Assembly (NCBI GenBank): GCA_016875215.1
Contig: VGRX01000005.1
Coordinates: forward strand, 1-54,055
Reading direction: 5' to 3'
DNA length: 54,055 nt
Source of the DNA: Deltaproteobacteria bacterium
Lineage (GTDB): Bacteria > Myxococcota_A > UBA9042 > CAIXZC01
The position numbers were made by a program, and so were the translations under genes. Positions 1 through 54,055 of this stretch are shown here, one piece after another (within the stretch, counting starts at the first letter, position 1; every line of letters begins with the position of its first letter). The notes under the pieces are model-generated. The model saw nothing but the letters and a program-made list of their open reading frames with translations, searched no databases and was not told the DNA's origin.

Positions 1-623
1 AAAACGCCCAGCAACAGCTCGCCCGGTTTCGCGAGACCTGCGAGGCCCTGGCGGCTGCCGGCATGCCCCCCCGCATCCGGAACTTCTCCAACTCCGCGGC
101 AGCGATCCTATGGTCCGAGACGCAGTTCGACCTGGTCCGGATCGGGATCTCCGCCTACGGCATGTGGCCCTCCAAGGAGACCTTCGTCAGCGCGGTCATC
201 CTGGGACGTGACAAGCCCCAGCTTCGTCCCGCGTTGACATGGAAGACCGTGGTGGCCCAGGTCAAGGACGTCCGCTCCGGCGAGTTCGTGGGCTACGGAC
301 GCACGTTCCGGACCACGCATCCGACGCTCCTGGCCGTGCTGCCCGTGGGGTACTACGACGGCTACGACCGCGGCCTGTCCAACCTGGCTCACGTCCTGGT
401 CAACGGCCAGATTGCCCCCGTGCGCGGGCGCGTGTGTATGAACATGATCATGGCGGACGTCACCGATGCCGGCGGAGTGCGCGCCGAGGACTCCGTCGTC
501 CTGCTCGGCAGCGACGGAGAGGAGTGCGTGACCGCAGAACAGATGGCTTCATGGGCCGGCACCATCAACTACGAGGTCACCACGCGGATCAACGAGCGCA
601 TCCCGCGATATCTCGTGGACTGA
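1..623 (+). CDS. alr: Alanine racemase, C-terminal part (5'-truncated by window edge)
   Basis: Frame is open from base 3 (NAQQQLARF...). Motifs NSAA, RIGISAYG, VGYGRTF, GYYDG, GRVCMNMIM, GTINYEVTT. Confidence 0.93.
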   Translation, partial: NAQQQLARFRETCEALAAAGMPPRIRNFSNSAAAILWSETQFDLVRIGISAYGMWPSKETFVSAVILGRDKPQLRPALTWKTVVAQVKDVRSGEFVGYGRTFRTTHPTLLAVLPVGYYDGYDRGLSNLAHVLVNGQIAPVRGRVCMNMIMADVTDAGGVRAEDSVVLLGSDGEECVTAEQMASWAGTINYEVTTRINERIPRYLVD

Positions 624-742
624 GGTTCAGGTCATGTCCGGATGGAGCCAGGTACGCCTCGAAAACCGTCACCATCGCGGCACCGACCGGTGCCCAGGTC
701 GCGGTGGAAAGAACCTCGAAGTGCCGGAATGAGGAGGAGCTT

Positions 743-2380
743 ATGACAACCAGAAGACCAGGGACTGTTCCCCCGAGAGCCACGGCATGGATCGTTGCCG
801 CCTGCCTCGCACTGCTCTCCTGCTCCGGCGGGGGAAGCGGCAACGGGTCGGGAACCGATATCGGGGGCGACGGGCCGGCCGGAGCCGATGCGATCCCCAC
901 GGAAGACATCGCCTCGGAGCTGGCTTCCGCATTGAGCCTGAGCCACGGCAAGAAGGCCCCCGACGACTACGACCGGGTATTCGGCGAAGGGGTGGTGCAC
1001 CGCATCGACCTGGTCATTCCGCAGGCCACCTACGCGGCCATGCTGGCCGAGCTGGAGGAGCGGCTCGGCCCGCCCGGCGGCAAGGGCGGCAAGGGGGACG
1101 ACCCCAAGGGGCCGCCCCCCAAGGCAGGTGTCGACGCCTGTGTCGGGCTCGCACCGGGGACCGAGTGCTCCTGGATGGACAAGGGGGTCGAGGTCAAAGG
1201 CAAGTGCACCATGATCCCGTTTGCAGGGGGGATACTCTTCTGCATGCCGGCCGAGCCTCCGCCCGGCATCCAGCCGTTGACAGGCTGGGACCCCAGCTAC
1301 GTCGAGATCTCGGTGAAGTTCGAGGAGGAGCTCTGGGAGCACGTCGGCATGCGCTTCAAGGGCAACTCGACCCTCAACCACGCCTGGCAGATCGGCAAGC
1401 GCAAGTTCTCGTTCCGGCTCAACTTCGACAAGTACGAGGACCAGTACCCGGAAACCGACGACCAGCGCTTCTGGGGGTTCCAGGAGGTGATCTTCAACAG
1501 CAACTGGCGGGACGATTCCATGATCCGGGAGTTTCTTGCCTGCGAGCTGTTCCGCAAGGGGGGCGTGAAGGCCTCCCGGGCCGCGTTCTACCGCGTCTTT
1601 GCCGACGTGGGGGAGGGGCCGGTCTACTGGGGGCTCTACACCCTGGTCGAGGACGTCTCCGATTCCGTGCTGGACAACCAGTTCGACGACGACGACGGGA
1701 ACCTGTACAAGCCGGACGGCGCCGGCGCTGACTTCACCCACTTCGATGCCCAGGGGTTCGTCAAGAAGACCAACGAGGAGCTCGAGGACTGGTCCGACGT
1801 CCAGGCGGTCATCGATGCCCTTCATGCGGATCCCACCGACGCCGACGCCTGGCGGGCCGGGCTCGATAAGGGGTTTGCCGTCGAAGCGTTTCTCCGGTGG
1901 CTGGCGCTCAACACCCTCGTCGGGAACTGGGACAGCTACGGCAACATCGCGCACAACTACTACCTGTACGCGGACTGGTCGAACCTGGGCCGTCTCACCT
2001 GGATCCCCTGGGACCTCAACGAGGCGTTCCGCTCCACGGGCGGCGTCAAGGACGCCCTCTCCCTCGGGCTTGCCGAGGTCACCGACAAGTGGCCCCTGAT
2101 CCGCTATCTCGCGGACGAGCCGGCCTACTTCCAGATCTACCGGGATTTCGTGGCGGACTTCGCAGACACGGTGTTTGCCGCAGAGGCGACCAAGGCCCGG
2201 ATGGAGGAGCTCCACACCCTCGTGGCCCCGTACGTCGTCGGACCGGAAGGGGAACAGGGAGAGTTCACCCTGCTCGAGTCATCCGATGCCTTCACCAATG
2301 CCCTGGTGTCCGGCTCCACCGCGCTCCTCCCCTACGTCGACCAGCGTCACGAGGCGGCAAAGGCGTTCCTGGGAAGGTGA
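743..2380 (+). CDS. CotH-family protein kinase lipoprotein
   Basis: GAGGAGG RBS before ATG 743; lipobox LLSC. CotH motifs VGMRFKGNST, KFSFRLNFDKY, DSMIREFLA, YWGLYTLVED, GNLYK, NWDSY..HNYYLY, WIPWDLNEAF. Confidence 0.88.
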   Translation: MTTRRPGTVPPRATAWIVAACLALLSCSGGGSGNGSGTDIGGDGPAGADAIPTEDIASELASALSLSHGKKAPDDYDRVFGEGVVHRIDLVIPQATYAAMLAELEERLGPPGGKGGKGDDPKGPPPKAGVDACVGLAPGTECSWMDKGVEVKGKCTMIPFAGGILFCMPAEPPPGIQPLTGWDPSYVEISVKFEEELWEHVGMRFKGNSTLNHAWQIGKRKFSFRLNFDKYEDQYPETDDQRFWGFQEVIFNSNWRDDSMIREFLACELFRKGGVKASRAAFYRVFADVGEGPVYWGLYTLVEDVSDSVLDNQFDDDDGNLYKPDGAGADFTHFDAQGFVKKTNEELEDWSDVQAVIDALHADPTDADAWRAGLDKGFAVEAFLRWLALNTLVGNWDSYGNIAHNYYLYADWSNLGRLTWIPWDLNEAFRSTGGVKDALSLGLAEVTDKWPLIRYLADEPAYFQIYRDFVADFADTVFAAEATKARMEELHTLVAPYVVGPEGEQGEFTLLESSDAFTNALVSGSTALLPYVDQRHEAAKAFLGR

Positions 2381-2408
2381 GCGTGACGGTCCGGTCCGTG
2401 GGCTGAAT

Positions 2409-5400
2409 CTACTTCTTCGTCCCGGTCACGTTGAAGGTCTTCTTTGCACAATCGTAGCAGAAGAACCCGCCGGTGTAGTTGAGGGTCAGCGTGCCGGTGA
2501 ACGTCGTGTCCGTGTTGAACGTTCCGGTCAGCGTGTAGGTCTCGGCGCACAGGCCGGGGCAGGTGCAGGTGGCCGTGAACTGCTTGTCCTTGGCGCTGTC
2601 GCCCAGCATGGTGCAGCAGGTGTTCATCGCCGGGGTGATGGTCAGGCTGGAGCCGTTGTCCGAGAGCTGCAGGGTGGTCACGTAGATGCTCACGTAGTTC
2701 TGGGCACAGCTGTAGTTGACCGTGGGTGTGATGCCGTAGGTTCCGCTCGGATCAAACCCCGTCGTCTGGCACTTTCCGTTGACGCACGTGGCTCCGCCCG
2801 AGCAGGTCCCGCACAGCCCGCCGCAGCCGTTGTCCCCGCACTCCTTGCCCGCACAGTTGGGGACGCACGTGCACTTGCCCGACTTGCAGTAGTTGTTCAG
2901 GCCGCCCGGGCAAGGCGTGTCGTCCTTGAGCGGGGTGTACACGCACCCCTGCACCGGGTGACAGGAGTCGGTAGTACAGAACTGGCTGTCATCGCAGACC
3001 TTGAGCGGACCGGAAACACACTTCCCGCCGGCACAGGTATCCGGGTCGGTGCAGACGTTCGAGTCGCTGCACGGCCCCGCAACCGGGTCGTGCTTGCATC
3101 CCGCCACGGGATCGGGAGTGTCCTTGGTGCACACGTTGCCGTCGTCGCAGGAGATGGGCTTGCCTGCGCACACGCCCTGGCTGCACACGTCGTCCGTGGT
3201 CGAGGCATTCTTGTCGTCACAAGGGGCCGTGTTGTTCGCGACCTTGCAGCCGGTCTGCGGGTTGCACCAGTCGTCCGTACAGACATTCCCGTCATCACAT
3301 CCCAGCGGCTTTCCCTGCACGCACCCCAGGGCCGGGCTGCAGGTCTCCTGGCCGTTGCACACATCGCCGTCGCTGCACACCAGCGGGATGCCCGTCAGGC
3401 ACCCCTGCTTCGCATCGCAGGTCTCGGTGCCGTTGCACTTGTTGCCGTCGTCGCACACCAGCGGCTCGCCGTTCATGCAGCCGCTGACCGGATTGCAGGT
3501 TTCGGTGCCGTTGCACTTGTTTGCGTCGTTGCACACCAGCGGAGTGCCGGCCACGCATCCCAGGACCGGATCGCAGGTCTCGATTCCGGTGCACTTGTTG
3601 CCGTCGTCACACACGGGCGGCTCGCCGTTCTGGCATCCGGTCGCGGGGTTGCAGGTCTCCTGTCCGTTGCACTTGTTGCCGTCGTCACAGGTCAGGGCGA
3701 GTCCCGGGAGGCATCCCTGGAGCGCATCGCAGGTCTCCTGTCCGTTGCACTTGTTGCCGTCGTCGCAGATGGGAGGCGGGCCGTTCTGGCACCCGGTCGC
3801 GGGGTTGCAGGTCTCGGTGCCGTTGCACTTGTTGCCGTCGTCGCACACCGGCGGAGTGCCCGCCTGACACCCCAGGAGCGGGTCGCAGGTCTCGACGCCG
3901 TTGCATGCATTCCCGTCATCGCAGCTCAGAGGCGCTCCGGGAGCACACTTGGCACCGGCGCAGGTGTCGCTCAGGGTGCACGCGCTGCCGTCGCTGCACG
4001 CTATCCCGTCGGTCTGCGGAAGAAGGCAGTCACCCGTCAGCGGAGCGCAGAACGGGTCGTTGCACGGGTCGAAGTCCTGGTCCGCGCATTTCGGGACCGA
4101 TCCTGCGCACACCCCGGCCACGCACTTGCCCCCCACGGTGCACGGATCTCCGTCCTCGCAGGCGGATCCCTCGATCGGCTGGTGCTCGCATTCCCACTGG
4201 GTCCCGTTCGCCTTGCACGCGTCCACGGTGCACTCGTTCTCGTCGTTGCAGTCCAGGTCGACCCAGGCCGTGTGGCACCCGGTCTGAGGGTCCCACCCCT
4301 CGCCGGCATCCAGGTGGGTGCAGTAGGTATCCCCCTTGTCGAAGCACTTCCAGTCCGGAGGCCAGCACCACTGGTCCGCCACCTTCTGTTCCAGTGCGCA
4401 GCCGTCCTTGCCGCACACCACGCCGGCCAGGATGCACGGCAGCGGCGGCTTGCCCATCTGCTCCGCACACTGCTCCTTGGTCTTGGCCACGCCGCCGGTG
4501 CACTTTCCCAGGGTCTCCTTCCCGATGGGACCTTCGGCAGCAGACCCCAGCGAACAGATCTGGTCCAGCAGGCACGGGTCGGCCGAGCACAGGTCCCCCG
4601 GTTTGGCCACCGGCCGGCAGTAGCGCACCATGGTCGTGGCCTTGCCCGGCACCGACGGGTCCGGGATCCAGTGGCACAGAAGCCCCGTGCACTCCCGGCA
4701 CCCCTCCTCGCATTCCTTGGGGAAGTCCTCGTCCCCACACGACACATCAAGCGTCTTGTCGACCTTGCACTTTCCCGCCTGGCACGAATGGCCGCCGCAC
4801 AGCTCGTCGTCGCCGTCCTGGTCCGTAAAGCAGGGCGTATTGTCGGGCTTGGACGTTTCCCGGCACCCTTCGAGCCCGCCCACGCAGACGACCTTGTCGA
4901 CGCATCCGTACGGGTCCACCAGGGCGTTTTCGGCCTCGCACTCCAGGGCCAGCTCGGTCGGCGTGGCCCCGGTGTTGTCCTGCACCCCTCCGACGCAGAC
5001 CGCGCCCACCCAGCAGTCGCTCGACGCGTACGGCGGGGAGTTGTCCGAAATCGTCTCCTCGATGCAGTCACCCGTCACGGCGTCGCACTTGGGCAGCGTG
5101 CACAGGTTCCCGTCCTGCTCGGGGCACTCCTTCAGCTCGGCCCCCAGGCACTCGCCGCTCCCCGAGCACTGACCTCCGGCAAAGCACCCCTGCCCGCAGG
5201 CCACCCCCTCGGCCTCGTACTCGATCTGGCAGTGCCCCTGCCAGCAGGTCATCGCCTGGATGCACTCGGTCTTCTCGCCGCAGTCGCTGATGCTCTTGCA
5301 GGGCGGGCCCAGTTGGATTTCGGGACCCGTGTCCTCCTGAACCGCGTCGGGAGCGGACTGATCCCCTCCGGCGTCACCGCCTCCGACCGAGCTGCCCCCG

Positions 5401-5477
5401 CAGGCGAAGAGAACGGCCGCCGTTGCCAGGAATCCGCAAGCGCGGCCGGGAACATACTGCCAAGTGCGAGTCGCCAT
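2409..5477 (-). CDS. Large cysteine-rich repeat lipoprotein (Dictyostelium CTDC-like CDDGNxC repeats)
   Basis: 1022 aa; lipobox LFAC; many CDDGNxCxxxETC/CTxDxC units; GAGAAGGAG upstream. Confidence 0.85.
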   Translation of the reverse strand: MATRTWQYVPGRACGFLATAAVLFACGGSSVGGGDAGGDQSAPDAVQEDTGPEIQLGPPCKSISDCGEKTECIQAMTCWQGHCQIEYEAEGVACGQGCFAGGQCSGSGECLGAELKECPEQDGNLCTLPKCDAVTGDCIEETISDNSPPYASSDCWVGAVCVGGVQDNTGATPTELALECEAENALVDPYGCVDKVVCVGGLEGCRETSKPDNTPCFTDQDGDDELCGGHSCQAGKCKVDKTLDVSCGDEDFPKECEEGCRECTGLLCHWIPDPSVPGKATTMVRYCRPVAKPGDLCSADPCLLDQICSLGSAAEGPIGKETLGKCTGGVAKTKEQCAEQMGKPPLPCILAGVVCGKDGCALEQKVADQWCWPPDWKCFDKGDTYCTHLDAGEGWDPQTGCHTAWVDLDCNDENECTVDACKANGTQWECEHQPIEGSACEDGDPCTVGGKCVAGVCAGSVPKCADQDFDPCNDPFCAPLTGDCLLPQTDGIACSDGSACTLSDTCAGAKCAPGAPLSCDDGNACNGVETCDPLLGCQAGTPPVCDDGNKCNGTETCNPATGCQNGPPPICDDGNKCNGQETCDALQGCLPGLALTCDDGNKCNGQETCNPATGCQNGEPPVCDDGNKCTGIETCDPVLGCVAGTPLVCNDANKCNGTETCNPVSGCMNGEPLVCDDGNKCNGTETCDAKQGCLTGIPLVCSDGDVCNGQETCSPALGCVQGKPLGCDDGNVCTDDWCNPQTGCKVANNTAPCDDKNASTTDDVCSQGVCAGKPISCDDGNVCTKDTPDPVAGCKHDPVAGPCSDSNVCTDPDTCAGGKCVSGPLKVCDDSQFCTTDSCHPVQGCVYTPLKDDTPCPGGLNNYCKSGKCTCVPNCAGKECGDNGCGGLCGTCSGGATCVNGKCQTTGFDPSGTYGITPTVNYSCAQNYVSIYVTTLQLSDNGSSLTITPAMNTCCTMLGDSAKDKQFTATCTCPGLCAETYTLTGTFNTDTTFTGTLTLNYTGGFFCYDCAKKTFNVTGTKK
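3300..3925 (-). repeat. ~8 in-frame 78-bp (26-aa) tandem repeats, e.g. PLVCDDGNKCNGTETCDPxxGCxxGx
   Basis: CGTTGCACTTGTT recurs at 78-nt period (e.g. 3431, 3509). Boundaries approximate. Confidence 0.85.
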
Positions 5478-5637
5478 TGGAGCTCCTTCTCATTCGAGCC
5501 TCAGGTCGCTTGCGGCAGCGATCCTCTCGAAATCACGGTCCGTCGTCAGCAGCGAGCAATCGTGTCGCATCGCCAGCCGGGCGATGTTCTCTCCTTCCAC
5601 ACGTGACTCTAAACATGTTCACCTTGACCGTCAATCA

Positions 5638-5753
5638 TCCGGCGGGACCCCTCGACTTGGCTCGGGACAGGCTGCGTCAGCCGCCGACCGGCATGCTCGA
5701 CGTACCTCAGGTACGCCTGCGCTGCCGGTTTCGACGGCTTCCTTGTCCGGCCG
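5638..5753 (-). repeat. Nested palindromic REP/MITE-like element
   Basis: Nested inverted arms 5679-5687/5731-5739, 5688-5693/5723-5728 and 5699-5705/5711-5717 around loop 5706-5710; outer GGAC/GTCC pair. Confidence 0.6.
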
Positions 5754-5868
5754 GTGCATGCCGGCCAAATCGGCCATGTTTGATCGTCGCTCAACACGAC
5801 GATGTGGGGGGGGCAGCGGAGCCCTCCCGTCGCCTACCGGAGTCCCTTCCAAGCGAACCAGATCCTCA

Positions 5869-6942
5869 TCACGCACCTCCTTTCACGACGGGCGATGCGA
5901 AGTATCTCTTCTTCACCCAGAGGGCGACGTTCACCAGTCCGATCAGGGCCGGCACCTCCACCAGGGGCCCGATGACCGCGGCGAACGCTGCCCCGTGGTG
6001 GATCGTGAACGTCGCGACCGCCACCGCAATGGCCAGCTCGAAGTTGTTCGATGCCGCAGTGAACGACAGGGTCGCCGACTGCTCGTACGTAGCCCCGAAA
6101 CGCTTGCTCATCCAGAACGACACGAGGAACATCACGACGAAGTAGATGACCAGCGGGAGCGCTATGCGCACCACGTCCAGCGGCAGGTCCACGATGGTCT
6201 TGCCCTTGAGCGAGAACATGATGACGATGGTGAAGAGCAGCGCGGACAGCGTGATGGGGCTGATCTTCGGGATGAACGTCGTATGGTACCATTCCTTGCT
6301 CCTGAACCGCAGCAGCGTAAACCGCGTGACGATCCCCGCCAAAAACGGGATGCCCAGGTAGATGAAGACGCTCTGAGCGATCTCGCCGATGGTGATGTCC
6401 ACCTCGATCCCCTGGAGGCCGACCCATGTCGGGACCACGGTGATGAAGATCCACGCGTACACGGAATAGAAGAGAACCTGGAACACGGAGTTGAATGCCA
6501 CCAGCCCGGCGCAATACTCGGCGTCTCCCCGGGCCAGGTCGTTCCACACGATGACCATGGCGATGCAGCGGGCGAGGCCGATCAGGATGAGCCCGACCAT
6601 GTACTCCGGCTGGTCCCGCAGGAAGAGGACCGCAAGCCCGAACATGAGCAGGGGCCCGATGACCCAGTTCTGGACCAGCGAGAGCAGGAGCACGCGGCGG
6701 TTCCGGAAGACCGGCCCCAGCTCCTCGTAGCGGACCTTGGCCAGGGGCGGGTACATCATCAGGACGAGCCCGATCGCGATGGGCAGCGATGTCGTGCCGA
6801 TGTTGAAGCGGTTGAGGAAGGGCTCGACACCGGGAAAGAGCCACCCCAGCAGGACGCCGCACCCCATCGCCAGGAAGATCCAGAGCGTGAGGTAGCGGTC
6901 GAGAAAGGAGAGCTCACGGACCACTGACGGTTCTCTGCTCAC
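5869..6942 (-). CDS. acr3: ACR3-family arsenite efflux transporter
   Basis: [71 protein letters not shown] start after GGAGGA. Confidence 0.95.
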
Positions 6943-6964
6943 GGTCGCTCCTCCTGCTTCGGAC

Positions 6965-7321
6965 TCAGCCCGAAGCGGGTGCACAGCCCTGGGACTTCTG
7001 CTTCCGCCATTCCTCGAGTCGCTGCCGCAGGTCGGCAATGCGATTCGGGGGAAAAAGCTGCCGGACGGCCTTCACCAGCCTCGACCGATCCGCATCGAGC
7101 TGCGATGCCACCCGGTAGTACACCCAGACGGTTTCCCGCCGGTCGTCCAGGAGGCCGGCGTTGGCCAGGTACCGCAGGTGGCGGGAGGCCTTGGACTGGC
7201 TGATGTCCAGGACCTGCATGCAGTCGCACACGCACAGCTCCCCCTCGCACAGGATGAGCGCCATCATCTGCAGCCTGGTTTCGTCCGCCAATGCCTTGAA
7301 CGCTCGGGCAAGGTCCTTCAT
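6965..7321 (-). CDS. arsR: ArsR/SmtB-family metalloregulator
   Basis: [17 protein letters not shown] metal site, [12 protein letters not shown]; GGAGG RBS; directly upstream of acr3. Confidence 0.93.
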
Positions 7322-7345
7322 CGCCCACCTCCGGAGCCGCGAACC

Positions 7346-7374
7346 CTTATACCCGGATAGGCGGGTATATGCAA
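7346..7374 (-). promoter_or_regulatory. arsR-acr3 sigma70 promoter overlapped by a probable ArsR operator
   Basis: Minus strand TTGCAT-N17-TATAAG. Perfect inverted repeat TATACCCG-N6-CGGGTATA at 7348-7369 covers the spacer. Confidence 0.7.
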
Positions 7375-7476
7375 CAGGCATCGTTCCGCCACCCGGAACG
7401 ACGTACGCCATGTGAACTGGGCGTACGCCCCCTCGCAGCCTGAGCCTGTCCCACGTTCCGCAGATCGTCCCTCCGC

Positions 7477-7505
7477 CTTGACACCCCCCCCTTTCCTCCT
7501 ATCTT
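7477..7505 (+). promoter_or_regulatory. Putative RpoH-type heat-shock promoter for htrA-clpB
   Basis: CTTG-N17-CCTATCTT (also readable as TTGACA-N16-TATCTT); same motif upstream of htpG. Confidence 0.55.
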
Positions 7506-7645
7506 AGCGTCGTGGAAAGGGAGGGGCGGCCATGCTCCGACGGACGGCTGGCGACATTCCGGGCCAGGGCACTCAAGGTCCTGACCTCCTGCTCCTGTTC
7601 CAGCCCGAAACCGCAGCACATCATCGTCGCACCTGGCCAGCAATC

Positions 7646-8842
7646 GTGCGGACTTCCGCTGCCTGGTCCCTCTACCTGATCGCTGTTCTGGCCGTCACGG
7701 CTCTGGGCGGCTGCCGGACCGAGGAGGCGAAAAAGGCCGAGTCCACGCCCAAGGTCATCGTCCACGCAGAGCCCATCATGCCCGCAGGTCAGGCAGGGCC
7801 TTCGGAGGGGATCAAGCCCACGGATCGGGGCGAAGCTCCCGGGCCGTCGAATCCGGATATGGACGAAGGTGCGGGGCGCCCGCGGCAAGATGGCGCCGGG
7901 TCCTACCCGGCAGATGTGTCGGTCCTTGGCCCCCGCCCCCTGACCCCGGGTTTCCTCCCCGACTTTGCGTCGATCTATGAGCGGGCGGCCCCGTCGGTCG
8001 TCAAGGTCCAGACCTACCGCAGTGCGGACGCCGCCCCATTCGCCATGGGAACCGGGTTCTTCTTCGGCGAGGCGGGGGACGTCGTCACCAACGCCCACGT
8101 GGTGCGAAATGCCCAACGGTTCGGAGTCACTCTGGCCGACGGGCGGGAGGTGCCTGCCCGGCTGGTCGGAGCCGACCCGCACACCGACATCGCGCTGCTG
8201 CATCTCGAAGGGGAGAATCTCCCCCGTCCTCTTCCTCCGGCCCCGTCCGATTCGGTCCGTACCGGCGACTGGGTGCTGGCCATCGGCAATCCGCTGGGCC
8301 TTGATTTCTCGGCCAGCCGGGGGATTGTCAGCGCGCTCAACCGGACCGATGTGCTGCCGGATGTCCTGGGATACTGGGATTTCATCCAGACCGACGCCGC
8401 GATCAACGTGGGCAACTCGGGGGGGCCGCTGCTCGACTGCAGCGGCTCGGTGGTCGGTGTTGCGGCCGCGGTCGAGAAGCAGGCCGACCGGATCGGGTTC
8501 GCAATTCCCATCGCCACGGCCGAGGTCGTGACCGAGCACCTGCGGCGCTACGGCGTCCTGAAGAGGTCGTGGCTGGGCATCGAGATCATCGAGGTCAAGG
8601 GAAAGGTCCAGGTCTATGGCGTCCGGCCCGATTCCCCCGCCGGCAGGGCGGGGTTGCAGCCGGGGGACGAGATCCTCGCCCTGGACGACATCCCCGTCAC
8701 CGACCGGACTCGCTTCCGCTGGCAGGTCGCCACCCATCCGCTCGACCCGCCGGCCAGGCTCAGACTGCTCCGGCAAGGCCAGGAGCGCGAGGTGTCCGTG
8801 CAGCTCGACGCGGCCCCCGACCTTCACAGGGTCGATCGCTGA
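7646..8842 (+). CDS. HtrA/DegP-like trypsin protease with one PDZ domain (lipoprotein); start uncertain (7532 or 7646)
   Basis: Triad motifs TNAHVV, DIALL, GNSGGP; IQTDAAIN; [17 protein letters not shown]; lipobox LGGC. Confidence 0.9.
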
Positions 8843-8869
8843 CGGCTCCTCGCAAGGGGGAGTTTCGAC

Positions 8870-11449
8870 ATGAGAACCGACCAGTTCACGATCAAGGCAA
8901 GAGAAGCGGTGCTGGATGCGTTCCGCCTGGCAGGAAGCCGGCGCAACTCCCAGGTGGAGCCGATGCACCTGGTGTTCGTGCTGCTCCAGCAGCAGGACAG
9001 CCTGGTACCCGCTCTGCTGAAGCTGCTCGAGGCCGATTCGGCTGCACTCCGGAGGAAGCTCCTCGGGATGCTCGATTCCGCGCCGCAGATCTCCGAGGAA
9101 ACCGAGGCCCAGGCCTCCCGGGAGCTCTCCGCAGTGCTCGCCTCCGCCGCCAAGGAGGCCGCGTCCCTCGGCGACGAGTACGTCAGCACCGAGCACCTCC
9201 TGCTCGCCCTGGCGGCAGGCAAGGGGAACGTCGCCTTTCTCCTGTCGCAGGTCAGCGTCACACGGGACCGGATCCTGCTTGCGCTCAAGGAGCTGCGGGG
9301 CAACCTGCGAGTCACGTCCGAAGAGCCCGAGGGCACCTTCAAGTCGCTCGACAAGTACACACGGGACCTCACCCAGCTCGCCCGGCAGGGGAAGCTCGAC
9401 CCGATCGTCGGTCGTGACGAGGAGATCCGCCGGGTCGTGCAGGTGCTTTCCCGGCGCCACAAGAACAACCCGGTCCTCATCGGCGAGCCGGGCGTCGGCA
9501 AGACCGCAATTGCCGAGGGGTTGGCCCAGCGCATCGTGGCCGCCGACGTCCCCGAGCAGCTCAAGGAGAAGAGGCTGCTTGCCTTGGACATGGGGGCGCT
9601 GGTCGCAGGGGCCAAGTACCGCGGCGAGTTCGAGGAGCGCATGAAGGCCGTGCTCCAGGAGATATCCAAGGCCCAGGGCGAGATCATCCTCTTCATCGAC
9701 GAGATCCACACCGTCGTCGGGGCCGGCGCGGCCGAAGGCTCCCTCGATGCCTCCAACATGCTCAAGCCCGCTCTGGCAAGAGGCGAGCTGCACTGCATCG
9801 GTGCCACCACTCTGGACGAATACCGCAAGCGGATCGAGAAGGACCCCGCACTCGAGCGCCGCTTCCAGCCCGTCCTCGTCTCCGAGCCCTCGGTCGAGGA
9901 CTCGGTCAGCATCCTGCGAGGCATCAAGGAGAAGTACGAGATCCACCACGGCGTCAAGATCAAGGATGCCGCGGTGGTCGCGGCCGCACGCCTTTCGGCC
10001 CGGTACCTGACGGGCCGCAAGCTCCCGGACAAGGCCATCGACCTGGTGGACGAGGCCGCGGCAAGGCTGCGTGTCGAGATCGATTCCAAACCGGTCGAGA
10101 TCGATGAGCTCGAACGGAAGATGCTGACGCTGGAGGTCGAGAAACAGGTCGTCGAGAAGGAGGGCTCGGGGCCGGGCAGGGAGAACCTGGAGACGCTCAG
10201 CCGGAAGCTGGCCGACCTGCGGGAGGAGCTCGAACGTCTGCGTGCCCACTACCAGGCGGAGAAGGAGGCCATCGCCCGGATCCGCTCGGTCAAGGAGGAG
10301 CTGGACAAGGCCCGCAGCGAGGCCGAGGCGGCTACACGCCGGCTCGACTACGAGGCGCTCGGGCGGCTCAACCACGGCGAGATCCCACGACTGGAGGGGG
10401 AGCTGCAGCGGCACCAGGCCCGCCTGGCCGAGGTACAGAAGGACCGGCGCATGCTCAAGGAGGAGGTCGACGAGGAGGAGATCGCCCGCATCGTCTCCCT
10501 CTGGACCGGCATCCCCGTCTCCAAGATGCTCGAAGGGGAGATGGCCAGACTGGTCACCATGGAGGATGTGCTCGCCCGCCGGGTCGTGCACCAGGAGCAG
10601 GCGATTGCCGCGGTCTCGAGCGCAGTCCGCAGGGCCCGCTCCGGGCTCCAGGACCCCAACCGCCCGCTCGGCGTGTTCCTGTTCCTGGGACCGACGGGCG
10701 TGGGCAAGACCGAGCTGGTCAAGGCGCTCGCTGCATTCCTGTTCAACGACGAGCGGTCCGTGGTGCGCGTCGACATGAGCGAGTACATGGAGATGCACTC
10801 GGTCTCCCGGCTCATCGGCTCCCCGCCCGGCTACGTCGGGCACGAGGAGGGGGGCCAGCTCACGGAATCGGTCCGCCGCCGTCCTTACACCGTGGTCCTC
10901 TTCGACGAGGTCGAGAAAGCCCACCGCCAGGTCCTCAACGTCCTGCTCCAGGTGTTCGACGACGGCCGGCTCACCGATGGTCTGGGCCGTACCGTGGACT
11001 TCAGGAACGCGCTCATCGTCATGACTTCGAACCTCGGAAGCCACGAGCTGGCCGGGCTTCCCGAAGGGGCGCAGGACGAGTCCGAAGCCCGCATCCAGGT
11101 GGCGTTGAAGCTCCACTTCGCACCGGAGTTCCTCAACCGGATCGACGAGACCGTCGTGTTCAACCGTCTGCGCCGCGAAGACATCCGGGATATCGTCCGC
11201 ATCCAGGTCGAGCGGACCAACCAGCTCCTCCAGGACAAGGGGCTCCGCATCGAGCTGTCCCCCGAGGCGGTGGACCTCCTGGTCGAGGCCGGCTGGGACC
11301 CCGCGTTCGGTGCCCGGCCTCTCAAGCGGGCCATCCAGCGGCTCCTCATGGATCCGCTCTCGGTCAAGCTGCTCCAGGGCGAGCTGAGCCCTCCGGCGGA
11401 CATCCTCGTGAAGGCCGAAGGCGGCAAGCTCTCGTTCCGGATAGAGTAG
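8870..11449 (+). CDS. clpB: ATP-dependent disaggregase ClpB
   Basis: Clp N-domain; two Walker A motifs ([16 protein letters not shown]); middle coiled coil; GYVG pore loop; 859 aa. Confidence 0.97.
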
Positions 11450-11526
11450 AAGCGGGGTCGTTCGGGGCGAGTCGGCCCCGTACAGGTCGCCCCGCACTCA
11501 GCGGCGCCGCTCTCCGCTCTTTTGTG

Positions 11527-11556
11527 TTGATTTCTGGCAGAATACCCACATACTAT
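11527..11556 (+). promoter_or_regulatory. Possible sigma70 promoter for the Zn-ADH gene
   Basis: TTGATT-N18-TACTAT in an AT-rich patch. Confidence 0.35.
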
Positions 11557-11632
11557 AACTGCGATGCTGGTTGTTAGCTCCTCTTCCTGGTGTGGGGTAT
11601 GTGGTCCGGAGGGCCTGGGCAGGGGGGATTCC

Positions 11633-12640
11633 ATGCGAGCCTGGATCGTCGAGGAGCAACGTCCGATAGCCGAGCGCCCCTTGCGTTTTGTCGACCTGCC
11701 GGCCCCGGTGGCCGAGGGGACACAGGTCCGAATCCGCGTGGTCGCTTGCGGTCTGTGCCGCACGGATGGACACATAGCCGAGGGCGACCTGCCGCTCCAT
11801 CGCCGTCCGACCATTCCCGGACACCAGGTCGTCGGCGTCGTCGACCAGGTGGGCGCTCAGGTGACCATGCACCAGGTGGGAAGCCGGGTCGGTGTGGCCT
11901 GGATCGGGGGGGCCTGCGGGAGCTGCCGCGAGTGCCGGAGCGACCGTGAGAACTACTGCCCTCAGTTCCAGGGAACGGGCTGGCACCTTGCGGGTGGATA
12001 TGCCGAGTACATGGCCGTCGAGGAACGGTACGTGTACTCCCTTGGAGATCTCGCCATGGAGGATGCCCAGGCCGCTCCGCTGATGTGCCCGGGGACGACC
12101 GGGTACGCCGCGCTGCGTATGGCCGGCGTGGACCGCGGGGATCGGCTCGGGCTGTTCGGCTTCGGGCCTACCGCGTTCTACGTGCTGCGCATGGCCCGCA
12201 GCCTTGGGGTGGAGGTCCTGGTCAGCACCCGCGGCCAGGCCCGCAGGGAGCTTGCGGTCAAGGAGGGGGCATCGTGGGCCGGCAGTACCGACCGGGACCG
12301 GATCCCGGACGGCCTGGACGCGGCCATCGTCTTTCCCGCGGCCGGCAGCCTGGCCGAGCGTGCGCTTGCCGCAGTCCGCCCCGGCGGGGTCGTGGTTTCC
12401 GCTGCCATCGCCATGCCAGGCTTCGAGATCCGGGACTACCGCTCGAATTTCTGGGGCCGGGACTTCCGCACCCTGTACAATGTCCGGCCGACGGATGCCC
12501 AGGGGGTGATCCGCCAGGCCCGTTCGATCGACCTGGCCATGCCGGTCCGGGTGATCCAGCCCGAGCAGGTCCAGGAGGCCTTGCAGCGGGTGCTGGCCGG
12601 CGACCAACCGGAGCTGGCCACCGTGGTCCGCTGGCCCTGA
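11633..12640 (+). CDS. Zinc-dependent alcohol dehydrogenase (MDR family)
   Basis: CGLCRTDGH, IPGHQVVG, structural Zn motif CGSCRECRSDRENYC, PLMCPG, GLFGFGP. Confidence 0.92.
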   Translation: MRAWIVEEQRPIAERPLRFVDLPAPVAEGTQVRIRVVACGLCRTDGHIAEGDLPLHRRPTIPGHQVVGVVDQVGAQVTMHQVGSRVGVAWIGGACGSCRECRSDRENYCPQFQGTGWHLAGGYAEYMAVEERYVYSLGDLAMEDAQAAPLMCPGTTGYAALRMAGVDRGDRLGLFGFGPTAFYVLRMARSLGVEVLVSTRGQARRELAVKEGASWAGSTDRDRIPDGLDAAIVFPAAGSLAERALAAVRPGGVVVSAAIAMPGFEIRDYRSNFWGRDFRTLYNVRPTDAQGVIRQARSIDLAMPVRVIQPEQVQEALQRVLAGDQPELATVVRWP

Positions 12641-12910
12641 TCCACCATCTCGGGCCACCTGCGGCGCCTGCCTGGAAACATCCGTTTCATCCGTCACGGT
12701 GAACACCGGTCATGGGAACTCATTCGGCTGGCTCGGTCGCGCCTTCTTCTCTCTACTGCAACTGGCACCGATTGGCGTTCCAGGGATTGCCGCCATGGGC
12801 CGACTGGTCGCCGTTCCGGCGTCGTTGATGGTGGATTCGGGGTGGTAGCTCCCCTTGCCCTCCACCCTCTTCGGCGCTAAGGTTCCCCCTGTTGCTTCAC
12901 GGGGGTCCCC

Positions 12911-14047
12911 ATGGCCGTCCTTCCCCTGTCCGATCTCCACGCCTGGTTTCTTGCGCACCAGCGCGACCTGCCCTGGCGGCGACGTCGGGATGCCTACGCG
13001 GTCTGGCTCTCCGAGATCATGCTTCAGCAGACCCGGGTGGACACGGTGGTCCCCTACTTCGAACGGTTCGTGGCCCGGTTTCCCGGCTTCGAGGCTCTGG
13101 CCCTTGCGGACGAGCAGGAGGTGCTCAAGCTGTGGGAGGGGCTCGGCTACTATGCCCGGGCCCGCAACCTCCTGGCTGCGGCCCGTCGGATCGCGGCGCG
13201 GCACAACGGGCGGTTTCCCGACTCGCTCGACGCGGCCGAAGCGCTCCCCGGCATTGCACGCAGCACTGCGGGGGCCATCCTGTCGGCTGCCTACGACCGT
13301 CCCCTCCCGGTGCTCGACGGCAACGTCAAGCGTGTGCTGGCGAGGATCATGGCGATCCGGGAGGACCTGACCCGGCCCGCAGCCGTGCGCAAACTCTGGG
13401 AGACCGCGGGCGACCTCGTGCTTGCTGCCCCCGATCCCGACCGGCACAACCAGGCCATGATGGAGCTTGGGGCCACCTGCTGCACGCCCAGAGCCCCCGA
13501 CTGCGCCACCTGCCCGGTCGCAACGGCCTGCAAGGCCCTCGACCTGGGTATCCAGGCCGGCATTCCGGCACCGAAGAAGACCCGTACCATCCCGCATCAC
13601 CACGTGGCCGTCGCTGTGATCGTCGAGGACGGCAGGACCCTCATCCAGCAGCGTCCGTCCGAAGGGCTCCTCGGCGGGTTATGGGAGTTCCCCGGCGGCA
13701 AGGTCGAGCCCGGCGAAACCCCGGCCCAGGCCGTCGTGCGTGAGCTTGCCGAAGAGCTCGCCCTTGCCGTCGAAGCGGGCGACGAACTCGCCACGGTCAA
13801 GCACGCCTACAGCCATTTCCGGATCACGCTGCACGCGTTCTCCTGTCGCCGGATCCGGCAACCCCCCGTTGATTCCGGGCCCGCTGCATCCCGAACACCC
13901 GATGCGGCGGCTGTCTCACCGCCTCCCTGTGATCCGTCGCTTCCTCCGGCCGCCCGCACCGCCCGCTGGGTCCCCCTCGAACACCTCGACGACTACCCCT
14001 TCCCCAAGGCCAACAAGAAGGTCCTCGACAGGCTCCTCGGCCGTTGA
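12911..14047 (+). CDS. mutY: A/G-specific adenine DNA glycosylase MutY with C-terminal Nudix domain
   Basis: RDLPWR, WLSEIMLQQT, WEGLGYYARARNL, LDGNVKRV, Fe-S motif CCTPRAPDCATCPVATAC, LWEFPGGK. Confidence 0.96.
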   Translation: MAVLPLSDLHAWFLAHQRDLPWRRRRDAYAVWLSEIMLQQTRVDTVVPYFERFVARFPGFEALALADEQEVLKLWEGLGYYARARNLLAAARRIAARHNGRFPDSLDAAEALPGIARSTAGAILSAAYDRPLPVLDGNVKRVLARIMAIREDLTRPAAVRKLWETAGDLVLAAPDPDRHNQAMMELGATCCTPRAPDCATCPVATACKALDLGIQAGIPAPKKTRTIPHHHVAVAVIVEDGRTLIQQRPSEGLLGGLWEFPGGKVEPGETPAQAVVRELAEELALAVEAGDELATVKHAYSHFRITLHAFSCRRIRQPPVDSGPAASRTPDAAAVSPPPCDPSLPPAARTARWVPLEHLDDYPFPKANKKVLDRLLGR

Positions 14048-14090
14048 GCCGAACGGCTGCGGCCGAGGCGGTGCATGGGCCCGCGTCGCC

Positions 14091-14474
14091 TCAGCCCCCC
14101 GCCCCCTTCGCCCGCATCTTCCGCACCGCGGACTTCCGATGCGAATCGACCGTCCAGCCGGAGATGTTCAGGGCCGTGGCGATGTCGCTGCGCTTGAGGC
14201 CTGCGGCCAGCATCCGCATGACCTTTCGCTCCAAGGGGGTCAGGCCCTCTGCACCTTCCAACTCAGCGATCCGGCACGAGCTGAATCCCATCGTGCTCGG
14301 CAGGATCTGCTCGAAGCGGGCGACGCGGCGCAACGCATCGAAGAGCTCCCTGGTGCTGCAGCGGTGCAGGAGGATGCCCGTTGCTCCCGCCGCCACGAGC
14401 CGAGCGACGTCAGGTAGAGCTATGCGTTTGTTCAGTGACACGCCAAGTGGGGTGGGAGTATTCTGTTTCCGCAC
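14091..14474 (-). CDS. LuxR/NarL-type HTH protein with only the C-terminal part of a receiver domain (possibly a remnant); start uncertain
   Basis: AAGATGILL..CSTRELFDALRRVA (receiver end) followed by LTPLERKVMRMLAAG...IATALNISGWTVDSHRKS (LuxR HTH). Confidence 0.65.
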   Translation of the reverse strand: MRKQNTPTPLGVSLNKRIALPDVARLVAAGATGILLHRCSTRELFDALRRVARFEQILPSTMGFSSCRIAELEGAEGLTPLERKVMRMLAAGLKRSDIATALNISGWTVDSHRKSAVRKMRAKGAGG

Positions 14475-14591
14475 CAACGGTGCACCGGGTCCAGCGATTG
14501 AAGGGGCGAGGATCCAGGGGCCGAAGATCCTGTAGCATTGTCCGTGGACTCGCGGTAGCCTTGAGGCGCCCCGAGGGAGAGGGAGGTTCCA

Positions 14592-16649
14592 ATGCGTACA
14601 GGCTTGCGTTGTCGGCTTGCTGCGAGCTGGCGTTCTCCTGCCACGGATGCGATTGGCGTTCTGTTGGCCGTCCTGCTCGGGGCCGCCTGCGGCAGCATGG
14701 GAAGTCAGAGCCTGGACTCTGTCCCGGAACCCGATGTCGTGGAGAGCACGTGCAAGGCGGTTCCGCCCGGCGGCTACTGCAAGGACGGCCATGTCTACGA
14801 CTGCTCGGAAGAGGGCTTCTGCAACGCGGTGGAGTGCGAAGATGACGGCAACCCTTGCACCCTGGAAGTGATCGATCCGGCGACGCAGGCGTGTGCCCCA
14901 GTGGTCAACGAGGCGTGCCGGGAGCCGATCCGCAACATGATCCGCATCTTCCGCGGGGCCGCAGCCTACTACGCGATGTGGGATTGCTCTGGAGACGACA
15001 AGAAGTGCCATGCCCGGCCCCCGAAACTGGGCAAGCCGATCCCCATGGTGCAGGACCTCGCCCCTTCCGTCGGCACCTGCTGTACGGCGAACGGAGGACC
15101 GGACAAAGACGGAGATGGCTTCTGCGATCCCGACCACGAGAGATTCCGCAGCCCTGTCTGGCGAGTGCTGGGCTTCGGGCTGGACGGGGCACACCGCTAC
15201 TCCTATGGATTCGCAGAATCGGGCAGCGGCGCTTTTGGCGAGGAGATCTTCTCCATCCACGCCGTAGCGGACTTGGACTGCGACGGCAAGGCCGGAGAAT
15301 GGGTGCTGCGGGGGGCATTCAAGGCCGACCCGTCGGCCGCAGAACCGGACTACCTGGTCATGGCGGAGCCCATCGAGTTCGAGTATCTGCCCGAGGACGG
15401 CGACGGCGTCCGCAGCGTCCCGGCGGCATGGGCAGCGGAGCGGTTCTGGGAGAGAGCGACATGGGAAATCGTGGGAGTCGAGTACAGGCGAGGCATCCCA
15501 ATGGACACGTACTCCTACGAGTTCTCAGCCGGCGGTGCCTTTGCGCCGAGTCTTGACGACTCGCTCTTCTCCCGTCTCGACGAGCCCATCCGGAATCTCG
15601 CTCGGATCCACGATGCGGCAGTGCGCTACTACCAGATTCCAAAAGCACAGGTCGGTGCTCCTGCATGCCAACTGGCGGATCCTGCACTGGTGGAGAAGTA
15701 CGCACAATACCTTCCGGAATACCAAGCCCTGGACGAGGGCCCGACCCCGGTAGAGATGAACTGCTGCAAATCGACCTTCGGCAAAGACATGGATGGAAAT
15801 TCCCTGTGCGACCAGGACTCAGGGCAGTGGCTTGGTGGCTGGTCTACGATCGGATTCTTGCTACTCTCCCAACAAGCCTGGTGGTATTCGTTGCAGGAGC
15901 TTGCCGCCGGCTCGATTGCTGGTGCAGGATCCGACGCCTTCGGCTTCAAGGCCCTTGCAACGACAAGGGTGGGCTGCAGCTTCTCCGACAAGCAGGAGGT
16001 AACACTGATCCAAACGCTGTCCGCTGCGAACGGGAGATGCGACGTACCCAATTCCGGTGCCGACGAAACTGCGCTTCCCGACATGGAGTTCTTCCCCATG
16101 GGGAAGGAAGTGGGAAGCGTGGTTCTTCCCGTTCGGCGGGGGTGGATGAACCTGTTGGTCGGAAACGCCGGATGGCAAGGGGTCGGGGGATACAAGGAGG
16201 TCATGCCGAACCACGACCCCGACGTAGTCCTCTATGAGCCGATGTCCAGTCTCCAGGCAATCGCTCGCGGGATCTCGACGTACTGGGAAGAGCACTGCGG
16301 TTTGCCACCGCTTCCGGGTTGGACCCCGACCGAACACACCTGCTGCAAGGGCAGCCTGAGCAGTGGGCTGAAGCCGGCCTGTCTGGGGGACGACAAGAGC
16401 TGGGAGCACGAGTTCTGGACCGAGATCGGGTTCCGGATGTCCTTCCCCCACAGGTACGTCTACCGCGTCGAGACCACGGCCATGGACGACGGGGGGCTTC
16501 TCATTACCATCGAGGCCTCGGGCTCTCTGAGCTGCCACCTTGACTACCTGGAGGGAGGTTTTTTGCGATTTGGGGTCGCCTCCAGCGGTCCGGATGGCTG
16601 CACCGTGACCTGGATTCCGGGCTATGCTGAGTGGGGGCTGTTCATCTAG
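14592..16649 (+). CDS. Lipoprotein with three tandem type IV pilin-head-like domains
   Basis: Strong RBS; lipobox GAAC. Three repeats beginning EP(I/M)xx(M/L)xxIxxxxxxY, each with P..CC..C..W..(L/I)GF..Y; similar to the C-terminus of 32428..34182. Confidence 0.75.
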   Translation: MRTGLRCRLAASWRSPATDAIGVLLAVLLGAACGSMGSQSLDSVPEPDVVESTCKAVPPGGYCKDGHVYDCSEEGFCNAVECEDDGNPCTLEVIDPATQACAPVVNEACREPIRNMIRIFRGAAAYYAMWDCSGDDKKCHARPPKLGKPIPMVQDLAPSVGTCCTANGGPDKDGDGFCDPDHERFRSPVWRVLGFGLDGAHRYSYGFAESGSGAFGEEIFSIHAVADLDCDGKAGEWVLRGAFKADPSAAEPDYLVMAEPIEFEYLPEDGDGVRSVPAAWAAERFWERATWEIVGVEYRRGIPMDTYSYEFSAGGAFAPSLDDSLFSRLDEPIRNLARIHDAAVRYYQIPKAQVGAPACQLADPALVEKYAQYLPEYQALDEGPTPVEMNCCKSTFGKDMDGNSLCDQDSGQWLGGWSTIGFLLLSQQAWWYSLQELAAGSIAGAGSDAFGFKALATTRVGCSFSDKQEVTLIQTLSAANGRCDVPNSGADETALPDMEFFPMGKEVGSVVLPVRRGWMNLLVGNAGWQGVGGYKEVMPNHDPDVVLYEPMSSLQAIARGISTYWEEHCGLPPLPGWTPTEHTCCKGSLSSGLKPACLGDDKSWEHEFWTEIGFRMSFPHRYVYRVETTAMDDGGLLITIEASGSLSCHLDYLEGGFLRFGVASSGPDGCTVTWIPGYAEWGLFI

Positions 16650-16703
16650 TTCCCCGGAGCGGGAAGGGGACCGGGACGAAAAGTCCCGGTATCTGCGGGG
16701 AAC

Positions 16704-16772
16704 ATGAACGTCTCCATCGTCATCGTCACCTGCAACCGGCGGGAGCACCTGGAGCGAGCGGTAACCCCTTGA
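16704..16772 (+). pseudogene. N-terminal remnant of a GT2 glycosyltransferase
   Basis: MNVSIVIVTCNRREHLERAV is a typical GT2 first strand and helix; stop after 22 codons. Confidence 0.6.
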
Positions 16773-16845
16773 GCTCCTCGAGCATCTTCCGGATCCACAG
16801 CACTCTGCCCGCCACAACCTGCCTGTTCACTCCGGTACGCGTCAT
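16726..16845 (-). pseudogene. Truncated HepT/DUF86 (HEPN) toxin remnant
   Basis: Starts 1 nt after the MNT stop. MTRTGVNRQVVAGRVLWIRKMLEELKGLPL resembles DUF86 N-termini; ends after 39 codons with no RX4H motif. Confidence 0.65.
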
Positions 16846-16846
16846 G

Positions 16847-17281
16847 TCAGAACCCCAGGGTCTGCTTGAGGGTCTCTTCCCGATAGTGCCGGAACTCGTC
16901 GGCGCGGCGCATGATGTAGAGCTGGTACTCGGCCTCGAAGGTCTCGTCCGCCGCATGCAGCAGCTCTCCCTTCACGATTTCCAGCGCCAGGAAAGGGTCG
17001 GCGTCGGGCAGGGAGACCAGGTCTATGCGCGGCACGGAGAAAAGGTCCTCCAGCGCAGTGGAGAGGTCGACCTTCTCTGCGATGGAAAGGGGCCGCCCCG
17101 GCATGACGCCGATATCCAGGTCGGACCCTGGCGGTCCGGACTCGTCTCCGGCACCGAGAACCTTGCCAAGGGCTTCTCGGGCCCGGCTTCCGAAAGCGTA
17201 GACGGTCCGCAGTCCATATCGCGCCGCCAGAGCGGCCAACGCGTTTTTCAGAGGTTCGCCTGATTCGGGCGTATCCGCCAT
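16847..17281 (-). CDS. Minimal nucleotidyltransferase (MntA-type antitoxin)
   Basis: YAFGSRA...SDLDIGV motif, RIDLVSL, 144 aa; upstream of the HEPN remnant. Confidence 0.88.
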   Translation of the reverse strand: MADTPESGEPLKNALAALAARYGLRTVYAFGSRAREALGKVLGAGDESGPPGSDLDIGVMPGRPLSIAEKVDLSTALEDLFSVPRIDLVSLPDADPFLALEIVKGELLHAADETFEAEYQLYIMRRADEFRHYREETLKQTLGF

Positions 17282-17511
17282 CGCCTTTCCCTCGTCTCCA
17301 CGGCTCCAATGTAACGGCCTGTCCGATCGCAGTCAAGCTTGCACGGTCCATCGGACTGCCGGGAGCCCATTGACCTGCGTCCCTTCTGTAGCCACGATCT
17401 GTTTCGTCGTGGGGAGGTGGCGTCATGGTCAGCCGGAGCAGGCTGACCGATGCGCCGGATATGCCACGGGCGCGTGATGCGGACCTTCCGCCGCTGATTC
17501 GATCGTCCCTG

Positions 17512-17540
17512 CTTGCATCCTCGCTCCATCGACATATCTT
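17512..17540 (+). promoter_or_regulatory. Putative RpoH-type heat-shock promoter for htpG
   Basis: CTTG-N17-CATATCTT; matches the motif at 7477-7505. Confidence 0.55.
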
Positions 17541-17583
17541 GGTCCAAAGGGGACGCCCGAGGTCCGTTCCGAAGGAGATGCAG

Positions 17584-19554
17584 ATGACCGACGCAACGAA
17601 ATTCGAGTTCCGCACCGAGGCCCGCCAGCTCCTGGACCTCATGGTCCACTCCGTCTATTCCAACAAGGACATCTTCCTGAGGGAGCTCATCTCCAACGCA
17701 TCCGATGCGCTGGACAAGCTCCGTTTCGCGGCCCTGTCCGATCCGTCGCTGAAGGAAGCGGCCGGCGAGCCCGAGATCCGCATCCACCGGGATGCCACCA
17801 ACCGTACGCTGACCGTGGAAGACAACGGCATCGGAATGTCCGAGCAGGAGCTGCACGACTTCATCGGCGTCATAGCCCGGTCCGGCACACGGGAGTTCGT
17901 CCGCATCGCGCAGGAGAAGGGGTCGGCCAATCTCCCCCCCGAGCTCATCGGGCAGTTCGGCGTCGGGTTCTACTCCTCGTTCATGGTTGCGTCCGAAGTG
18001 TCGCTCGTCACCCGCAAGGCCGGCCAGGACAAGGCGTTACGGTGGCACTCCGCAGGGGACGGAAGCTACACCGTCGAGCCTGCGGACCGCCCCCGCCCCG
18101 GCACTTCGGTGACCCTGACGCTGAAGCCCGCGGACGACGAGGGCGGCCTCAAGGACTATGCCCAGGAGTGGACTCTGCGTGGGATCGTGAAGAAGTACTC
18201 CGACTTCGTAGCGTACCCCATCGTCATGAAGGTCACCCGCTCCGAGCCCGAGCTCGACAAGGACGGCAACCCGAAGAAGGATGCCCCCTACCGCTCCGTG
18301 GAGAAGGACGAGACCCTCAATTCGATGAAGGCCATCTGGACCCGGCCGGAGAAAGAGGTCACCGACGAGGAGTACCGCGAGTTCTACCGCCACATCACCC
18401 GGGACTGGGAGGAACCCCTCGCACGTGTCGTCTCCCGGGCCGAGGGGAGTCACGAGTTCAAGACCCTGCTCTTCGTCCCCGCCCATGCCCCGTTCGACAT
18501 GTTCTGGCCCGAGGCCGAGCACGGAATCCACCTGTACATCCGCCGCGTCTTCATCATGAACGACTGCAAGGAGCTGCTTCCCCGCTGGCTCCGCTTCGTC
18601 AAGGGCGTGGTCGATTCCGAGGACCTCCCCCTCAACATCTCCCGGGAGATCCTCCAGCAGGACCGCAACACCGCGATCATCCGCAAGCACGTGGTCAAGA
18701 AGGTCCTGGCCCGCCTCGAAGAGCTCCGGGACAAGGAGAAGGACAAGTTCACGATCTTCTGGAAGGAGTTCGGCAAGGTGCTCAAGGAGGGGGTCTTCCA
18801 GGACCACTCCAATGCGGAGGCCGTTCTCCAGATCGCCTGGTTCGATTCGACGAACAGCGGCACCGAGCCGACCTCGCTCGACGACTACGTCGGCCGCATG
18901 AAGGAAGGGCAGGAGGCCATCTATTACCTGACCGGGCGCAGCCGAACCTCCATCGAGCAGTCGCCGCACCTGGAGGCCTTCAAGGCCAAGGGGATCGAGG
19001 TGCTGCTGCTCTCCGATCCGGTGGACGAGATCTGGGTCCAGTCCGTGCCCGACTACAAGGGCAAGAAGCTCCAGTCGGTGGGCAAGGGCGAGGTCGACCT
19101 GGGCACGGAGGAGGAGAAGAAGCAGCAGGAGGAGAAGCGCAAGGAGGAGCAGTCCTCGCTGGGTGACCTGCTCCAGGCGCTTGCCGGCCACCTGGAGGAG
19201 CAGGTCAAGGAGGTGCGTCTGTCCAGCCGCCTGACGTCGTCCCCGGCCTGCCTGGTCAGCGGGCCCGGCGACCTCACCCCGCAGCTCGAGCAGATGCTGC
19301 GGGCTACGGGGCAGGAGATCCCGCAGGTCAAGCGAACCCTCGAGGTCAACCCTGGCCACCCGCTGATCCAGCGGCTCAATGCCATCTTCGCTGTCAGCAA
19401 GGACGATGCTAGGCTCCCTCGCTATGCAAGGCTCCTGTATGGCCAGGCCATCCTTGCCGAAGGGGGAATCCCCCCCGAACCGGCCGAGTTCAGCCGACTC
19501 CTGGCCGAGGTCTTCGTCGAGGCCACCGCGTTTGCACCGGAAGGGAACGCATAG
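17584..19554 (+). CDS. htpG: Hsp90 chaperone HtpG
   Basis: FLRELISNASDALDK, DNGIGM, IGQFGVGFYS, DLPLNISRE; AAGGAG RBS. Confidence 0.97.
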   Translation: MTDATKFEFRTEARQLLDLMVHSVYSNKDIFLRELISNASDALDKLRFAALSDPSLKEAAGEPEIRIHRDATNRTLTVEDNGIGMSEQELHDFIGVIARSGTREFVRIAQEKGSANLPPELIGQFGVGFYSSFMVASEVSLVTRKAGQDKALRWHSAGDGSYTVEPADRPRPGTSVTLTLKPADDEGGLKDYAQEWTLRGIVKKYSDFVAYPIVMKVTRSEPELDKDGNPKKDAPYRSVEKDETLNSMKAIWTRPEKEVTDEEYREFYRHITRDWEEPLARVVSRAEGSHEFKTLLFVPAHAPFDMFWPEAEHGIHLYIRRVFIMNDCKELLPRWLRFVKGVVDSEDLPLNISREILQQDRNTAIIRKHVVKKVLARLEELRDKEKDKFTIFWKEFGKVLKEGVFQDHSNAEAVLQIAWFDSTNSGTEPTSLDDYVGRMKEGQEAIYYLTGRSRTSIEQSPHLEAFKAKGIEVLLLSDPVDEIWVQSVPDYKGKKLQSVGKGEVDLGTEEEKKQQEEKRKEEQSSLGDLLQALAGHLEEQVKEVRLSSRLTSSPACLVSGPGDLTPQLEQMLRATGQEIPQVKRTLEVNPGHPLIQRLNAIFAVSKDDARLPRYARLLYGQAILAEGGIPPEPAEFSRLLAEVFVEATAFAPEGNA

Positions 19555-19633
19555 CGGGGGGCGACGAGCCGGACCGGCGTGGGCCGCAGCCAGAGGGCTG
19601 CCCCGCAGGCAGGCGGCGAGGAGCCCGGCCTGC

Positions 19634-19661
19634 TTGACATCCCGCGCATCGGCCTCACAAT
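19634..19661 (+). promoter_or_regulatory. Possible sigma70 promoter
   Basis: TTGACA-N16-CACAAT upstream of 19689. Confidence 0.4.
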
Positions 19662-19688
19662 GGGGTCGGTACCTCGGGGAGGCCGTCC

Positions 19689-20072
19689 ATGGAGAACGTG
19701 ATCAATGCGCTGACCGGAAGCCCGGTGCTCATCGGTGTCGGAGTGCTGCTCGTCCTGCTGACCGTGCTGACCGTGGCCCTGAAGCTGGTCAAGGTGGCGC
19801 TGTTCCTGGGGCTGGTCCTGGTCGCGTACATCGGCTGGCTGCACTATACCGGCCGGGAGCTCCCCGCCGAGGTCCGCCAGGCCGAGAAGCAGATCATCCG
19901 GACCTCGCAGGAGGCCGGAAAGGCCTTGAAGGAGCACGCGGACGAAGCCGGTCAGTTCGTCACCGACCAGGCCCGCAAGGTGGGGGACAAGCTCGCGCCC
20001 CAGGCACGGCCTGGACCGATCACGCCCCAGGCGACCGCCCCCACGGATCGGCCAAGCCAACCAGGCCCGTGA
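19689..20072 (+). CDS. Small hypothetical membrane protein (two TM helices)
   Basis: GGAGG RBS; two hydrophobic segments then a charged helix; codon usage as in neighbouring genes. Confidence 0.8.
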   Translation: MENVINALTGSPVLIGVGVLLVLLTVLTVALKLVKVALFLGLVLVAYIGWLHYTGRELPAEVRQAEKQIIRTSQEAGKALKEHADEAGQFVTDQARKVGDKLAPQARPGPITPQATAPTDRPSQPGP

Positions 20073-20262
20073 GCTTCGCTCCGATCCCAGGCATGGCCTG
20101 GACCGATCACGCCTCAGGCGACCGCGCCCACGGATCGGCCGAGCCAACCAGGCCCGTGAGCTTCGCTCCGATCCCAGGCACGGCCTGGACCGATCACGCC
20201 TCAGGCGACCGCGCCTACGGATCGGCCAAGCCAACCAGGCCCGTGAGCTTCGCTCCGATCCC
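19999..20262. repeat. Three 87-bp tandem direct repeats with internal inverted arms
   Basis: CCCAGGCA recurs at 19999, 20086, 20173. Each unit has GGCCTGG/CCAGGCC and CCGATC/GATCGG arms. Confidence 0.9.
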
Positions 20263-20342
20263 ACGGTTTTCTGTTTGCAGGCTTGGCCGCTGCATGGGCT
20301 TTCGCTGTGAGAGCCTCCGGCCCACTGCCCACTGCCCACCGC

Positions 20343-20888
20343 TCACTGCTTCTTCACCTTGTTCGTGAGTCCCATGATCAGCCCCAGCACGAGGGACCAG
20401 GCCGCGGCCAGCCCGATCTGGTAGTCGGGCGGCATCATGAACGTGACCGTGTGGGCCGGGATCCAGAACCAGATCAGCGTGGCCCAGGCCTTCTGGATGC
20501 CGGTGAAGTCCCACTTCCGGTCGATGAGGTTGTCCTCGAGGCGGTGGAACGCCATCATCTGCGGTCCGAAGAAGAGGTTCGCGGTCACCGACACGCTGGC
20601 CGCCCATCCGATGCCCTCTCCGAGCTGCTGCGGCAACAGGCCGTGGTCCAGCAGTGCGGCGACGGCCCCCTTGCATCCTGCAAACCCGTACTTGATGAGC
20701 ACGCCGAGCACCGCCCACGCGACCATCTTGAGCAGCGTCGTGAGCACGCCGAACGGCCACTCGATCCGGCGCGTGCGCACCACGTTCGAGATCACCTCGC
20801 CGAGCGTTCCCAGGATGGCGAACTGGATTGCTGCGGACAGCAGCGGATTCCCCTTCACCCATGCGACGTAGACTTCCAGGATCTGCAT
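20343..20888 (-). CDS. Mpv17/PMP22-like membrane protein
   Basis: AGGAGG RBS; PLLSAAIQFAILGTLGEVIS start; FWIPAHTVTF..P..YQI..AA.WS C-terminal pattern. Confidence 0.7.
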   Translation of the reverse strand: MQILEVYVAWVKGNPLLSAAIQFAILGTLGEVISNVVRTRRIEWPFGVLTTLLKMVAWAVLGVLIKYGFAGCKGAVAALLDHGLLPQQLGEGIGWAASVSVTANLFFGPQMMAFHRLEDNLIDRKWDFTGIQKAWATLIWFWIPAHTVTFMMPPDYQIGLAAAWSLVLGLIMGLTNKVKKQ

Positions 20889-20982
20889 CGTAGACCTCCT
20901 CCCGCGCATCATACCCCAAAACCCTTGACTTGCACGCGCGCGCTTGATTTACTACCCCGGCCTGATTGGAATGGAGGGGCTT

Positions 20983-23115
20983 ATGGAGCACGGGGGTTCG
21001 GGGAAGCGGCTGCTGCCGCCAAATGCCTACCGGAAGCTGGAAAACGGAGAGAGCTACCAGCCCATCGTGTCCGCCGGTGCCGGGATGCGGGAGATCACCG
21101 GCTGGTCGGTGACCATGGGCCTTCTCATGGTGGCCATCTTCTCCGCCGCGTGCGTCTACATCGCGCTGCGGGCCGGAAGCGGCATCGAGGCTGCGATTCC
21201 CATCGCGGTGGCGGCCATCTTCTTCGGCCGGATGCGGGCGACGCGCTCCACGATCCTGGAGAACGTCATTGTCCAGTCCATCGGCCAGGCCTCCGGCGTC
21301 GTGGCCGCGGGCTCGGCCTTCGTGATTCCGGCCCTGTACCTCAACGAGATCACCCCCTCCTGGTGGCAGATCTTCCTGTCCTGCTTCTTCGGCGGAGCGC
21401 TGGGCGTCGTGCTCATCATCCCGCTGCGCAAGTACTTCGTTCAACAGCGGCATGGCGAGCTGCCCTTCCCGGAGGCCACTGCTACGACCGAGATCCTCGT
21501 GTCCGGCGAGTCGGCAGGCGGCAGCGCAGGCAAGATCCTGCTGGCATCGTTCGGTCTCGGGGCCGCGTACGACTTCATGGTCGAGGTCGTCCATGCGTGG
21601 AACCCTGCCCTGACCACCCGGACCGTCATGGGCAAGGCCGGTCAGTGGCTCCATGACCTCGGGTTCGAGCTCAAGCTCAATGCCATTGCCGCGCTGTTCG
21701 GCCTCGGTTACATCATCGGCCTGAAGTATGCGTTCATCATCTTTGCGGGCTCGGTGGTGGCGTACCTGGTGTTCGTCCCGTTCGCCAAGTTCGTGCTCAC
21801 CCTGTCGGGGGCGGCCACGGTGGCCTGGAACGGCGAGGTGCTGAAGGTGGCCGAGCTCACTCCGACCGACGTCTTCGGCAACTTCGTCAAGCCCATCGGC
21901 ATCGGCGCCATCGCTGTGGCCGGCGTCATCGGCCTGATCCGGATGAGGAAGATCATCATCGGGTCGGTGGCCATGGGGTTCAAGGGGATCGGACGCAAGG
22001 GGGACGGCAAGGAGCTCAGGACCGACCTGGACATGCGGCCGGGCAACGTGCTGCTCGTCCAGCTTCTCGCCACGCTGGCCATGGGCCTCCTCTTCTTCGT
22101 CGTCTGCATGACCGCCGGGGGCTACACGCCGCAGCAGAGCATGCTCTACTCGATGGTGGGCATGCTGATTGCATTTGCCCTCTGCTTCCTGTTCACGCCG
22201 GTCGCGGCCGAGGCAATCGCCATCGTCGGAACCAACCCGGTGTCGGGCATGACGCTGGTCACCGTGATCGTCTCCTCGCTGGTCATGGCCGGGATGGGGC
22301 TGTTCGGAAGCACGGGCATCTTCGTCACCCTGATTATCGGGTGTGCGGTGTGCACCGCGCTCTCGGTCTCCGGCGCCCTGATCTCGGATTTCAAGATCGG
22401 CTACTGGATCGGAGCCACGCCCAGGAACCAGCAGATCTGGAAGTTCCTGGGCCTGCTGGTCGCGGCCCTGGTCGTGGCCCTGGTCATCCCCATCATGGAT
22501 TCCAGCTACCACTTCCTGGTCGACGGCCGCTCCAACGAGGACGTGCTCCCCGCACCGCAGGCCAACATGATCGCGGCCGTCGTGCGCGGGCTCATGACCG
22601 GTGCCGAGCAGCCGTACCTGCTGTATGCAACGGGCGGCGTGATCTCCATCATCATCACCCTGCTGGGGCTCCCCACGCTGGCATTCGCCCTGGGCATGTA
22701 CCTTCCGATCCAGATCAACGCGGCGGTGCTTGCCGGCGGCCTGGTGGCCTGGTTCATCGCCCGCAGCGGCCGCACCAAGGAGGAGAGCGAGGCCCGCAGC
22801 AACCAGGGCACGCTCATCGCCTCGGGCATGATGGCCGGTGCGGCCATCATCGGCATCGTGGCCGCGGTGATGCGGCTCGACTGGACGTCGTACGCGGTCC
22901 GCTTCCTCAGCATCGGCAAGGAATTCAAGGTGGTGGAGCTGGCAACCGGCACCACGCTGGAAGACAAGGCCGCGGACTGGTACAAGGGGTTTGCGGGGCA
23001 GGGGATCTCCCTTCTCATGTTCCTCGGTCTCGTCCTGGCCACGTACCTCCTGGCCCGATGGGGCGCGAAGATGCAGATGAGGGAAGAAGGCAAGAACAGC
23101 GGGGCGAACGACTGA
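20983..23115 (+). CDS. OPT-family oligopeptide transporter
   Basis: EAAIPIAV, TILENVIVQSIG, FPEATA, NPVSGMT, DFKIGYWIGATP..QQ, APQA, GMYLP; many TM helices. Confidence 0.93.
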   Translation: MEHGGSGKRLLPPNAYRKLENGESYQPIVSAGAGMREITGWSVTMGLLMVAIFSAACVYIALRAGSGIEAAIPIAVAAIFFGRMRATRSTILENVIVQSIGQASGVVAAGSAFVIPALYLNEITPSWWQIFLSCFFGGALGVVLIIPLRKYFVQQRHGELPFPEATATTEILVSGESAGGSAGKILLASFGLGAAYDFMVEVVHAWNPALTTRTVMGKAGQWLHDLGFELKLNAIAALFGLGYIIGLKYAFIIFAGSVVAYLVFVPFAKFVLTLSGAATVAWNGEVLKVAELTPTDVFGNFVKPIGIGAIAVAGVIGLIRMRKIIIGSVAMGFKGIGRKGDGKELRTDLDMRPGNVLLVQLLATLAMGLLFFVVCMTAGGYTPQQSMLYSMVGMLIAFALCFLFTPVAAEAIAIVGTNPVSGMTLVTVIVSSLVMAGMGLFGSTGIFVTLIIGCAVCTALSVSGALISDFKIGYWIGATPRNQQIWKFLGLLVAALVVALVIPIMDSSYHFLVDGRSNEDVLPAPQANMIAAVVRGLMTGAEQPYLLYATGGVISIIITLLGLPTLAFALGMYLPIQINAAVLAGGLVAWFIARSGRTKEESEARSNQGTLIASGMMAGAAIIGIVAAVMRLDWTSYAVRFLSIGKEFKVVELATGTTLEDKAADWYKGFAGQGISLLMFLGLVLATYLLARWGAKMQMREEGKNSGAND

Positions 23116-23157
23116 TGGTCCGACAACCGTCCGTCCGAGTCCCAGGCAGGTAGCACG

Positions 23158-24144
23158 ATGAGAGAACCGATGAAGAACAGTGCCCGCCGCAGCCTCCAGG
23201 CCGTCCTCGGGCTGCGCGAGGGCGAGAGCGTACTGATCGTCACCGACAGGGAAAGCGCCCGCGTCGGCTGGGCGTTCGAGCTCGCTGCGCGGGAGCTGAA
23301 CGCGCTGCCGACCGTCTACCGGCTGCCCGACGAGGGACGTCCGCTGACGGCAGTGCCGGCAGACCTCGCCGGACCGCTCGAGAATGCCACCGTGGTGATC
23401 AACTGCTTCACTTCCGCGGCCGAGGAGACCCCGTTCCGGATCGAGCTCCTCCAGATGGCCACGGCCGGCTCCCGTCGCGTCGGCCATGCCCCGGGAATCA
23501 CCGAGGACATGATGATCTTCGGCCCCATGGACGTGGACTACCGGGAGCTCCAGAAGCGGGCCAACCGCTTCCTGGCATCGCTCAGGAATGCTTCGTACCT
23601 GCGGATCACGGCGCCGGGCGGGACCGACCTGACGCTCTACATCGAGGGGCGTTCGTTCGTAACCGACGTGTTCGTCCGCCCGGGCACCTATGGCAATCTC
23701 CCTTGCGGCGAGGTGTGGTGCGCACCCATCGAGACCCTGGGCGAGGGGACCCTGGTCTGCGACGGAACGGTCGGCGACATGGGCTCCCCGCCAGCTCCGC
23801 TCACCCTGCAGATCGAGCGAGGACGAATCACTCGCGCTCAATGCCCGGACGAAGCCTACCTCGAGCGGGTCCGGAAGCTGCTCGCCGTCGATCCCGAAGC
23901 CAGCGTGCTCGGTGAGTTCGGCATCGGCATCAACCCGAAAACAAGGGTCACGGAGAACATGCTCGAGGCCGAGAAGGCGTTCCGGACCTCGCACGTTGCG
24001 TTCGGCAACAACGAGGACCTGCCCGGCGGCCACAACCACTCCCGCACCAACCGCGAGTTCCTGTTCCGCGACCCGACCATCCACGTGTTCTATACCGACG
24101 GCTCCGCTTCCATGGTCGTCGAGGACGGCCTCATCGGCGTGTAA
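23158..24144 (+). CDS. M29 (AmpS/AmpT-like) aminopeptidase
   Basis: GGTDLTL, GNLPCGEV, GEFGIG.N, EAEKA..T.HVAFGNN; follows the OPT gene. Confidence 0.85.
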   Translation: MREPMKNSARRSLQAVLGLREGESVLIVTDRESARVGWAFELAARELNALPTVYRLPDEGRPLTAVPADLAGPLENATVVINCFTSAAEETPFRIELLQMATAGSRRVGHAPGITEDMMIFGPMDVDYRELQKRANRFLASLRNASYLRITAPGGTDLTLYIEGRSFVTDVFVRPGTYGNLPCGEVWCAPIETLGEGTLVCDGTVGDMGSPPAPLTLQIERGRITRAQCPDEAYLERVRKLLAVDPEASVLGEFGIGINPKTRVTENMLEAEKAFRTSHVAFGNNEDLPGGHNHSRTNREFLFRDPTIHVFYTDGSASMVVEDGLIGV

Positions 24145-24155
24145 GGAAGGAACCC

Positions 24156-24503
24156 ATGCCCGGAATCGCCAGACGTACCAGGACTGCGGGCCATCGCACT
24201 TTGCCGGCGGTCCTGCTCTCTGCTCTCCTCCTTTCCGTGGGGTGCACCGCAGCCATCGGGGACGATTGCTCCTCCGATGCCCAGTGCCCTGCCGGATCCT
24301 ACTGCGACAAGACCATGCCCGATGGATTGTGCACCATTGCGGACTGCCGTCCCGGAAAGTGCCCGGACGAGAGCGTCTGCATCGAGTTCGACAACGGTCA
24401 GTCCTTCTGCATGGCCGCGTGCAACGCCGACGGTGACTGCCGCGACGGTTGGTCGTGCATCAAGGAAATCGGTCTCTGGCCCTTCTGCTCGGTGAGGAAA
24501 TGA
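24156..24503 (+). CDS. Small cysteine-rich lipoprotein
   Basis: Lipobox SVGC; IGDDC...PDGLCT..C...CP..SVC...FCMAAC..DGDCRDGWSC pattern. Confidence 0.8.
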   Translation: MPGIARRTRTAGHRTLPAVLLSALLLSVGCTAAIGDDCSSDAQCPAGSYCDKTMPDGLCTIADCRPGKCPDESVCIEFDNGQSFCMAACNADGDCRDGWSCIKEIGLWPFCSVRK

Positions 24504-24934
24504 CCCGCTGTCTCCTGCTTTCGATCCTGCTTCTTGCGGCCTGCTCCCCCGCCCGGGTACGGGAGCCCGTAGCCCCCATCCTGGTGGAGGGCGAGGAAGA
24601 GAAAGAGCCCGACTGGCGGATCGCCCGGGCCGATTTCGAACAGGTGCTCAAGGCCGGGCTCCAGCCCGTCATGCGCTGGTACTTCGTCGTTCCCAGCTAC
24701 GACGGCGATGCCTTCGTCGGCTACGAGGTGGCCGAGATCATCAAGCCGGAGCTCGAGGCCGGGCCGCTGCGCGTCGGCGACGTGCTGGTGGCGATCAACG
24801 ACATGCCCATCGAGCGCCCGGACCACGTGCTCGCGGTCTGGCGGCAGCTCTGGTCCAGGAAGACCATCTCCCTCGACCTGCTGCGAGGAGGCAAGAGCCG
24901 CCGCTACGTCATCCCCATCCTCTCGGACTCGTGA
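24500..24934 (+). CDS. Lipoprotein with GspC-like PDZ domain
   Basis: Lipobox LAAC; FVGYEV...LRVGDVLVAINDMPI..P..LLRGG; ATGA-coupled to the upstream gene. Confidence 0.75.
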   Translation: MTRCLLLSILLLAACSPARVREPVAPILVEGEEEKEPDWRIARADFEQVLKAGLQPVMRWYFVVPSYDGDAFVGYEVAEIIKPELEAGPLRVGDVLVAINDMPIERPDHVLAVWRQLWSRKTISLDLLRGGKSRRYVIPILSDS

Positions 24935-25950
24935 CGATGGAAGCGCCGCTCGAGATCATCCGGTCCGCCCGGGAGAGGCTTGGAAAGGACCTCGTCATCC
25001 TCACCCATCACTACCAGCGCCCCGAGGTCGTGGCTTTCGGCGACTTCATTGGTGATTCCTTCATGCTCGCCCGAGAAGCCTCCCGCAGCACCGCCCGCAT
25101 CATCGTGTTCTGCGGCGTCCACTTCATGACGGAGGCGGCCTGCATCCTGGCCCGCCCCGACCAGCAGGTCTACATGCCCGACCCGCAAGCCGGGTGCCCC
25201 ATGGCCGACATGGCCGACGCTGATGACGTCTCGGCCGCCCTGCAGCGCATTGCCGAGCTGGTCCCGCACCGCCGTATCGTCCCGGTCGCCTACATCAACT
25301 CCAGCGCCGCGGTCAAAGCCATCGTCGGCCGGGCCGGAGGGCTCTGCTGCACCTCCTCCAATGCGCAGGCCGCAGTGCGCCATGCCCTGACACAGGGGGA
25401 CCTCGTGCTCTTCCTCCCGGACGAGTTCCTCGGGACGAATACCGCTCACCGGCTCGGCCAGGATACCGTGCCGGTCTACAACCCCCATGCAGCGCCCCGG
25501 GCCGACGGGGACCAGCCCACCTCGGGCGGCCTTGCCGCAGGCGACCTCGAGAACGCAAAGGTCGTGGTTTGGAAGGGGTACTGCCACGTCCACACCTGGT
25601 TCTCGCCCGAGATGGTGGCCGCTGCCCGGGAGAAACACCCCGGCTGCTCGATCGTCGTCCACCCCGAGTGCCGTCCCGAGGTCCTCGCCCTGGCCGACGG
25701 CAGCGGCTCGACCGCGTGGCTGGTTGAGCAGGTCCGCGAGGCCTCCCCCGGCGCCACTGTCATCATCGGCACCGAGGTCAACCTCGTGCTCCGCCTGGCC
25801 CACTCCCTCTGCCCCAACATGTATCGGACCACTGTGTCCCGCCTGGCCCGCCTCCTCCAGTCCTTCCCCGAGCAGAACCGCATGTCCGTCGACCCGTCCG
25901 TCACGGCCGATGCCCGCCTTGCCCTGGATCGCATGCTGGCGCTGGCCTGA
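24931..25950 (+). CDS. nadA: Quinolinate synthase
   Basis: ILTHHYQ, GDS, FCGVHFM, AGCPMAD, YINSSA, CTSSNA, GYCHVH, HPEC, GST, SLCPNM. Confidence 0.95.
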   Translation: MTMEAPLEIIRSARERLGKDLVILTHHYQRPEVVAFGDFIGDSFMLAREASRSTARIIVFCGVHFMTEAACILARPDQQVYMPDPQAGCPMADMADADDVSAALQRIAELVPHRRIVPVAYINSSAAVKAIVGRAGGLCCTSSNAQAAVRHALTQGDLVLFLPDEFLGTNTAHRLGQDTVPVYNPHAAPRADGDQPTSGGLAAGDLENAKVVVWKGYCHVHTWFSPEMVAAAREKHPGCSIVVHPECRPEVLALADGSGSTAWLVEQVREASPGATVIIGTEVNLVLRLAHSLCPNMYRTTVSRLARLLQSFPEQNRMSVDPSVTADARLALDRMLALA

Positions 25951-25957
25951 GGCCGAC

Positions 25958-27169
25958 ATGCTGCCCCTCGTCCTCCTGCCGCTGATCCTGTGCATGCAGG
26001 AGCCGATGCCGTTGCTCAACTACCAGGATCTCCAGGATCTGAAGCTTCGCATTGCGGCCCGGGTAGTCGAGGTGGAGGTGACCCTGAAGGTCCCGGACGG
26101 AGCCGATTCCTCCGTCGCCGCCGTGCTGACCGGACAGGCCGTCTGCATGGAGGCCGAGGCGGTTCTTGCGGGAGATCCAGCCCGGGACGGCTCGGCCGGC
26201 AGGGACGAAGGCTCGGCCTGGCTGACGGCCGATGCTGCGGAGCCCTCGGAAGGCGGTCCTGTGGATGGATCGAGCGGCAGGGGCGAAGGCTCGGCCTGGC
26301 TGACGGCCGATGCTGCGGAGCCCTCGGAAGGCGGTCCTGTGGATGGATCGAGCGGCAGGGGCGAAGGCTCGGCCTGGCTGACGGCCGATGCTGCGGAGCC
26401 CTCGGAAGGCGGTTCTGTGGATGGAGCGAGCGGCAGGAACGAAGGCTCGGTCTGGCTGACGGCCGATGCTGAAGACCCCTCGGAAGGCGGTTCTGTGGAT
26501 GGATCGAGCGGCAGGAACGAAGGCTCGGCCTGGCTGACGGCCGATGCTGCGGAGCCCGGCGAGAGCGAACCTGCGGTCGGTGCCGGCAAGGGTTCCGTGA
26601 GGTCCGGAGGAGGCGTCGTGTCCGCTGCCGTTTCCGGTTCGCGGCGTGTCGTGGCTTCCCGGTTCCTGACGGAGAACGCGGTGCGGGTGCGCGTGCGCTG
26701 TACCGCGCACCCCGAGTGGACGGAGGCCTCAGTGGTGGCGCACGAGGGGCCGCTGCCGCTGGTCGAGCTGGTTCCGGCAGGACCGTTCCCCTGCAAGGTG
26801 ACGAGGCCGGCCCCGTCGCGGCTCCAGGCGCCGGGGACCCATGTCTTCTCGGTGGACAATCCGGTGTCGGAGTTCCCCAACGTGTTCCAGGCCGAGGTGG
26901 CTTCGTGGGCCGAGGTGCCGTTGGCGGGTTACCTCCTGACGACGGTGGGTCCCCCGGTGAGCGGGCCCCTCTTCTCGATGGATGCACGGCTGGTTGCCCT
27001 GAATCTGAGGCGCTACACGCCGATGTCCCAGACGCTGCTGGCCGCCACGGCAGCGCAGGTGGGCCGTTTCCTGGCCCCGGTCCGGCGTCCGGCCGAGGGG
27101 GACGTCCGCTCCCCCCGCCGTGTCCCGTACGGCTCCCCCGCCCCGCAGGAAGATATGGAAGTCGAATGA
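25958..27169 (+). CDS. Hypothetical exported protein (possibly a degenerate trypsin-like fold) with a repeat insertion
   Basis: N-terminal hydrophobic signal; C-terminal SGPLFSMDARLVAL resembles the trypsin GGPL..GxLVG region without a clear triad. Confidence 0.6.
   Translation: MLPLVLLPLILCMQEPMPLLNYQDLQDLKLRIAARVVEVEVTLKVPDGADSSVAAVLTGQAVCMEAEAVLAGDPARDGSAGRDEGSAWLTADAAEPSEGGPVDGSSGRGEGSAWLTADAAEPSEGGPVDGSSGRGEGSAWLTADAAEPSEGGSVDGASGRNEGSVWLTADAEDPSEGGSVDGSSGRNEGSAWLTADAAEPGESEPAVGAGKGSVRSGGGVVSAAVSGSRRVVASRFLTENAVRVRVRCTAHPEWTEASVVAHEGPLPLVELVPAGPFPCKVTRPAPSRLQAPGTHVFSVDNPVSEFPNVFQAEVASWAEVPLAGYLLTTVGPPVSGPLFSMDARLVALNLRRYTPMSQTLLAATAAQVGRFLAPVRRPAEGDVRSPRRVPYGSPAPQEDMEVE
26198..26557 (+). 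repeat. ~4.6 in-frame 78-bp (26-aa) tandem repeats EGSAWLTADAAEPSEGGPVDGSSGRx
   Basis: GAAGGCTCGG at 26207, 26285, 26363, 26441, 26519. Confidence 0.92.
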
Positions 27170-27228
27170 CGCTTGCGGCGCTGTCTCGCCGTTCGGTCCG
27201 CTGCCCCTGCGGCCTCGCCCGGTGGGGG

Positions 27229-27257
27229 AGGTTGGGAGGGGGCACCCCGCCCAACCT
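27229..27257. terminator. GC-rich hairpin between convergent genes
   Basis: AGGTTGGG...CCCAACCT arms with inner GGGG/CCCC; no U-tract. Confidence 0.4.
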
Positions 27258-27268
27258 GCCGGCGATGC

Positions 27269-28825
27269 CTACCGGGCCCCTGGCGATAGGCTGTCGAGGA
27301 GGGCCCGATCGCCGCCACCCCGCCAGATCAGACGTCCGGCGGCATGCACCAGCGGGTCAAGTGCCCGGAAGCCGGTAGCAAGCCGAAGCATGCGGCACTT
27401 CATCCGGCCGTTTCGCCCCAGGAGGCAGTAGCTCCTGCAGCGGCCGGCATGCAGCTCGGCCTCGCTGAGGCCGGAGTGCGAGAATCCCATGCGAAAGCCG
27501 CCCCGATGGGCCCGGGCGTAGTCTGAAAAGCTCTTCACCAGCGGTTCGATTCCATGCTCCTCCGGGCGGAGAAGCATGGGGGACATCGGTTCGATTTCGC
27601 AGGCGTGGAACTGGATCCGGCACACGTTCGAGCGCCGTTCCAGTCGTTCCAGGAGGCGCTTCTCCTCGAGGTCGTCCTCCGGGCCCGACGGCAGCCCGTA
27701 CAGGAAGTGCAGTCCGACGTTCAGCCCACGGGCTCCGACGGCATCGATCCAGGCGAGCAGCTCGTCGTTGCCGAACCGGAACGCCTTGTAGCGCTCCCTG
27801 AGGCGCTGGGAGCCCATGTCGGGAGAGAACTCGATCGTGGAACCGGCCCCGGCCGTGGCCGCGAATTCCTCGCAGAACTCCAGCGACGGGAGCTCCCATG
27901 CGTCCAGGTTCCACCGCGGGGCAAGCCCCCGCTTCCGGCAGAGGGTCAGCACGTCGGACAGGAACCCCTCCATCCCGTGGAACCAGTGGTCCGTGGCCAC
28001 GGTCCGGTAACCGAAGGCCAGCGCCCGCTCCAGCGTGGCCACCGCTGCCTCGGGCGAGGTCAGTGCGGACCGCTCCCGCCTGAGCAGGCCGACGGTAGCG
28101 TCCGCTCCGCCTCCGCACCAGGCGCACCGCCGGAAGCACCCCCTCCCCAGCGGAACGTGGAACCCCGCCGTCCGCTTCATCTCGAACAGCAGCCGGTTGA
28201 GCCGGACGCGCTCCGGGGGCAGCATGAACGGATAGAGCCGCGGGTAGGCGGCCGCATTCTCGAGCAACGAGAAGTCAGCGAACTCCAGTGCCTGGAACTC
28301 ATCGTCCGTGGCATGCCACCAGGTCGAGGGCCGCACGACCCGACCGCCGTCGCGATAGGACAGGTTGGGTACCCCCTGCGGCGATCGGCCGGCGCCCCGG
28401 GCCTCCAGGAGTCGGACCAGGGGGATCTCCCCCTCGCCGCACACCACCCCGTCCACCTCGGGACAGGTCAGAAGGATCTCCTCCGCGTAGGCCGAGGCAG
28501 TCAGTCCGCCCAGCACGACGAAAGCGTCCGGCAGCTCCCTCCGCACACTGCGCACGACATCCAGGCTGTCCGGGACCTGGTGGTGCCAGTGGACCGAGAC
28601 CCCCACCACGGACGGACGCTCCCGTTGCAGCATCGGCTCGAGGCGGAAGTCAGGGGAAAGCAGCCGCTCCAGCCCCACGTGCACTACCCGGACCTGGTAT
28701 CCCGCCCGTCGAACCGCAGTTGCCAGCGAAAGGAGCCCCGAGGCCATGAAATTGATGAACGTGGCCTTGCCGTACGGCCCGTAGCCGTGGCGGAATTTGG
28801 GAACGTGCAGCAGCAGGCAGTCCAA
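27269..28825 (-). CDS. Cobalamin-binding radical SAM enzyme
   Basis: B12-binding domain (VGVSVHWHHQ, VVLGGLTAS, GVVCGEGE, PNLSYR); GRGCFRRCAWCGG (CX3CX2C); IEPMSPM. Confidence 0.9.
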   Translation of the reverse strand: MDCLLLHVPKFRHGYGPYGKATFINFMASGLLSLATAVRRAGYQVRVVHVGLERLLSPDFRLEPMLQRERPSVVGVSVHWHHQVPDSLDVVRSVRRELPDAFVVLGGLTASAYAEEILLTCPEVDGVVCGEGEIPLVRLLEARGAGRSPQGVPNLSYRDGGRVVRPSTWWHATDDEFQALEFADFSLLENAAAYPRLYPFMLPPERVRLNRLLFEMKRTAGFHVPLGRGCFRRCAWCGGGADATVGLLRRERSALTSPEAAVATLERALAFGYRTVATDHWFHGMEGFLSDVLTLCRKRGLAPRWNLDAWELPSLEFCEEFAATAGAGSTIEFSPDMGSQRLRERYKAFRFGNDELLAWIDAVGARGLNVGLHFLYGLPSGPEDDLEEKRLLERLERRSNVCRIQFHACEIEPMSPMLLRPEEHGIEPLVKSFSDYARAHRGGFRMGFSHSGLSEAELHAGRCRSYCLLGRNGRMKCRMLRLATGFRALDPLVHAAGRLIWRGGGDRALLDSLSPGAR

Positions 28826-28988
28826 GGGTCCCCCCTGCGAACCGCTTCACCTTACCACACCGCACCTTGCACTACCAAGCGGGCACGCCGTCACTAACCG
28901 ATTTCCAACATCCGCCTCGCCGCAGGGAAACCTCCGTCGAGTTTCATGGAAAACGTCGGTCGATGACGCCGACCCGGGAGGTGAACCC

Positions 28989-30131
28989 ATGGAAACCGTT
29001 CTCGCCGCGGTGGTGCTTGCAGGAATGGCGTGGTACCTGATGACGCTCGTTGCCGTGTTCCGTCGGCTCTCCCCCAGTCGCCGGGCAAGGAGGGCCTCTC
29101 CGCCGCTCGACCTGCCCTCCGTCACCATCCTCAAGCCGATCAAGGGAGTGGACAGCGACCTCGAGGACAACCTGCTCTCGTTCATCCGCCAGGACTACCC
29201 GAGCTTCGAGGTCGTGTTCGGGATCCAGGATCCGTTCGACCCCGCCCTTCCCACCCTGCGGCGCATACGCGATGCCCACCCGGAGGTCCCGGTGCGTATC
29301 GTGCAGACCCTCGAGACCCCGGGGTTCAACCCCAAGGTGAACAACCTCCTGGGCATGATGCGGATGGCCTCGCATGACGTGATGGTCATCTCGGACAGCA
29401 ATGTCCGGGTGTCGCCGAGCTACCTGTCCGAGAACGTCCCGCTCCTGCTTCGCCCCGGTGCAGGGCTGGTCTGCAACCTGATTCGGGGCCGGGGGGACGC
29501 AGGGCTGGGCTCCCTGATGGAATCGCTCCACCTCAACACGTTTCTCCTGGGCAACACCTGCCTGGTGGACCGCCTCGCCGGTGAGAAGATCGTGGTCGGG
29601 AAGTCCATCTTCTTCCGCAAGTCCGAGTTGGATTCCCTCGGCGGGCTCGCAAAGCTCAAGGACGTGCTGGCCGAGGACTACCTCATGGGCCGGCTCTACC
29701 TGGACGCCGGACGGGATGTCGCCGTGTCCGCCCACGTCATCGACACGTGGACCCGCGGGTGGGGCGTCCGCCAGTTCCTCAGCCGCCATGCCCGCTGGGC
29801 AAGGCTCCGCTGGCAGATCAACCGCACCGCATATGTGCTCGAGTTCCTGACCAATGCTCCGTTCTGGGCGACCGTGCTGGCACTGGTTTCGGGGTTTTCG
29901 GCACCGGCCCTGGCCGTTGCCGTCTCCGCATTCCTGGTCAAGGGAGCCGGCGACCAGCTCTGCAACCTGCGGCTGGGACGTCCGGTCCGCAGCGGCCTGG
30001 TGCTCCTGTCTCCGCTCAAGGATGTCGTCGTGGCCGCGATCTTCCCGGTCCCCCTGGTCTCGTCCCACACCAACTGGCGGGGAAACCGCCTCCGCATCAC
30101 CCGCGGAACCGTCCTGGTTCCGGCCAGGTGA
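28989..30131 (+). CDS. Ceramide glucosyltransferase / HpnI-like glycosyltransferase (GT21/GT2)
   Basis: N-terminal TM; PSVTILKPIKG, QDYP, NPKVNNL, ISDSN, LAEDY, RHARW, WRG; GGAGG RBS. Confidence 0.88.
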   Translation: METVLAAVVLAGMAWYLMTLVAVFRRLSPSRRARRASPPLDLPSVTILKPIKGVDSDLEDNLLSFIRQDYPSFEVVFGIQDPFDPALPTLRRIRDAHPEVPVRIVQTLETPGFNPKVNNLLGMMRMASHDVMVISDSNVRVSPSYLSENVPLLLRPGAGLVCNLIRGRGDAGLGSLMESLHLNTFLLGNTCLVDRLAGEKIVVGKSIFFRKSELDSLGGLAKLKDVLAEDYLMGRLYLDAGRDVAVSAHVIDTWTRGWGVRQFLSRHARWARLRWQINRTAYVLEFLTNAPFWATVLALVSGFSAPALAVAVSAFLVKGAGDQLCNLRLGRPVRSGLVLLSPLKDVVVAAIFPVPLVSSHTNWRGNRLRITRGTVLVPAR

Positions 30132-30270
30132 CCCCCAGATCGTCCGCTCTCCATGTCGTCCGTGGCGGCGTGGCCGGCTTGCCCCGTGCCCCTTCATCGC
30201 CGGTGCGAAGCAGGAGCCCACATCGTTTCCCGACAAGGAAAGCGGATGATCCGGGCAGAAGTGGCATCTC

Positions 30271-31242
30271 TTGACTCTGCGGGCCGGGATTGCCATCCTG
30301 CCTCCGTGCTCCGCCACGGACACGGGCATTGAGGAGACCGGCTGGGGGATCGATTTTGACCAAAGACTGGCGCTGCTGCAGGCGCACCTCGAACGATGCC
30401 GCCTCTGCGGCAATCTCTGCGACGCGGATCGAATCGAGGGAACCAGCGCGATCTGCGGGGCCGGACCCAAGCCCGTCGTCACCTCCGTCCGCCTGGACAG
30501 CAGCAAGAGCCACCCGCTCGGAGGCAGCCTTCCCGTCGGCACCATCGGCTTCCTGCGCTGCGGCCTTGACTGCGTCTACTGTGCCGACCCCAAGCCGTCG
30601 GACTTGCCCTCCGAAGAGGCCTTGCAGGTCGACCACGTCCGACTCGCAGACGAGATCCTCAGGCTCCAGGAGGCCGGGGCGGCCATCGTCCGCTTCCAGG
30701 CGCCCACCGTGCACCTGCCGACGCTGGTACCCGCCCTCCACCTTGCCCGGATGCGCGGGCTCCGGAGCCCGGTGGCCTACGGTTCTTCCGCGTTCGAGAC
30801 CGTCGAGGCGCTCCGCCTGCTCGATGGGCTCGTGGACGTCTACTTCCCCACCCTCAAGTACGGCAGCGAGCAGGCAGCCCGCGTCTACTCCGGTGTCGTC
30901 GACTACGTCCACACCAGCCGACTCGCGGTCAAGGAGATGTTCCGCCAGGTCGGCCCTGCCAGCCGAGGGTCTCGCGGCGGGCTCCGGAGGGGCCTCGTCG
31001 TGCGGCACACACCCATCCCGGCCGGCATGGCCGGAACCGTGCAGGTCCTGACCTGGATCGCGCGGAATCTCCCGTCCGACACCCCCGTCTGCCTGTCCCA
31101 GTCCTATCGACCGGTCCACCAGGTCGCGGCCGGACTTTTCCCCGAGATCGCCCGGAGGGTCTCGCAGGAGGAGCACGACTACTTCCTTTCCGCTGCCCGC
31201 CAACTGGGGCTTTCCAACGCCTTTCCGTCAGATTGCGACTGA
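30271..31242 (+). CDS. PflX-like radical SAM protein; start uncertain
   Basis: N-terminal CRLCGNLC; CGLDCVYC; LLDGLVDVY...KYG; AVKEMFRQVG; RGLVVRH. Confidence 0.82.
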   Translation: MTLRAGIAILPPCSATDTGIEETGWGIDFDQRLALLQAHLERCRLCGNLCDADRIEGTSAICGAGPKPVVTSVRLDSSKSHPLGGSLPVGTIGFLRCGLDCVYCADPKPSDLPSEEALQVDHVRLADEILRLQEAGAAIVRFQAPTVHLPTLVPALHLARMRGLRSPVAYGSSAFETVEALRLLDGLVDVYFPTLKYGSEQAARVYSGVVDYVHTSRLAVKEMFRQVGPASRGSRGGLRRGLVVRHTPIPAGMAGTVQVLTWIARNLPSDTPVCLSQSYRPVHQVAAGLFPEIARRVSQEEHDYFLSAARQLGLSNAFPSDCD

Positions 31243-31365
31243 CCGTGCGTCGCCGCAGGCCGTCCGCCCAACGCCTCCGGCGTCAGTGCCGACGATCCGG
31301 GGCAGCGTGCTTGTTTTTCACAACGTGCTGAGTATCATCACACCGCATTGACGCGAGGTGAAGCC

Positions 31366-32295
31366 ATGGATTTCCGGACCACACTGGTCGCCGTTCTGCC
31401 GGCCGTTCTTGCGGCCGGTTGCCTGGAAAGCAACCCCCAGCCGTTTCCTGCAGGCGGAAAGACGGACGGCAGCGTCACCGATGTCGAATGGCAACCCCCG
31501 CAGGCCGATTCCACGTTCTCGCTTGACGACGGGAGACACCTCGGCGGCGGCGAGACCTATGCCGACTCAGTCCTGACGTCCGATTCTGCCGACGATCTGC
31601 TCCTGCCCGAGCTCCCCTGGAACGAAGTCGCACCCGATGCCGAGCTCCCGTTCCCCGACCTGCAGGACCAGGCGGAGGAACCGTCCGTGCCTCCGGACGA
31701 GACCGACGAGGATGCGGGGGAGGACGTCTGCACGCAGGACTGCCTGCAGGATGTGGTTCCGGAGTGCATGGGAGACTGCGGCTACGACGTGCCCGACGAA
31801 GTTTCCGACGTGCCGGGCGACACCGCCGACTGCGGGCCGGTCGACACGGACCAGGACGGCCTCTTCGACGGATGCGACGAGGACGACGACAACGACGGCG
31901 TTCCGGATGGTGCGGACGTCTGCCCGCTCGTTGCCGACCCGGACCAGAAGGACTCGGATCTCGACGGCCAGGGGGATGCCTGCGAAACCGGGTGCGGCAA
32001 CCCGGACAAGTACAAGGATTGCACCTGGGACCTTGCGCAGGACAAGTGCCTCGAGCAGGGGGGCAAATGGGGCACGTGGGGTCTGTCCCCGATTCCCTCC
32101 TGCATGTGCCCTTCCGGTGACGGCGGCTGCCCGTGCCATTCCTCGAACGATTGCGTCGGCCCTTGCTACGCCCCCCTTGACGGAGATTGCTCCAAGTACA
32201 CCGTCGGGCACTGCTCCGAAACGAAGATGATGTTCGGCTGCTTCTGCATGTTCGGCCAGGAAGGCGAGCCCCCCATGGGAATCTGCGTGGACTGA
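31366..32295 (+). CDS. Acidic, Cys-rich lipoprotein with thrombospondin type-3 Ca-binding repeats
   Basis: Lipobox AAGC; [45 protein letters not shown]. Confidence 0.8.
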
Positions 32296-32427
32296 GGTCG
32301 GAAACAGCGCCGCCCACACAGGGAGAGCGGACGCCCCTTGGCCCTTCGAATCCGGGTTGCCGATAGCCGAGCAGCGGTGCTATTGTCACCCGGAGTCGCA
32401 GAGCTATCTGCCAACCTGGAGGACAAC

Positions 32428-34182
32428 ATGAGATTCTGGGCCGCCTGTGTCACCGCTCTCTTCCTGGTCGCCTGTGCGAAGGAGCAGCCGGCCGAGCCGG
32501 GGAAGCAACCGGCGGGAGAGCCGCCGCCGTCGGTTGAGCCGAAGACCGTGGAGAAGCCGGGAGAGGCCCCCGCCGCGGGCACGCAGCCTGCGGCCGGAGA
32601 AGCCGGCAAGGCAGCGGAGCCTGCAGCCGGAGAAGCCGGCAAGGCAGCCGAGCCTGCGGCCGGAGAAGCCGGCAAGGCCGCGGAGCCTGCGGCCGGTGAA
32701 GCCGGCAAGGCCGCGGAGCCTGCAGCCGGAGGAGTCGGCAAGGCCGCGGAGCCTGCGGCCGGAGAAGCCGGCAAGGCCGCCGAGCCTGCGGCCGGAGAGT
32801 TTGCGTCCGCACTTCCCGAGCTTGCGAAGTCCGCCCTCCCGTACCTGCCGGAGAAGCTCCAGGCGATCATCGCCCTGGACCTGGTCGGTGCGGTCACGCG
32901 GCTCGATTCCATGGTCCCGCTGATGAACATGCTGGGGGTGGAGGAGGACAAGGCGCTCCAGGAGGAGCTGTCGACGTTCATCCGCAGCCGTATCGGGCTC
33001 GATCCGTTGGCGGCCCGGGGGGTTGTCTTCGCGATCACTCCGGACCCCGCGTTCTGGATGCTCGTCAAGGGCGATTTCAAGCTCGAGAAGACGGCCGCGG
33101 CCGAGCTGGTGGACGTTGGAGGTCTCCAGGCGCTGGTGCTGTCCGGTGACCCGTCCTTCGTCGTCCTGCCCCTCGACGGGTGGGGGATCGCCCTGTTCGA
33201 CCGGCAGGAGGCCGCGGCCACGTTCGTGGAGACGATCATCGCCCGGAAGGGTCCGCCTCCGACGGAGCCGGAGCTCCTGGGCTCGCTGGGGGGCGTGGCC
33301 GGGGCCGTCCTGGCCGTGGGAGTGGACTTCAACCATCCGATGATCCAGGCCGGCTGGACTCGGGAGATCCCCTTCCCTCCGCCCAAGAGCGCTGCCCTCT
33401 ACGTCGGTTCCTCGAACATCACCGCCCGGATGGCCGCGGACGATGCCTGCATCAACGGCATCCTGGGGGCGCTGGAATCGGCAAGGGCCATGGCCAAGGC
33501 CGCAGTGGCCGCTCAGAAGGCGAACCTGGCCGAGATGAACCTGCTTGACGGGATCAGCATCATCCTGGCCGATCGGTCGCTCGACCGGCTCGTGGATTTC
33601 ATCACTCCGAAGCGGACCGGAGACACCCTCTCGCTGTCGCTGGAGATCGACCAGTTCACCACGGTCACCATCGTCGGCAGCATGGCCGCTGTGGCCATTC
33701 CGGCGTTCCTCAGGTACACCCGCACGGCCAAGGTCTCGGAGGCCCAGGAGACGCTCCGGAAGATCCGCTACGGGGCAGAGGCCTACTTCTGCACTCCCAG
33801 GGTCGATGAGCAGGGGAACAAGATCGCTCCCCATTTCCCCGAGGCCCAGGCCGCGACGCCTGCCGCCGGTACCTGCTGCGCCTCGCTCGGTGGGCCTGCC
33901 GGAGAGAAGGAAGGCCGGTGCGAGCCGGATTCCGCAACGTGGCAGACCCCGGCCTGGATGGCCCTCAACTTCGCGATGCTCGACCCTCACTACTTCGTCT
34001 ACGAGTTCACCCCCACGACCCAGCCCGACGGTACGCCCGCATTCGATGCCTCTGCGTACGGCGACCTCGACTGCAACGGCGTCCGTTCCACCTTCCGGCT
34101 GACCTGCCGGGGCGTCACCGGCGGCGAGGACGACTGCCGCCTCGACTGCGACGAGGTCACGGTCGAAAACGAGCTCGAATAG
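32428..34182 (+). CDS. Lipoprotein fused to a C-terminal type IV pilin-like domain
   Basis: GGAGG RBS; lipobox LVAC. C-terminal IVGSMAAVAIPAFLRYTRTAKVSEAQETLRKI...TCC...W.ALNF..DPHYF.YEF...AYGDLDCNG. Confidence 0.85.
   Translation: MRFWAACVTALFLVACAKEQPAEPGKQPAGEPPPSVEPKTVEKPGEAPAAGTQPAAGEAGKAAEPAAGEAGKAAEPAAGEAGKAAEPAAGEAGKAAEPAAGGVGKAAEPAAGEAGKAAEPAAGEFASALPELAKSALPYLPEKLQAIIALDLVGAVTRLDSMVPLMNMLGVEEDKALQEELSTFIRSRIGLDPLAARGVVFAITPDPAFWMLVKGDFKLEKTAAAELVDVGGLQALVLSGDPSFVVLPLDGWGIALFDRQEAAATFVETIIARKGPPPTEPELLGSLGGVAGAVLAVGVDFNHPMIQAGWTREIPFPPPKSAALYVGSSNITARMAADDACINGILGALESARAMAKAAVAAQKANLAEMNLLDGISIILADRSLDRLVDFITPKRTGDTLSLSLEIDQFTTVTIVGSMAAVAIPAFLRYTRTAKVSEAQETLRKIRYGAEAYFCTPRVDEQGNKIAPHFPEAQAATPAAGTCCASLGGPAGEKEGRCEPDSATWQTPAWMALNFAMLDPHYFVYEFTPTTQPDGTPAFDASAYGDLDCNGVRSTFRLTCRGVTGGEDDCRLDCDEVTVENELE
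32585..32798 (+). repeat. ~6.5 in-frame 33-bp (11-aa) repeats PAAGEAGKAAE
   Basis: AGCCTGC recurs at 33-nt period from 32585. Confidence 0.9.
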
Positions 34183-34276
34183 TCCGGATTCGCGCGGTTC
34201 CCTCAGATCTGTCCTGTTTTTTGCGCCCTCCGCCCACGCGGCTAGGATCAAGGCGGTCGTACGGAGAGGGATTATT

Positions 34277-35641
34277 ATGCAGAACGACAGGCGCACCGGC
34301 ATCCAGGTGAACATGGCGAAGATGAAGACCGCGGCGCTGTTGGGCCTGGCTCTGGGGCTCTTCCTGACGGCGACGCTTGCGGCCAGGGGCAACAGTGCGG
34401 CCGGCAACGAGCCGTCCGACGTGGTCCATTCCCTGGCTCGCATGGCCTCGTTGCTCCCGACCGGGGGGATCGAGACCGCGGTCCGGCTGCTGCGGCAGGA
34501 ATCGGAGCAGGCGGCCCCAAGGCTCGAGCCGGCCAGCTTCATCGATACCAGCTTCGAGATGCTCGACCTGGCGGCCACCACGGTGGGAAAGAACCCGACG
34601 CTGGAGCTCGAGGGGGGCAGGAAGATCTCCTTCACCCTTCGCCCCGACCTCCAGAAGGAGGCGGAGAAGGTCTTCGAGCAGTACCGTCCCCACGAGGCAG
34701 CGTTCGTGGCCCTCGACCCCAGGACCGGGGAGGTGCTGGCCCTCGCCGGGTACGCGGACGGCAAGCTGGCCCCGCACAGGGCGTTGCAGGCCGAAGGCCC
34801 TGCGGCATCGGTCTACAAGGTGATCACCGGGGCTGCCCTGGTCGAGGGCAAGGGCGTTTCCTCCGCCAAGGAGGTCTGCTACCACGGCGGCGGCAGCGGA
34901 ATAGCAAAGAGCCACCTCGTCCACGATCCCGACCGGGATCATACCTGCCACAGCCTCGCCGAGGCCATGGGGCGCTCGGCCAACGTGGTGTTCGCCCGGT
35001 TGGCTTTCAATCTGCTCACCCGCGGCGAGATGAAGGCGTTTGCCGAGCGCTTCGGCTTCAACCAGGTCCTGCCGTTCGAATGGCCGGTCGAGGTGAGCCG
35101 GGTGGACGTGCCCGACAACCGGCTGGAGTTCGCCCGCATGGCAGCCGGGTTCTATCATTCCACGCTCAGCCCGTTCCACGGCGCTCTGCTGGCAGCGGCG
35201 GTGGCGAACGGGGGACGGATGATGCGTCCCGGAATCGTCAGCGAGGTCACGGAGCGTGACGGCACGGTCTCCTGGCAGCGTCAGCCCGAGCTCTTCCTGG
35301 AGCCCATCTCCGCTCAGACCGCCGGGATCCTTTGCGAGATGATGCAGAAGACCGTGACGGACGGTACCGCGCGCAAGTACTTCAGCCGCCGGACCCCCGG
35401 CCTCAAGGGGGTGACGGTCGCGGGCAAGACCGGCTCGCTGTCCGAAACCCATGAGGGAGTCCGATACCACTATTCCTGGTTCGTCGGCTTCGCACCCGCG
35501 GACGACCCGAAGATCGCCTTTGCCTCGCTGGTCGTCAACGACCCCAACTGGAAGGTCAAGGGGCCGGTAGTCGCACGCCGGGTCCTCGACCGCTTCTTCC
35601 AGGAGGACTCCACCCCGCATCACCGCACCGCCAGGCGCTGA
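34277..35641 (+). CDS. Penicillin-binding protein, transpeptidase domain
   Basis: SxxK (ASVYK), SxN (SAN), KTG (GKTGS), WFVGFAP; N-terminal hydrophobic anchor. Confidence 0.92.
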   Translation: MQNDRRTGIQVNMAKMKTAALLGLALGLFLTATLAARGNSAAGNEPSDVVHSLARMASLLPTGGIETAVRLLRQESEQAAPRLEPASFIDTSFEMLDLAATTVGKNPTLELEGGRKISFTLRPDLQKEAEKVFEQYRPHEAAFVALDPRTGEVLALAGYADGKLAPHRALQAEGPAASVYKVITGAALVEGKGVSSAKEVCYHGGGSGIAKSHLVHDPDRDHTCHSLAEAMGRSANVVFARLAFNLLTRGEMKAFAERFGFNQVLPFEWPVEVSRVDVPDNRLEFARMAAGFYHSTLSPFHGALLAAAVANGGRMMRPGIVSEVTERDGTVSWQRQPELFLEPISAQTAGILCEMMQKTVTDGTARKYFSRRTPGLKGVTVAGKTGSLSETHEGVRYHYSWFVGFAPADDPKIAFASLVVNDPNWKVKGPVVARRVLDRFFQEDSTPHHRTARR

Positions 35642-35646
35642 TTCCG

Positions 35647-37125
35647 ATGCGCCCACTGCTGCCGACGGATTCCGGCAGGGAAGGCCCTTTGCCCGGGACC
35701 GCAGGTGCGGCGTCCGGCGGGGGGACTGCAGGCTCCCGGTCCGGTTCGAAGTCCCTGTCCGCCCCCCAGGCCGTGGAACGCCGCATGGGGGGACTCGAGG
35801 CCGTCCTCCTCGTGGTCGGAAGCATGGTCGGCACCGGCATCCTCGTGACCCCCGCCCTGGTCTCAGCAAGCACCGGGAGTCTGGCCGGCGTCCTCCTCGT
35901 CTGGGGAGGGGGGGCTCTATATGCCCTCCTCGGCGCCCTGTCCCAGGCCGAGCTGGCCACCCGCTATCCCAGGGCCGGCGGGGACTACGTGTTCCTCCGG
36001 GAATCGTTCGGCCCTCTCCCCGCGTTCCTGTGCGGCTGGGTCTCGCTGACCATCGGGTTTGCAGGTTCGATCGCTGCCCTGGCACGCACCTGCGGCCAGT
36101 ACCTCCTCCGGGCCTTTCCCGGGGTGGCCGGATGGCTTCCAGTCACCCCGGCCCACACGGAACAGACCGTCTCAGCCCTGTCCGCCGAGACGGGCGTCGC
36201 CATCGCGCTCATCCTGGCACTGACCGTTGTGAACCTGCTCGGCGTCAGTGCGGGGAGCCGGACGCAGGCCGTGCTGACCGCTGCCAAGGTCGCAGGGCTT
36301 GCAGTGCTCATGGGCGTCGCACTGTGGGCCAGCCCCCAGGCGCCCCCTCCGGTCCCCCCGTCGCTCCCGCTCTCCGCAGCACTGCTCCCGGTCGTCTTCT
36401 CCTACACCGGGTGGAATGACGCCATCTACGTGGGCGGCGAGATCACGAGGCCCGGCCGCAACCTCCCCCTGGCCCTGATCGCCGGGACCGCAGCGGTCGC
36501 TCTCCTCTACCTGCTGTTCAATGCCGCATTCGTCCTCTCGACCGGAGGCCACGTCGGCCAGGGAAAGGACCTCGCCGTTGCCGCGGCCATGGCCGAGGTG
36601 GCCCTCGGACCCGGCAGCCAGCCCCTCGTGGCGAGCCTTGCCGCACTGCTCGTCTCAGGGACCATGGCCGCACTGGCCGTGACCGGCCCCCGCATCGCGT
36701 ACGCCATGGCCCGGGACGCGGCCCTCCCGCAATCGCTCGGTCGCCTCAATGCCCGCCAGGCACCGACCAATGCCCTGCTCTTCCAGGCTGCCGTCGCCGT
36801 CCTGTTCGTGCTGGCCGGGTCGTTGCAGCAGATCATCGAGTGGGTGGGGTTTGCCCTGGTGGTCTTCTCCGCCCTGGCCACGGCCTGCATCTTCGTGGAG
36901 CGCGCCCGCCGTCCGTTGCCGGAAAACGCAACCGGGTATCGGATCCCCCTTTGGCCCCTGCCCCCGGTGCTCTACATCGGGATCAGCCTGGCCATCGCCG
37001 TCGCGGTGGCCCTGGAGGACCCCGGCCAGGCACTCTACGGCATCCTCCTCGTGCTGTCCGGCCTTCCGGTCTACTGGCTGTCACGCTCGAAGACGAGGCT
37101 TAAACAAGAAAGGGACCCGCCCTGA
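35647..37125 (+). CDS. APC-family amino acid permease
   Basis: VGSMVGTGI, AELATRYPRAGGDY, FSYTGWN, GEI..P.RNLP, PRIAYAMARD. Confidence 0.92.
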   Translation: MRPLLPTDSGREGPLPGTAGAASGGGTAGSRSGSKSLSAPQAVERRMGGLEAVLLVVGSMVGTGILVTPALVSASTGSLAGVLLVWGGGALYALLGALSQAELATRYPRAGGDYVFLRESFGPLPAFLCGWVSLTIGFAGSIAALARTCGQYLLRAFPGVAGWLPVTPAHTEQTVSALSAETGVAIALILALTVVNLLGVSAGSRTQAVLTAAKVAGLAVLMGVALWASPQAPPPVPPSLPLSAALLPVVFSYTGWNDAIYVGGEITRPGRNLPLALIAGTAAVALLYLLFNAAFVLSTGGHVGQGKDLAVAAAMAEVALGPGSQPLVASLAALLVSGTMAALAVTGPRIAYAMARDAALPQSLGRLNARQAPTNALLFQAAVAVLFVLAGSLQQIIEWVGFALVVFSALATACIFVERARRPLPENATGYRIPLWPLPPVLYIGISLAIAVAVALEDPGQALYGILLVLSGLPVYWLSRSKTRLKQERDPP

Positions 37126-37140
37126 CGGGGGGTCCCTTTC
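37101..37140 (-). terminator. Intrinsic terminator (possibly bidirectional)
   Basis: 11-bp stem 37108-37118/37130-37140; minus strand ends TTTCTTGTTT. The permease stop codon lies in the loop. Confidence 0.75.
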
Positions 37141-37337
37141 CGATCTTTCAGGGCTCGCCACATTAACCGAAGAACTCAGAAGGACTACAAGAGGGAGCAG
37201 GGCTAGCGACGAGCCCGTTGTGCTGCCGCCCTGCCGTGTGGAAATGTCCCTCGAACCGTTGCAGCCCGGTCCCAGGGGTTCCGTAAATGGGGGGAAAAAG
37301 CGTGGAACAAAGGAATATGGGGACTGGAATCAAACGT
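37101..37337 (-). ncRNA. Candidate sigma-54-dependent small RNA (~235 nt)
   Basis: Bounded by a consensus -24/-12 promoter and a terminator; stems need G-U pairs that form only on this strand; no RBS-led ORF inside. Confidence 0.6.
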
Positions 37338-37347
37338 CCTTTCATTA

Positions 37348-37363
37348 TGCAAGTGCCGTGCCA
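37348..37363 (-). promoter_or_regulatory. Sigma-54 (RpoN) -24/-12 promoter
   Basis: Minus strand TGGCACGGCACTTGCA = TGGCAC-N5-TTGCA consensus. Confidence 0.8.
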
Positions 37364-37741
37364 GCCAGCGACTCGCTGGACGTTTTCTTTTGATTTCGCC
37401 AGATTTCCTTGCCGCCCACCCATCGGAATCACGGCCGATCGAGGGCTTGACAGGCGGTTGGGGCGGACGCCCAGGGAATCCGCAGATCGGATCGTGCGGG
37501 TGACGCGTCGCGTTGATTGCCGACTCCTGCGTCATGAGGCAAAACAGGGGGCAAACTGTATCGCCGTGAAACACTTCTGCCCTTCTCTTGGACCAAACGT
37601 CCGATCTCGTGCCCCCAGGCCCTTTTGGAACAGGTGGTAGAATTGTTCCAACGTGAAACATGTGTTCCGGGAAGGAGCAGAGCCAGGAGGGAACCCGGGG
37701 CTGGCGAAAGGGAGCGGTCGGTCAAGCCTCGACCGGCCGGC

Positions 37742-38128
37742 TCAGCGGGCGCACACGACCTCGATTTCGACCCGGGCCCCGCGGGGTAGCGCTGCCACCG
37801 CGACCGTGGCCCGGGCAGGCAGGCTGCCGGTGAAGTAGCCGGCATAGACCTCATTGACCTTGGGAAAGTCACCCATGTCCACCAGGAAGATCGTGCTCTT
37901 CACCACGTTTCCCAGCGTGAATCCGGCCGCTTCCACCACCGCCCGGACGTTCTCCATCACCAGGCGGGTCTGCGCCGTGATGTCTCCGGTCTCCATCTGG
38001 CCGGTCGTCGGGCTGAGCGGGATCTGCCCGGAAGCAAAAAGGAGATCGCTGCACGAGTCAACCAGGACCGCCTGGCTGTAAGGCCCGATGGCCTTTGGAG
38101 CGTTGTCGGTCTGTATCGTTCTAGCCAT
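37742..38128 (-). CDS. ridA: RidA/YjgF enamine-imine deaminase
   Basis: APKAIGPYSQAV, SGQIP, VKSTIFL.DM.DF..VNEVY, PARATVAV..LP.GA.VEIE. Confidence 0.93.
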   Translation of the reverse strand: MARTIQTDNAPKAIGPYSQAVLVDSCSDLLFASGQIPLSPTTGQMETGDITAQTRLVMENVRAVVEAAGFTLGNVVKSTIFLVDMGDFPKVNEVYAGYFTGSLPARATVAVAALPRGARVEIEVVCAR

Positions 38129-38241
38129 CCCTGAACCTCCGCACGCGGGTGGAACGCGCGCAGAGTTGCCCATTTTTTGACAGATTGCAAGGGGGGAATA
38201 GCCTTGACTCGGACGTGTTCGTGCGGACTCCGGGGGATGAC

Positions 38242-39171
38242 ATGAGGCTGCGGGACGAAGGGAAGCTGAAGCCGAAGATGGAGTTCCAGTTCGAGACCCG
38301 GCATTTCTTCCTGCTGGTCGTCTGGAGCATCCCCCTGTCCGTCATCATCTTCTGCACCGGTCTGTTCATCGGGCAGAAGGGGCAGGCAGGCACTCGGGGC
38401 GTGACGCTGAACAACCCGCAGGGCAACGGCCCGGAGGTTCGGGAGAACCGTCCGGACCCGCTGCTCAGCTCGCTGTCGTTTCTGTCCCGGCTGGTCCGAC
38501 ACCCCGAGAAGAGGCAGCACGAGGATGCCGCACTCGATGCCCTGGCAGCGCTTCGCGAGGACATCCTGAAGAAGCAGGAGCGTGAGGATGCCGTGCTTCG
38601 CGCGCAGCTCGAGCGGGAGGTGTTCAGCCCTCCTGCAGCCCCTCCGGTCGACCCGCAGCAGGTGCTGGCGTCGTCCAACGGCGTGCAGGCGACCCTGGGG
38701 CGCTCCCGTCAGGCCAACATGGGGCTGGTCCCGGATCTGTCGGCCCTGGCCGCTCCGGTCGAGCCCGAGCCGGTACCCGTACCCGAGGCGCAACTCGCTG
38801 CAGAGCTGCCGGAGCCGGTTGCCCCTCTTGCGGACCCAGCCCACGTGCAGGAGCCTGCTGCAAGAGCCGATGGTCTGCCCCAGGGGGACCCGTCGCAGAT
38901 CGAGGTGAACGCGGACGGCCGCCAGCGCTTCTACGCCATCCAGGCCAAGGCATTCCGGGAGAAGTCGGACGCCGATGTCTTCCTCGGCTATCTCCAGCAG
39001 GAGCTCACCAGGTCCGAGTACAAGGCCTTCATCATGCCCGTCGAGCTGCCCGGCAAAGGCAAGTGGTACCGCGTTCGCATCGGCAAGTTCCAGACCCGGC
39101 TGGACGCCGAGAAGTTCAAGCAGTCGTTCGAGAAGAAGCTCGGGCTTGAAACCTTCCTCGTGACTCTGTAA
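38242..39171 (+). CDS. SPOR-domain membrane protein (FtsN/DedD-like)
   Basis: One N-terminal TM, Pro-rich linker, C-terminal YAIQAKAF...KGKWYRVRIGKF. Confidence 0.85.
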   Translation: MRLRDEGKLKPKMEFQFETRHFFLLVVWSIPLSVIIFCTGLFIGQKGQAGTRGVTLNNPQGNGPEVRENRPDPLLSSLSFLSRLVRHPEKRQHEDAALDALAALREDILKKQEREDAVLRAQLEREVFSPPAAPPVDPQQVLASSNGVQATLGRSRQANMGLVPDLSALAAPVEPEPVPVPEAQLAAELPEPVAPLADPAHVQEPAARADGLPQGDPSQIEVNADGRQRFYAIQAKAFREKSDADVFLGYLQQELTRSEYKAFIMPVELPGKGKWYRVRIGKFQTRLDAEKFKQSFEKKLGLETFLVTL

Positions 39172-39234
39172 CGTCCGGTCCTGTCCCGCAGGGACCCCTT
39201 CGAACACATCGACTTGCGGGCAATTGGGGGTCAG

Positions 39235-40254
39235 ATGGAAGCCTACATCCTCGACGGCCCGCGCCAGCTCCGGGAGGCCGCTCGGGCGGCAGAGGGCCTA
39301 CCTGCCAGTCTCTTCAAAGGCCCGGACGGATCGGGTCGGCCCTTTGCTTCCGCCATGCTCCTCGGCATGGGGGGCAGCGCCCTGTCGGCAGGGCTGCTCG
39401 AGTTGCTCCGGTTCGCAGAGCGGAGCGACTGGCGGTTCGATGTCGTTCGGGACTACCGGCTGCCTCGGAAGCCGGACCGCTCCACGCTGCTGCTGGCCTT
39501 GTCCTACTCCGGTGAGACCGAGGAAACCCTGGCGGCGTTCGAGGAGGCCATGGCTGCCGGGAGCCCGGCCGTGGCCGCGTCCAGGGGCGGCAGGCTCGAA
39601 GAGGCCGCACGCCGCCACTCGGTCCCCTTTGTCCGCGTTCCGGAGCGGCCGGCCGACTTCCAGCCCCGCTTTGCCCTGAGTTTCATGTTTGCTCTGGCCT
39701 GGCGCATCCTGGTCCGGGCCGGGCTCCTGGCCACCTCGACATCGCTGGACGAGCTGTCGGACCGGCTGGCCGCACTCGACCTTCGGCCGCAAGGGGAGGA
39801 GCTGGCTGCCTGGATCGGGGAACGCATCCCGGTGGTCTACGTGCCCACGGAGTTCGAGGCCGGCGTGGCCCGTACCTGGCGCATCAAGTTCAACGAGAAT
39901 GCCAAGATCCCGTGCATCGCCGGCGCCCTGCCCGAGGCGAACCACAACGAGATGATCGCATTTCCGGGAACTGAGCCCCCGGGCCGGTTCGCATTCCTCC
40001 TGTTCGATGATCCGGATGGCGATGAGCGGGTCTCCGTCCGGTTCCGCCTCACCGGTGAGCTGCTGAGCTCATACGGCTACCCGGTCAGGCAGCTCCGCCT
40101 CGACCCCGGCGTGCCCCCTGTGCAGAAGGCCCTGTCATCGCTTCTCCTGGCCGACTGGGTCACCCTGGCCCATGCCCGACTGCACGGCGTGGACCCGGTC
40201 TCGATCCCCGCGATCCAGGAGTTCAAGCAGCTCCTCCGCAACGAGCCTCGATAG
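39235..40254 (+). CDS. Bifunctional phosphoglucose/phosphomannose isomerase (SIS domain)
   Basis: GMGGSA, RDYRLP, SYSGETEET, SRGG, FQPR, FNENAK, PEANHNE, GVDP. Confidence 0.9.
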   Translation: MEAYILDGPRQLREAARAAEGLPASLFKGPDGSGRPFASAMLLGMGGSALSAGLLELLRFAERSDWRFDVVRDYRLPRKPDRSTLLLALSYSGETEETLAAFEEAMAAGSPAVAASRGGRLEEAARRHSVPFVRVPERPADFQPRFALSFMFALAWRILVRAGLLATSTSLDELSDRLAALDLRPQGEELAAWIGERIPVVYVPTEFEAGVARTWRIKFNENAKIPCIAGALPEANHNEMIAFPGTEPPGRFAFLLFDDPDGDERVSVRFRLTGELLSSYGYPVRQLRLDPGVPPVQKALSSLLLADWVTLAHARLHGVDPVSIPAIQEFKQLLRNEPR

Positions 40255-40271
40255 GAATCCCAGGGGCCTTG

Positions 40272-41144
40272 CTACTCGCTGCGGCGGGCACAGACGAATC
40301 GATCTTCGCCCGCCAGATCCTTGCCGATCTCGATGTCGACGAAGCCGGCCGAGGCCAGAAGGCGGCGGACCGTCGGCGTCTGGGCGGCACCGGCGTATTC
40401 CATGAGGAAGATCCCGCCAGCGACCAGCACGCGCTCGAGCAGCGGGACGATTCCGGTCACCAGGTCGAGCCCCTCCGGGCCCCCGTCCACCGCTTCGCGC
40501 GGCTCGTGCAGCCGAATCTCCGGCGGCAGGCCGTCCCATTCCCCGGTCGGAACGTAGGGGGGATTGCAGGTCACGAACCGGAACGTCTCGGTCGCCCTCG
40601 ACAGGTAGTCCCGTGCATCGGCCTCGATGACGTTGAGCCGGTCCGATACGCCGGCATCACGGGCATTGTCCGCGGCCGTCCGGACCGCCACCGGCGAGAT
40701 GTCGACCGCTGTTCCCACCGCAGCCGGACGCTCGGCCAGAATGCTGACGGCCACGTTCCCGCTGCCGGTGCACAGGTCGAGGAGGAGGAAGCGCTCGTCC
40801 GGCTGGGTGGCTGCCAGAACCTGCTCCACCAGGAGCTCGGTTTCGGGCCGGGGTACGAACACCCCTGCCGGCGTGTGCAGGCGCAGGCGGTGGAACTCGC
40901 GCCCGCCGGTGATGTGAGCAACGCAGTGCCGGGCGGCCCGCTCCCGCACCAGCCCCCGGAAACGGTCCAGTTCCGGGCGCGTCAGCGGCCGGTCCGGCCC
41001 GGTGTACAGGTCGAGCCGCGTGCACCCGAGCGCGTGCGCCAGCAACAGCTCCGTATCCAGGCGCGGGGAATCGCATCCCTTGTCCTTCAGGTAGCTCGTG
41101 GTCCAGCGCAGAAGGTCCAGCACGGTCCAGATGCGGTTGTCCAT
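40272..41144 (-). CDS. prmC: Release factor glutamine methyltransferase
   Basis: WTVLDLLRWT, SPRLDTELLLAH, VFVPRPETE, LDLCTGSG, NPPY, EP..A.DGG..GL. Confidence 0.95.
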   Translation of the reverse strand: MDNRIWTVLDLLRWTTSYLKDKGCDSPRLDTELLLAHALGCTRLDLYTGPDRPLTRPELDRFRGLVRERAARHCVAHITGGREFHRLRLHTPAGVFVPRPETELLVEQVLAATQPDERFLLLDLCTGSGNVAVSILAERPAAVGTAVDISPVAVRTAADNARDAGVSDRLNVIEADARDYLSRATETFRFVTCNPPYVPTGEWDGLPPEIRLHEPREAVDGGPEGLDLVTGIVPLLERVLVAGGIFLMEYAGAAQTPTVRRLLASAGFVDIEIGKDLAGEDRFVCARRSE

Positions 41145-43249
41145 CAGCGGACCTCCTCTGTTGCCGGGGCCGCAAGGACTCCGGACGTCAGTCTGCACAG
41201 AGCGAGGTACCAGTCGGCACGGGCGGACGCAGAGGCCTCCGCCGGCAGCTCGAGCGCCGCATCCAGAACGTCGGCAGCCGGAGTCGCAGCAGCCAGCTCG
41301 GTGAACAGCATCTGCCGGAGGGCCGGGTCGACCACGGCCGAGGCCAGACGCACGCGGGCCTGCCGAGGATACCGACTGCATTCCCGCACCGCATCGGCCA
41401 GAAGGTCATCCCGGCGCCACGAGTCGGCAATCGACAGCAGTTGCCTCTCCAACGCATCCAGCGTCGAGGCCTTCTCCTCCGACGTCGAGGCCGCCAGCCG
41501 GATTGCGCCCCGGGCGGCCACGTATCGGTCCTGCAACGCCGCTGCCACCCTTGCAGCGTGCTCCGTGTCCCGGTTGGCCAGCAGGAAGAGCAGCAGCGCA
41601 AACCGGGCATCGTCCCGGGAAGAGGGGTCTTCCAGCAGGTCCAGCGTCTGCATGGCCAGGGCGACGGACTTCGGGGCCACCTGTCTCGCCAGGCAGGTCG
41701 CTGCCTCCTTTCGCATCTCGCCGTCCGCTATTCGGGGTACCGTAGCGGTCGCATCGGAATCGAGCCCCGCACAGACCAGGCAGCTTCGGTACCACGCCCG
41801 CTCGCGCATGTCGTCCGGACCGCCGGACACGATGCGACGGACCTCCCGAGGGGCAGAGGCACAGCAGGCCGCCAGCACCTCGTCCGACAGATCCGGTCCG
41901 AGTCGAGTCTTCGCCTCGCGGTAGACCTCCTCCAGGCGAGCCGGATCCTTGCTGCACAGACCCGCAAACATAGTGGTTGCCGCCTCGCGTGCGCGCGCCG
42001 GAGGCAGGTGCGTCAGAACCAGGTGGAGAGCCATGGCAGGCCTTTGCTCGAAGAGCCCCGACGCGATGCTCTCGGCCGCTTCGGCCCGGTACGCTCGGTC
42101 GCCGATGCGCAGCACGAGACCGACGGCCCTGTCGGGAGAGGCCGGAACCACTCCCGGAGCCGCCGCGGCATAGACCTCGTCCCGATCGAGCGGCAGGGTC
42201 AGGTGCTCGGACAACGAGAGCGCGGCCTCGGGCAGCCGCGTGGCGAGCCGAAGCGCCACGTCCAGCAGTGCCCATCGTCTCACCAGCCTGGACTCGATTC
42301 CCTGCTCGACGGATTCCGGCCCGAGAACAGCGCCGGCAGCGGCCGACTCCGCACGTGACCGAGCCATGGCAAAATCGTTGAGCAGCGGCTCGACGATGCG
42401 ATCGAGCCACATCGCCACCGAGTCCGGGCCGTGTCTCTGCACCGCTGGAAGGAGAGAGACAAGCATCTGTTCGCGGACGATGCGCGACTCCACGGTCGAC
42501 AGAACGGCCAGCGCTGCGTTTGCGTCCAGCGCGGCCAGGTTCTCGGCGATGGCCGCCACCAGGGCAACGTGCCTCTCCCCCGGAATCCCCCGGATCACAC
42601 GGAGTGCGGCCGCCGTGTCCTGCCCGGCCAGGGCCAGCACGGCCGTGCGGACCTCCTCCAGGTCTGGGTGGCGGGCAGCGCACGGGCCGATTCTGCCGGC
42701 AGCGACCTCGGGTGCGTAGCGGGCCTCGACCCGGGCGATGCCGAGCTCCAGGCGGCATCGCTCGGGCGGCTCGCTGATCTCCGCCGCGGCCGCTGCGGCC
42801 ATGCGCAGGAGCGTGTCCACCTCCGGCGAACGAGGGTGGGGCGCTGCTGCCGGAGGCAGCCCTGGTGTCGGAACCTCGGTCTCGGGCAGCGCAGGCATCG
42901 CTGCCTGGGTTCCGGTCGCGTCACCGGCCGTCTGCGCCGCCACGCCCGTCGCAGCATCGGTGCCGGATGCGTCACCCGGCCCTCCGGACGGACTGCCTGC
43001 GCCCCCCGAGGGGTGCGCCACTCCCCCCCCGGCTGGCTCGCCCGGCAGAGCGGGACCCGCATCGCCGCGCCTCTCACCGAGCCGGCGGGGAGGGCCCGCA
43101 TCCGGCGCAGGGGCCTCCACCGGGCTTTGGTTGCACCCTGTCGCCTGGACCACGACCGCAAGCAGAGCGGATGCAAGGAGCATCGGGCAAATCCGGCCGA
43201 CACACCAGGGAATCCGGGGGTGCGCAGTTTCGGGTAGATTCAGTGCCAC
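41144..43249 (-). CDS. Hypothetical alpha-helical repeat lipoprotein; start uncertain
   Basis: Signal-like LLASALLAVVVQATGC, low-complexity linker, Ala/Leu-rich helical repeats; stop overlaps the prmC start. Confidence 0.7.
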   Translation of the reverse strand: MALNLPETAHPRIPWCVGRICPMLLASALLAVVVQATGCNQSPVEAPAPDAGPPRRLGERRGDAGPALPGEPAGGGVAHPSGGAGSPSGGPGDASGTDAATGVAAQTAGDATGTQAAMPALPETEVPTPGLPPAAAPHPRSPEVDTLLRMAAAAAAEISEPPERCRLELGIARVEARYAPEVAAGRIGPCAARHPDLEEVRTAVLALAGQDTAAALRVIRGIPGERHVALVAAIAENLAALDANAALAVLSTVESRIVREQMLVSLLPAVQRHGPDSVAMWLDRIVEPLLNDFAMARSRAESAAAGAVLGPESVEQGIESRLVRRWALLDVALRLATRLPEAALSLSEHLTLPLDRDEVYAAAAPGVVPASPDRAVGLVLRIGDRAYRAEAAESIASGLFEQRPAMALHLVLTHLPPARAREAATTMFAGLCSKDPARLEEVYREAKTRLGPDLSDEVLAACCASAPREVRRIVSGGPDDMRERAWYRSCLVCAGLDSDATATVPRIADGEMRKEAATCLARQVAPKSVALAMQTLDLLEDPSSRDDARFALLLFLLANRDTEHAARVAAALQDRYVAARGAIRLAASTSEEKASTLDALERQLLSIADSWRRDDLLADAVRECSRYPRQARVRLASAVVDPALRQMLFTELAAATPAADVLDAALELPAEASASARADWYLALCRLTSGVLAAPATEEVR

Positions 43250-43255
43250 TGCGGC

Positions 43256-44968
43256 CTACTGTGGGTTGAAGACCTCGGCCTGCTCAACCATCGACGGTGC
43301 GGTCGAGAGCCCCGTGAGGCCGCCATAGAACAGTACCCTGCCGTCCGCGGTGAGGACCGCTCCGTGATCCCATCGCGGAACGAGCATCGGGATGGGGAAC
43401 TGGTCGCCGGGCCCGATGTCGACCACGGTCTCCCCCTTCTCGTTGAGGTACTCGAACACGATCTCGATGGTGTCGCACGCCTGGAGCGTCTCGTTCTTCT
43501 TGCACAGTCCCCCGGCAAGCAGGACGACGTTGCCGGGCAGCGCGGTCGCGGTCAGAGCGCCTCGTGCCTTCTTGAGCAGGAACGTCCCCGCCTCGCCGGA
43601 CCACTTCTCCTGCACCGTGTGCCAAACGCAGATGTCCTTGGTCGGCGACTGGTGCTTCGGGTCGGAGAATCCGCCGGCCACGTACAGGAAGTGCCGTTTC
43701 GGCACGAACGCGGCCGCATGCAGGGTCTTCTTGGCCGGTGCAGGGCTGTTCGGCAGCTGGTTGGAGCACAGGGAGACCGGCTGCGGGTCGAAGTCCTGGT
43801 TCGTGATGTCGAACACCTCCATGGTGTCCCTGACCGTGGTCGAGCCGGGGTCCCCGCCCCCCTCTCCACCCGCGATCACGACCACTTCCCTTGCCGACGG
43901 GTCGAGTTTCTTGGACACGTGGGTGGCCGTGTGTCGCCACCGCGAGCTCTGGAGTTGGCTGTTCGCGACCACTCCGTCCTCCGGGGTCCACACCTCCCAG
44001 GTCGCCTCGCCGGTGCCGTAGCCGCCGACCAGCAGCACGAATCCCTTGCCAGCGGACGAGATGAGCGTGGCCGTGTGGAAGGCCCGCGTGTCGGTCATCG
44101 GCGGCGGCGGCACGTCGGTCGGATCGCTCGGGTCGGGGCGGAAACCGGGACGGATCGGGTCGTAGATGTCCACCGAATTGGTCGGCTCACCGTTCTTGGT
44201 GAGGCCGCCGAAGATGGCGACCTCGCCGGAAGGCAGCTCCACCGCCGCGGCAAAGGCCCGCTTCTCGGTCATCACGACCAGCCCCGTGGTGCTTTCGACC
44301 AGCGAGAACGTCCCATCGGCCGGATTGTACAGCTCGCACGTGGACATCGCCTGTTCGGAGAACTTCGGGTTGGACCAGTCCTCGGGCGGAGGCTTGATGC
44401 TCTTCACGCCGCCGCAGATGAGGACGGTGCCGTCGAACAGCTCCACGGCCGTGGCGCCGTAGCGGGGTTCCGTGGTGGTCGTGACCTGCCCCGGCCCGCC
44501 TGCCGAAAGATCGCCAGGGGAGTAAGTGGGGCCGAAGCTGTTGATGCTCAGCGGAAGCATGTATACGCCCAGATCTTCCACGTTCTCGCCCTTGTCGTGC
44601 TGGACCGGGACCGATTGCCCGCGGGACACCACGTTCATGGGCGAGCCGGTCTGGTCCGCGTCGAGGCACTCGGCCACGATCACGAGTTCCTTTCCCGTCG
44701 GGAGCTTCGGCATCTTGATGTGGCCCGACAGGAAGGGCTGGACCTGGCAGTCTCTCAGCTTGGCCTCCCCCGCGATCCTGTAACAGACCTTGACGAACGA
44801 ACAGTTGGTGAAGGGATCCAAGTCCGGATACTGCGACTTCGGCGGACCATAGAGCAGGACGTTGAGCCCGTGCTCGGTGTCTCCCTCTCCACCACAACCC
44901 AGGCTGCCCCCCGCGACCAGGAGTGCCAGCAACGAAAAAGCTGCCCGACAGCTTGCGAACCCACGCAT
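43256..44968 (-). CDS. Kelch/galactose-oxidase-type beta-propeller lipoprotein
   Basis: Lipobox SLGC; repeated R..HTAT/AAV.L.DG.VLI.GG...E.Y(N/D)P blades. Confidence 0.87.
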   Translation of the reverse strand: MRGFASCRAAFSLLALLVAGGSLGCGGEGDTEHGLNVLLYGPPKSQYPDLDPFTNCSFVKVCYRIAGEAKLRDCQVQPFLSGHIKMPKLPTGKELVIVAECLDADQTGSPMNVVSRGQSVPVQHDKGENVEDLGVYMLPLSINSFGPTYSPGDLSAGGPGQVTTTTEPRYGATAVELFDGTVLICGGVKSIKPPPEDWSNPKFSEQAMSTCELYNPADGTFSLVESTTGLVVMTEKRAFAAAVELPSGEVAIFGGLTKNGEPTNSVDIYDPIRPGFRPDPSDPTDVPPPPMTDTRAFHTATLISSAGKGFVLLVGGYGTGEATWEVWTPEDGVVANSQLQSSRWRHTATHVSKKLDPSAREVVVIAGGEGGGDPGSTTVRDTMEVFDITNQDFDPQPVSLCSNQLPNSPAPAKKTLHAAAFVPKRHFLYVAGGFSDPKHQSPTKDICVWHTVQEKWSGEAGTFLLKKARGALTATALPGNVVLLAGGLCKKNETLQACDTIEIVFEYLNEKGETVVDIGPGDQFPIPMLVPRWDHGAVLTADGRVLFYGGLTGLSTAPSMVEQAEVFNPQ

Positions 44969-44996
44969 TTCACGCCCCCGCCTTGTGCCGAAGAAG

Positions 44997-46775
44997 TCAG
45001 CGCCCCGTGTTCCAGTAGACGTCAGCGTAGTATACCGAAGCCCCGCCACCGGAGCCGAGCTGGTCATACAGGAGGTAGCCCCCGCCGCCCAGCAGCCCGG
45101 CGCCCACGGCGACGCCCGTCCAGAACCACCACTTCGTGGCGATTCCTCCCTTCTTGTCCTTCTTCTTCTCCCCCCAGTCCTCCCCTCCGACGGTGGGGCC
45201 GATGATGGGATTCGAAGTGGTGGTGCCTCCGGAATCGCCGCTTCCGGCTCCGCCGTCCGCGAAGATCGACGACAGGTCGCCCAGATCCTCCTGCGTGTGC
45301 GTCGGCTGGGTACGCGACGTCAGCTCCGGCTGCTTCTCGACGTCGTTCGAGGTGACCCGGATCGGCTGCTTCTCCTCAGGCCTGACCACCTCGACCGGCT
45401 TGACCACCTCGACCGGCTTGACCACCTCGACCGGCTTGGCCACCTCGACCGGCTTGGCCACCTCGACCGGCTTGGCCACCTCGACCGGCTTGGCCACCTC
45501 GACCGGCTTGGCCGCTGCCGCGTCGGCCCTGGCCTTCGCCTCCCGCGAGGCGAGATAGACTTCGGGAGTCCCCCGAACGACCTTGTTCTTCGGGAACTTG
45601 TCCAGTGCAGACGCCAGGTTCGCCTCGAGGAAGAGGAGGTTGACCTGCAGGTTCGTCAGGTTCTGGTCGAACGCCACGGGCTCCACCTCGGCCAGCGCGC
45701 TCCACTCGGCCTTGTAGAGGAACAGGGTCAGCTTGGTCCCCTTGGGCTCTGCAGACACGAACCCGAACAGGAGGTAGGGAACCTGGGCCTGGTCCGCAAA
45801 CTGCTTGGCGACTTTGCTGAACTCCATGGCGTAGTCGCCGGTGAGCGCGAACTCGTAGGTCTTGAAAGCGACCCCTTCCCAGTCCCCTTTCACCACGACC
45901 TTCTCCTGCTGCACCTCCTTGAGCTCGGCCACGACCTTCTGGGTGCGTCCGGCTTCCGGCGCCCCCACCTTCTGGGCCCAGATCGTGTAGCCGTCCTTCA
46001 CCACCTGGACATAGTGCTTCCCGCGGTAGAGACCGTCCACGTCGATGCCGTTCTTGCCCGCTTCGATCGTTCCCTTGAGCAGGCCGTCGACAAAGACCTT
46101 GGACCCCTCGGCCGGGCTCACCTCGACGCGGACGATGCCCCCCTTGCGCCCCTCGAGCAGCCCCTTGAGCTTCTCCAGCGAGTCCACGAACTCCTTCGGG
46201 TAGCGCTTCCGATCGACGGCCAGCGTGGGCCGCCACACGAGCACCTCCTTGAGCAGCTCCTCGCCGTTGTCCCGGTAGCCGGCCAGGAAGAAGGCGATCG
46301 AGAGCTGGAGCGTGGCATCGACGAGCTTGTCGTAGTCCCGGAGCTCGAGGTAGTTCGCCTCGTACAGGTCCCGGGCATCCGACAGGGTCTGGATCGCCTT
46401 CTCGAAGTTCTTCTTCTCGAGCAGATCCTTGCCCGTCCACAGCAGGTTGTCCGCCTTGTCGAGCCAGGGAGCGACGACCACGGCCGTCTTGCGCATCTCC
46501 TCCTTGACCTTGGCGGCCTCGGCAGCCTTGAGCTCGTCGTCGGAAACCAGCTCGAGCTTCGTGCTCATCTTGAAGAGGGTCACGAAGTACTGCTCGACCT
46601 TGTTGAACACCACCTCGGAGACCCCCTCCCCCCGCACGAACGGGAAGAGGTACACCTTCGGCTTGCCCTGAGGGGCGGGTTGCGCCATTGCAGTCGATGC
46701 CAGCAGCCCGGTCAGAAGCACAGCGACCCATCCTGTCAACCGCCCGGCCGTCCCTTTCGTTCCCACAGTGCTCAT
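44997..46775 (-). CDS. PEGA-domain protein with C-terminal KWWFW motif and TM anchor
   Basis: AAGGAGG RBS; signal peptide; VSPAEGSKVFVDG...GKHYVQVVKDGY (PEGA); KWWFWTGVAVGAGLLGGGGYLLY. Confidence 0.85.
   Translation of the reverse strand: MSTVGTKGTAGRLTGWVAVLLTGLLASTAMAQPAPQGKPKVYLFPFVRGEGVSEVVFNKVEQYFVTLFKMSTKLELVSDDELKAAEAAKVKEEMRKTAVVVAPWLDKADNLLWTGKDLLEKKNFEKAIQTLSDARDLYEANYLELRDYDKLVDATLQLSIAFFLAGYRDNGEELLKEVLVWRPTLAVDRKRYPKEFVDSLEKLKGLLEGRKGGIVRVEVSPAEGSKVFVDGLLKGTIEAGKNGIDVDGLYRGKHYVQVVKDGYTIWAQKVGAPEAGRTQKVVAELKEVQQEKVVVKGDWEGVAFKTYEFALTGDYAMEFSKVAKQFADQAQVPYLLFGFVSAEPKGTKLTLFLYKAEWSALAEVEPVAFDQNLTNLQVNLLFLEANLASALDKFPKNKVVRGTPEVYLASREAKARADAAAAKPVEVAKPVEVAKPVEVAKPVEVAKPVEVVKPVEVVKPVEVVRPEEKQPIRVTSNDVEKQPELTSRTQPTHTQEDLGDLSSIFADGGAGSGDSGGTTTSNPIIGPTVGGEDWGEKKKDKKGGIATKWWFWTGVAVGAGLLGGGGYLLYDQLGSGGGASVYYADVYWNTGR
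45385..45510 (-). repeat. Seven in-frame 18-bp repeats (KPVEV[AV])
   Basis: (A/G)CCACCTCGACCGGCTTG x7. Confidence 0.92.
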
Positions 46776-46862
46776 TGCGTGTCCTCCTTGTACCGAAAGA
46801 AATGGACCGCGCGCCCCACTTATGGTAACCATACTCCCTACCAGAAGCGAGGGCGCGCGTCA

Positions 46863-47924
46863 ATGACTTCTTTGGGTACGACGGAGGAAGAAAAAGGGTC
46901 GGAAACAACCTCCGGATGGAGGGAACCCGTTCTGGTCACCCTGGGGGCATCCGGGGCGATTGCCCTCTTCTCCTGGCTCCCCCTGCTGCTGCCGTTCCTG
47001 GAACCCTATGCGTCTGCGCTCATCGCCGCTGCTTTCATCTATCTCCCCGCACTCGTGATCTGGCGGCGGGGCGGCCACCTCGGCCAGATCGGCCTGGTCC
47101 CCCCGGACAGGCTGACGCTGCGCGTCACCGGGGTCGTGCTGGTCATCGTGTTCCCGCTCTTCTGCGCGGGGTTCTTCGCATACCATCACCTGTTCTTCGA
47201 GCGCACCCCCTGCGCCACCGTCCAGCGGCTCCCGGCATGGCCCGAAGCGCTCTATCCCTCCCCGTACTCCGGTCTCCGCACGGGACTCGTCCTGGCAAAG
47301 GACGACAGCGAGGACCTGATCCTGCGCCAGAATCTTCCCGGCGAAGTCACCGTCTCGGCCCGCTTCGAGCCTGCCGACATGCTCGTCTGGCACGAGACCG
47401 GCACCGGCCGGAGCCGCCCGCTCGAAGGGGGGGCCCTGGTCGAGCGGATGGAACCGGGGGACGCGCTCCGTTTCCGTGTCCGCTCCGGCCAGGGGAAGGT
47501 CGAGATCGTCTCGGCCGGCAAGGTGCAGACCCTGTGGTACGGCAACCGGGAGGAACGGGACCTGCCCGTGAGCGAGACCTGCGACCTGACCTGGCTGTGG
47601 AGCTTCCTGCTCATCCAGGTGCTCCTCGTAGCATTGCCCGAGGAGCTCTTCTACCGGGGATACCTCCAGACCCGGCTCCGGCAGCTCCTGGGCCGCCGCT
47701 TCGTCCTGTTCGGCGGCGACGTCGGCCCCGCGGTCCTGATCTCGTCCGCGGTCTTTGCCGTTGGGCACGTGCTCTCCATCCCGTCGCCGACCCGCCTGGC
47801 CGTCTTCTTCCCGTCGCTGCTGTTCGGGTGGCTGCGGGACCGGACCGGCGGGCTGACCGCTCCGATCGCCGTGCACGTGCTGTCGAACCTCCTGCTGGCG
47901 GTGCTCACCCGGTTCCTCTGCTGA
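46863..47924 (+). CDS. CPBP (CAAX/Abi) intramembrane glutamic protease, myxosortase-like
   Basis: QVLLVALPEELFYRGYLQ, FAVGH, RLAVFFPSLLFGWLR.RTG, HVLSN. Confidence 0.88.
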   Translation: MTSLGTTEEEKGSETTSGWREPVLVTLGASGAIALFSWLPLLLPFLEPYASALIAAAFIYLPALVIWRRGGHLGQIGLVPPDRLTLRVTGVVLVIVFPLFCAGFFAYHHLFFERTPCATVQRLPAWPEALYPSPYSGLRTGLVLAKDDSEDLILRQNLPGEVTVSARFEPADMLVWHETGTGRSRPLEGGALVERMEPGDALRFRVRSGQGKVEIVSAGKVQTLWYGNREERDLPVSETCDLTWLWSFLLIQVLLVALPEELFYRGYLQTRLRQLLGRRFVLFGGDVGPAVLISSAVFAVGHVLSIPSPTRLAVFFPSLLFGWLRDRTGGLTAPIAVHVLSNLLLAVLTRFLC

Positions 47925-47948
47925 TCCCCTGTCCGGCACAATGGTCGT

Positions 47949-48254
47949 CTACTCGAACCAGAGCCACCACTCCAGGTTGGGCGGTGTGCGCACGGCCTGC
48001 GTGGCATCCCGCACCGTCGCTCCCAGCAGGAACCCGGCGTCGTGATCCACGAAGACCGTCACGATTCCCAGCGGCTCCAGGGATGCCTCGATCGCCGCGG
48101 CGAACAGGCATTTCCCATCCGAAACGAGCCCGATCTCGCCGTCTGCGGCGTCCAAGAGGACCCGATCCGTCCCCCCGTCCGGCTCCGGAGCCGCCTCGGG
48201 CAACGCCGCCTCGGGCAACGCCGCGTCGGGAAGCCGCCCGTCGGCCGGTGACAA
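47949..48254 (-). CDS. Hypothetical protein
   Basis: 101-aa ORF filling the gap, with a 15-bp LP(D/E)AA repeat; no recognised motif. Confidence 0.35.
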   Translation of the reverse strand: MSPADGRLPDAALPEAALPEAAPEPDGGTDRVLLDAADGEIGLVSDGKCLFAAAIEASLEPLGIVTVFVDHDAGFLLGATVRDATQAVRTPPNLEWWLWFE

Positions 48255-48286
48255 TGACCGAACCCCTCCGCCCGCGAAAAAACTAG

Positions 48287-48315
48287 TTGACAGCCCCAGG
48301 GGTTCTCACCATAAT
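48287..48315 (+). promoter_or_regulatory. Sigma70 promoter of rpsU
   Basis: TTGACA-N17-CATAAT with an A-tract just upstream. Confidence 0.75.
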
Positions 48316-48351
48316 GCGTCGGCTGCATTGCTGAAAGGAAGGTGATCGCGG

Positions 48352-48591
48352 ATGAAGTTGAGAGAAGGACATGAGCACCGCCCCATCGAGGTTCACGTCG
48401 ACAGCGAGAACGTGGATCGAGCCCTCCGTGCCCTGAAGCGCAAGATGGCCAACGAGGGGGTCTACAAGGAGCTCAAGAAGCGGAAGTTCTACCTCAAGCC
48501 GTGTGAGCAGAAGAAGCGCAAGCAGCGCGAAGCCGAACGGCGCCGCCGCAAGGCGATGCGCAGCCGTGGCCGCAAAGGCCCCGGCCGCTAG
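48352..48591 (+). CDS. rpsU: 30S ribosomal protein bS21
   Basis: IEVHV..ENVDRALRALKRKMANEGVYKELKKRKFYLKP..KKRKQREA.RR. Confidence 0.93.
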   Translation: MKLREGHEHRPIEVHVDSENVDRALRALKRKMANEGVYKELKKRKFYLKPCEQKKRKQREAERRRRKAMRSRGRKGPGR

Positions 48592-48670
48592 TTTCATCAC
48601 GCCGCAGGCGCACCGCACCCACAGCTCTGCCAAGATACCACAGTCAGTGAGCTCCGCGACGAGAGGCGGG

Positions 48671-48800
48671 ATAGGACTTATAGGACCTATAGGACTTATA
48701 GGACTTATAGGACTTATGGGACTTTAGGTCCTATTCGTCCTATTGGGGCGGCGGCGTCCTATTCGACCTATTCGTCCTATTCGTCCTATGTGTCCTATTG
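48671..48800. repeat. Facing arrays of 9-bp tandem repeats (ATAGGACTT x6, then GTCCTATTC-like x7)
   Basis: Direct reading; the core ATAGGAC is inverted as GTCCTAT in the second array. Confidence 0.9.
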
Positions 48801-48843
48801 CAGTTCCCCCGCCGCCGCCCCCGCCGCCCCCGCCGCCGCCCCT

Positions 48844-50463
48844 TCACCCGATCAGCTTCTTCAGCCGTGCGGCAGCGCCGGCCCCGGCCCGGCGGGCCAG
48901 GAGTCGTTTGTGCATCCCCCCGCGGGTCTCGGCATCGCAGAACCGCAGCATGGCCGAGATGCACGGGTGGCCGTCGTGGTGCCACATCATGGTCGGCGTT
49001 CCCATGTTGCCGGGCGGGCAGATCCGGCACACGCCAAGGTCGGCCAGTGCACGCTCCAGCACAGGGCGACGATCGTCAGGCGCCGCCACCGCGGCGTTCT
49101 GCAGCAGGTCACCCAGCGGCGCCACATGCTCCAGCGCCCGGAGCAGGTCCGGTACCGGGACCACGCGGACGAAGCGACCCAGCGGAGACGGCCGGAAGAC
49201 CTCGCACTCCTGCACGGCGACGATGCCCCGTTCGATCGAGCCTGCGAAGAAGACCCGGGAGCGGCCGTCCAGCGCCAGCATGTCCAGCTCCTGGCGGACG
49301 GACAGTCGTTGCGCCAGCGTCCGCGTCCCGGGCGGCAGGTCGTCGGCCAGCCGCTCCATGCGCCCCGCAATCCGCTCAGCCAGCCCGCACGCCTGGTCGA
49401 ACGTCCCCTCGACGAAGATGACGTGCGGAGCCAGGCAGGCCTCCTGATCGAACAGCACCGCGTCGTAGGCGAGGGCCAGCGGCAGCTCGAGCGAGCCGAC
49501 TCCGACCAGGCCGAGCGCCTCCCGCCCCGCGTCGAGGATCTGTTCCAGGCCGGCCCCGGCCGGCCGGCCCCCGGGAGCTGACAGGTAGCGTCCCACGGCC
49601 GAGCGGAGTCCCGTGCCGGTCGCCCCCGGCATGCGGTCGGGCGAACCTCCGGATCCAGGGGAACGGTACCCGCCTCCCTCCAGTGCCTTCCTCAGCTCAC
49701 TGCCGGCCACCAGGGCGAAGCCGAGGCGGTGCCCGTGCAACAGCGCCCGCAGCCTGGCGGGCTTCTTCGCCCGGAGCGCCTCCATGGCCTCCCGTCCCCC
49801 GTACGCGATCAGGAAGTCGACGCTGGCCAGAAAGGCCTGAAGCGCCTCCTCGTCCTCCCGGCCGAAGCTGACGACCGCCACGCAGCGGGCCACTTCGGGG
49901 TCGATCTCGTGGAGGGTCTGGACGTACGCAGGCAGGAAGTCGGGCTCCGAGACCGACGTCTTCACGATGCACGGGGCCTTGACGATGAGACTGCGCATCA
50001 CGGTGAGGTGGGGAAGCGCGGGGATGTTCGATGACACGATCCCCCCCACCAGCTTCGGTCCGACTGCGATCGTCATGCCGTCCGAGTGCGGGTTGTAGGC
50101 AAACCCGTCGAGGTAGTCCGGATTGCCGATCTCGTTTCGGATTGCGGCCATGAGGTCAGGTGCGAGCGAGCTCTCCATTTCGTGGACCGTGGCCCGCTCC
50201 ACCATCGGCATGGACATGCCGGTGGACCGGGCGATCCGTTCGAGGGTGTGCCGGATGCCCGGGTTCCGGATGTCCATCCACGCCAGGCTGGCCTCGTGGA
50301 GCACCTGGACGATCCGGTCGAGCGGAATGGCCGCCAGGGCCGGCTTGCGTCCGGCAAGCACCCCGGCCAGGCGTGAGATCGTCGCGCCATCCGGGCTCTG
50401 CCGTCGACTGCCCACGGTGCCCGGAGGAAGGTCGGGGGGGTACCAGCAGAGGCTCGATGTCAT
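48844..50463 (-). CDS. LuxC-like acyl-CoA/acyl-protein reductase
   Basis: SSNIP, SLIVKA..IVKTS.SEP, IAYGG.EA, HGHRLGFA, catalytic DAVLFDQEACLAP, RIC.PG.M....WHHDG. Confidence 0.88.
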   Translation of the reverse strand: MTSSLCWYPPDLPPGTVGSRRQSPDGATISRLAGVLAGRKPALAAIPLDRIVQVLHEASLAWMDIRNPGIRHTLERIARSTGMSMPMVERATVHEMESSLAPDLMAAIRNEIGNPDYLDGFAYNPHSDGMTIAVGPKLVGGIVSSNIPALPHLTVMRSLIVKAPCIVKTSVSEPDFLPAYVQTLHEIDPEVARCVAVVSFGREDEEALQAFLASVDFLIAYGGREAMEALRAKKPARLRALLHGHRLGFALVAGSELRKALEGGGYRSPGSGGSPDRMPGATGTGLRSAVGRYLSAPGGRPAGAGLEQILDAGREALGLVGVGSLELPLALAYDAVLFDQEACLAPHVIFVEGTFDQACGLAERIAGRMERLADDLPPGTRTLAQRLSVRQELDMLALDGRSRVFFAGSIERGIVAVQECEVFRPSPLGRFVRVVPVPDLLRALEHVAPLGDLLQNAAVAAPDDRRPVLERALADLGVCRICPPGNMGTPTMMWHHDGHPCISAMLRFCDAETRGGMHKRLLARRAGAGAAARLKKLIG

Positions 50464-51629
50464 GGCCGGCTCCGGGTCAGCTCGTCGATGGTCAGCGAAC
50501 AGCCGCGGGAGTCATCCGACGACAGCCTCCCGAGCACCTCGAATCCGTCCGGCCGGCACACGCCGAGATCGTCGGTCAGAACCGCCATGGGAGTGTCCAG
50601 ATTCGCCAGGTCGAGGTGAAGCAGCACCCCGTCGCTGCCCGCCGGGACGTCCTCCAGCGTGAGCGGATCCACGGCCCGAGTCCTTGTCCACGGCGGGTTC
50701 TGCTTGAGCCCGCAAGGGACCCGTCCCGCCACGGTCGCCTCCACGCCGTCGTCGTAGAACTGCGATGCCAGCTCTGTCATGCCGAGCAGGTTCACCGCAT
50801 GCCCGTCAGCGATTCCGAACGTCTCGGAAATCCAGGTGCGAAGCTCGGCCCGGGTGAGCACCCGGGACTTGCCCTTGAACCCGCCCGCATCCATGGTGCG
50901 GGAACCCGGGGGAAGGGCAAACGCGATCCCCTTGCTTCGGAACCCCTCGATGAGATTCACGAATCCAAAGGACGCACCGATCAGGGTCACCGGGGTCGTG
51001 CCTTTCGAGAACCGGCCGAGGAGGTCGACGAGCAACGGAACATCGAGCCCGCTCCTCCCGATCAGGAACCGGCTCTCCGGGGTACCGAAGTGCCGGATCA
51101 GCCGGTCCATTCCCCAGGCCATGATCATCTGCGGCGCCAGCTCCGGAGACGGCGCCAGCACCAGGATGTGGCTCCGGTCGATATCCGGGAACAGCATGCG
51201 GCGGGCGTTGACCACGATTCCGGCCTCCATCAGCTCGAGCCCCGGGGTCGAGAAGTGGGAGCGCCCCCGGTTCGTCTCGCCCCCCGTGGTCCCGCTGGTG
51301 GCGAACACGGCAGCGACGGCATCATCGCTGCCGGCGAAGAACGCTGTCGTGCGGAACAGCGATGTCGAGACCGCGGGGATCGCCCGCCAGCCCCGCACCG
51401 TCTCGGGCATCCCGCCCCGGGCATTGCACAGCGCCCGGTACGCGGGCATGGCCTCGTACTGGTGGGCGAACAGGCGCAGCGCAAGCCCATCGAACTGCTT
51501 CTCGTCCAGGTATCCCTCCGGGGCCTCGATGGCCTCGCCCAGGATGCCTGCGAGCCCGGCCGGGCGGACCCTTCCTCCGGTCGGCTTTCCCGGCCGCCCT
51601 TCCGTCCGACTGCCTTTCGTGCGGCTCAT
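50460..51629 (-). CDS. LuxE-like acyl-protein synthetase
   Basis: FATSGTTG, MDAGGFKG, GMTELASQFY, PPWTR, DLANLD...LTDDLG, FEVLGR...RGCS (acyl-accepting Cys). Confidence 0.9.
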   Translation of the reverse strand: MSRTKGSRTEGRPGKPTGGRVRPAGLAGILGEAIEAPEGYLDEKQFDGLALRLFAHQYEAMPAYRALCNARGGMPETVRGWRAIPAVSTSLFRTTAFFAGSDDAVAAVFATSGTTGGETNRGRSHFSTPGLELMEAGIVVNARRMLFPDIDRSHILVLAPSPELAPQMIMAWGMDRLIRHFGTPESRFLIGRSGLDVPLLVDLLGRFSKGTTPVTLIGASFGFVNLIEGFRSKGIAFALPPGSRTMDAGGFKGKSRVLTRAELRTWISETFGIADGHAVNLLGMTELASQFYDDGVEATVAGRVPCGLKQNPPWTRTRAVDPLTLEDVPAGSDGVLLHLDLANLDTPMAVLTDDLGVCRPDGFEVLGRLSSDDSRGCSLTIDELTRSRP

Positions 51630-51687
51630 CCTTCTCCCCTCTTGCCGAACCGTTCCGACCCGCCCGGTGGTCCGCGGTCGGCGTGGC

Positions 51688-52935
51688 TCATCTCTCTCCA
51701 CCCGTCTTCCTGCTCTCGACGGGAGGGCGCACCGTCAGTGACCGGTCCCGGATTCCCTGGTAGATCAGGGCGAGGACCTGGTCCTGAGGCAGCCCGCTCT
51801 TCGATGCGATCTCGTCCAGGGTGAGCCCGGACAGCCCCGCCAGCGCGTGGCCGGCAGGGGGCTTCTGGAGCCACTCGAGGCGGAACCCGCCGTCGACCCG
51901 CGGCAGCTCCGTGTCCAGGAATCGCTCCGGAGTCTCGTTCACACGGTAGGCAAACAGCGACGGCTGCGTGCCGAACAGGGCCTCGTACGCGAATGCATAG
52001 GCACCGAAGCCGGCCGCGATCCCGTCGGCCATGGCCGCTGTCACGCTGGCGTACCGGCAGGTGACGTCGCCGGCGAAGAAGAGCCCCGGCACGTTCGAGC
52101 GCAGGAGCGAGTCCACCTTCGGGACGCCGGGGCGGGCCGTGTCAAACGGGAACCGGAGCTGCGGCATCGCAGGCTGGGCCTGGTAGGAGATGTAGTCGAG
52201 GAGCAGTGCCCCGACACGGCGTTCGACCGTGCCACCGGGAAGTGCGAGGGCCAGCACGAAGCCGTCGGAGTCATGGCGCACGATCCGCCACGAGTCGCAT
52301 CCCACGACCGTGCCGGGCATGTTTTCGAGCCCCTCCACGTCATCCGGCGGGACGAGGTACAGGAAGTTCCGCCGGTGCAGGTCGAACGCACGCCGAAGCC
52401 GCAGCACGTGCCGGTTCGTCACGATCGCGACGGTGCGGTCACCCGCCTTGGCCAACGCCCGCTCGATGATGCGGGGCAGCATGCTGATACCCATGTACGT
52501 CAGGTAGACCCCGTCCTCGAACCAGTCCAGCTCGCCGGCCAGCCGCCGCGACCCGGTGGCCACCACCACCGAAGCGGCCGTCACCGATGAGCCGTCATGA
52601 AGCCCCAGCACGAAAGCCCCGTCCTCGGTACGGTCCACCGTGCGGACCCACCGCGGGACCACCGGGATCTCCAGGCGCTCGACATCGGCGATGAGCTGCG
52701 CCAGCAGGGACGAGGTGTCCACCCTGTGCGACGGCCCGGATACCATCCGCCGCTCGCCGGCCCGAAGCAGCCCGCCGAGCGGGCCCGGCTCGAGCAGAGC
52801 GACGGAAAGAGGGAGCGCCTCGTGAGATCGGACGAAGCGGACACGGATCGCGGCGGCAAGCCCCGCAGGTCCGCCGCCGATGATCGCTACGTCGCACCTG
52901 TGCTGCAAGGGATGGGCCGGGCCCTCCATCGTCAC
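51688..52935 (-). CDS. FAD-dependent oxidoreductase, TrxB-like fold without CxxC (start GTG 52935 or ATG 52929)
   Basis: DVAIIGGGPAGLAAA, VVATGS, PGLFFAGDV, AMADGIAAG. Confidence 0.85.
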   Translation of the reverse strand: MTMEGPAHPLQHRCDVAIIGGGPAGLAAAIRVRFVRSHEALPLSVALLEPGPLGGLLRAGERRMVSGPSHRVDTSSLLAQLIADVERLEIPVVPRWVRTVDRTEDGAFVLGLHDGSSVTAASVVVATGSRRLAGELDWFEDGVYLTYMGISMLPRIIERALAKAGDRTVAIVTNRHVLRLRRAFDLHRRNFLYLVPPDDVEGLENMPGTVVGCDSWRIVRHDSDGFVLALALPGGTVERRVGALLLDYISYQAQPAMPQLRFPFDTARPGVPKVDSLLRSNVPGLFFAGDVTCRYASVTAAMADGIAAGFGAYAFAYEALFGTQPSLFAYRVNETPERFLDTELPRVDGGFRLEWLQKPPAGHALAGLSGLTLDEIASKSGLPQDQVLALIYQGIRDRSLTVRPPVESRKTGGER

Positions 52936-53429
52936 GACCTCCAGTGCCAGTCGCTGGCTTCGAGGAACGGCAGCAGTCCGCCGGCTTCGGCAAGGTCCAG
53001 CTCGTACGGTTCGGGCGGCCGGAGCGGGAGCTTTCCCAGCCCCTCCACGTGCAGGAGGCCGAGCGCCGGGTCGACGACGGCCGAACGTCCGCCCACCTCG
53101 GGGGGCAGCACCCCATCGAGGACCAGCGCCGGGATCCCAAGTGCCCACGCAGACCGGCGGAAGATGTGCGCAAAGGAGCGGGCAAGAAGTGCGGCCACCC
53201 CCGCCTGCCGCAGCGCCCGCATCGTCGATTCGCGGCTCGACCCGCAGCCGAAGTTGATCCCTCCCGCGACCAGGTAGGGCGGCGGCCCCAAGGCCCCCGC
53301 CTCCAGGCCAAGGCCGGCAAACGCCCCCTTCACCGATTCCTCGACCCGCGTCGAGTAGAACGCCGGCGGATGGATGAGGTCGGTGTTCACGTGGTCCCCG
53401 AGCAGCAGCAGCGTCCCCGTGAGCTTCAT
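52932..53429 (-). CDS. LeuD/HacB-like aconitase-family dehydratase small subunit
   Basis: GDHVNTDLIHP, GGINFGCGSSRE, ARSFAHIFRR, AGGLL; ATGA-coupled to the large subunit. Confidence 0.9.
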   Translation of the reverse strand: MKLTGTLLLLGDHVNTDLIHPPAFYSTRVEESVKGAFAGLGLEAGALGPPPYLVAGGINFGCGSSRESTMRALRQAGVAALLARSFAHIFRRSAWALGIPALVLDGVLPPEVGGRSAVVDPALGLLHVEGLGKLPLRPPEPYELDLAEAGGLLPFLEASDWHWRS

Positions 53430-54055
53430 GGCAGCACCTCGACCGGCGAGACGATCCTGCCCGCCACCGCACTGGCCGCGGCCGTTGCTGCCGACGCCAG
53501 GTAGACCTGGCTGCCGATCCGGGCACGGCTCCCGTAGTTCCTCGGCCCGGTCGAGAGCGTCACTTCCCCTTCGGCCGGTATCCCCTTGTCGATGCCGCCG
53601 CAGAAGCCGCACGACGGGTTGAGCAGCACCGCCCCGGCCTCGACCAGAGCGGCCGCAGTCCCGTTTCGGATCGCGGCCTGGAGGACCGAGCGGGTGGCCG
53701 GCGTCACGAACAGCGACACGCCGTCGGCCACGTGTCTTCCGGCAAGCACCCTGGCTGCGCTCTCCAGATCCGACAGCCCGCCGCAGGTGCACGAGCCGAT
53801 GTGCGCGGCATCGATCCTGACTTCCCCCAGGGTTGCCGCATCCACGACCCGGTCGGGCGCCCCCGGAAGCGCTACCACCGGTCGCAGGCCGGTGAGGGAC
53901 AGGCTCGTGCCGGGCCGGGAGCCCGATTCGTCCCCTGCCATCCTCTGTGCGAGCAACCCGGACACCGCCCCCATTTCCACGGTCATGTTGGTCAGCACCG
54001 AGGCAGCCTCGAGCGACAGGCCGTCCGGCGTGGAATCCACGAACTCCACGACCTG
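53426..54055 (-). CDS. LeuC/HacA-like aconitase-family dehydratase large subunit (C-terminal part; truncated by window edge)
   Basis: NMTVEMGA, IGSCT, PSCGFCGG (three 4Fe-4S Cys), RNY, YLASAATAAASA..G.I. Confidence 0.9.
   Translation of the reverse strand, partial: QVVEFVDSTPDGLSLEAASVLTNMTVEMGAVSGLLAQRMAGDESGSRPGTSLSLTGLRPVVALPGAPDRVVDAATLGEVRIDAAHIGSCTCGGLSDLESAARVLAGRHVADGVSLFVTPATRSVLQAAIRNGTAAALVEAGAVLLNPSCGFCGGIDKGIPAEGEVTLSTGPRNYGSRARIGSQVYLASAATAAASAVAGRIVSPVEVLP

Follow-up and report, generated by a model that had tools for sequence, protein, structure and literature searches.

The RNA locus, its promoter and its distribution

The window, i.e. the whole stretch of 54,055 nucleotides that was analysed, includes a predicted non-coding RNA gene on the minus strand. 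It lies between the convergent gene of an amino-acid permease and a ridA gene transcribed in the same direction as the RNA. The features of the locus are:

35647..37125, plus strand: amino-acid permease gene (PF13520), context; convergent, with its TGA at 37123-37125
37102..37337, minus strand: predicted non-coding RNA of 236 nt, from +1 to the end of the U tract; covariance model match at 37101-37337, 192 bits
37348..37363, minus strand: sigma-54 promoter TGGCACGGCACTTGCA, an exact match to TGGCAC-N5-TTGCA with its -24 and -12 elements
37557..37573, minus strand: second activator-type palindrome TGTTTCACGGCGATACA, about -228 from +1
37644..37660, minus strand: distal activator-type palindrome TGTTTCACGTTGGAACA (TGT-N11-ACA), about -315 from +1
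37742..38173, minus strand: ridA (Ribonuc_L-PSP, PF01042), context; same-strand upstream neighbour

The perfect promoter that the sequence-only reading had placed at 37363-37348 is exact, and was also kept in the relatives (9/9 full-length aligned relatives, as well as G010 and G006). The +1 of the RNA is predicted at 37337, which is 12 nt past the C of the -12 GC. The exact pattern TGGCAC-N5-TTGCW occurs once in the 54-kb window against 0.04 expected, and 4 of 100 shuffles contained one. With one mismatch allowed, the window has two such sites against 1.19 expected; this count is near chance, and therefore only the exact match stands out. The genome encodes RpoN (Sigma54_DBD match on contig C451, 203.5 bits), and it also has 25 exact consensus sigma-54 promoters and regulator-like AAA+ matches on 14 contigs. 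No sigma-70 promoter overlapping the sigma-54 promoter was found at the locus.

The palindromes upstream of the promoter are likely activator sites. The strict palindrome pattern has three distinct sites in the 5.9-Mb genome, two of which are at the RNA locus. Genome G001 carries palindromes at the same two offsets as the window; the other genera have one palindrome at about -85 to -105 together with two in tandem at about -170 to -195. Within the 400 nt upstream of nine loci, exact TGT-N11-ACA was found 12 times, whereas its frequency in the remainder of these loci predicts 0.39 occurrences.

Conservation of the DNA among the relatives starts at 37366 and stops at 37100, so that the promoter and the terminator form its bounds. 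The covariance model R1 detected a single full-length copy of the RNA in 12 of the 13 genomes of the window's family. The genome without a match (G012) is 84% complete, and its regulator contig stops short of the expected position of the RNA. Among metagenome contigs, 9 of 22 pattern matches were confirmed by the covariance model, and the other 13 were rejected as unconfirmed. Four pattern matches outside the group, in records of Marinobacter, Armatimonadota, Gemmobacter and Oceanococcus, were rejected on the same grounds. Under strict filters, R1 gave no match in 94 genomes of the class outside family f1.

The sequence-only reading had proposed an Rfam search, in which no hit combined with conserved homologues would support novelty. 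Neither the window nor any of 16 homologous loci matched an Rfam family at its gathering score, and matches up to E = 10 included nothing relevant within 36900-37900, while the homologues are conserved in the 12 family genomes and nine metagenome contigs.

A tie to nitrogen or amino acid status had also been suggested from the flanking genes, but this link comes from the neighbours only and is not supported. The permease is the neighbour in four of nine large loci. The ridA gene lies upstream of the RNA in 9/11 testable family genomes and 6/7 metagenome contigs, and in 0/7 loci of two other families. The RNA has a promoter and a terminator of its own, and in genera g1, g3 and g4 it is followed by a convergent gene. 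Across families, what stays associated with the RNA is an orphan NtrC-type response regulator.

Covarying helices and the pseudoknot domain

Structural elements were assigned along the RNA in the 5' to 3' direction, all of them on the minus strand:

37301..37335, minus strand: unpaired C/U-rich 5' region, the proposed seed; GUUUGAUUCCAGUCCCCAUA at 37335-37316 and UUGUUCCACG at 37310-37301
37247..37278, minus strand: helix H1, a hairpin; 37278-37267 with 37259-37247
37198..37233, minus strand: helix H2, the pseudoknot helix; CAGGGC at 37233-37228 with GCCCUG at 37203-37198, enclosing the 5' strand of H3
37151..37216, minus strand: helix H3, a long hairpin; 11-bp core GGGCUCGUCGC at 37216-37206 with GUGGCGAGCCC at 37161-37151
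37167..37185, minus strand: loop segment GUCCUUCUGAGUUCUUCGG, whose core CUGAGUUCUUCG is invariant across six genera
37102..37140, minus strand: helix H4 and U tract, predicted intrinsic terminator; stem 37140-37131 / 37117-37108, U-rich tail to 37102

Covariation among the homologues, which had been proposed as a check, was found in all four helices. In 17 distinct sequences 93.9% of the alignment cells were paired and 24 of the 38 pairs showed compensatory changes; the corresponding values for nine sequences were 94.1% and 20 of 38. None of 500 shuffles reached these values, and slid controls were 35-50% paired. H1 has compensatory changes in 9/11 pairs, with 89% of the cells paired. H2 is 95-96% paired; three of its six pairs are compensatory (3-4 pair types each) and the other three are invariant. 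The cells of H3 are 96-99% paired, with compensatory changes in 4/11 pairs and two G-U positions. H4 has compensatory changes in 8/10 pairs across the homologues. A terminator with a U-rich tail had been described at this place by the sequence-only reading, and the TGA of the permease (37123-37125, plus strand) indeed falls inside the 4-nt loop.

Helix H2 (alignment columns 109-115 with 146-151) crosses H3 (columns 127-137 with 243-253). In the covariation-based fold this crossing gives a predicted H-type pseudoknot domain, which was missed by the first reading. That reading had described a long hairpin with a UAGCC/GGUUA extension and an inner CUGC/GUAG stem presenting the loop UCCCUCUU. The 11-bp core of the hairpin covaries and includes the two G-U positions; the extension is not conserved, and three of its pairs form in only 4 of 15 sequences. 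The inner stem and its loop are not conserved either. The nine tested pairs of this stem and the extension were 62% paired, a value equalled by 490 of 500 shuffles, and the CUG of the proposed inner stem is part of the covarying helix H2. Genus g6 differs in this domain: H3 is replaced by CCGCCGCG/CGCGGCGG, and the loop core CUGAGUUCUUCG is swapped for unrelated sequence.

These data bear on the possibility that a GC-rich intergenic gap would show such a promoter match and such hairpins by chance. The near-chance number of one-mismatch promoter sites and a single-sequence MFE z-score of only -2.05 would fit such a view. However, it is refuted by the comparative data: the RNA recurs in 12/13 genomes and nine metagenome contigs, the covariation is far above the controls, and the promoter and activator sites are conserved.

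An RNA encoding a small protein, or having a dual function, was considered as well. Mechanical ORFs do exist on the RNA strand, e.g. 37163..37432 (89 aa), and there are TTG-started frames inside the transcript. Nevertheless, 18 homologues have no ORF of at least 15 aa that agrees in frame, length or start codon, in agreement with the earlier statement that no ORF led by a ribosome-binding site follows the +1. The start codons are mostly TTG and have no Shine-Dalgarno sequence. Moreover, the indels in the 5' region are of 1, 2, 4 and 5 nt rather than multiples of three, and the substitutions track base pairing. A coding function is thus highly improbable.

A new, unannotated RNA gene of the sigma-54 type, as the sequence-only reading had claimed, is strongly supported: conservation is bounded by promoter and terminator, the helices covary, no ORF is conserved and Rfam gives no match.

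The candidate activator and the shorter relatives

The orphan regulator of the window's genome is encoded on contig C310 (1133-2527), and the RNA lies on a different contig. It is composed of a REC domain (PF00072), an AAA+ sigma-54 interaction domain (PF00158) and a Fis-type HTH (PF02954). A single clear orthologue is present in 13/13 genomes of the family. Of 48 genomes with a match, 46 belong to its own class and two gave borderline matches outside it. The regulator gene directly follows the RNA in G006, G010 and G008, and it is located one gene further in G002. Linkage therefore occurs in two of the seven genera of the window's family (g6 and g2), and the two genes are unlinked in the other five. 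No histidine kinase gene is adjacent to the regulator, and no NCBIfam equivalog matched it at its cut-off. In genome G000 a PilZ-domain gene lies after the regulator.

A shorter related RNA occurs in at least one more family, which reveals which part is the conserved core. In family f8 this RNA lies 75-370 nt upstream of the regulator orthologue on the same strand in 13 of the 15 matched genomes; the remaining two RNA matches are at contig ends. A sigma-54-type promoter, TGGCA-N6-NTGC, is located about 30 nt upstream in 12/12 checked f8 matches, with TGGCAC in 11 of them and TGGCAT in G053, and most of the checked matches also carry the palindromes. With its filters switched off, R1 aligns the 5' region, H1 and the 3' hairpin of the f8 RNAs, and the pseudoknot domain is missing. 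This alignment falls at the predicted place in 4/4 loci, but it is weak (E 0.008-0.85). What the f8 relative has in common with the RNA of the window is limited to the C/U-rich 5' end and the first hairpin, and H1 is kept in both f8 and f10. Two weak f10 matches (G021 and G034) were rejected because they have no promoter. The extra weak f8 copies L131, L132 and L133 also have no sigma-54 promoter. The model R2 found nothing in five further families, each represented by one genome.

Based on the gene linkage in two of seven genera and in family f8, we infer that the regulator is a dedicated activator of the RNA. The same arrangement might be explained by a cis-acting leader, i.e. a 5' UTR or attenuator of the regulator gene in a sigma-54 autoregulation, instead of an independent RNA. 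In f8, g6 and g2 the regulator comes directly after the RNA and is co-oriented with it, and some f8 genomes have no clear U tract behind the 3' hairpin. However, in the window and in g1, g3 and g4 the RNA faces a convergent gene and has a strong U-tract terminator, and the regulator is unlinked in five of the seven genera. The regulator genes also carry a TAGAAT-type -10 box of their own, some 30 nt ahead of the start codon, even where they adjoin the RNA. A leader function is accordingly very unlikely. The element is probably a stand-alone regulatory non-coding RNA of about 236 nt, outside the catalogued RNA families and carried by uncultured lake bacteria.

Possible mode of action and comparison with known sigma-54 sRNAs

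Among the unpaired parts of the RNA, the C/U-rich 5' segment is conserved best. Both the MFE fold and the consensus fold leave it unpaired, it is conserved in the family, and its core UUGAYUCCCCA is common to the shorter RNAs of f8 and f10. Of the C/U-rich pairing regions pointed out earlier, this 5' segment proved real and conserved, whereas the internal loop on which that reading had laid stress is not conserved. An action in trans through the C/U-rich unpaired sequence is plausible.

Several searches for pairing partners were performed. The exact complements of at least 11 nt in the genome were only 13-15-mers from GC-rich stem sequence, of the kind expected by chance. In 13 genomes, the 19-nt sequence complementary to the invariant loop, allowing up to three mismatches, had about 1-3 non-self matches per genome, a number close to that of the reversed-pattern control. 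When duplexes anchored at the seed were scanned, the 3475 TGGGGA sites gave chance-level results, and none lay clearly at a start codon. The best non-self seed site, on contig C108, is an 11-nt perfect complement with no long ORF adjoining. Duplex folding of the whole sRNA against the start regions of the regulator was uninformative, as it gave long duplexes and, where the genes adjoin, an overlap with the terminator. Feedback on the regulator mRNA was rejected, since the 7-nt match seen by eye in G000 is lost in G001. No Hfq, CsrA or ProQ was found in the 94%-complete genome.

With a probability of about 0.6, the predicted RNA is a trans-acting sRNA that depends on the regulator and sigma-54, is independent of Hfq and pairs through its 5' end. 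In the proposed mechanism, the phosphorylated NtrC-family response regulator would bind the TGT-N11-ACA palindromes, and transcription of the RNA would need both RpoN and the regulator. The RNA would then act in trans without Hfq: its 5' core UUGAYUCCCCA, which is complementary to G-rich ribosome-binding regions, might pair with mRNAs. The family-specific pseudoknot domain may make the RNA more stable, offer a second interaction surface or serve as a protein-binding site.

The RNA might instead be real and sigma-54-dependent but act chiefly on a protein, which it would bind or sequester, or as a structured scaffold, via the pseudoknot and the invariant loop, with mRNA pairing secondary. The pseudoknot covaries, and the core CUGAGUUCUUCG, invariant across the six genera, is longer than a usual seed. 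Invariant stretches of 12-20 nt together with a pseudoknot would fit protein binding equally well, and the target scans gave no complementary target above chance. On the other hand, the f8 and f10 relatives exist without the pseudoknot domain and the loop, and the g6 loop is replaced, yet the f8, f10 and g6 RNAs all retain the promoter, the activator sites and the 5' region. The RNA also has no repeated GGA-type motifs, and the known sRNA-binding global regulators CsrA, Hfq and ProQ are those not found in the genome. Protein binding as the main function is possible but rather unlikely, and pairing through the 5' end is preferred.

To our knowledge, sigma-54-dependent sRNAs that have a dedicated two-component activator are rare, the known ones being Qrr, GlmY/GlmZ, Pxr and a few others. 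Such sRNAs each head major decisions, for example quorum sensing, cell-envelope synthesis or multicellular development. The RNA described here would make a well-defined new family in uncultured lake-water bacteria of the Myxococcota type, with a promoter, activator sites, a candidate activator and a covarying pseudoknot fold. It may be used for RNA databases and for the annotation of MAGs. The best reading of the circuit is that it is analogous to Pxr/PxrR, Qrr/LuxO and GlmY/GlrR.

The Pxr of Myxococcus xanthus, with PxrR (= Nla19) and PxrK, has a C-rich SL1, judging from the printed Northern probe. Pxr is 108 nt long with three stem-loops, whereas the RNA here has 236 nt and a pseudoknot. The Pxr gene is downstream of pxrR, which adjoins the partner kinase gene pxrK; in contrast, the RNA here is upstream of its regulator or unlinked, with no kinase gene adjacent. 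The relatives of the RNA are labelled 'uncultured Myxococcales' in their records, a label to be set beside the myxobacterial Pxr. The 26-nt Pxr SL1 (the complement of the probe), searched with up to three mismatches, was not found in G000 or 400 other genomes of the phylum sample; the comparison with Pxr covers its published description and this 26-nt sequence. According to the passages on pxr in PMC11928866, the gene is reported in Cystobacterineae only and the Pxr targets were still unconfirmed in 2025. The new RNA family offers an entry point to the question of Pxr-like circuits beyond the fruiting myxobacteria. A speculative and quite unlikely extension is that an orphan NtrC-type regulator, a sigma-54 promoter and an sRNA with a C-rich 5' seed form an ancient unit of the Myxococcota. 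Pxr/PxrR would then be a late, rearranged branch, and the RNA here a distant relative of Pxr that gained a pseudoknot and controls a change of life style in aquatic lineages that are uncultured and non-fruiting.

The glmY gene, as described in the relevant part of PMC4152352, is driven by a sigma-54 promoter; three activator palindromes lie over 100 bp upstream, and the GlrK/GlrR two-component system is encoded downstream of glmY with its own promoter. Similarly, up to three palindromes are present here, and in several lineages the regulator gene is found downstream and has a -10 box of its own. The GlrR motif TGTCN10GACA has 18 bp, whereas the palindrome here, TGT-N11-ACA, has 17 bp. Unlike the enterobacterial system, the locus has no Rfam match to GlmY or GlmZ, no kinase beside the regulator and no overlapping sigma-70 promoter that was found. 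The regulator scored 316-332 bits against GlrR, for which the cut-off is 763.

The Qrr/LuxO system of the Vibrionaceae resembles the RNA circuit in its use of sigma-54 and an NtrC-type response regulator, and in the location of the sRNA gene beside the regulator gene. The Qrr RNAs are about 100 nt long and Hfq-dependent, whereas Hfq was not found in the genome here and the Rfam Qrr model was not matched. The regulator reached 337-396 bits against the NCBIfam LuxO model (cut-off 800). The LuxO site is given as TTGCAWWWTGCAA in the part of PMC10162802 that deals with it; its half-sites and their spacing match those in the core of the palindromes described here, for example TGTTGCA-N3-TGCAACA in genus g6.

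The RNA gene and its promoter

The RNA gene is located on the minus strand (37337-37102, with +1 predicted near 37337), in a gap of 615 bp between ridA and a convergent amino-acid permease gene.

Features of the locus
38173..37742, minus strand: ridA ORF (PF01042)
37660-37644, minus strand: 17-bp palindrome TGTTTCACGTTGGAACA, upstream of the RNA promoter
37573-37557, minus strand: 17-bp palindrome TGTTTCACGGCGATACA, upstream of the RNA promoter
37363-37348, minus strand: sigma-54 promoter, exact consensus TGGCACGGCACTTGCA
37140-37102, minus strand: terminator hairpin and U-rich tail, about 236 nt beyond the promoter
35647..37125, plus strand: convergent amino-acid permease ORF (PF13520)

The sigma-54 promoter of the sequence-only reading was confirmed; it is the window's single exact occurrence of the pattern, where 0.04 would be expected. 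Relaxing the pattern by one mismatch brings the count to chance level (2 against 1.19 expected); a second sigma-54-like site of this type is TGGCAGCGGCGTTGCA (41532-41547, minus strand). A terminator and promoter scan of 36600-38300 recovered the claimed terminator, a hairpin with a U-rich tail whose loop contains the permease stop codon (37123-37125), and found no sigma-70-like promoter in that region. The view that the RNA is non-coding also held: among 18 homologues, no ORF of at least 15 aa was common in frame, length or start. The ORF starts were mostly TTG without a Shine-Dalgarno sequence, and the conserved 5' part contains indels of 1, 2, 4 and 5 nt.

The window's own genome (G000) encodes RpoN and about 14 enhancer-binding-type proteins. 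The pattern TGGCAC-N5-TTGCW occurs there 25 times in exact form (C196:3720, C553, C380:2154 and C689:1281 are examples), against about 5 expected by a rough composition estimate; at several of these sites a Shine-Dalgarno sequence and ATG lie no more than about 40 nt downstream. These sites provide a ready list for the sigma-54 regulon of an uncultured lineage. Palindromes of the TGT-N11-ACA type were found upstream of the RNA promoter in all members of the window's family (f1), the usual arrangement being a tandem pair (about -170 to -195) plus a single site nearer the promoter (about -85 to -105). The window and its congener G001 (genus g1) have two palindromes at identical offsets, farther upstream than usual. 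Nine loci together have 12 copies of the exact form within 400 nt upstream, where the remainder of these loci predicts 0.39. A stricter palindrome has three distinct sites in G000, two of them at the RNA locus, which suggests that the regulon consists of essentially a single promoter.

Conservation and fold of the RNA

The RNA element is single-copy in the G000 assembly (5.9 Mb, 857 contigs, 94% complete). A DNA search of 41 related genomes gave matches in 9 of the 12 other f1 genomes. The match in the same-genus relative spans the window from 37366 to 37100, promoter through terminator; the 400 bp upstream of the promoter had no DNA match there. MAFFT alignment showed that TTGGCACG-N4-TTGC is retained in all full-length relatives, that the 5' segment GTTTGATTCCAGTCCCCATA is conserved and CTGAGTTCTTCG invariant, and that the stems vary in sequence while their complementarity stays. 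The covariance model R1 (235 positions, 32 pairs) recovered exactly one full-length copy in 12 of the 13 f1 genomes, which are also the 13 genomes of the order, including two divergent copies of genus g6 missed by the DNA search. The sole exception is G012 (84% complete), whose regulator contig stops 1.3 kb upstream of the regulator, short of the RNA's position in the close relative G002.

A pattern scan of species-representative genomes gave 13 loci, nine of them in family members, recorded as proteobacterial MAGs or uncultured Myxococcales; R1 did not confirm the remaining four, which were rejected. Among metagenome contigs, 9 of 22 pattern loci were confirmed by the model. The runs in which the RNA-gene DNA occurs are lake-water metagenomes. 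DNA nearly identical to 36900-37800 is present on contigs of eight lake-water runs from eight studies, two of which are possibly the source, and four more runs contain at least half of the sampled words of this region. No Rfam family reached its gathering score anywhere in the window, and in 36900-37900 nothing rose above chance level (all E above 2), in agreement with the novelty proposed earlier. Judged from sequence, the RNA represents a real sRNA family, new to the catalogues and of a known type, with predicted dependence on sigma-54 and a response regulator.

RNAalifold left the first ~58 nt unpaired and recovered three helices (H1, H3, H4); H2 was spotted by eye.

Helices of the RNA (minus strand)
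H1, 5' hairpin: 37278-37267 with 37259-37247
H2: 37233-37228 with 37203-37198
H3, long hairpin: 37216-37206 with 37161-37151
H4, terminator: 37140-37131 with 37117-37108

In an alignment of 9 sequences, 94.1% of the cells were paired (slid controls 35-50%) and 20 of 38 pairs showed compensatory changes. With 17 distinct sequences the values were 93.9% (controls 36-50%) and 24 of 38; this alignment was fitted to R1 for H1, H3 and H4 and is thus biased toward them, H2 being outside the model. None of 500 shuffles attained any of the five measures for either of the two alignments. One strand of H2 reads CAG followed by a variable triplet, and it pairs with a variable triplet followed by CUG (variants include GGC/GCC, GAC/GUC, AGA/UCU and CGA/UCG); H2 was 95% paired among the 17 sequences, with three of six pairs compensatory and three invariant. 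Its 3' strand sits between the two strands of H3, which implies an H-type pseudoknot or two alternative folds, and the pseudoknot is well supported by the alignments. The long hairpin of the sequence-only reading survives in its core, H3; its UAGCC/GGUUA extension, tested with the proposed CUGC/GUAG stem, was 62% paired and was equalled or exceeded by 490 of 500 shuffles.

The linked response regulator and shorter relatives

In G006 and G010 (genus g6) and in G008, the first gene beyond the RNA terminator, on the same strand, encodes a response regulator with REC, sigma-54-AAA+ and HTH_8 domains; in G002 the two are separated by a BamB-like gene. Exactly one orthologue (E <= 1e-100) is present in each of the 13 f1 genomes, with 51-57% identity between genera. 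That of G000 (C310:1133-2527) shares 46-50% identity, against 40% for the next paralogue. None of the NCBIfam equivalog names (NtrC, AtoC, LuxO, GlrR, ZraR and others) attained its cut-off. A TAGAAT or TAGGAT box, likely a sigma-70-type -10 element with a short leader, lies about 30 nt before the start codon in all 11 f1 loci shown (L076-L086), so the regulator genes are probably transcribed independently of the RNA. No histidine kinase gene adjoins the regulator in any lineage examined, so it is apparently an orphan. Of the 107 genomes of the class, 58 have an orthologue; outside the class orthologues are nearly lacking, as the non-class part of the 401-genome phylum sample gave just two borderline matches. 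In G000 the candidate activator gene is followed by a gene for a PilZ-domain protein (L075:2425-3246, C310).

In family f8 of the same class, a conserved RNA lies directly upstream of the regulator orthologue, together with a sigma-54 promoter and palindromes of the TGT-N11-ACA type. This RNA is C/U-rich, about 135-155 nt long, and has a covarying hairpin GUCUCCGGCCGG...CCGGCCGGAGAU (L101:884-1183, plus; L104:3059-3358, minus; L107:3095-3394, minus; L110:1185-1484, plus; L116-L130). With filters off, the best full-length R1 match fell exactly on this RNA and on the right strand in four of four loci, though weakly (E 0.008-0.85). The alignment covers the 5' unpaired region, H1 and the 3' hairpin, and the ~100-nt pseudoknot domain is absent; the f8 RNA looks like a pseudoknot-less relative. 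R2, a model of the 5' domain, matched in 15 of 20 f8 genomes. In 13 of these, the regulator gene follows the RNA at a distance of 75-370 nt on the same strand, the other two matches being at contig ends. All 12 further R2 hits checked have a sigma-54 promoter about 30 nt upstream.

Across the class, R2 matches were confined to f1, f8 and one genome of family f10, with none in five other families (one genome each). The f10 copy (L144, G058:C46:4759-4850, minus strand) is about 95 nt long; its TGGCACGACACTTGCT promoter is perfect, its 5' sequence is UUGUUUGAUUCCCCAUUU, and H1 is its single hairpin, followed by U7 and serving as terminator; it is not adjacent to the regulator orthologue of G058 (C11). 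Two other weak f10 hits lacked a promoter. Comparison of the three families indicates that all versions have four parts in common: promoter, palindromes, H1 and a C/U-rich 5' stretch with the core UUGAYUCCCCA. Extra weak R2 matches (L131, G045:C59:2335-2409; L133, G046:C440:2736-2816) run from a C/U-rich stretch through a strong hairpin to CCUCCUU. They lack a sigma-54 promoter and may be due to chance, or may represent paralogous sRNAs that use a different promoter.

Proposed action and neighbourhood

The function that we infer builds on gene anatomy, conservation, fold and genetic linkage to the regulator, all demonstrated by sequence comparison. The regulator would bind the palindromes and activate RpoN-dependent transcription of the RNA, which would most likely use its 5' C/U-rich region to act in trans, on ribosome-binding regions rich in G. 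Hfq would not be needed for this; searches of G000 (94% complete) detected neither Hfq nor ProQ nor CsrA. The pseudoknot domain would be an extra of this family that gives the RNA stability or a second interaction. Complement scans, duplex folding and a seed-anchored scan found no targets.

As far as the excerpted sources describe them, the circuit resembles Pxr/PxrR, Qrr/LuxO and GlmY/GlrR; no membership in any Rfam family was detectable for the window or the homologous loci. The LuxO site TTGCAWWWTGCAA (PMC10162802) shares half-sites and spacing with the palindrome core (TTGCA-N3-TGCAA in g6), and the GlrR motif TGTCN10GACA (PMC4152352) differs from the palindrome by one base in length. Pxr is the nearest known system by organism group and logic: it too has a sigma-54 promoter and an NtrC-like regulator linked to the RNA, and hfq is missing. 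Compared by description, its length, fold and gene order are different, and so is the distribution reported for it. Its 26-nt SL1, the sole Pxr sequence searched, was not found with up to 3 mismatches in the 401 genomes of the phylum sample.

The link to nitrogen or amino-acid status, suggested earlier from the flanking genes, was not borne out: the permease adjoins the RNA in just four of nine loci, and ridA synteny is absent from the f8 and f10 loci examined. Within the family, ridA synteny is strong: of 11 testable genomes 9 show it, as do 6 of 7 metagenome contigs. Genera g6 and g2 (L051:1156-4462 in G006; also G010 and G002) have an alpha/beta-hydrolase-like gene after the sRNA-regulator pair, and beyond it lies a convergent cdaA (DAC) - ybbR - glmM (phosphoglucosamine mutase-type) cluster. 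Most family genomes carry a bacterial PGI-type SIS gene and a SPOR-domain gene upstream; together with the cluster, these genes point to a cell-envelope related neighbourhood.
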